Below are positions 1-54,392 of a stretch of 54,392 nucleotides of DNA, in pieces. A program made the position numbers and the translations under genes. The notes beneath the pieces were generated by a model. That model made no database searches, had not been told where the DNA came from, and saw only the letters and a program-made list of their open reading frames with translations. Positions within the stretch are counted from its first letter, which is position 1. Each line of letters opens with the position of its first letter. Origin of the DNA: an uncultured Rickettsiales bacterium. GTDB taxonomy: Bacteria; Pseudomonadota; Alphaproteobacteria; CAJXXZ01; CAZLVD01. The DNA lies in contig CAZLVD010000001.1 of assembly GCA_964563095.1 (NCBI GenBank), positions 122,494 to 176,885 of the forward strand, written 5' to 3'.

Positions 1-18191: not shown

Positions 18192-18317
18192 ATGCATGCG
18201 TAAATGGAATGATGTATAAACCTCTATCAATCATATATAAACCTCTATCGTTAATATATGAACATCTATATGCATGCATTTGGAATGATGTTGCTATTAT
18301 ACACCTCTATCGTTAAT
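18192..18317. repeat. Imperfect duplication of about 78 bp (atgcatgc..tggaatgatgt ... acctctatcgttaat, twice)
   Basis: Matching blocks at 18192-18255 and 18270-18317, plus taaacctctatc at 18217 and 18237. Confidence 0.6.
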
Positions 18318-18363
18318 TATTTATGTGACTAGGTTTTGAAAAGATAAAAGGTAAATAAATTTA

Positions 18364-18813
18364 TTATCTTAGAGTAACGCCAACAGCGCTAGGTAAGACT
18401 AATACTCTTAATACATCCATAGTTTGAGCGTTAGGAGTAACATATACAGTACACTTATGTGTCTTTAAATAAAACTGCTCACGAGAGGTTTTATCAATAT
18501 GAGGGCTACGGTTTACTGTAATTAACTTAGTACGTACAGGCATTGGCATGATAGCTTTGATATCTGAACCTGATGATTTTAATGTATTGAGTAAATGACG
18601 TAATCCGCATCTTAAAGCATCTTTATCATAAGATCTCAAAACTATTTGAATGTATGATTTATTGTTTTCTAATTTAATTGCAGAACGTACAGCAACTTTT
18701 TTCTTAGGCTGACCTTCAGATTTTTTCTTAGCATGAACATTAGATGATTGTTTATTTTCTACCTGTTCCTTAATAATCTTTTCAGTGCTTTTAATTTCTT
18801 GATTTGCAGTCAC
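18364..18813 (-). CDS. rpsJ: 30S ribosomal protein S10 with a Lys-rich N-terminal extension of about 50 aa
   Basis: The core IQIVLRSYDKDAL...MPMPVRTKLITVNRSPHIDKTSREQF matches S10. GTG start lies 5 nt after AGGAG. It stands alone, with no rplC downstream. Confidence 0.85.
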   Translation of the reverse strand: MTANQEIKSTEKIIKEQVENKQSSNVHAKKKSEGQPKKKVAVRSAIKLENNKSYIQIVLRSYDKDALRCGLRHLLNTLKSSGSDIKAIMPMPVRTKLITVNRSPHIDKTSREQFYLKTHKCTVYVTPNAQTMDVLRVLVLPSAVGVTLR

Positions 18814-18910
18814 AAAATCTCCTGTAAATAATATATATGAAATACCTCAGTCTTGCAAGTCCAATTAAGCAATTTCATACAAATTCATATGTTTTTTCAT
18901 GAAATATTCA

Positions 18911-19336
18911 TTAAATTTTGCTTTCATTCCAGATAGTATTTGTTTTTATATAACATATATTTTTATGCTGCTTAAGTTGTGTGATTATATCTATATTGTT
19001 TATGTGACAGAAGAATATATTGTTAGTCTCAATCTGATTTGTGATACAATCTACATAGATACATGTCGAAGCATGATTAAGATTATCTTGATCGTATGTG
19101 GTTAAGAAAATAGTCTGACGATTATACCATTCTTGGATACTTAAATTAGATGGATGTGCGTCTTGAATAATAGCATGAGGTAAAAAGACTCGTTGATTCC
19201 ATAAGATTTTTGAATATTCTTCAACATACTGTTGATCTTTAAATTTGATACAGAGTTTTATTCCCTTGATATACAGCTGTTTGATAAAAAGTATAAGATC
19301 TTCTTGTAATGTATTTGAAAGATATATTTTAATCAT
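18911..19336 (-). CDS. holC: Probable DNA polymerase III chi subunit
   Basis: 141 aa. LWNQRVFLPHAI resembles the HolC LW...FlPH motif. Size and N-terminal beta-alpha pattern are compatible. Confidence 0.45.
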   Translation of the reverse strand: MIKIYLSNTLQEDLILFIKQLYIKGIKLCIKFKDQQYVEEYSKILWNQRVFLPHAIIQDAHPSNLSIQEWYNRQTIFLTTYDQDNLNHASTCIYVDCITNQIETNNIFFCHINNIDIITQLKQHKNICYIKTNTIWNESKI

Positions 19337-19453
19337 GATTTATTATACTTGTGATCAAGTGATAAGTATAGATAAATTCTGCATCAGAAGTATTATTTAC
19401 GTCTTGATATATGCTATCTTGTGAATGTCTTCTATATCAGTCATTTGAGACGG

Positions 19454-19583
19454 CTACATCACGAGCATATTATACATAACATACAATACTCGAATATCCA
19501 GAGGATACAATGAATATCAGTAATCTTAGATAGTTACATCACGAGCATATTGTACATAACATACAACACTCGAATATCCAGAA
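19454..19583. repeat. Direct repeat of about 50 bp, two copies 80 bp apart (tacatcacgagcatatt[a/g]tacataacatacaa[t/c]actcgaatatccaga)
   Basis: Copies at 19454-19503 and 19534-19583, read directly. Confidence 0.8.
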
Positions 19584-19756
19584 GAGATAATACTCGAATA
19601 CATATAAAAATACTATATCATACAATATCAGCAACTTTATCCAATTATATCAAAATTTAATATCGTTCTAAGTATGAAAGCTAACGTATGACAATATATG
19701 ATATCATTTCATGAGAGCATCAGTATTTTGTTACGAATAAATTAAAAGAAAACAAA

Positions 19757-20392
19757 TTAAGCAGCAATTGTAGCATGTTCGCGTGTTTTTACGAAAGGTC
19801 TCAATGCTAATAATACAGCCTTCGCAACGTTATGAGGATTACGTGAACCGTAAATCTTAGATACTACATCTAATGCTTCTCCTCCGAGACATTCCATCAT
19901 GCTTTTAATGATTTTACCAGCAACTATTCCACGACCTACTTTAGCTTTACGAATAATGACTGTTGTGGCGCAATAATGACCAGATACATCATGGATCATT
20001 GTTCTACTGTCCGCTAATTGAATAGTCTGCATGTATTTCTTAGCTTTTGTAGTTGCTTGCTCTACAGCCATATTCACTTCTGCAGCATTACCAGTGCCGA
20101 TACCAATTCTGCCTTTCGCATCACCTAACGCTACCAATACTGAAAAGCTCATTCTCTTACCACCATCACGAACTTTTGCTACTCTACGCACTGATAAAAT
20201 TGCACGTTTGATAGAATCTTTCGCTTGTCCTTCTGATCTTTTATTAAAAGGTCTATCTTTAGAGTATTGCGCATCACGTCTAAAGCCAGTACCTCTATTT
20301 TCAGCAGATTCTCTTTGTTCTGTATTTTCACGTGTTTTAACGGTAGTCTGTGCTTCTTCAGTTGTATGCTTCTTTGTATTTTCTAATACCAT
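19757..20392 (-). CDS. rpsE: 30S ribosomal protein S5 with an N-terminal extension of about 50 aa
   Basis: The core VRRVAKVRDGGKRMSFSVLVALGDAKGRIGIGTGNAAEV...GSRNPHNVAKA matches S5. GGAG SD precedes the ATG. It stands alone. Confidence 0.9.
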   Translation of the reverse strand: MVLENTKKHTTEEAQTTVKTRENTEQRESAENRGTGFRRDAQYSKDRPFNKRSEGQAKDSIKRAILSVRRVAKVRDGGKRMSFSVLVALGDAKGRIGIGTGNAAEVNMAVEQATTKAKKYMQTIQLADSRTMIHDVSGHYCATTVIIRKAKVGRGIVAGKIIKSMMECLGGEALDVVSKIYGSRNPHNVAKAVLLALRPFVKTREHATIAA

Positions 20393-20516
20393 ATTTTCTC
20401 CGAACTATGAGTAGTATATAATATTTGCAAGTTTTATCAAGTTGTTTTTATGCTAGTTATATCAAAACTTATCAGATAATATATGTACTTAGATTGCTAA
20501 TTTGCTATAATGTGCT

Positions 20517-22907
20517 ATGAAATTTTCAAGATTATGTTTAAAAAAATATTTAGAGTGCAATGTGAGCAGTGAAAAAATTGCAGAAACACTCACTCAAATA
20601 GGTTTTCCTACAGAAATTTTAACTATCAAATCAAAAGGTCTAGAAACTTTACATATAGCTCATATCATTGATAAAAAAGCATTTGTAAATGATTTAAATA
20701 TTCTTACAGTAGAATATATACACGAGGACAGTATACGTGTAATAGAAGTTGTATGTGGTGATATAGCAATGAATATAGATGATTATGCATGTATGATTCT
20801 GATAGATGAGATATTGCCAAGTACAGGTAAGAAATTAAAGAGTAGAGAGATATACGGTAGAGTTAGTCCAGGTATGTTATGTAGTGCTGAGGAATTGGGT
20901 ATATCTAGCAATTATGATGGAGTATATAAACTTCAACCATGTGCGTTATCTGCCAATATAATAGATTGCATTTATCCGGCGGGAGATATTTTTGATTGTG
21001 AAGTTACATATAATCGCGGGGATTTATTAAGTGTAATAGGTATAGCTAGAGAATTAGCTGCGGCTGGACTTGGTGTATTAAAAAATATGCCTATAACTCA
21101 ATTTGAGAATAAACCATCTACAATTATGATGAATAATGCTGATCAATATATTCGTGGAGCTATGTTGTGTAAATATACTGTAGGTAATCTGAATCAGCAT
21201 GATAGTATTTTCTTACAGCAAATCTCTCAAGCTACAGGAGTATTTTTAGTTGATATAGCAAATGATGTAGTGCATGAAATAGGTCAGCCACTGCATGTAT
21301 ATGATGCAGATAAGATATCTGGACAATTACGTTTTGAGATAACGCAGACAGAAGAGCTTTTTGATGGATTAAATGGTCAACAGTATAAAATTCCTGCTGG
21401 GATCTTAGTTGCTCGGGATGATATTGGTATTATAAGTATAGTAGGTATGCTTGGAGGAGCACGTACTGCATGCTCTTATGATACTAAAAATATTTTACTA
21501 GAAGCTGTAAATATTAGTGCCGAATATATGTCTATGTGTATGAATATATTGAAAATCAATACAAAAAGTGCGCAATTATTCCTTCATGAGATTGATACTC
21601 AAGCTTTACATCAGGCTGTGACATGTTTTAATGTTAAATTAAATACAACTGGAGAAATTTTATACTGCAAGCAATATAATCCTGCATTGAATATTATTTC
21701 ATTAGATATGACTTTAGCAAAAAAAGTTTGTGGTGAATTATGGAATCAAGAATTATTTGAGCAAAGATTGTATGTATTAGGATTTATGTTGAAAAATAAA
21801 ACTGAAAAGCTGCAACAATATCTGATTCCTAGTTATCGTTTCGATATCGACTGTCCTCATGTATTGATAGCTGAATATTTACGTATGTCTGACTATAATA
21901 CAATAGCATGTGCATCTATGATTATCGATCAAAAGTTTACAGATGTGCGACATGAGATGTTGAAACGTATTCGAGCATTTCTTGCAATACAATTACATGA
22001 AATTATTACATATAAATCAGTATCAGAAATGGATAAAAATAGATGTACAGCATTACGTATGATTAATCCTATGAGTGGTGTGCATTATATGCGTAAGAAT
22101 GTATTGCCAAGTGTCTTAGATTGCTATATCGAACAGAATAATAAGGGTAGGATATGTAATGGTATGTTTGAAATTAGTGATGGTTTTGAAGTAAATAGTC
22201 ACGATGGTTTTGCAGTCAATAATAACGCAATGCATGCAAATATAGATATAATAAAATTGAAACATGAAGATATATATCAAACTATGTACATTGCAGCTAT
22301 TATACAGAATTCTGATAAAAACTTTACGCTAACATCTGTACAGATATATGTCCAGCAATTGCTTGTGTGTATCGGTATTGATATCTCTCATTTGAGTTAC
22401 ATGACTATTGCTGATTCAGAAATGATAGAAATCGAGCATAGTAAGCATCAAAAACAATATGTAAATAAATCAGATTCGCTATGGTTAATGCAAACTGATG
22501 TATGTGCCTATTTATATTGGAAGAAGATTAAGATAGGTACAATAGGAGCTATACAAGATCAGAATGGAGTATATGGTTTTGAGATTAATTTAGATACATT
22601 ACTTGAAAAATGCCATAAAACAGCTACTGCAACATACATGGATTATCAATATATATATACTAAAGATTTTTCTATTAAATTAAAAGCAACCAGTAAAGCG
22701 AATGAGCTTTTGAAAGCCGCTCAGAAAATTACATTTAATGATTGCAAACTTGTATGGAATATCTTTGATGTATATCCTGAAAGTCGAATGATAGAGCGCA
22801 ACGTTGGTATTAGAGCTCAGATATGTAGCATGCATGCTATTTCGAATGATGATATGAGTAAATGGTACAATGATGTATTACAAGCTTTGAATACATATGC
22901 TGAATAA
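20517..22907 (+). CDS. pheT: Phenylalanyl-tRNA synthetase beta subunit
   Basis: 796 aa. N-terminal MKFS..L..YL and tRNA-binding-domain pattern, B3/4 and B5 region (YNRGDLLSVIGIAREL). No pheS is adjacent. Confidence 0.8.
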   Translation: MKFSRLCLKKYLECNVSSEKIAETLTQIGFPTEILTIKSKGLETLHIAHIIDKKAFVNDLNILTVEYIHEDSIRVIEVVCGDIAMNIDDYACMILIDEILPSTGKKLKSREIYGRVSPGMLCSAEELGISSNYDGVYKLQPCALSANIIDCIYPAGDIFDCEVTYNRGDLLSVIGIARELAAAGLGVLKNMPITQFENKPSTIMMNNADQYIRGAMLCKYTVGNLNQHDSIFLQQISQATGVFLVDIANDVVHEIGQPLHVYDADKISGQLRFEITQTEELFDGLNGQQYKIPAGILVARDDIGIISIVGMLGGARTACSYDTKNILLEAVNISAEYMSMCMNILKINTKSAQLFLHEIDTQALHQAVTCFNVKLNTTGEILYCKQYNPALNIISLDMTLAKKVCGELWNQELFEQRLYVLGFMLKNKTEKLQQYLIPSYRFDIDCPHVLIAEYLRMSDYNTIACASMIIDQKFTDVRHEMLKRIRAFLAIQLHEIITYKSVSEMDKNRCTALRMINPMSGVHYMRKNVLPSVLDCYIEQNNKGRICNGMFEISDGFEVNSHDGFAVNNNAMHANIDIIKLKHEDIYQTMYIAAIIQNSDKNFTLTSVQIYVQQLLVCIGIDISHLSYMTIADSEMIEIEHSKHQKQYVNKSDSLWLMQTDVCAYLYWKKIKIGTIGAIQDQNGVYGFEINLDTLLEKCHKTATATYMDYQYIYTKDFSIKLKATSKANELLKAAQKITFNDCKLVWNIFDVYPESRMIERNVGIRAQICSMHAISNDDMSKWYNDVLQALNTYAE

Positions 22908-23083
22908 TGTTATGATTATGCGAATGAAAAATACATAATGATTGAGTGTAATAATATATGATATATGTGTACTGAGATTTAATATAATCGTTGTTATTAT
23001 TTATTATAAATAATTTGCAAAATATGTATGATAAAAATGCAGCATAGATGTCTAGTAAAGCATGTAAATGAATGTACGTGAGC

Positions 23084-24373
23084 TTATCTCTTAAAATATT
23101 GCATCAATGATAGTATATCGGATGATAATTGTACATAACATGCTATACCAAAGAATATACCTGCTGCAAAATATAATACTACAGGATATATACGTTTTTG
23201 ATTATGATATCTGATTGCTCTATAGGACATGTATAAAGGTATTAATCCAAAAGCTATTGAATCACCATATCCGCCAGTACTTGCAAATACCCATAAAAAT
23301 ATATCTTCACAAGTTAAACAAATAATCGCTACAGGTACAAAGATTAATAATTGTATCAAAGTCGTTTTATCTGAATCTTTTGTAAATACATCTATCCAAT
23401 AATCTCGTAAACTCATGAAAATTGACATGAATGATGTAAGCATTGTGATAAAGATAAATATATTACCTAATATGTTTGTCATTGGAGAGTGCATGATGAT
23501 TGATGTAATAGGTGCTGATTTAGTAAAAGCTATATAAATACTTTCTATTGGATTTGCTCCGATATTAATAACATACCAGATCAGATATATCAAACAATTG
23601 ATAGATGTACCTATGATAATTGCTTGACGTAATTGCACTTTATTTCCTTCTAGCATATTTGCCATACTTGGTATCATAAGTTGAAAACTGAAGGTTGTGA
23701 GCAATACGGGGAATGCGTTTATCAGAGCATGATATGTTGTATAAAATAAATTAGCACTACTAAACGACATTATAGTCATCATGCTAAAGATTATATATAA
23801 AGCTATGGTAGGGAAAAATAATATATTATTTACTGAGCACAATTCTTGATTTTGACTTCTGCAGAGAGTATATGTATAAAAAATCAGAGCTAATAATCTA
23901 CTTAAAGCACTTTGATAACACATACCAGATGCTAATAAAATTGCAATACAGAGTATATATATTAGATTTTCACGTATAGAGTTTTTCTTTCTAAATATAC
24001 AATCAACAATAAACAATAATAAAAAGAATATATCAACCGCATAAGTAATAATATGTGCGCTATGTAGCATACCTGATAAATATCCAACTAATGATCCATA
24101 ACAGATGAATAGAAATGAGAATAGAGTGAGGTGTTGAAGAAATTTTGGTAGTAACTTTTCAGTCAATGAAAAAAAATGTATATTTTCATGATAAAATTCA
24201 CATGATAGATCGCCTATAAGTAAGCCGGAGAATGTTGAAAAGAACCATGTTAAAATGATAGCTAATGCTCCTGGCATAAATCCACTTAAACCTGTAGCGA
24301 TAGGAAAGGAGAATAATCCTGCTCCTATAGCACATGCTGGAATCAGTAACATTACAGTAAAAAATGATGACAT
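23084..24373 (-). CDS. Amino acid permease, hydroxy/aromatic amino acid (Trp/Tyr permease-like) family
   Basis: 429 aa with about 11 hydrophobic segments. The N-terminus CAIGAGLFSFPIATGLSGF resembles the Trp_Tyr_perm signature. Confidence 0.65.
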   Translation of the reverse strand: MSSFFTVMLLIPACAIGAGLFSFPIATGLSGFMPGALAIILTWFFSTFSGLLIGDLSCEFYHENIHFFSLTEKLLPKFLQHLTLFSFLFICYGSLVGYLSGMLHSAHIITYAVDIFFLLLFIVDCIFRKKNSIRENLIYILCIAILLASGMCYQSALSRLLALIFYTYTLCRSQNQELCSVNNILFFPTIALYIIFSMMTIMSFSSANLFYTTYHALINAFPVLLTTFSFQLMIPSMANMLEGNKVQLRQAIIIGTSINCLIYLIWYVINIGANPIESIYIAFTKSAPITSIIMHSPMTNILGNIFIFITMLTSFMSIFMSLRDYWIDVFTKDSDKTTLIQLLIFVPVAIICLTCEDIFLWVFASTGGYGDSIAFGLIPLYMSYRAIRYHNQKRIYPVVLYFAAGIFFGIACYVQLSSDILSLMQYFKR

Positions 24374-24459
24374 GCAAAATTATAGCATATTTTTAACTCA
24401 AAAATCATTACAAACAAAAAACATTATAACATATACATATGTGAGTATATGAGCATTTA

Positions 24460-25758
24460 TTATTTATGTTGATGATGCTGATAATGTTTACGATAATAGA
24501 GAGTCATTAAAATTAGATATAGTAATAATCCTACGAGTATAGCTCCAAATTGATATGTCACTATTGTATTATTTACTCTAGAACCATAAATGATAGTTCC
24601 GCATGATAAGAAACCAATGAGCGTATATAATTTTTTACCACCAGTAATACCATGTATGATTACGCTAAATCCATATACTAAAGCAACTAGAAATACCTCA
24701 ACATAAGTTAATGTTTCACGAATTTGCATCTGCATTGATATCGGAGATAGATAATGTACAGCTAATAATATTGATACAGCACATGCTGTTATAAAGCCAG
24801 CCTTGACAGGATATTCGCTATTATTTGTTTGAGATAATGACTGAGGCATGAATGATGCTACTGTACTGTTTTTTAACAAGAATGCAGAGCACATTAAGCA
24901 TCCATGTAAGCTACCTAAGCAACATATTACAGCTAATCCTGCTACTAACTTAGATCCCATAGGTCCAATTAATCTCAATGCCGCATTGCCTAAAGGAGTA
25001 CTGCTTGTAATTAATTCATTATAAGGCACTACTGATACAACTACTGAATATGTAAGTACATATATGATGGTAGCTATAACTGCTCCAGTAAATGTAGCCA
25101 GAGGCACTATTTTATCTTTGTTTTCTACATCTTGTCCTGGCAATGTAGCACTTTCAATACCTATAAATGCGAACATAGCTAAAGCTAATGAGCTTAATAA
25201 CATACTAAATGATCCGCTGTATGTATTATGTACTGTACTTAATGCTGTCCAGTTTAATTTAGCAATACCACTTAAGCTGATTAATAATAAAATTGCAACT
25301 TTAATTACGCTTAGACCTATTAAAAGACCGATAGATGCAAATGCATATTTTGATTGTAATAATAATACTAACCATGTGAATGCTAATGCTATTGGAAATG
25401 TATAGAATGTAGAGATGCCCAATAATGATATCAAATAACTGGATAATGTAATGGCTATTAATGCAGTACCGATAGTCATACCTATCCAATGCCACCAAGA
25501 TATCATAAAGCCTGCACGTTCACCTATATATTTATTAGCGAATGATGCTGGATCTTTACAATCAGGATTATTCTTAATTAGATAACTGAAAATAAAAGCT
25601 AAGTTTAATGCTGATAATCCTGCTATAATCCATGCGTATAGGCTATATACGCCGTAATGTGCCATGGATGCTGGTAACATTAAGATACCTGCACCAATCA
25701 TGACTCCTATAATGAGAGATAATAACGATTTAAATCCCATTTTGTTAGATTGTGTCAT
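24460..25758 (-). CDS. APC-superfamily amino acid/polyamine transporter
   Basis: 432 aa with about 12 TM segments. N-terminal SLIIGVMIGAGILMLPASMA is typical of APC/APA antiporters. His-rich C-terminal end (HYQHHQHK). Confidence 0.7.
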   Translation of the reverse strand: MTQSNKMGFKSLLSLIIGVMIGAGILMLPASMAHYGVYSLYAWIIAGLSALNLAFIFSYLIKNNPDCKDPASFANKYIGERAGFMISWWHWIGMTIGTALIAITLSSYLISLLGISTFYTFPIALAFTWLVLLLQSKYAFASIGLLIGLSVIKVAILLLISLSGIAKLNWTALSTVHNTYSGSFSMLLSSLALAMFAFIGIESATLPGQDVENKDKIVPLATFTGAVIATIIYVLTYSVVVSVVPYNELITSSTPLGNAALRLIGPMGSKLVAGLAVICCLGSLHGCLMCSAFLLKNSTVASFMPQSLSQTNNSEYPVKAGFITACAVSILLAVHYLSPISMQMQIRETLTYVEVFLVALVYGFSVIIHGITGGKKLYTLIGFLSCGTIIYGSRVNNTIVTYQFGAILVGLLLYLILMTLYYRKHYQHHQHK

Positions 25759-25941
25759 AAAAAATCCTTATTGGATCATGTCATATTTTATATAAAAAAG
25801 CAAGAGATCTTGATAGATAGCGTATCTTATCATTATACGTATAATCTGAAGTTGTTTACTGTAGAGCTATATATTGAACGGATAGCACAGCAATTCTTAT
25901 ATATAGATTTGAAATAATCTCTTATTTTGATACACTGCAAT

Positions 25942-27057
25942 ATGAATTTTAATATTCCTAATGCGCTTTTAATTGAGACTATGCCATTTTTGAAGGAATT
26001 ATGCTCTTTGAAGAACGCTACTATACAAATGCAAATTGATAATCAAATATTACGTATGTTTAGTGAGGATGCTGATAGATTTCTAGAAATTAATTTACCG
26101 ATACAGTCTAATATATCGACGAATGTGATGGCATTTGATGCGAATACTATAGTAGATGTGATTAAGAAAACAGATAAAAAAGAAACGTGGAATATTGAAT
26201 TATCTACTGCAGATAATGTATCTATTTGGAAAAATAGTACAGCTCAGATTAAGTTAACCAGTCACAATATTGATGAGATAGCAAAATCCAAGCAAGATGC
26301 AATACATAGGTTCCAGATTGATCCAGTGAAAATCAAAGAAGGTATGAAAATGGTGAGTTTTGCTGTTAGTCAGAGTGAGATCAATCCTATTTTAACTGGT
26401 ATTCTATTTAAAATTTTTCCTGAGAAAATTGAATTAGTAGCATGTGATAATTTTCGTTTAGCTGTCTATCGATATGAAGCTGCATTTAGTACTCATTACG
26501 ATACTGTATTACCTTTGAAGACTATCAATTTACTAAATACTATGCTACAGCATCAACATGCGACACTGGAAATGCATTGTTATGATAATAAGATTACTTT
26601 TCACGGTACATTTACAGTGAATGAGCAGACTATACGCTGGAATATGGATTCATCCATGATATTAGGTGCCTTCCCTCGTTATGAAGCTATTATAGATCAA
26701 CGATCGAGCTCATATATGACAGTTAATGCGTATAATTTATATAAAACTATCGATCAGGTATCTGTCATTTCCAAAGATACATCAATTGTAAATATAGAAA
26801 CTAAAGATAATGAACTTGTTATTAAAGCTACAAGTGTTATGCATGGTGAGTATATTAATAAAATACCTATGCATTCTAAACTAGATAATATATATAATAT
26901 AGATTTTCGTACACATCTCATCAATGGTTTATTACGTACTTTTGATAGAAATGATATCAATATGCATATTTCAGCTACATCTAAGTTGATTATGTGTTCA
27001 ATGACTAATTCAGATTTACAATTTTATGCAGGTATAGTGCCATTGCAGAGATATTAA
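25942..27057 (+). CDS. dnaN: DNA polymerase III beta sliding clamp
   Basis: About 371 aa from MNFNIPNALL. Three-domain length and the pattern INPILTGILFKI...ELVACDNFRLAV are typical of DnaN. No dnaA is upstream. Confidence 0.8.
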   Translation: MNFNIPNALLIETMPFLKELCSLKNATIQMQIDNQILRMFSEDADRFLEINLPIQSNISTNVMAFDANTIVDVIKKTDKKETWNIELSTADNVSIWKNSTAQIKLTSHNIDEIAKSKQDAIHRFQIDPVKIKEGMKMVSFAVSQSEINPILTGILFKIFPEKIELVACDNFRLAVYRYEAAFSTHYDTVLPLKTINLLNTMLQHQHATLEMHCYDNKITFHGTFTVNEQTIRWNMDSSMILGAFPRYEAIIDQRSSSYMTVNAYNLYKTIDQVSVISKDTSIVNIETKDNELVIKATSVMHGEYINKIPMHSKLDNIYNIDFRTHLINGLLRTFDRNDINMHISATSKLIMCSMTNSDLQFYAGIVPLQRY

Positions 27058-27292
27058 TCATTTAAGATTCGATGAGATAGAAATAAATTGACAGAGTAAG
27101 TCAGATATGATATATCATGTGAATGAATCTACATATAGAATTTGCAGTTTTTGGATACTATCTAATGCATTTATCATTGAAGTTTGCTATGTATGGAGTG
27201 TGTATATATTATTCTAAAATATAATTCTCTTAATGTGTTTATAAGTTAAAATGTAATGCCATTAGTTTATTATTTAAATTTAAGGTTTGATT

Positions 27293-28486
27293 TTATGTAT
27301 TATGTTTGGATACAAATTCTTTCTTTTCATCATTATAATCTATTTCAACTTCAGTAATATCTTTTTGAGATGGTAAATTATACATATCTTCTAGTAATAT
27401 ATTGGAGATAATGCTATTAAGTGCTCTTGCTCCAAAACCTTGTGTAGAGCTTATACGAGCAATTTCATATATAGCTTTTTCTGAGAATTTCAGATTAATA
27501 TTATCAAACTTAAAATACATACGATAGTGATCAATCAGAGAATTCTTTGTCTTAGTTAAAATATCAATCATATGTTCTAATGTAATGGTATGTAGAGCTA
27601 CTACAATAGGTATACGTCCGATCAATTCAGGGATTAAACCAAATTTTTGCAAATCCTTTGGAGTTACCTGAGATAAATCAACATTATTCTGTGTTTTACT
27701 TGTAATTTGATGTAATTGCAATTTTGAAGCATTACTCTTAGAAGCTAAAATGTTTTCCAATCCTTCAAAAGCTCCTCCGCATATAAAGAGAATATTAGTA
27801 GTATTGACAGAAATACCTTCTTGTTGCGGATGTTTACGAGAGCCATTCATTGGAATATTAGCCGTAGTACCTTCTATAAGTTTCAAGAGAGCTTGCTGTA
27901 CTCCTTCTCCTGATACATCACGCGTAATGGATGGATTTTCTGATTTACGAGCTAATTTATCAATTTCATCTATATATATGATACCGTATTGAGCGCGTTC
28001 TACATTATAATTAGCATTAATCAAAAGTTTATGTATGATATTTTCTACATCTTCACCTACATATCCTGCTTCAGTAAGTGTAGTGGCATCGGCTATAGCA
28101 AATGGTACGTCTAAAATATTTGCTAATGTTTTTGCCAATAATGTTTTACCAGATCCTGTTGGTCCCACAAGTAATATATTATTTTTCTGCAATATTTTTG
28201 TTTCACCTGATTGATATGATAATAACCGTTTATAATGATTATAGATAGCTACCGATAATACTTTTTTAGCTTGATGCTGACCAACTATATAATTATCTAA
28301 TTCTTGCATAATTTCATGTGGCTTAAGTATATTAAAATGATTTTTCGAGAAATCAGTTTGTTTATTTTTAGCTATTGCTTTTTCGCATAATATTACACAT
28401 TCATTACATATAAAAGAATCTTGTCCGGCTATAAGAGTTACTACTTCTTTTTCAGTCTTACCGCAAAAGGAACATTTAATATCCAT
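27293..28486 (-). CDS. clpX: ATP-dependent Clp protease ATPase subunit ClpX
   Basis: Zn-binding CSFCGK...CNEC, Walker A GPTGSGKT, Walker [10 protein letters not shown], and sensor regions. Confidence 0.95.
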
Positions 28487-28627
28487 AATCTATGATACCA
28501 TAAGAAATAAAGAAAAGATTATTTTTTGATAAGATTTTATATAGATATCTATAAGATGCTCTTTTGTCATATTTTCAATCAATTGAATCAATTTTTAATT
28601 CTGAAGTGAATTTTTATTGTATTTAGT

Positions 28628-29053
28628 TTATTCGAATACTGTATTATTCAACGCTGAGAGACTATCAGATACATCATCTTCTACATCATCATACATATCT
28701 GTTTCGATATCAAAATCCATACTATCCATACGTTCTAATAATGTATCTAGAGTAGTATGTGTATTATCGTATTCATTCACTGATAAACTACCGCTTAAAA
28801 TTTCCATGGTAGCTACACATGATAATTTTTCATTCTTAAAATTGATTTTTGCAGGAGTGCCTACATGTAATGCTTTTGTTCTACTAGCTGAATGAATGAT
28901 CAACGCAAATTCATTATCTGGAGAATATTTACCAATATAATCATGAGTGAAAAGTAAAGAGTTTGTTGTTACAGCTTTTACAGGTTCTATAATATCATGT
29001 TCGGATGCGATCGTGGTATTTTCATTATAAATAATCTTAGACATATTAGACAT
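28628..29053 (-). CDS. Hypothetical protein (141 aa) with a strongly acidic C-terminal tail, directly upstream of clpX
   Basis: Intact ORF with tail DSMDFDIETDMYDDVEDDVSDS. I recognise no family. Confidence 0.45.
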   Translation of the reverse strand: MSNMSKIIYNENTTIASEHDIIEPVKAVTTNSLLFTHDYIGKYSPDNEFALIIHSASRTKALHVGTPAKINFKNEKLSCVATMEILSGSLSVNEYDNTHTTLDTLLERMDSMDFDIETDMYDDVEDDVSDSLSALNNTVFE

Positions 29054-29184
29054 AATGCATTATAGCGATTTTGATTACATTTTTTAAGAGGTATTTATTA
29101 AAAAAAGACAATATTTTTTATTTAGTGAAAAATTAGATGAGAAATATCGTTGATTTTACAATTATTTATGTTACTCTCTTATTA

Positions 29185-29571
29185 ATGAGTGTACGTATAT
29201 TAGGTGTAGAATTACAACCGAAAAAACAGGTATTTAATGCTTTACAAGGATCTGTATATGGTGTAGGTATGATTACTGCTAAGAAGATTTGTCAAGATTT
29301 AGGTATTGCTGATAGTTTGAGAGTTAGAGATTTAACTGAAGATCAAGTAGTACGTTTATCAGATCATATTTCTTCTAATTACACAGTAGAAGGTGCTTTA
29401 CGTAGAGAGATTAAAGAAAATATTGATAGATTAAAACATATTCGATGCAGACGTGGTATTAGATTACAGGGTAGATTACCTGTACGTGGACAACGTAGCA
29501 AGTCTAATGCTAGAAATGCTAAAGGAAAAGCTGGTGCAACAGCTATTAAGAGAAAGACTTCAAAGAAGTAA
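29185..29571 (+). CDS. rpsM: 30S ribosomal protein S13
   Basis: MSVRILGVELQPKKQV matches the canonical MARIAGVDIP start. The ORF is open from 29137, but the conserved start is at 29185. Confidence 0.9.
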   Translation: MSVRILGVELQPKKQVFNALQGSVYGVGMITAKKICQDLGIADSLRVRDLTEDQVVRLSDHISSNYTVEGALRREIKENIDRLKHIRCRRGIRLQGRLPVRGQRSKSNARNAKGKAGATAIKRKTSKK

Positions 29572-29583
29572 TAGGAGAGAGAA

Positions 29584-30132
29584 ATGACAAAAACAGAAGT
29601 AGAAACAAAGAAAATTGATGCTGTTGCTGCTGAAGCTAACGCAGCTGCGAGTGTATCTGAAGTAGGATCTAAGAAAAAAGCTGATGCTGTAAAAGCTAAA
29701 ACAGACGAAGTAAAAGCTACAGACGAAAATGCTATTGTATTAGATTCGGCTGATCAAGCAAAAAGTAAGAAACTTAAGAAGAGGTTTAATGTAACTGAAG
29801 CATTATTATGCGTACGTTCTACATTAAACAATACAATTGCTGCTATTTGCGATATGAATGGTAACGTATTAAAACAAGAATCTGCAGGTATGATTTTCAA
29901 AGGATCTAAAAAAGGTACTCCTCATGCTGCTTATATAGTAGCTGATAGAGTGGCTAAATGGGCTACAATGGCTGGTATCAAATGTGTAGATGCTAGAGTT
30001 AAGGGTGTAGGTACTGGTAAAGATACAATAGTACGTACATTACATCAAAGAGGAATTGTAGTTAGATCAATTTGCGACATGACAGGTGTTCCTCATGGTG
30101 GATGCAGAGCTAGAAAAGCTAGAAGAACATAA
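29584..30132 (+). CDS. rpsK: 30S ribosomal protein S11 with an Ala/Lys/Glu-rich N-terminal extension of about 55 aa
   Basis: The core CVRSTLNNTIAAICDMNGNVL...GTPHAAYIVA...RVKGVGTGKDTIVR matches S11. AGGAGAGAGAA precedes the ATG. Confidence 0.9.
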   Translation: MTKTEVETKKIDAVAAEANAAASVSEVGSKKKADAVKAKTDEVKATDENAIVLDSADQAKSKKLKKRFNVTEALLCVRSTLNNTIAAICDMNGNVLKQESAGMIFKGSKKGTPHAAYIVADRVAKWATMAGIKCVDARVKGVGTGKDTIVRTLHQRGIVVRSICDMTGVPHGGCRARKARRT

Positions 30133-30410
30133 TAGCAGATTATAATGTTGTGATATGATGAATATGAATAATATAAGCAGTAATATAGTAAGAATATAGC
30201 GTGATGTGAATGAATTTACGATGTATGTGTATGTTTGCGATATGTGAATACTGATATATTTGTATATGTGATGTGAGATGCGTAGAATGTGTGATATGCT
30301 GATATGCATGTAGCATATTTGAAGAATTTGAGATGTATGGTGTAAATTAAGATTATTTGCTATATATGATATATATGATGCGTGAGATGTATATGATATA
30401 TGATGTTTTG
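30131..30410 (+). other. C-depleted, G/T/A-only spacer built from degenerate GATRTG-like motifs
   Basis: Hand count is about 12 C versus about 66 G in 280 nt on the + strand. Recurrent gatatg, gatgtg and gagatg. Confidence 0.6.
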
Positions 30411-30470
30411 TCGCTCTCTATAGTGGAATTTAATATATAATTGCTGTAAATAAATCTGATATAATATCTT

Positions 30471-31175
30471 GTGTTTACAGAAATCATGAATTATGTTTTA
30501 CCTAGAACATGTTTAGTGTGCGAATGTACGTTATGGCAATCAGATTCTGAAAATATTATTTGTTATGAGTGTTTTAATAAAATGAAATGGATTACAAATC
30601 CTGTATGTGTCAAATGTAATAAACATATGCATATTATTAGTCTTGATAACAAATGTTGCGATATATGTGAATTGAATAAATGGGCTTACGATAAATTAAT
30701 AGCCTCTGTATATTATGATGATTATGCTGCTAAAATTGCGATGAAACTGAAATATAGAGGCATGGGAGCGGAATTTATAGCTAAAATGATTAGTAATAAA
30801 TGTGAAAGCAAACCTGATTATATACTATCCATACCATTACATTCTACTCGACTACTGAAAAGAGGATTTAATCAATCAGAATTAATAGCTGTAGCGCTAT
30901 CTAAAATCATGCATGTTGATTACATACCTGCTCTTGAGCGTATATATTATACTAAATCTCAAGGTGGCTTAACTCAAAAAGAGCGTTTGAAGAATGTGAC
31001 TAATGCTTTTACAGTGAAATATGAATGGATGCAGGATTTAAAAGATAAAAACGTTTTATTGATAGATGATGTGATGACTACAGGAGCCACAGTACACGCT
31101 GCGTCTTTAGCATTATCTTCAGCGCATGTATCATCGATTATTATAGGTGTATGGGCTAAGCGTGATTTGGATTAA
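30471..31175 (+). CDS. comF: ComF-family phosphoribosyltransferase-like protein (ComFC)
   Basis: N-terminal double CxxC zinc finger (CLVCEC...CYEC, CVKC...CDIC). HSTRLLKRGFNQSELIA. PRTase loop VLLIDDVMTTGAT. Start is GTG 30471 or ATG 30486. Confidence 0.75.
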   Translation: MFTEIMNYVLPRTCLVCECTLWQSDSENIICYECFNKMKWITNPVCVKCNKHMHIISLDNKCCDICELNKWAYDKLIASVYYDDYAAKIAMKLKYRGMGAEFIAKMISNKCESKPDYILSIPLHSTRLLKRGFNQSELIAVALSKIMHVDYIPALERIYYTKSQGGLTQKERLKNVTNAFTVKYEWMQDLKDKNVLLIDDVMTTGATVHAASLALSSAHVSSIIIGVWAKRDLD

Positions 31176-31237
31176 CTCTTCAGCGCATGTATCATCGATT
31201 ACTATAGGTGTATGGGCTAAGCGTGATTTGGATTAAC
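31116..31237. repeat. 61-bp tandem duplication covering the last 57 nt of comF plus its stop codon (1 mismatch)
   Basis: tcttcagcgcatgtatcatcgatta[t/c]tataggtgtatgggctaagcgtgatttggattaac at 31116-31176 and 31177-31237. Confidence 0.9.
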
Positions 31238-31278
31238 ATAATATATGATTGAATTGAGTGAGTGTTAATGATATCATA

Positions 31279-31350
31279 TGGGAACAGTAGGGATCGAACC
31301 TACGACATCTACAACGTCAATGTAGCGCTCTACCGCTGAGCTATGTACCC
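31279..31350 (-). tRNA. tRNA-Val (anticodon GAC)
   Basis: Reverse complement GGGTACATAGCTCAGCGGTAGAGCGCTACATTGACGTTGTAGATGTCGTAGGTTCGATCCCTACTGTTCCCA. Anticodon loop is TTGACGT. One U-U mismatch in the acceptor stem. Confidence 0.85.
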
Positions 31351-31503
31351 TGCAAATATTATAATCGAAACAATATATTATACAAGATATAATTACTCAT
31401 CTATCAAATAAATCTACTGTATCAATATCACACTGAAGAATATTTTCTCAGGTTTTACAGAATTTTTGCAAAAATAGTGGTAATTATATGAAAATTTGTT
31501 AGA

Positions 31504-31713
31504 ATGTATGCAGGAGTAAAAGTGGCAGTACCTAAAAAGAAAACGAGCTTGCGTAGAGGTAGACTCAGAAGAACACATTATGTTGTAAGACAATTAGCAA
31601 AAGGTAAATGCAGTCAATGCGGACATCATACAGTAAATTTTACAGCTTGTAATGCATGTGGTTTCTATAAAAACAGATCATATGCTTCAGTGTTAAATGT
31701 AAAAGCAGTTTAA
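31504..31713 (+). CDS. rpmF: 50S ribosomal protein L32
   Basis: VAVPKKKTSLRRGRLRR plus the CxxC...CxxC zinc ribbon (CSQCGH...CNACGFY). The true start may be the GTG at 31522. Confidence 0.8.
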   Translation: MYAGVKVAVPKKKTSLRRGRLRRTHYVVRQLAKGKCSQCGHHTVNFTACNACGFYKNRSYASVLNVKAV

Positions 31714-31800
31714 TATTATCTATTTAAATTTTATATATGAATTTTATATTTGTCATACATATGATTTCTATATGAATGTATAGTCAATGTATTGCAGTAA

Positions 31801-33117
31801 TTATTTATAATAAATTACTACAGTGTATTTTAATAACATACCTTCAAGTGTAGACGTAATATTGATATTATTTGAATTGGTAATTTTCATAAATTCTTCT
31901 TGTAAATGCTGAGTAAAATCTATTGTATCCTGATATGTGCGTGGTTTTTTAATTTTCATTACAATAGTCGTTTTATTCTGCATATATTGTACTGAAGTAA
32001 TGATAGGTTTTAGTTGATCAAAGATACTTATTATATGCATGAGATATTGCTGTTCTGTTTTACGTCGAGAAAGCATATCATTAATACGTGATACATGTGC
32101 ATAAGTTGGTACTGTAGTATTTACAAACATACTTTGCATAGACTGAGTGATAGTTTGTCTTTCAGAATAATATTGTGTCACTTGATGATTATATTGCTTA
32201 ATATTTAGTTGTAAAAAAATACATGCGAATACAGATATACTCATACCAATATATACATAAATATTCTTAATACCAGATTGTATAAATGGTATATTAGTAT
32301 CTTTATCTATTTGTATTTTTAAATCAGTCAATTTGCAATAATCAGCTGTCTTTTTGATAAATATATCGCTGTATGTATTGTATAAATATTCAAAAATATT
32401 TGACTGAGCTAACTCTAAAGAGAGTAGATTTCTATCAAATGTTGGATGCATTGTAGGATCTATATGTTCTATATAAATCCAGTTATCTATACAAGTTTCT
32501 GTGATAATTTGCTCAGATTCTTCTACTATAATTTTGATTAAATATTTCGAATCATTAGTAAATTGCTTAAGATATACAGAGGTTTCTAGTATATCTGAGA
32601 ATAATGTATGTCTATTTGGATGAAATGCTCTACATGTGATTAATTGCTTATCTATAACTCCAAGGCAGATGTATTGATTAGTATCTTTATCGTAATATAA
32701 ATACAAACCTGTTTTCAAATCTAAAATACTTAAATGTTTAAGTAATATAAGAGCTTTCCAAGAAATAGCATGTATAATATCTGCAAAAGCATATATCATG
32801 TCTTTGATATCGCCTGCAGCCAACCATACAGTACATGTATTAATACGATATGTATAAGTCAGCTCATTGGACATAAGTAGATTTTTACTATGATATATTT
32901 CCCAATATTCTCTATCTTTCGATTTCAAATTTTCTGGAACTTTTTTACTATAAATATATGCGGCATTATAATCAAAAATTATATCTAACATCAGCTGATT
33001 ATCATCTGCGTATGCTAAAGCAGCACGTAGTGAATCTTCATAAATAATATGATCATGCGATACTATTTTTGTATTCAAATCAGATGATACAAAACATGTG
33101 CAAAGTTTTCTATGCAT
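31801..33117 (-). CDS. Hypothetical bitopic membrane protein, candidate fused PilM/PilN-like or GspL-like assembly component
   Basis: 438 aa. About 285 aa of cytoplasmic region, a single TM segment (IYVYIGMSISVFACIFLQLNI), then a helical stretch and a C-terminal alpha/beta module of about 60 aa. Third gene after pilB-like and pilC-like on the same strand. Confidence 0.4.
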   Translation of the reverse strand: MHRKLCTCFVSSDLNTKIVSHDHIIYEDSLRAALAYADDNQLMLDIIFDYNAAYIYSKKVPENLKSKDREYWEIYHSKNLLMSNELTYTYRINTCTVWLAAGDIKDMIYAFADIIHAISWKALILLKHLSILDLKTGLYLYYDKDTNQYICLGVIDKQLITCRAFHPNRHTLFSDILETSVYLKQFTNDSKYLIKIIVEESEQIITETCIDNWIYIEHIDPTMHPTFDRNLLSLELAQSNIFEYLYNTYSDIFIKKTADYCKLTDLKIQIDKDTNIPFIQSGIKNIYVYIGMSISVFACIFLQLNIKQYNHQVTQYYSERQTITQSMQSMFVNTTVPTYAHVSRINDMLSRRKTEQQYLMHIISIFDQLKPIITSVQYMQNKTTIVMKIKKPRTYQDTIDFTQHLQEEFMKITNSNNINITSTLEGMLLKYTVVIYYK

Positions 33118-33196
33118 GATAACCTTTCAGAATATATTAAACGAATGTATATATTTTGTAAACAATAAAAGTAAAATTTTCATAAATTATAATAAA

Positions 33197-34372
33197 TTAT
33201 AATAAATTGGTGAGAGAAGAGTAAATAGGTATGATGCCACCAAAAATGATGATCAAGAATAAAATACCTACTATAGCTAATATGATGGGCTGTATCATTG
33301 TAGTCAATATATTTAATTTAGCATTTAAATTTTCTTGATACATTTCAGATAATTGCTCAGCATTCATTGCTATAGAAGCTGCATTTGTAGAAATACATAA
33401 TAACTGTTTACTTTCTTCTGGAAGGAAATTACTTGCCATGAAGGTATCTTCTAGACTTTGTCCTGATAATAAGTTCTTTTTCATATTTGTAATGTCTGCT
33501 GTAAATTTTGGATGTATAAATTCTTCAATACATTCTAATGCTGTCAATAATGGTATTTGTTGATTGAGCAATCTAGATAATGTCTTAAAGAAAATAATCA
33601 AATAATATTCATGTACTAATGTCTTGATATATGGAGTATTAAATAGTATTTTTTCATTTAATTGATAATATCTATTGATTATCATATATGTTATAACGCT
33701 TGCTATGATTAAACATAATATTATTACATAATGCTTAGCTATTGTTTCGCCTGTATTAGATAAGATTTGCGTGAGTAAAGGCACCTTACCATTCATTTCT
33801 TTAATCATTTGAGCGAATGTAGGTATTAATGATGTGATAAAATAGATTATCATAGGTATTGCTAGAGTTAATGTAACAATTGGATAATATAGAGCAGCTT
33901 TACATTTTGCTTTAAAATTCAACAGAAAATCATAATGCGAGCGTAAGAATCCGAATGCAGCCGTTAGATTACCTGTTTTTTCAGACAGGGCTATAGTATT
34001 CACAAAAATACGATCTTGGCAGATATTACTTTCTGAAAATGCTTGCGATAATTGATCACCCATATCTAATCTATGTTTTAATAATCTAGATACATGTGCG
34101 ATTTTATTATTGATACTTTTTGACATAATATCTAAAGCTATAGATAATTCCAATCCGGATTGTAACAATTGAGAAAGTGAATTACACCAAGTAGCTATTT
34201 CTGCATGTGATAAATGAGTCGTGCCAAAAGATGATGTGAAAGCTTTTTTTACTGTCAATACATACAAAGATTGATTGATCAAAGATTTCTTTACTGATTC
34301 TTCTGATTGAGCTTCTATATATCCTGCGTGTTTTTTACCTAAGTGATCTATAGCTTCATATTTGAAAAACAT
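33197..34372 (-). CDS. pilC: Type IV pilus / type II secretion platform protein (PilC/GspF family)
   Basis: 391 aa. The N-terminus FKYEAIDHLGKKHAGYIEAQSEESVKKSLINQSLYV is typical of the family. Duplicated T2SS-F architecture with 3 hydrophobic segments. Confidence 0.8.
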   Translation of the reverse strand: MFFKYEAIDHLGKKHAGYIEAQSEESVKKSLINQSLYVLTVKKAFTSSFGTTHLSHAEIATWCNSLSQLLQSGLELSIALDIMSKSINNKIAHVSRLLKHRLDMGDQLSQAFSESNICQDRIFVNTIALSEKTGNLTAAFGFLRSHYDFLLNFKAKCKAALYYPIVTLTLAIPMIIYFITSLIPTFAQMIKEMNGKVPLLTQILSNTGETIAKHYVIILCLIIASVITYMIINRYYQLNEKILFNTPYIKTLVHEYYLIIFFKTLSRLLNQQIPLLTALECIEEFIHPKFTADITNMKKNLLSGQSLEDTFMASNFLPEESKQLLCISTNAASIAMNAEQLSEMYQENLNAKLNILTTMIQPIILAIVGILFLIIIFGGIIPIYSSLTNLL

Positions 34373-34541
34373 TTTTACTCCTCTTTCTTCTACATGATTT
34401 TGTTTTAAAAATTGTTATTTTAATTAAAAAAAATACACAATATTCTTTTATTAAACTTACATCTTTATATTGATTATAGTGTTGCAGCAATAAAAAACTC
34501 TAAAGCTGTAAGTTAAATAAAATAATCTATACATTTGTTAT

Positions 34542-36188
34542 TTATATTAATAAATGTATACGATTCACTTCATCAAGACTTGTTTCCATAGTAATGATTT
34601 TATGTTTCATAGCATCATCTAATGGATTGACATAACCTTTGTTGTATAAAATTTGAGACGCTGTATGAATATCATGCTTGACCAAAATATCTCTAATTTC
34701 ATGATTGATATTGAGAATTTGAGCTACAGCCATACGTCCGTTATACCCTGTATATCTACAAGTCTCACATCCCACAGCATCGCAAATTTTCTCACATCTA
34801 TATCCTAAAATATTTTTCTCAATATCTGTTGTTTCTCTCAGCTTTTTACATTTATCGCACAATCTTCGTACTAAACGCTGATTCACGATACCTGTTAAAT
34901 GAGACGAGAGTAGATTTTTATTTATCCCCATATCTTCCATACGATCAAATACACCAAATATATCGCTAGTATGTAATGTAGTTAATACTAATCTACCTGT
35001 CATAGCAGCTCGCATAGCTATATTCGCGGTTTCATTATCACGTATTTCGCTAATAGATATAATATCCGGATCTTGTCTCAATATTGATCGTGCTGCAGAT
35101 GCTATAGTCATTTGTTTATATTGATGTAGATCTGTTTGCCTAAAGTATGGTATTGAATACTCAACAGGATCTTCAATAGTTGTAATACTTACATCAGCTT
35201 TATGCATTTTCAGTAACATTCCACACATTAATGTACTTTTACCTGCTCCTGTAGGACCTGTAACGATAAAAATCCCATGCGTATGTTGAATAATGCTATT
35301 TAGCTGCTCCATATCATGATTTGTATAACCAAGTTTATCTAAAGACATTAATGCTTTCTGTTTATCTAAAATTCTAATGACTGTATTTTCACCATATACA
35401 ACAGGATGAGTAGAAATACGCATATCAATAGTCTTTCCAAAGATTTGCATACTAAAATGTCCATCTTGAGAAGAGAGTGTATGAGAAATATCCATATTTG
35501 CTAGCACTTTAATACGAACACAGAGATTTTTCCATTTATCTTTAGGTATCAGACATAATTGACTTAATACTCCATCAATACGCACTCTAATTCTCACAAA
35601 AAATTCTTCAGGTTCAAAATGTATATCACTCGCGCGTTTCTTGACACAATCAGTAAGTAAAGCGGATAAAATATTCATAGCAAAACTTTCATCAATACTA
35701 TACTGCTGATCAAGTATTTGCATCCAATGAATAATTGTTTTGTGTTCAGAAAAAGTATCTTCGATTACTTCAAGTAATTGTTGTTGATTAGTGAGCATGT
35801 AAATAATTTGTTTGCCTGGAAAATTCTGCTTTAGTTGATCCTTAATATGTAATTCTAATTGTTGAGCTATAGCAATAGATATAGTATTATCTTCGATATC
35901 AAACGCTAACAGATTATTTTTGATACAATATTCTTTATTCAACTTGCGAGCTATATTAGTCTTTATATCAACAAATTTTATATCCACAGTTTTTATATTA
36001 TCTTTTTGACTTAGAATTTGCATGAGAGTACTAGAAGCTATGAAATTCATAGTGACTAGTAATTGCTCAATGGTATTATTAGTATTTATTGTTGCGAGCT
36101 TTATAATATGACTCTGATCAGGGGTAATAAATCCATTCTGTTCTAAATATTCTAATAAATCTGATTTTAAATCTATAGATTGATTCAT
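34542..36188 (-). CDS. pilB: Type IV pilus / type II secretion assembly ATPase (PilB/GspE family)
   Basis: 548 aa. N-terminal T2SSE_N-like helices, Walker A GPTGAGKST, Walker B/Asp box DPDIISISEIRD, His box TGRLVLTTLHT, and tetracysteine CDKC...CETC. Confidence 0.85.
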   Translation of the reverse strand: MNQSIDLKSDLLEYLEQNGFITPDQSHIIKLATINTNNTIEQLLVTMNFIASSTLMQILSQKDNIKTVDIKFVDIKTNIARKLNKEYCIKNNLLAFDIEDNTISIAIAQQLELHIKDQLKQNFPGKQIIYMLTNQQQLLEVIEDTFSEHKTIIHWMQILDQQYSIDESFAMNILSALLTDCVKKRASDIHFEPEEFFVRIRVRIDGVLSQLCLIPKDKWKNLCVRIKVLANMDISHTLSSQDGHFSMQIFGKTIDMRISTHPVVYGENTVIRILDKQKALMSLDKLGYTNHDMEQLNSIIQHTHGIFIVTGPTGAGKSTLMCGMLLKMHKADVSITTIEDPVEYSIPYFRQTDLHQYKQMTIASAARSILRQDPDIISISEIRDNETANIAMRAAMTGRLVLTTLHTSDIFGVFDRMEDMGINKNLLSSHLTGIVNQRLVRRLCDKCKKLRETTDIEKNILGYRCEKICDAVGCETCRYTGYNGRMAVAQILNINHEIRDILVKHDIHTASQILYNKGYVNPLDDAMKHKIITMETSLDEVNRIHLLI

Positions 36189-36370
36189 AATATCTCCTAA
36201 AAAGTTTGTTTACATTGATTAGTAATTATATTCATTAGCTGACGACGTGAAACAACAACTATCATTTATGTATCAGAAGACTTTTTATAAGACAAGAGTA
36301 TGAATTGATGATGATGCATATTTGCAATGAATATGTTTAGTGTATTATAGTGCTACTATATACTAATTAT

Positions 36371-36670
36371 ATGAAATATAAGACATTATACGATGCTATT
36401 TTATCGAAATTACACAAAGATATTAGCAAAGAGGATATGCTTTTATTTAAACTAATTCAATATTGGGCAGAAATTATGTCAGAAATATCTCAGATTACTA
36501 AACCTGAAAAGCTGAATTTGAAGCATAATACATTGACTATTACTGTACATCCAGGTTTTGCAATGACAATACAATATCAGCATCAGCGTATAAAAGATAC
36601 AGTGAATATGTTTTTGGGTATGAATTATGTTGAGCATGTCATTTTACGTCAAGAATTATCAATTGAATAA
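36371..36670 (+). CDS. DUF721/DciA-like small protein (possible helicase-loading factor)
   Basis: About 99 aa. The pattern LIQYWAEIMSEISQITKPEKLNLKHNTLTITVHPGFAMTIQYQHQRIKDTVNMFLG matches the DUF721 layout (W..ivg..i...t.p..l..g.L.v.v.s..w...L). Confidence 0.45.
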   Translation: MKYKTLYDAILSKLHKDISKEDMLLFKLIQYWAEIMSEISQITKPEKLNLKHNTLTITVHPGFAMTIQYQHQRIKDTVNMFLGMNYVEHVILRQELSIE

Positions 36671-36732
36671 AATCATATACTTATTATTGATAATTTAATA
36701 TATGTTTGCTAAAATTAGATTAGGATGTTTTT

Positions 36733-38619
36733 ATGTCGAAAAATGATACGTTACAACGATTTATAATCGGGCACTTCTTAAAATTCAAATGGAATATATT
36801 GTTACATATAAGTACAGTTATATTATACATTGCGTTTCTAACATATAGCCCACGTTTATTATGTGCATTAAAGACTATTACGAGAGATTTTTCAGCATTA
36901 TATCATATTATTTATTGGTTACTTGCTGTAGCTATAGCTTACAGAATATATCATTATGTCATTTGGGTAGATTTATTACCTACATTAAAAAGAAATGTAT
37001 ATATTGCCAGTTTCGAAGCATTTTTAGCTCATAAATATACATATTATTTACAACATAATACAGGTCAGTTGACAAAATATTGCGCAGATATATCTTCAGC
37101 TGTATGTCAATTATATACATGTATTTTCGATGAACTCTTTGTCTCATTAGTATTAATAATCGGTGCTACGTTTAGCTTAACTGTATTACCAACAAAATAT
37201 ATGATATCTATTGGCTCTTGGTGTATTATTTTTATATTATTATCTATAGCCACTTCAAAGATGGTATATAGAAAAACGATGGAAGTATTTGAAAATGAAG
37301 CTAAATTGAATGGTGTAGTAACAGATATTGCTCATAATATTTTATTGGTACAATTATTTAATGGACATGCTAATGAAAAAACATATCTTGAATCATTAGC
37401 AGAGCATAATAGAGTAATTGAAAGAAAACTTGAATGGATGTATTATACTATTTTCAGTCTATATAATGTAGGATTTATAATAATAACATATATCAGCGCT
37501 AGATGGTTTAGTTTTGACTATACATTAGGTTTGGTCACTATAGATGATATGTTTTGTTTCTATAATATTGTCTTTATACTATCATCTAGATTATGGCAAG
37601 TGACTATAAGTATACAAAAATTAAATGGTCAATTAGGTAAATTACAAAATGCATACAAGATATTCGATGAGTTATATGATTGCAATGTAGCTATTAATGA
37701 TAAAACCAATGAAAAGTCTGCAAATAGTATTGTAGATTATCAAGATGATATGATTGTAGAGAATATGATTACTATAAAAGGAAAAGATAATCATGCTCAT
37801 ACTGACTCTATAGTCAATAATAGAGTGCTACAGAATGCGAATGTACTTAACGCGCAGAAGCCATTGTACGCTACAGCGCCAGCTCAAGAATGCATATTAG
37901 AATTTAACAATATTAGCTTTGGACATAAAACACAATCAAACTTATTTACTAATTTAAATATTAAAATTAAAGAAGGTGAAAAAATTGGTATTATAGGGCA
38001 TTCAGGAGGTGGTAAGACTACTTTTACAAATCTTATATTAGATCTATATGATGATTATACTGGTGATATTTTATTATATGGCAGAAACACGCATGATATG
38101 TCGAAAAAAGAATTATATCAAAATGTATCAATAATTTCACAGCAATCTTTGTTATTTAATAGAACTATTAAAGAAAATCTTACATACGGTAATCCTAATG
38201 CTACCATGGAAGAGATTGTTCGTGCTGCAAAATTAGCTCAAGCTCATGATTTTATTACATCTACAGAATATGGATATGATACGATAATTGTAGAAAATGG
38301 TGCATCATTATCAGGTGGTCAGAAACAAAGATTAGCTATAGCTCGTACGATTCTTATGCAAACACCTATTGTAATTTTTGATGAATTTACAAGTCAATTA
38401 GATTTAGTAAATGAAAATATAATATGCAAAGAGATTATGGAGACATTGAAAGATCATACATTATTAATAATTGCTCATAGATTCTCTACAATTAAGAATG
38501 TTGATAGAATTCTTGTATTTGATAAAGGTCAGATTGCTGGAGATGGCACTCATGCTGAATTGCAAAATTCCAATGATATTTATAAAAAATTAAAAAAATT
38601 AGGGCATTTTGAAGATTAA
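36733..38619 (+). CDS. ABC exporter, fused permease/ATPase (MsbA/ABCB-like), with a linker insertion of about 60-70 aa
   Basis: 628 aa. N-terminal half has 5-6 TM segments. Walker A GHSGGGKTT, signature LSGGQKQRLAIAR, Walker B IVIFDEFTSQLD, and H-loop IIAHR. Confidence 0.85.
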   Translation: MSKNDTLQRFIIGHFLKFKWNILLHISTVILYIAFLTYSPRLLCALKTITRDFSALYHIIYWLLAVAIAYRIYHYVIWVDLLPTLKRNVYIASFEAFLAHKYTYYLQHNTGQLTKYCADISSAVCQLYTCIFDELFVSLVLIIGATFSLTVLPTKYMISIGSWCIIFILLSIATSKMVYRKTMEVFENEAKLNGVVTDIAHNILLVQLFNGHANEKTYLESLAEHNRVIERKLEWMYYTIFSLYNVGFIIITYISARWFSFDYTLGLVTIDDMFCFYNIVFILSSRLWQVTISIQKLNGQLGKLQNAYKIFDELYDCNVAINDKTNEKSANSIVDYQDDMIVENMITIKGKDNHAHTDSIVNNRVLQNANVLNAQKPLYATAPAQECILEFNNISFGHKTQSNLFTNLNIKIKEGEKIGIIGHSGGGKTTFTNLILDLYDDYTGDILLYGRNTHDMSKKELYQNVSIISQQSLLFNRTIKENLTYGNPNATMEEIVRAAKLAQAHDFITSTEYGYDTIIVENGASLSGGQKQRLAIARTILMQTPIVIFDEFTSQLDLVNENIICKEIMETLKDHTLLIIAHRFSTIKNVDRILVFDKGQIAGDGTHAELQNSNDIYKKLKKLGHFED

Positions 38620-38666
38620 ATTAGGTTATTTAGCAGATTAAAACTATTTCTGATTATAATTTCAAT

Positions 38667-39647
38667 ATGCTGAATAAAATATTGATATACTTTATATCTA
38701 TATATAGTCCTTCAGAGCTCACTTCTTCGCAGACTGGCATATCTCAAGAGCGTGCTATGCCTACCGGTAATTCTGATAATATCATACATCGTCTTACCGA
38801 GGTAGATGTATTATTATATAAATTTCAGACTGTATTTAATCTAAATATGAATAAAGAGTCATATAGAAGAGTAGCTAGCATTATACAATTACATATGACT
38901 CATGAGTATTCAAGATTCTCGTATTGGAATCATATCAGCGAATTGATTCAATATAATAGAGATATATTACGAAGTGAAGTATCAATTTTATTAAATAGTA
39001 CAGCATTAAGTATATTAATTCATGCTGATGTTATCCTATCTCTTATTGAGACAAATTGCATACAGAAGAATATTATTAATGATAAAACATTACTGTATAA
39101 AATAGCGTTTTTAATAGATCCGCAGAATAATTTATTTGCTTGTAAGCCTGCGAGTATTGTAGGAGAATTGATGAGACAATCAACAGTGCAGAGCTCGCAG
39201 CAACATCATTCAGTCTTATCATGTGAGCAGTTACATCAACATCAACAGTGCTCGCAGCAGTATAGGATGCAGTTAAAATCACATATTCTGATGAGTTATA
39301 CGTATTTGAATCATATTCATTATATTACATCTGCAGGTTATAATATACTCAATCAAAGACAAGGTAATATATGCAGTTCCGATATTTCATATGAGATATA
39401 TTTATTTATCTATAAAGCTATACATATTTTGCATGGTTTAAATTGCGATATACAGCTAAAAAAGTTTTTCTTCAGACATGATTTAGCATTATTACAAAGT
39501 TTAATGATATTACATATGTTTATTATACATATGAAAGAATGTAAGCAAATTGAATATTGTATCATTTTGGAACACATACATGGTATTTTTGAGACAAGTC
39601 CGCTATATGCTTTGTTAGATAATAATTTTAATAAAGATAAAGCTTGA
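38667..39647 (+). CDS. Hypothetical protein (326 aa) with a leader-like N-terminus and a Q/H-rich centre
   Basis: Intact ORF. N-terminus is MLNKILIYFISIYS and the central stretch is QSSQQHHSVLSCEQLHQHQQCSQQ. I recognise no family. Confidence 0.4.
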   Translation: MLNKILIYFISIYSPSELTSSQTGISQERAMPTGNSDNIIHRLTEVDVLLYKFQTVFNLNMNKESYRRVASIIQLHMTHEYSRFSYWNHISELIQYNRDILRSEVSILLNSTALSILIHADVILSLIETNCIQKNIINDKTLLYKIAFLIDPQNNLFACKPASIVGELMRQSTVQSSQQHHSVLSCEQLHQHQQCSQQYRMQLKSHILMSYTYLNHIHYITSAGYNILNQRQGNICSSDISYEIYLFIYKAIHILHGLNCDIQLKKFFFRHDLALLQSLMILHMFIIHMKECKQIEYCIILEHIHGIFETSPLYALLDNNFNKDKA

Positions 39648-39680
39648 TATTATTTGTTGAATTTGCTACTATATCTGAGT

Positions 39681-40052
39681 ATGACAGTAAATTATTTACT
39701 AAGAAAACCAAGAGCGCCTAAATCAAGAAGAGCTGATGTGCCTTTTATGGAAGGTTGTCCTCAAAAACGTGGCGTATGTATTAAAGTTACAACAACTACA
39801 CCAAAAAAGCCTAACTCAGCTAAAAGAAAAATTGCCAAGGTGAGATTAAGCAATGGTAGAGAAGTGTTAGCTTATATTCCTGGTGAAAAACATGATTTGG
39901 CTGAGCATTCTGTAGTATTAATTCAGGGCGGCGGACCTAAAGACTTGCCTGGTGTAAAATGTCGTATAGTACGCGGTGCATTGAGCTGTTCTGGTGTAAA
40001 TGCTAGAAAAAATGGTAGATCAGTTTACGGTGCTAAGAAACAAAAGAGATAA
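39681..40052 (+). CDS. rpsL: 30S ribosomal protein S12
   Basis: [11 protein letters not shown]...CPQKRGVC...[12 protein letters not shown]...KDLPGV...[10 protein letters not shown] matches S12. The ORF is open from 39654. It stands alone, without rpsG. Confidence 0.9.
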
Positions 40053-40320
40053 TTTTATATACTTGTACCACTTTTAATCTAATAGTTAATGACAGTGCAT
40101 AGAAAGAATTATAAGTGCGATAGGAAATTTTAGATCATTACATTTGATACAAAAGAAAACATCATTAGAAGAGTTGTAAAAGTCATGCAGAAAGAATTAT
40201 AAATTATAAAACAGAAGAAAGCAAAAGAACATTAATTTTTTAGTATTCGTATTATCAATATTAAAATATTATGATCTATATAAATCCGATCTATTCATTA
40301 ATTTAAACAGCAATATTATA

Positions 40321-42840
40321 CTACATCTCTTTTTTAGCTCTAGAGACAGTCTTTGCACGTACTGTTGTAGTTTTTTTCTTTACAGTCTCAAGGGATGTTT
40401 GAACATCTGTGCTTTTAGCAGCTCTTTTAACTCTGACTGGTTTAGCTAATAATTTTATAGCATCTTGTAATGTAAATGTAAGCGGATTAGATTTGATTGA
40501 AGTAAATTTGCCATCATATTTAATATAAGGACCGAATTTTCCTATACCAAGCAATATATCATTATCTGTATCAGGATGTTTACCAAGCAACAATGGCATT
40601 GATTTAAGTTTGAGAGCTTTGTCAATAGTAAAATTCTCAGGACTAAATTCATCTTTTAAATTTATAGGAATTTTTACAGCAGATGATGGATTTTTATCAT
40701 TTGAGGCCCATTGAAGATATGTATTATTGTATTGATCAGTGAATATTGAGATTTTTTGTGCCGTTACAGGATCTATACCTAGAGATTGAGTTTGAGTTGC
40801 TTCTATAGAAGAGGTCCAATCGCAAGCTGGATAGTTTGAACATGCTAGAAATCCATTACCTTTCCAAAAACGTACAACAGCCTTAGACTGACATTTTTGA
40901 CATGTATCTGTACTTTTAAAGAAATAATTATGCCAAAGATTTGCTATAAACGGCTGCATATCTTCATATTTGCTTTTAGCCGCTTGTTCTACTTCGACTT
41001 CAAACTTTTGCCAGAAATTTTGCATAGTATTGAGCCAATTCAATTGTCCTTGAGCTATCTGATCTAATTTTTCTTCCATATCTGCTGTAAAATCATATTG
41101 TATATAATTGGTAAAAAATTGCTCTAGAAATGCTATTAAAAACCAGCTTTTTTGCGTAGGTTTTAAATATCCATCTATTTTATTTATATATTCACGAGTA
41201 ATAAGTATATCTATCATATTTGTATATGTACCCGGGCGTCCAATACCTAACTTTTCCATACGAGCTATTAAACTAGCTGCGGTATATCTAGCAGGAGGAG
41301 TGGTATGTTTTGCTTCATATTCGATATTTAATAAGGACATATTTTGTTGAATACCCAAAGTGGCATCATGAGTATGTGCTTGTTCAGCTAATGTATCAAC
41401 GTTATAAATTGATAACCATCCTGCAAAAGTCAATACTGTATGTTTGGTTTGAAAAACTATTGCATTATTGTCGGCAATCTGCTTATTTTTCTTATTATCA
41501 GACTCATCATGTTCTTGATTTTCCTCTTTGATATCAATAGAAGTTTTTAATATTTCAGCAACTTTCGATAATTCAGATGTAGAAAACATATCTGATGATA
41601 TTTCTACAATATTATCTTCATAAGTAGCATCTTTCATTTGTGAAGCTACAGCTCGCTTCCATATTAATGAATATAAAGCATACATGTCATAGGTCACATC
41701 ATTTTTAATCTGCTCAGGTGTTAAATTAAAATCAGTTGGTCTAATACATTCATGAGCTTCTTGTGTATTTTTGGCATTATTCTTATATTGTTTGATCTTA
41801 GGAGATAATAAACTTGAATGATGTTTGCTGATATAATCTCTACAATTCTCTAATGCTGTCTCAGACATTTTTACATTATCTGTACGCATATAAGTAATCA
41901 AACCAAGCAATTCTCCATTAATCCTGACGCCTTCGTATAATTTCTGAGCTATTTGCATTGTTTGTTTTGGGGATAGTTTTAATTTAGACGATGCATCTTG
42001 CTGCAGTGTAGAGGTAATGAATGGAGCTGGACTATGTTTGTTACGTTCCGTTTTATAAATATCTGATATAACGTATTTGGCATTGTGACATATTTGTAAT
42101 ATATACTTTACTTGAGCTTCTGTATGATATACACAATATCCATTGATTTTCGCATAAGGAAATGATATGAGTTTGCTATCTAAAGCTTCTTTTGTATGCA
42201 TCTGTTCTGCTATAAATTTTGACAATATATGAAAATATGTTTGAGATTTAAATTGTACGATTTTATATTCCAATTCAATAATATTACGTAAAGCTGTAGA
42301 TTGTACGCGACCTGCTGAAGAACAGCCTGGTAATTTACGCCATAGTAAAGGCGAGATATTAAAACCTACTAAAAAATCTAGACTCAATCTAGCCAAATAT
42401 GCATCTATAAGATCCTGTCTCATTTCTGATGGAGATTCAAGTGCTTTATAAATATCAGCTTGAGTAAGAGCATGAAATAATACTCTATAAATAGGCTTAG
42501 ATATCTTTTGTTTCTTTAAATAATTTACAATATGCCAACCAATAGCTTCACCTTCACGATCTGGGTCCGTAGCTATTATAATATGCTTAGCTTTTTTAGC
42601 CTCCTCGAGAATAGCCGGTAATGCTTTTTTAGATTGAACTGTATTTTCCCATGTCATTTTAAAATGATTCTGGACATCCACTGAGCTTTTTTCTGGCTTT
42701 AAATTACAAATATGACCATAACTAGATAAAATTGTACAAGTTTTACTAATTTTCCCAATATATTTTTCAAAAATCTTAATTTTACCAGGTGACTCGATTA
42801 ATAATAAACTATTATCAAGGATTTCTTTAAGATTCTGCAT
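40321..42840 (-). CDS. topA: DNA topoisomerase I
   Basis: 839 aa. Toprim (LLIESPGKIK, DPDREGE), active-site region GLITYMRTD, C-terminal Cys4 zinc ribbon (CQKCQS...CSNYPAC), and a basic tail. Confidence 0.9.
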   Translation of the reverse strand: MQNLKEILDNSLLLIESPGKIKIFEKYIGKISKTCTILSSYGHICNLKPEKSSVDVQNHFKMTWENTVQSKKALPAILEEAKKAKHIIIATDPDREGEAIGWHIVNYLKKQKISKPIYRVLFHALTQADIYKALESPSEMRQDLIDAYLARLSLDFLVGFNISPLLWRKLPGCSSAGRVQSTALRNIIELEYKIVQFKSQTYFHILSKFIAEQMHTKEALDSKLISFPYAKINGYCVYHTEAQVKYILQICHNAKYVISDIYKTERNKHSPAPFITSTLQQDASSKLKLSPKQTMQIAQKLYEGVRINGELLGLITYMRTDNVKMSETALENCRDYISKHHSSLLSPKIKQYKNNAKNTQEAHECIRPTDFNLTPEQIKNDVTYDMYALYSLIWKRAVASQMKDATYEDNIVEISSDMFSTSELSKVAEILKTSIDIKEENQEHDESDNKKNKQIADNNAIVFQTKHTVLTFAGWLSIYNVDTLAEQAHTHDATLGIQQNMSLLNIEYEAKHTTPPARYTAASLIARMEKLGIGRPGTYTNMIDILITREYINKIDGYLKPTQKSWFLIAFLEQFFTNYIQYDFTADMEEKLDQIAQGQLNWLNTMQNFWQKFEVEVEQAAKSKYEDMQPFIANLWHNYFFKSTDTCQKCQSKAVVRFWKGNGFLACSNYPACDWTSSIEATQTQSLGIDPVTAQKISIFTDQYNNTYLQWASNDKNPSSAVKIPINLKDEFSPENFTIDKALKLKSMPLLLGKHPDTDNDILLGIGKFGPYIKYDGKFTSIKSNPLTFTLQDAIKLLAKPVRVKRAAKSTDVQTSLETVKKKTTTVRAKTVSRAKKEM

Positions 42841-42994
42841 ATAAATATCATAAAGAAAAAAGCTACCTTTGTGAAGTATATATATCAGAAAACATGATTT
42901 ATTTAGAAAAATTGTTGCTATATTGCTTAAAGGTTACTGCAATGATAGCTAAATGAGATGTTGTATTCAAATCATAAATCGATTATTATTAGAT

Positions 42995-43681
42995 ATGTTA
43001 TATATTATACTTCTATTCTCTTATATATATGCTATAGAAAATACCTCATTAGATCAGCAATCAAATAATATTCATGCTAAAATACAGAATATTGAAAATC
43101 AGAAAAAATTAATAGAAATAGACATGTGTATTCATAACGATCCAGTACATGCTGCATCGCTTTATATAGAATTATGGTTAGAGACATTAAATAATGAGTA
43201 TATAGACAGAGCTTTAGATATTTACATCAGTAAACAGTTATATCAAGAAGCGAAAGATATGTTTGGAAGTCTACAGTTATTAAAAGACCCTTCATTTAAT
43301 CAAGGTAGATTGATATTCTCATGGGGTAGATTGTTATATGATATGGGACAAAATAACAATGATATGAAATTATTAACAGATTCTAAAAGAGTTTTAATGT
43401 CATTCTTAAATATTGTAGGTGAGTCGAATCTAGATGATAGAACTAGAAATTGTCTACAAAATATATTACTCTCCATCGATAATATTTTATCCGAGTCTAA
43501 TTTTGCTCAGATAGTCTATATGTATAATAATTACAGAGATGAACCTATAGTTATTTTACAACATTGTGAAGTTTTTTTACATGAATATGCGCATTCTAAA
43601 TATGCTCCAAAAATCATAGAGATGCAGCAAGTTTTACAAAAAATTATAGAAGATTTGATTAAACAAGAGTCACAGATGTAA
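42995..43681 (+). CDS. Hypothetical exported helical-repeat (TPR-like) protein, weak BamD/YbgF-like resemblance
   Basis: Leader MLYIILLFSYIYA. All-helical with YxxA-type repeats. The C-terminal IVYMYNNYRDEPIVILQHCEVFLHEYAHSKYAPK resembles the last BamD TPR. ORF open from 42953. Confidence 0.35.
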   Translation: MLYIILLFSYIYAIENTSLDQQSNNIHAKIQNIENQKKLIEIDMCIHNDPVHAASLYIELWLETLNNEYIDRALDIYISKQLYQEAKDMFGSLQLLKDPSFNQGRLIFSWGRLLYDMGQNNNDMKLLTDSKRVLMSFLNIVGESNLDDRTRNCLQNILLSIDNILSESNFAQIVYMYNNYRDEPIVILQHCEVFLHEYAHSKYAPKIIEMQQVLQKIIEDLIKQESQM

Positions 43682-43742
43682 TTAGTTACGAATGTTTACA
43701 GAATAGATTGCTAAAAGTATCTAAAAATGAGATAATACAGTT

Positions 43743-44930
43743 ATGGAATTTGTATTATATACTATTATTTTTGCTTTATGTAGTCTAGTATTATTATTTA
43801 ATATTAAGCAATATGGGCAGCCATTATTTTTAGCTTATATAATTATGGGTGTGACTTTAAAATATTTATGTAATCTTGAATTGGATCCTGATATTATGTC
43901 TATGGCCAGTGAAGGTATTATGATATTATTATTATTTATTGTTGGATTAGAATTAGATTTAGAGTATTTGAAAAAAACATGGATGTTAATATTGAGTGTA
44001 TTTTTATTGCAAATTATAATCGTGACCATTGCTATGATATTATTAACAGGTTTTTTTGATTTATCATTTCCAATAGCTTTTTCATACGGATCGAATCTAT
44101 TATTGAGCAGTACAGCTATAGTAGTGAATGTATTGTCTAACATGTCTTTAACAAAACATAAGATCGGTGCTACTGTATTAAGTTTATTGATTGTTCAAGA
44201 TCTGAGTATTGTGCCTATCTCAGTTATTTTAGAAAGTTTAAATAGCAGTATGTCTCCTGTTATGATAGGATTGAGAGTATTTGTAGCTATTGTGCTTTTA
44301 TTTTTATGTATTTTAGGTTTGAGTTATAGGAAAAAACCAGTTTTATCATTGCCATTTCCAGAGTTTTTCAATAAAACAGAAATTATGATATTGACTCTAA
44401 TTACAGGATGTTTGATAGCTGTATGTGGAGCAGAATACTTGTCATTATCAGCTTCATATGGTTCATTTATCTTAGGTATCATTTTAGGAAATATATATGA
44501 TAGACATATCTTCTTAGATCCTCTATTATCCATGCAAGATTTCTTAATGATGTTATTTTTCTTTATGATTGGAATGAGAATTTCTATAACTTATTTTATT
44601 ACAAATATATGGGGATTATCATTATTAGTGAGTATTGTTCTATTTATTAAAATGATTATGCATGTAGTAAGCTTTAATATAATTGGAGTGAGTATGAAAA
44701 ATTCTGTATTGATAGGAGCTCTATTGTCTCAATTAAGCGAATTTTCATTTGTATTAATAGAAAAAATGTCCGCGTATTCTATTATACCTGCGCATACAGC
44801 TGATTGCTTAATAAGTCTCACTGTTTTCTCTATGATAATAGGTGCATTATTTCCAGTCATGATATACAATACTCAAAAACAATACAGTCATATAAAAAAT
44901 AATACATCCTCGCATGTCAATAAACATTAA
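43743..44930 (+). CDS. Cation:proton antiporter (CPA2/Kef-type membrane domain, no KTN domain)
   Basis: 395 aa with about 11-12 TM segments. Layout is typical of the Na_H_exchanger family. Confidence 0.7.
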   Translation: MEFVLYTIIFALCSLVLLFNIKQYGQPLFLAYIIMGVTLKYLCNLELDPDIMSMASEGIMILLLFIVGLELDLEYLKKTWMLILSVFLLQIIIVTIAMILLTGFFDLSFPIAFSYGSNLLLSSTAIVVNVLSNMSLTKHKIGATVLSLLIVQDLSIVPISVILESLNSSMSPVMIGLRVFVAIVLLFLCILGLSYRKKPVLSLPFPEFFNKTEIMILTLITGCLIAVCGAEYLSLSASYGSFILGIILGNIYDRHIFLDPLLSMQDFLMMLFFFMIGMRISITYFITNIWGLSLLVSIVLFIKMIMHVVSFNIIGVSMKNSVLIGALLSQLSEFSFVLIEKMSAYSIIPAHTADCLISLTVFSMIIGALFPVMIYNTQKQYSHIKNNTSSHVNKH

Positions 44931-45013
44931 AATCATAAAAATATGTATATGATTAAAATCATACATCATACTTGTATACTTGTGATGAGATCAAAACATA
45001 ATATACTACTCAT

Positions 45014-45583
45014 ATGATTCAGTTAAAACCATTACCTTATGCGTACAATGCATTAGAGCCAGTGATATCAGAAAAGACATTAAAATTTCATTATGATAAA
45101 CATCACAAAGGTTATGTAGATAAATTAATTACATTACTTGGAAGAGATAATTTTAAATTATCTGATATTTTAGCGAATTATACTGATAATAAAGTTATTT
45201 GGAATAATGCAGCGCAGCATCATCATCATGAGTTTTATTGGGAGAGTCTTACTCCTGTCAAGTGTCAAAATATACAAGATACATTACAGGAGATTATATG
45301 TAAAACGTTTGAAACAGTGCAAAATTTTTTAGATAAAATACATGCGAATTGCGTTGGATTGTTTGGTAGTGGATGGGTATGGATTACTATGGATAAAAAT
45401 AATACAATACACATTGAATCTACATCTAATGCTGATTTTCCACAATATCATCCATTATTAGTACTTGATGTATGGGAGCATTCGTATTATTTAGATTATC
45501 AAAACAATAGATCTGCACATATAAAAGCTTTAGTAGAGCATTTAAATTGGGAAAAAGCCTACGAACGATTCAAACAAATGTAA
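45014..45583 (+). CDS. sodB: Fe/Mn superoxide dismutase
   Basis: LPYAYNALEPVIS, FHYDKHH and DVWEHSYYLDYQN metal-ligand motifs. Confidence 0.9.
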   Translation: MIQLKPLPYAYNALEPVISEKTLKFHYDKHHKGYVDKLITLLGRDNFKLSDILANYTDNKVIWNNAAQHHHHEFYWESLTPVKCQNIQDTLQEIICKTFETVQNFLDKIHANCVGLFGSGWVWITMDKNNTIHIESTSNADFPQYHPLLVLDVWEHSYYLDYQNNRSAHIKALVEHLNWEKAYERFKQM

Positions 45584-45752
45584 AATTTATTTTTCATATG
45601 ACTATTGATATAGATTAATTATGTCTATAAATAAAAATATTATGCATCAGAGACATATATTATTAATAATATGTGAATACTCAGTATAAAATACAGATAA
45701 AATAGCTTGTATAGGTGTAGATGACGTAGTATCATATATCTGGAGATATAAT

Positions 45753-47576
45753 ATGGCTACAAAAAATGATAAAAAATTACAAGAAACAGAAAAAGTAGCA
45801 AAAACTACTGCAAAAGCTACTACTAAAAAAGTATCTGACGCGAAAGTAGAATCAACGATTAAAGTAAAAGCTACAAAGGAAAAAGAAGTCGCTGCGAAAG
45901 AAAAAGAAGTCGCTGCGAAAGCAAAGCATACAGAGAATCCAGAATGTATAGATGATCATCCGGATCATGTTCATGGCGAGCATTGCAATCATCATCATGA
46001 TAAGCATGCAGTAGATACTAAGAAAGTAACAAAAACTACTACAAAAACATCTGCAGCAATATCAACTCATGCTTTGTTACATAAAATAACAGAATGTTAT
46101 TTTGATGATCATGGTAAAATAATTGCTAAGCCAGAGCATGCTACTGTAGCAGATATAAAAGCTGAATTACAATCTGTAACAGGCTTATCTTATACGTATG
46201 CTATTGTATTAGCTAAAGGATTCATTTCAAGAGCTATTAATCAATATATTACTCAACGTTATTCACAGGAAAAACCACATATTAATGGATTTGCTCCTGG
46301 ACGTGCTTCTATCATAGCTGTAAAGCAATATTATGCAAATCTTTTTGCTCGTCATAATGGTCATTTTAAGACAGTTGCTGAATATGTTATTGTACAACAA
46401 TTACAAAATGTATTAGGTATTTTATCCAGACATTATCAAGTTACATTTATTTCAGAACCAAAATATTTGAATTTAAGCAAATTAACTGAAGATCATGATA
46501 TTGAATGTGTATTTAAGATTGATATAGAGCCTTCAATTCCAGAGGTAGATTTAGCATCAATAAAGATTGAACATAGTGCTATCAAAGTAGAAGAATCTGA
46601 TATTGATAAAGCTTTGAAAGAATGGTGTGAACGTAATTATAAACCTGTTCCATTGGCAATTATTAGAGCTGCTCAAATGGGTGATATCGTTACTCTTGAT
46701 TTAGTTATGAAAGGTACTTCAGATGCTATGAATGATATTACATTAATGGTAGGTTCTGGTAAATTAGCGAAGGAATTAGAAGATTCTATCGTTGGCAAGA
46801 ATGTTGGAGAAACTTATACACAAGTATTAAAGATCTCTGAAGATTTTCCTGATAAAAATGTAGCTGGCAGTGTTATTCAAGCTATAATTACTATTAAGAA
46901 TATTCAAGGAGCAGAGCTGTACAAGCAAGATGCGGATATGTTTAAAGCTTTTGATGTAAATACATTAGAAGAATGTCGTGAAAAGATGGCTCATCATATT
47001 AAATTAGAGGGTGAAAAGTTAGCTGAGTTAGTAGGCAGACATCATATGTTGCAAAAATTGAGTGATCAATTAGATATACAATTGCCAGAAGCTACATTAG
47101 ATTCAATTATTTATCAATATGTAGAATTTTTAGCCAATCATTTAAGAATTCAGTTAGAATATCCAGTAACAATTGGTCAAAAAGCTCAAATAGATCCTAT
47201 TATGGAAAAAGAATTAGGCTGTACATATGATCAATGGATGGATAAAGTATATCCTATGATTATTTCAGAAGCAAAACAGAGATTATTCTTGGCTAAGTAT
47301 GGACGTGAGAATAAGATAAATGTATTACAGACTGAATTAGATCATGCAATTGCAATGCAAGCGGCAAATTTCCCTGGTGGATTAGAGAATGCTATTGAAT
47401 TCTATACAAAAGAGACAAATGCTAGAAATCGTTTAATCAATCAGTTATATCATGAAAAACTTTTGAAAGATATTTATTCCAAGGTAACTAAAAAAGAGCA
47501 TGAATTAACAATGACTGAAATGATTAAAACTTTTGAAAAAATGACAGATAAAATGCAAAAATTATTGCAAGTTTAA
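45753..47576 (+). CDS. tig: Trigger factor with an N-terminal extension of about 135 aa
   Basis: 607 aa. The ribosome-binding signature GFAPGRAS (GFRxGxxP-type) sits at residues 179-186 rather than about 43-50. FKBP-like middle domain and helical C-domain. clpP follows. Confidence 0.8.
   Translation: MATKNDKKLQETEKVAKTTAKATTKKVSDAKVESTIKVKATKEKEVAAKEKEVAAKAKHTENPECIDDHPDHVHGEHCNHHHDKHAVDTKKVTKTTTKTSAAISTHALLHKITECYFDDHGKIIAKPEHATVADIKAELQSVTGLSYTYAIVLAKGFISRAINQYITQRYSQEKPHINGFAPGRASIIAVKQYYANLFARHNGHFKTVAEYVIVQQLQNVLGILSRHYQVTFISEPKYLNLSKLTEDHDIECVFKIDIEPSIPEVDLASIKIEHSAIKVEESDIDKALKEWCERNYKPVPLAIIRAAQMGDIVTLDLVMKGTSDAMNDITLMVGSGKLAKELEDSIVGKNVGETYTQVLKISEDFPDKNVAGSVIQAIITIKNIQGAELYKQDADMFKAFDVNTLEECREKMAHHIKLEGEKLAELVGRHHMLQKLSDQLDIQLPEATLDSIIYQYVEFLANHLRIQLEYPVTIGQKAQIDPIMEKELGCTYDQWMDKVYPMIISEAKQRLFLAKYGRENKINVLQTELDHAIAMQAANFPGGLENAIEFYTKETNARNRLINQLYHEKLLKDIYSKVTKKEHELTMTEMIKTFEKMTDKMQKLLQV
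45879..45920 (+). repeat. In-frame 21-bp tandem duplication inside tig (encodes KEKEVAA twice)
   Basis: gaaaaagaagtcgctgcgaaa at 45879-45899 and 45900-45920. Confidence 0.9.
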
Positions 47577-47749
47577 ATCAATGAGTATTAGTAACTGATC
47601 AAATAATGTTTTGCAAGAACTATTATTCTTCAATAACATCCAATCATTCACATAAATATAAAATTCTTACTTAAGACATACATGTATAATCGCGATATAT
47701 CTGCACTTAATCAATGATGATATATATTCGAGCTGTATAAAATGATAGA

Positions 47750-47805
47750 AAAACTTTTACATGATAGTAAAATATATAAAACTTTTGCATGATAGTAAAA
47801 TATAT
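47750..47805. repeat. 28-bp tandem duplication (aaaactttt[a/g]catgatagtaaaatatat)
   Basis: Read directly from the sequence. Confidence 0.8.
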
Positions 47806-47890
47806 GTACATATATTGTATTTTCATTGTTTATTTCATAATTTGTTAACAGAAACAGCTGTACATTCTATAAAAAAATGTATAATAGCAT

Positions 47891-48496
47891 ATGTCGAATA
47901 CTTACATACCTTACATTTCAGAATATACAGCTAGAGGAGAGCGTGTTTCAGATTTATTTTCACATCTTTTACGTCATCGTGTCATTATTTTAAGCGGGGA
48001 AATTACACAGGCTACTGCTACAACTATTTGTGCGCAAATTTTAGTATTACAGTATGAAAATAACGATCCTATACAATTAATGATCAATTCTCCAGGAGGA
48101 GATGTTATAGCTGGCTTAGCTATCTATGATATGATGCAAAATAGTCCTTGCGAAATTAGAACTGTATGTATGGGTCAAGCATGTTCCATGGGTGCAATTT
48201 TATTAGTAGCCGGTACAAAAGGATGTCGTAGTGTATTACCAAATTCCAGAGTATTATTACATCAACCATGGGGTGGATTACAAGGTCAAGTCACTGACAT
48301 GGGTATACATTTCCAGGATATTTTATCTATGAAAGATAAACTTCTAAATATATTAGTTAAGCATACAGGTCAATCTCGTGAAATCTTAGCCGAACATACA
48401 GAGCGTGATTATATATTATATGCTGAAGCTGCAAAAAACTATGGTGTAGTTGATGAAGTGATGAATTTTAAAACAGATAAAGTTAATTTGAAATAA
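47891..48496 (+). CDS. clpP: ATP-dependent Clp protease proteolytic subunit
   Basis: 201 aa. Catalytic contexts GQACSMGA (Ser), LLHQP (His) and ERDY (Asp). Confidence 0.9.
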   Translation: MSNTYIPYISEYTARGERVSDLFSHLLRHRVIILSGEITQATATTICAQILVLQYENNDPIQLMINSPGGDVIAGLAIYDMMQNSPCEIRTVCMGQACSMGAILLVAGTKGCRSVLPNSRVLLHQPWGGLQGQVTDMGIHFQDILSMKDKLLNILVKHTGQSREILAEHTERDYILYAEAAKNYGVVDEVMNFKTDKVNLK

Positions 48497-48649
48497 GAAT
48501 ATTATAAATCTGTAAATTTAAAATAGAGTATATGAAAATTATATTATAATATCAAAACTTACTATATTATTGCAGTTTATTATTCAATATTATCAATAAT
48601 TGTTGTAAAAATTCATTGCTACTGAAAAAACTTATGTTATAATTTGAGC

Positions 48650-50026
48650 ATGAAGAAAAATGTTTCTTGGTCTATGTCAGCAGTTTTATTGGCTGTACTT
48701 TGTTTACCTTATATTTTTAAACAAGATGATTCAATAGCTCTTAGTGAACATGTATCAGTATCTAGACAAAAATATGATTTATATTCTAAATTGGATGGTA
48801 TGCCTGAATATGATTTATATCAAGATATGCTTATGTTATTAACTGAAGAGGCAGCTAACAGTACAAATCCTTTGTTAAGAACAATTCCTTTTTTCAATTT
48901 TAATAAAAAACTTAAATTAAACGGTTTTGGACTACAAGTGATAGATGAAGATGTGACTAATGCTATTATGAAAAATGATAAATTTAATATCAATGAACAT
49001 TTTGATGCAGAAGAATATGAAAAATTTCTACAAACTCATAGTTTAACTGATGAAATGTATAGAGAATATGTGAGAGAATCTTTGTCTGCTAAAGTAATCG
49101 CTGATATAATCAATCATTTATCTAAGTATGCTATTAATGGTATGGGTAAATATATAGATCATTTGGTTAAGACATGTAAGCAAAATAGAACAGTTCTTGT
49201 GAGAGAGATAAGTGCTGAAAATATTCCTACTCTTGAAATAACAGAATCTGATATACTGAAAACATATTTAGAAAATCAACATAAATTTAAAACAAAGCGT
49301 ACTGCAAAAATCGAATTAGTCCATTATCAGAATGCTAAAGAAATCAGAATGAAATTACAAGATGGACAGGGTAGACGTGGTTTAGATAACATGACTATGT
49401 CAGATATATCTAGATTAGTGGGATCTAAAGTGATCAATATCACGCTTACTGAAGATGAATTACATACTGCAGATGTATTAGCTAAAGAAGTAACAACGTT
49501 CATCAAAAAACATGCTCATTATGGAGAGAAATATAAAGGATTAATGAGTTATGAGCATAATGGAGTAATTTATTTCTTTAAATTTACAGAATATAAGAAG
49601 AGTGAGGTCGATCAATTAGATAATATCCGAGAAGATGTAATCAAGCTTACTCAAGAGAATAAAATGAAGGAATATTGTAATAAGCATATTGATGAATTGA
49701 TTTATAACAATGAAAAAAAGATGATGTTTAATTTGATAGATATTGTACCTTATTCTGTAATACCAGCTGGTACTAAAGAAATAGATACTAAGTTAGATAT
49801 AGGTAGAACTGCATTTCAGTTAGACAATGATAAATCAAATTCCAAAATTATTTATACAAATGGAAAGCTATATAGAGTGTTTTTAGAAAGTATTGATTAT
49901 AATGAATTGAGAGCAAATGATGAATTGCAATATCGTGAATTTTTTAAACATCAGATTATTCAAGATATATTACTTGCATATATTAATAGAATTATGACAG
50001 AAAAATGGCCAGCAAAAGCACAGTAA
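48650..50026 (+). CDS. ppiD: PpiD/SurA-N-like periplasmic chaperone, membrane anchored
   Basis: N-terminal TM (WSMSAVLLAVLCLPYIF). SurA_N-like segment FDAEEYEKFLQTHSLTDEMYREYVRESLSAKVIADII. ITESDILKTYLENQHKF. Degenerate parvulin-sized middle region. Confidence 0.5.
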   Translation: MKKNVSWSMSAVLLAVLCLPYIFKQDDSIALSEHVSVSRQKYDLYSKLDGMPEYDLYQDMLMLLTEEAANSTNPLLRTIPFFNFNKKLKLNGFGLQVIDEDVTNAIMKNDKFNINEHFDAEEYEKFLQTHSLTDEMYREYVRESLSAKVIADIINHLSKYAINGMGKYIDHLVKTCKQNRTVLVREISAENIPTLEITESDILKTYLENQHKFKTKRTAKIELVHYQNAKEIRMKLQDGQGRRGLDNMTMSDISRLVGSKVINITLTEDELHTADVLAKEVTTFIKKHAHYGEKYKGLMSYEHNGVIYFFKFTEYKKSEVDQLDNIREDVIKLTQENKMKEYCNKHIDELIYNNEKKMMFNLIDIVPYSVIPAGTKEIDTKLDIGRTAFQLDNDKSNSKIIYTNGKLYRVFLESIDYNELRANDELQYREFFKHQIIQDILLAYINRIMTEKWPAKAQ

Positions 50027-50220
50027 AATTATTAATTTAAATATCTTACTTTGCAATCTCAGTATTTGCAATATCTTTTAGCATCTATGACAGTAAGTGT
50101 ATGTAATTATTCATTCTGATATAATATAGCATAGATATTTGATTGATAATCTAGTACAATTTCTCAAAATTGACTTGACAGATATCTAATAATATAAATA
50201 TTTGCATGATGATAATATAT

Positions 50221-50262
50221 TGATCAATGTAGTGCTGATATTGATCAATGTAGTGCTGATAT
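50221..50262. repeat. 21-bp tandem duplication (tgatcaatgtagtgctgatat x2)
   Basis: Read directly from the sequence. Confidence 0.85.
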
Positions 50263-50435
50263 TTGTTGTTAGTAGCGATGATATTTATTGTTGCTAATTG
50301 AGGAAATATGATTTGCTCACAATAATACTGGAATGATAATGAAAATTTTAACTCATGATCAGTAACTCATGTATAATTCCTGACATTGCTATATGTATTA
50401 TTATCGATTCGTTGTAGAAATTTTTCATATGTGTG

Positions 50436-50582
50436 CAACATATATTTTCATGCAAATACAGATCTATAGAAAAACAACATATATTTTCATGCAAATACAG
50501 ACCTATAGAAAAACAACATATATTTTCATGCAAATACAGACCTATAGAAAAACAACATATATTTTCATGCAAATACAGAAAA
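50436..50582. repeat. 39-bp tandem repeat, about 3.7 copies, abutting the 3' end of tRNA-Pro
   Basis: caacatatattttcatgcaaatacaga[t/c]ctatagaaaaa starts at 50436, 50475, 50514 and 50553. The last copy is truncated at the tRNA discriminator base. Confidence 0.9.
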
Positions 50583-50656
50583 TCGGGGTTATAAGACTTG
50601 AACTTATGACCTTCTGCTCCCAAAGCAGACGCGCTACCAAACTGCGCCAAACCCCG
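50583..50656 (-). tRNA. tRNA-Pro (anticodon UGG)
   Basis: Reverse complement CGGGGTTTGGCGCAGTTTGGTAGCGCGTCTGCTTTGGGAGCAGAAGGTCATAAGTTCAAGTCTTATAACCCCGA. Anticodon loop is TTTGGGA. Confidence 0.9.
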
Positions 50657-50863
50657 TTACAAAATAGTATCACATTTGCCATATGATTGCAAGATTTCAA
50701 TAGAGAAAATATCAGATATAAATTTATATATTTACTAAAGATATATAGTAAAACTCTCATGGATTTAATCTCATGATTTAAATATGGATAATAGAAATAT
50801 GGTTGCATATGGAAATTTGCTAGAATACTCTCACATAATATATAAAAACTATTCACAGTATAT

Positions 50864-52297
50864 TTATTTTAATAATTGTATTAATAATTCATTTAATAAT
50901 TTTGGATTTGCTTTGTTATCTGTCGCAAGCATCACTTGACCTACAAAAAATCCTAATAATTTATTATTACCAGCTAAATATCGTTGCACTACATCAGGAT
51001 TTTTCTGCATCACATCTGTAATTGCTATTGTTAATTCATTTGGATCTGTAATTTGCTTTAAATTCTTGTCTTTAATAATCATATTGCAATCTGTACCTGT
51101 ATCAAACATTTCTTTAATTACATCTTTAGCCTGTTTACCAGAAATTGTTTCATGAGTAAGATTTATTACAAGTTGCGCTAAATTATGAGGTGTAATTTTG
51201 ATATCTGCAAAAGCAATATTAGAACTATTACACATTCCAAAGAGTTCTTGTGAAATTAAAATCGCACATGTATCATATGCTTTTACATTAGCTAAATTTA
51301 ATTGATTAATACATTCATTTAAAAACTCAATTGTTTCAGATTCTTGAGCTAATAATGAGCTATTATCACGAGAAATACCTAATTCTGACCAGCGAGTGAT
51401 AATATCGTCTAATAATTCCGGTAATTCACTTCTAACTTGCTCCACATACTCTCTATCAATTTTTACAACAGGTATATTTGCTTCTGCGAAGAATCTATAA
51501 TCTGCAGCTTGTTCTTTATTTCTCATAGATTTGGTAGTACCTGTATTTGGGTCAAAAGTTCTAGTTTCACGTACAATAGCTTCACCTTTATTGATTAAAT
51601 CTATATGTCTGGCAATTTCATACTCAAGAGCTTGATAAGCATATTGTACTGAATTAATATTCTTAATCTCTACACGTTCACCATAAGGTTGTCCTTTAAG
51701 ATTAATTGACAGATTGACATCCGCACGTAACTCACCTTTAAACATATCTGCATTCGATGTTTTGATAATACGTAAAATATTACGTACTTTTCTAAAAGTC
51801 ATCATCATTTCTTCTGGACTTCTAATATCTGGAGCTGTAACTATTTCCATTAAACATACACCGCATCTGTTTAAATCTACATATGTATAATCACCATGAT
51901 GTATATTTTTTGCTGCATCTGATTCAAGACTTAATCTTTCAAAACGAATTTTACTTCCAGTATCTAATACAATATATCCATCATAACCTAGTGGATAATT
52001 TTGCTGAGTGATCTGATATCCTAAAGGTAAATCAGGATATGTATAATGCTTACGATCAAATGCGCATATTTCATTGATAGTCATATTAAAAGCCAGAGCT
52101 GTACGTACTCCTTTGTAAATGGCAGCTTTATTTACTATCGGCAAACATCCTGGCATACCTGCATCCGTTAATGCTACATTTGTATCTGGTTCATCATCAA
52201 AATTAGAGCTTGCTGGAGAAAATAATTTAGTGAGACAATTCGCCTGAGCATGAAATTCCATACCAATTACTATATCAAAGTCACTTCTTTTATACAT
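50864..52297 (-). CDS. gatB: Asp/Glu-tRNA amidotransferase subunit B
   Basis: 477 aa. IGMEFHAQ, LPLGYQITQ, RADVNLS and a C-terminal YqeY-like domain (GFFVGQVM). No gatA is adjacent. Confidence 0.9.
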   Translation of the reverse strand: MYKRSDFDIVIGMEFHAQANCLTKLFSPASSNFDDEPDTNVALTDAGMPGCLPIVNKAAIYKGVRTALAFNMTINEICAFDRKHYTYPDLPLGYQITQQNYPLGYDGYIVLDTGSKIRFERLSLESDAAKNIHHGDYTYVDLNRCGVCLMEIVTAPDIRSPEEMMMTFRKVRNILRIIKTSNADMFKGELRADVNLSINLKGQPYGERVEIKNINSVQYAYQALEYEIARHIDLINKGEAIVRETRTFDPNTGTTKSMRNKEQAADYRFFAEANIPVVKIDREYVEQVRSELPELLDDIITRWSELGISRDNSSLLAQESETIEFLNECINQLNLANVKAYDTCAILISQELFGMCNSSNIAFADIKITPHNLAQLVINLTHETISGKQAKDVIKEMFDTGTDCNMIIKDKNLKQITDPNELTIAITDVMQKNPDVVQRYLAGNNKLLGFFVGQVMLATDNKANPKLLNELLIQLLK

Positions 52298-52387
52298 GGG
52301 TGTATTGTAACATATTTTTTTATAAAGCAGTATATGTTTTTTTACTAAAATCCTTGTGAAAAATATTGAGCAGAGGTAGAATATAAT

Positions 52388-52873
52388 ATGAAAAAATTAA
52401 AAGCTTTATATAGCTTAATCTTCAGTTGTATAATCTTCAGCGTATTATATTATTATCATTCTGTCAAGATGCTTACAATCTTTAATCAAATAAAAACTGT
52501 AACATATAAGAAAATGCAAGAAAAGATAGAAAATTCTGAATCTTGTGCTGCTATAAAACAATTATTAGCAAAGCAGATGATAAGCTTTCATATCACTATG
52601 GATTATATTATAGCTCCTCATAGAATTCATATCAAAAAGCCTGTAGAAATTAAGGAGAATCTTAATGTAGTGCAATATCAAACGATTATTAAGATACGTC
52701 AGGAATACAAAGATATGATGAATCAAAAGAACGATAAAATAATTATAATTAATGTTAATGGAACAAATGCTAAAGTTTTAACATGTCTCACAATTGAATC
52801 TTCTGAATATCTGATCATAGAAAATCCTGAACGTGCTGATGATGTAAAATATGTATTTATAGGATTAAAGTAA
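52388..52873 (+). CDS. Hypothetical membrane-anchored protein (161 aa)
   Basis: Signal-anchor ALYSLIFSCIIFSVLYYY. I recognise no family. Confidence 0.4.
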   Translation: MKKLKALYSLIFSCIIFSVLYYYHSVKMLTIFNQIKTVTYKKMQEKIENSESCAAIKQLLAKQMISFHITMDYIIAPHRIHIKKPVEIKENLNVVQYQTIIKIRQEYKDMMNQKNDKIIIINVNGTNAKVLTCLTIESSEYLIIENPERADDVKYVFIGLK

Positions 52874-52874
52874 A

Positions 52875-53534
52875 TTATTCTATATTGCAAAAAATTTCGG
52901 TAACATCATCTATTTCATCTAATTCAGCTAATATTTTATATATATCATGATTTTTTGCTACTGAAATGTTATTATACGCCTTATATATTTCATCTATAGA
53001 TAATGCTTCTCCACATTCTTTTTCTAATGCTTTGATCACTTCTGGCTTACAATAAACATACAAAAAATCATCAGCCTCTTCTATGTGTTCTATATCGCAA
53101 CATAGTATTTGATCTGATTTAGATTTGTTGTATGTGCATTTATTGAGATGTTGAAATAAATATAAGCATTTTCCAAAATCTCCATTAATATGCTTAATAA
53201 CAGCTCTAATTTGAGAGGCTATACGATTACGATTATCTGAGTAAGCTAAAATAATAAAGGATATAGATCCAGCAAAACATTCGTAACGCAAATATTCATG
53301 ATTATCAGTATTTTGACTTTTCTCTAAAGCACGTTTGATATTTTCTTTGGGAAAATTGATATATTGCGCGTATTCTAAACATGTTTTTAGCCTAGGATTG
53401 AAATCAGGATTGATACCGCCATGTTTAGCTGCTATGGATAAATCTCTAGCCATTTTTGTAAACATTTTTGCGCGTTTTTGGTCTACAGCGTCTTTTTTAT
53501 GTTTTACATTATGAGCATGTGAATGTCCAGCCAT
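52875..53534 (-). CDS. yebC: YebC/PmpR-family transcriptional/translational regulator (short form)
   Basis: MAGHSHAHNVKHKKDAVDQKRAKMFTKMARDLSIAAKHGG matches the family N-terminus. 219 aa. Confidence 0.85.
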   Translation of the reverse strand: MAGHSHAHNVKHKKDAVDQKRAKMFTKMARDLSIAAKHGGINPDFNPRLKTCLEYAQYINFPKENIKRALEKSQNTDNHEYLRYECFAGSISFIILAYSDNRNRIASQIRAVIKHINGDFGKCLYLFQHLNKCTYNKSKSDQILCCDIEHIEEADDFLYVYCKPEVIKALEKECGEALSIDEIYKAYNNISVAKNHDIYKILAELDEIDDVTEIFCNIE

Positions 53535-53649
53535 ATCAATATTATAATATAGAATAGTATGTGAGTAAATATCTCGTTATGACGTTAAATATATTTGTAT
53601 AGAATTAAGACATTGTATTCATTTGATCTATTGGTATAATATAAATACT

Positions 53650-53736
53650 AGAGAGATGCCAGAGCGGTTGAATGGGATAGTCTCGAAAACTATTGTGCTG
53701 TAAAAGGTACCGAGGGTTCGAATCCCTCTCTCTCTG
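53650..53736 (+). tRNA. tRNA-Ser (anticodon CGA), A1-U72 acceptor pair
   Basis: AGAGAGATGCCAGAGCGGTTGAATGGGATAGTCTCGAAAACTATTGTGCTGTAAAAGGTACCGAGGGTTCGAATCCCTCTCTCTCTG. Long variable arm. Anticodon loop is CTCGAAA. Confidence 0.85.
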
Positions 53737-53811
53737 TACATGAATAAACAATATTAATAATCTCAGCTACATCAGTATAATGATATAACATTGACATATT
53801 TTAGTATAATG

Positions 53812-54366
53812 TCATGCTTCCAATGCACTCTGATGCTGCTGCTGCATGCTAAGAAAGAGAGTGTTGAAATTGATATACTTCTGTTCAATGATACGATATA
53901 AAGTTTTATATATGTATATTTTTCTCTTTAATAAATCCACTTCATATAAGATAGATATTTGATTATCAAATATCTGTATTTGTGTTATACATGCATTTAT
54001 CTCTTCTGAAAGACTATCTAACAATGCGAGAGTATTATGAGAGATTGTATTACTGTTTACTAAAGACTTCAATACCTGATAATCATACAACAACTGCTGC
54101 ATTCGTATGAATATAATCCGATAGTCAGATAACGCATCATTATATGATTTTGAAAGACCTAATAAACTTTTGTTACGATACGGCATATTATAATTGCTAT
54201 GTAGTGAGCTATCAGTCGTGTTAAAATGTCTATATCCTGAGTTATATTGCTGTAATATTGCACTACAAGATGCAGAATATATGTTATCTTTCTCTATATT
54301 TGCTTTAGATTCCTTGTCAATATTGCACATAAGAAGATCATCATATATTTGCTGATTATACGGCAT
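53812..54366 (-). CDS. Hypothetical protein (184 aa), coiled-coil-like C-terminal half
   Basis: Intact ORF with heptad-like helical sequence (LLDSLSEEINACITQIQIFDNQISILYEVDLLKRK). I recognise no family. Confidence 0.4.
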   Translation of the reverse strand: MPYNQQIYDDLLMCNIDKESKANIEKDNIYSASCSAILQQYNSGYRHFNTTDSSLHSNYNMPYRNKSLLGLSKSYNDALSDYRIIFIRMQQLLYDYQVLKSLVNSNTISHNTLALLDSLSEEINACITQIQIFDNQISILYEVDLLKRKIYIYKTLYRIIEQKYINFNTLFLSMQQQHQSALEA

Positions 54367-54392
54367 AGTATTCGCATTATAAGATAATCCTG

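Follow-up and report, generated by a model that had tools for sequence, protein, structure and literature searches.

Locus organization

A group of three genes in the genome of an uncultured Rickettsiales bacterium, probably an endosymbiont, encodes a PilB/GspE-type assembly ATPase, a PilC/GspF-type inner-membrane platform and a bitopic protein that belongs to no recognised family. The original prediction was of a motor kept perhaps with a non-canonical set of partners, which raises the question of whether this triad stands without pilin, prepilin peptidase and secretin, or is one part of a machine encoded elsewhere. The assembly (539,352 b in 9 contigs; 76% complete; GC ~31%) is as reduced as had been supposed, and the triad lies in a stretch of 54,392 nucleotides, here called the window (Table 1).

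Table 1. Features of the triad locus (window coordinates) and partner genes elsewhere in the genome (coordinates on contigs C1 and C3)
Feature	Coordinates	Strand	Description
ComF (ComFC/GntX-like)	30471-31175	+	DZR_2 + Pribosyltran (Pfam)
tRNA-Val	31279-31350		between comF and rpmF
rpmF	31504-31713		between tRNA-Val and triad
Family-less bitopic protein	31801-33117	-	438 aa
PilC/GspF-type inner-membrane platform	33197-34372	-	391 aa
PilB/GspE-type assembly ATPase	34542-36188	-	548 aa
Short candidate A24 peptidase	C1:38468-38947		A24 profile score below cut-off
Prepilin-like gene	C3:21470-21937		class III leader, Ala(-1)
Prepilin-like gene	C3:52371-53909		class III leader, Ala(-1)
Prepilin-like gene	C3:53924-55192		class III leader, Ala(-1)
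Secretin, MshL-like	C3:87016-88755		Pfam Secretin

The three open reading frames are co-oriented and separated by 169 and 79 nt, and Pfam domains and topology bear out the identities first proposed for them. The arrangement of comF, tRNA-Val and rpmF is also as first described, with comF 626 bp from the triad; the ~5 kb flanks on each side otherwise contain only genes for DciA, an ABC transporter, an orphan ORF, rpsL, rpsM/rpsK and ClpX, and, as claimed, no pilin, peptidase or secretin gene. A relaxed scan for class III leaders across all ORFs of at least 40 aa gave no credible prepilin in the window, which answers for this locus the earlier concern that a short pilin gene had been missed. One 28-residue match to the scan, at window position ~11906, was judged spurious.

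The ATPase and platform

The ATPase is strongly matched by Pfam T2SSE (E 3.7e-104, 348.8 bits; cut-off 24.9) and has one N-terminal MshEN domain (E 4.7e-10). Its translation contains a Walker A motif (GPTGAGKST), a His box (TLHT) and two CxxC pairs (CDKC, CETC). Scores against the NCBIfam models for GspE (TIGR02533; 389 bits, equivalog cut-off 630) and PilB (TIGR02538; 381 bits, equivalog cut-off 676) both fall far short of threshold. Phylogenetically the protein groups with ATPases of the same order in a clade of their own, separate from those of canonical PilB and GspE. In the 76%-complete assembly no second ATPase of the T2SSE family, and no PilT, was found. The platform protein has two regions matched by Pfam T2SSF (E 2.8e-31, 108.5 bits), contains three hydrophobic segments, and scores 164 bits against NCBIfam GspF (TIGR02120; cut-off 424). 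Of 13 genomes of the order, 11 have a PilC-type platform homologue, and in each of them its gene comes immediately after that of the ATPase.

The third gene

The 438-aa protein consists of an N-terminal domain of ~285 aa, a single membrane segment (~287-307), a long helix and a C-terminal domain of alpha-beta-beta-alpha-beta-beta arrangement. Searches of Pfam, NCBIfam and PDB sequences gave no match, and only ten relatives were found among 1.8 billion representative proteins. By profile-profile comparison the protein matches, in another family of the order (f3), the gene next after pilC (96.9%, E 1.3e-10); with the genes at that position in families f2 and f5, homology is undetectable. Alignments of the orphan family with GspL (32 sequences), PilM and PilN by hhalign were negative.

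Low-confidence structural models of the protein (mean pLDDT 37 and 42) show two beta-beta-beta-alpha-beta units, and the modelled C-terminus is ferredoxin-like. Foldseek searches with the N-terminal domain model (pLDDT 42, TM ~0.2) returned chiefly ATPase folds of the actin-like type; the cytoplasmic domain of PulL/GspL (5tkw) ranks second (E 9e-3) and PilM (3jc8) 43rd. With the C-terminal domain model, PulM appears only at rank 19. The topology and the succession of secondary-structure elements agree with a protein of the GspL or PilM-PilN type. Topology, synteny and these weak fold similarities together make a GspL-like or PilM-PilN-like motor clamp the most likely candidate role for the 438-aa protein. 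The fused PilM/PilN-like or GspL-like protein of the original prediction thus survives as the best reading of topology, synteny and fold hints, set against negative profile alignments and low-confidence models.

Conservation and selection

Genomes of this order measure 0.4-0.8 Mb, and the triad is conserved across them. Of the 11 that have PilC, 10 show the gene order ATPase-platform-bitopic protein despite extensive rearrangement elsewhere; the remaining one (G002) keeps the third gene ~7 kb away. Synteny is identical in two relatives, and in three genomes whose divergence has reached saturated dS the proteins have lengths of 548-550, 391 and 438 aa. Family f3 (genomes of 0.56-0.63 Mb) has the same triad and two secretins, and in the two genomes of family f4 PilC and pilins were not found.

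All three genes are under purifying selection. The dN/dS ratios span 0.07-0.17 (ATPase 0.07-0.08; platform 0.09-0.13; 438-aa protein 0.12-0.17), equal to or below those of the neighbouring ABC transporter and DciA genes, and the frames are intact without frameshifts. The decay that would have shown itself as frameshifts or a dN/dS near 1 is therefore not seen, and the genes are being maintained. A fast-evolving neighbour, orf326, has 16-27% identity.

Partner genes elsewhere in the genome

A whole-genome search identified three prepilin-like genes, a candidate A24 peptidase and an MshL-like secretin, together with ComEC and DprA. The prepilin-like proteins, one small and two large (417-480 aa, with big, fast-evolving C-terminal parts), have leaders A|YTLIE, A|YSMIE and A|VSLIE, each running into a stretch of ~20 hydrophobic residues; Ala rather than Gly precedes the putative cleavage site, and Glu is at +5. 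They score 13-19 bits against N_methyl (cut-off 21.2), and the G012 orthologue of a large one reaches 23.6 bits, above the curated cut-off. The small one has no GspG match. The large pilin-like family occurs in 11 of the 13 genomes, the same 11 that have PilC, such that platform and pilin-like family are co-distributed.

The short A24-like ORF scores 20.8-21.6 bits (cut-off 26.5), contains both Asp motifs (LQD, and GEAD corresponding to GxxD) and a C-terminal IPMxP, and is without a methyltransferase domain. Counterparts are present in three other genomes of the order, two of them adjoining the secretin gene; the motifs are largely common to those of G004 and G001, and the G012 copy aligns poorly at both Asp motifs. 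The secretin is above the Pfam Secretin cut-off (48.9 bits; 27.5), and its best NCBIfam match is MshL (93 bits, below the equivalog cut-off).

Because pilin-like, candidate peptidase and secretin genes are present elsewhere in the same genome, this is a split system and not a motor without partners, and the proposal of a partnerless motor or a non-canonical partner set falls. The possibility that a canonical pil or gsp operon would be found elsewhere came out in part: the partners are indeed elsewhere, but they are scattered singly and form no canonical operon.

Other components were sought in the assembly. No PilO-, PilP-, GspC- or GspM-type component was recognised, with 24% of the genome missing and the models of GspC and GspM themselves left out; no GspG-type major pseudopilin or GspD-type secretin was recognised, and Pfam T2SSL (PF05134) and PilM_2 (PF11104) have zero matches in this genome. 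For ComEA, the 76%-complete assembly gave only sub-threshold HHH_3 matches inside long unrelated ORFs. The same incompleteness leaves the absence of ComEA and of a second T2SSE ATPase unproven.

Competence genes and comF

The genome contains a set of DNA-import and recombination genes: ComEC (132.9 bits), DprA (236 bits), ComM (397 bits; cut-off 362) and RecA (399 bits), with ComEC and DprA in all 13 genomes of the order. ComF scores 91 bits against TIGR00201 (cut-off 233), although its two Pfam domains are above their cut-offs, and comF has a dN/dS of 0.09-0.11. It is convergent to the triad and not co-transcribed with it, and the two closest relatives (L102 and L103) have one or two extra ORFs between comF and rpmF. 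It lies outside the triad operon; it forms part of the surroundings and may belong to the DNA-import set. ComEC lies ~1.2 kb from the pair of pilin genes here, a closeness that is not kept in other genomes, and the ComEC set is retained in both f4 genomes, where PilC and pilins were not found.

Reception of gene-transfer agents in Rhodobacter capsulatus requires ComEC, ComF, ComM and DprA. The present genome contains a portal-protease-capsid cluster (gene-transfer-agent heads), and its ComEC, ComF, ComM and DprA may serve the uptake of DNA brought by such particles. Since the ComEC set could just as well be accounted for by this head cluster, the proximity of comF, offered earlier as a hint to function, is weak evidence.

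Relationship to known systems

A split or reduced system is of a kind already known for this bacterial group. Reduced 'T2SS/T4P' gene sets are described in Ca. Cytomitobacter and Ca. Nesciobacter, Holosporaceae endosymbionts of diplonemids, with 'pilM' listed in one Cytomitobacter genome (George et al. 2019, bioRxiv 10.1101/719211), and 'incomplete type IV pili' in most Holosporales (Dittmer et al. 2023, PMC9992710); both papers list 4-5 genes and term the system reduced or incomplete. Family f3 is probably this diplonemid endosymbiont group. The Holosporaceae genomes are likewise tiny and AT-rich (~0.6 Mb) and have pilB, gspF and one or more secretin genes. Beyond what those accounts list, the present set includes pilin-like genes, a gene for a short A24-like peptidase and a third motor gene that is conserved, and it therefore looks functionally complete. 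The source genome belongs to another family (f1); it has a single secretin, and its parts are more dispersed.

The type II secretion platform (GspE-GspF-GspL-GspM) resembles the triad in its polytopic platform and in the N-terminal domain that its ATPase carries, and GspL, a bitopic protein of ~400 aa with an actin-like cytoplasmic part, one membrane segment and a ferredoxin-like periplasmic part, has the architecture that the models suggest for the third protein. Type II systems also lack a retraction ATPase and use a secretin for the outer membrane. The differences are that scores fall short of the equivalog cut-offs for GspE and GspF, the ATPase does not group with the GspE clade, T2SSL is unmatched, GspC, GspG and GspM are unrecognised, and the secretin is nearest to MshL rather than GspD. 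MSHA and type IVa pilus machines share the MshEN domain of the ATPase, an MshL-like secretin and class III prepilin-like proteins with Glu at +5; here, however, every match is under the equivalog cut-offs, PilM_2 and PilT are missing from the findings, the candidate peptidase is without its methyltransferase half, Ala replaces Gly at -1, and two pilin-like proteins measure 417-480 aa. Competence pili and alphaproteobacterial recipients of gene-transfer agents have in common with this genome ComEC, ComF, ComM, DprA and RecA and the portal-protease-capsid cluster, but ComEA and PilT were not found and linkage of pilus and com genes is not conserved.

Proposed machine and its function

The triad probably forms the motor, intact and at the inner membrane, of a minimal type IV filament machine with scattered genes, and the third protein is probably its clamp. 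A PilB-type hexameric ATPase would provide energy and the PilC-type platform would pass it on; the 438-aa protein would hold the ATPase at the membrane by its cytoplasmic, probably actin-like domain and tie the motor to the envelope by its periplasmic ferredoxin-like domain. The scattered prepilin-like proteins, candidate A24 peptidase and MshL-like secretin would be the remaining parts, and a short filament would be assembled through the secretin.

Two alternatives would change this account of the motor itself. The third gene could be an unrelated, lineage-specific membrane protein, leaving ATPase and platform to act alone as in monoderm Com pili. The missing sequence or profile similarity to GspL, PilM and PilN, the f2 and f5 counterparts and the distance from pilC in G002 fit this, but 10 of 11 genomes have, despite rearrangement, a bitopic gene with this topology after pilC, the homology to the f3 gene is significant, selection on the 438-aa protein is comparable to that on PilC, a 'pilM' is reported from Cytomitobacter, and both domains give fold hints (actin-like and ferredoxin-like), all of which make an unrelated protein quite unlikely. 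That the triad is the remnant, in decay, of a pilus system of some ancestor, its machine no longer working, is more improbable still: such a relic might be expected from the strong genome reduction, the several unrecognised canonical components and family-level scores that are all far under curated cut-offs, yet the frames and lengths are preserved in three genomes at saturated dS, dN/dS is no higher than in the ABC transporter and DciA neighbours, and the system is kept across the order.

Function is the least certain step of the explanation, and DNA uptake is not settled against host-directed secretion or adhesion. The machine may take DNA across the outer membrane into a ComEC-ComF-ComM-DprA-RecA pathway, although this assignment is a tentative one. 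The same machine could instead be directed at the host and have nothing to do with DNA, either passing exoproteins or effectors through the secretin to the host cytoplasm or displaying large pilin-like adhesins. This option, only slightly less favoured than DNA uptake, gains from the failure to find PilT and ComEA in the 76%-complete assembly, the GspL-like architecture of the third protein (with PulL/GspL the second-best fold match), the large pilin-like proteins with fast-evolving C-termini, and the ability of gene-transfer-agent reception to account for the ComEC set. It is opposed by the unrecognised GspC, GspG-type pseudopilin, GspM and GspD-type secretin, the wide margins by which the GspE and GspF cut-offs are missed, the position of the ATPase outside the GspE clade, and the want of a candidate substrate.

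A further, unlikely extension of the filament-machine reading joins a seven-part machine (ATPase, platform, fused L-like clamp, three Ala(-1) pilins, half-size peptidase and secretin) to ComEC-ComF-ComM-DprA-RecA, perhaps with the gene-transfer-agent heads, as a dedicated system for DNA exchange among endosymbionts within one host cell. If so, the seven-part machine would be the smallest known diderm pilus machine, and genomes of 0.5-0.8 Mb could recombine, slowing their mutational decay.

Motor locus

In the window, which spans C1:122494-176885 of the assembly, the motor locus comprises three co-oriented minus-strand ORFs (hereafter the triad) encoding a PilB/GspE-family ATPase, a PilC/GspF platform and a 438-aa bitopic orphan, the third protein. 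Pfam matches, sequence motifs and coordinates confirm the gene identities and layout of the original prediction, and the ATPase sequence, read directly, contains a Walker A motif (GPTGAGKST), a His box and two CxxC pairs. The triad is flanked only by DciA, an ABC transporter, an orphan ORF, rpsL, rpsM/rpsK and ClpX. Among all window ORFs of at least 40 aa, scanning with relaxed leader criteria revealed no credible prepilin, in agreement with the predicted lack of a nearby pilin gene; one 28-residue match was discarded as spurious.

The comF gene, tRNA-Val and rpmF are positioned as predicted. Closeness of comF to the triad is rejected as operonic evidence because comF is convergent and additional ORFs separate it from the triad in the two closest relatives (loci L102 and L103). 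These ORFs lie between rpmF and comF and belong to no family; in the window the same interval contains tRNA-Val alone.

Gene order from rpsL to dnaN is identical in these two relatives, which come from public assemblies. The triad genes are not decaying: their lengths are unchanged relative to L102 and L103, and dN/dS ratios, approximate because dS is saturated, are 0.07–0.08 for the ATPase, 0.09–0.13 for the platform and 0.12–0.17 for the third gene (0.09–0.11 for comF), contradicting decay as an explanation of the locus. Between the ABC transporter and rpsL is orf326, a very fast-evolving orphan of 326 aa with no family match; it retains only 16–27% identity in the two relatives, where neighbouring genes are 70–99% identical.

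Genes of the motor locus, putative partner genes and associated features. Window coordinates are unprefixed; C1 and C3 are contigs of the assembly under study; a slash follows the residue at −1.
Feature	Location	Strand	Evidence or remarks
PilB/GspE-family ATPase	34542-36188	-	Pfam T2SSE, E 3.7e-104; one MshEN domain
PilC/GspF platform	33197-34372	-	T2SSF matched twice, E 2.8e-31
Third protein, 438 aa	31801-33117	-	Single hydrophobic segment, ~residues 287-307
ComF	30471-31175	+	
orf326	38667-39647	+	
Extra rpmF-comF ORFs, relative 1	L102:8917-11186		376 and 315 aa
Extra rpmF-comF ORF, relative 2	L103:9178-10260		360 aa
Prepilin-like (large)	within ORF C3:53924-55192		417 aa from Met nearest leader; MKKDVSQQTMSA/YTLIEISISL...
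Prepilin-like (large)	within ORF C3:52371-53909		480 aa from Met nearest leader; ...KKLSA/YSMIEVSISL...
Prepilin-like (small)	within ORF C3:21470-21937		148 aa from Met nearest leader; ...KQLQA/VSLIEVSFVM...
Secretin	C3:87016-88755		Above Pfam cut-off; best NCBIfam match is MSHA secretin MshL
Candidate A24-like peptidase	C1:38468-38947		Polytopic, 140-160 aa; sub-threshold Peptidase_A24 match
ComEC	C3:49160-51160		
Gene-transfer-agent-like head cluster	C3:22363-25292		Portal PF04860, E 4.9e-48; prohead protease PF04586; HK97-type capsid PF05065
Two small genes after the third gene in G004	L029:9355-10213		168 and 119 aa; third gene 435 aa
Short T2SSE-family ATPase, family f4	G003:C8:15311-16024		Open frames 284-349 aa (both f4 genomes)
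Short T2SSE-family ATPase, family f4	G007:C51:47285-47980		As for G003

Putative partner genes elsewhere in the genome

The assembly (539 kb, nine contigs, ~31% GC) is 76% complete, and absences from it are therefore provisional. Whole-assembly family searches reveal three ORFs whose N-termini are of prepilin type, except that position −1 is Ala where Gly is usual. A strict genome-wide scan for class III leaders with G(−1) gave nothing credible; the three genes were recovered by a relaxed A/S/G(−1) scan together with an N_methyl search, and these pilin assignments, as well as that of the peptidase, fall below curated thresholds. The two large pilin-like paralogues are adjacent, 41% identical across their first 140 residues, and share a Cys-rich motif (H.CLPYPC.P) just past the N-terminal helix. 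The candidate A24-like peptidase carries two Asp motifs (SLQDF and GEAD) and a C-terminal IPMxP motif, which are largely common to short counterparts adjoining the secretin gene in two other genomes of the order (G004 and G001); a copy in G012 is poorly aligned at the Asp motifs.

With pilin-like, secretin and A24-like genes located elsewhere in the same assembly, the locus represents the motor of a system whose genes are split across the genome, rather than a motor lacking partners. The whole-genome search for partners also recovered ComEC and DprA; ComEA was not found, and neither was PilT, the assembly containing a single T2SSE-family ATPase.

Conservation within the order

The assembly is the sole member of its family among the compared genomes, the order being represented by 12 others of 0.4–0.8 Mb. 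PilC homologues are present in 11 of these 13 genomes, and in ten of the 11 the ATPase and platform genes are followed by a bitopic gene of 236–438 aa with a membrane segment about two thirds along; in the eleventh (G002) the third gene is displaced by ~7 kb yet kept. The large pilin-like family occurs in the same 11 genomes, with a smaller pilin-like gene adjoining it in several. Scans of genome contigs with the orphan alignment and PilB, and scans of metagenome contigs, yielded no related loci. The two genomes without a recognised PilC, both of family f4, retain a short T2SSE-family ATPase, and their frames for the secretin and ComEC are shorter too.

ATPase phylogeny and relation to known systems

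Scores fall far short of every NCBIfam equivalog cut-off considered (GspE, PilB, GspF, PilC and MshL), and Pfam T2SSL and PilM_2 have no matches in the genome. In a tree of 55 ATPases (18 GspE and 11 PilB above curated cut-offs, 13 intermediates and 13 from the order), those of the order form a clade of their own (SH-aLRT 100), placed in neither the GspE (99) nor the PilB (99) clade. Because this tree is unrooted and its composition skewed, the claim is confined to the order's ATPases being a lineage specific to the order and inherited vertically, distinct from canonical PilB as well as from canonical GspE.

The presence of the system in this group is already in the literature, and the machine is a variant, not a new kind. 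A 'reduced T2SS/T4P' of Cytomitobacter and Nesciobacter consists of gspF, gspD, pilB and pilQ, with 'pilM' listed in one Cytomitobacter genome (George et al. 2019, bioRxiv 10.1101/719211), and 'incomplete type IV pili' occur in most Holosporales (Dittmer et al. 2023, PMC9992710). Every genome of family f3 (G002, G006 and G008–G012) has two secretin genes, and in this feature as well as in size and GC the family resembles the Cytomitobacter and Nesciobacter genomes; the assembly under study and families f2, f4 and f5 have one. New here are pilin-like genes with Ala(−1) leaders that co-occur with PilC, a candidate A24-like peptidase of half size, an ATPase clade apart from the canonical ones, DNA-import genes retained throughout the order, and a conserved third motor gene with its likely fold.

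The third protein

Searches of Pfam, NCBIfam and PDB sequences give no match to the third protein, and it has only 4–5 close homologues among 5.8 billion clusters and ten matches among 1.8 billion representatives. Profile comparison links it to the third gene of family f3 (96.9% probability, E 1.3e-10), but in f2 and f5 the counterparts correspond to the orphan by position and have no profile link to it. An HMM of the orphan family has no matches among pilC-neighbour ORFs in other genomes of the order, and Pfam searches of seven third genes or their neighbours in those genomes gave nothing. Comparison by hhalign with self-made alignments of GspL (n=32, some ORFs possibly mis-picked), PilM (n=30) and PilN (n=26) reached at best 8.9% probability.

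Two AlphaFold runs with 4–5 sequences produced low-confidence models (mean pLDDT 37 and 42), the better parts of which are an N-domain containing two beta-beta-beta-alpha-beta units (residues 4–48 and 137–197), a long membrane/coiled helix and an alpha-beta-beta-alpha-beta-beta C-terminal domain (pLDDT ~70). Foldseek matches to the N-domain model are mostly actin-like ATPase folds, the best being 3hrg (E 1.5e-4) and the second the PulL/GspL cytoplasmic domain 5tkw (E 9e-3), with PilM of the T4aP machine at rank 43 and TM-scores near 0.2. A Foldseek search with the full-length first model was uninformative, the PulM C-domain appearing only among generic ferredoxin-like matches. The best reading of the third protein is as a putative GspL- or PilM-PilN-like clamp.

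Behind the third gene of G004 (family f5) come two small genes that lack Pfam matches and each encode a membrane segment at the N-terminus; their products are possible PilO/GspM- and PilP-like partners. In the window, no counterparts follow the orphan.

Possible functions of the filament system

DNA uptake is tentatively favoured as the role of the machine, without being probable, because the assembly encodes ComEC, DprA, ComM, RecA and ComF, and ComEC, DprA and a secretin are each present in 13 of 13 genomes of the order. The absence of ComEA counts against it within the limits of a 76%-complete assembly; that of PilT fits a role of the same machine in secretion to the host or adhesion within it. 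This host-directed role, a published suggestion for related genomes (George et al. 2019, bioRxiv 10.1101/719211), is possible and somewhat doubtful. DNA uptake is further weakened by the two incomplete f4 genomes, which keep ComEC and DprA and in which PilC and the pilin family are undetected.

ComEC lies ~1.2 kb from the large pilin-like pair (C3:52371-55192), from which gmk and a 174-aa ORF separate it. This adjacency is rejected as evidence of linkage because it is not conserved in other genomes, which also weakens the case for DNA uptake. The gene-transfer-agent-type head cluster, which immediately follows the small pilin-like gene on the same strand, weakens it as well. Rhodobacter requires ComEC, ComF, ComM and DprA to receive gene-transfer-agent DNA. 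The com genes go unmentioned in a published study of gene transfer agents in these endosymbionts.

If the scattered set works, it would set a lower limit on the components of a type IV filament system in diderms: such a machine would do without PilT and any recognisable PilNOP/GspCM, using a single fused clamp and a peptidase of half size. The 'incomplete pili' of Holosporales-type endosymbionts would then be whole systems that had escaped recognition. ComEC and DprA are kept order-wide, and the assembly studied here adds ComF, ComM, RecA, filament genes and gene-transfer-agent head genes; DNA import and recombination in obligate endosymbionts thus become directly testable.
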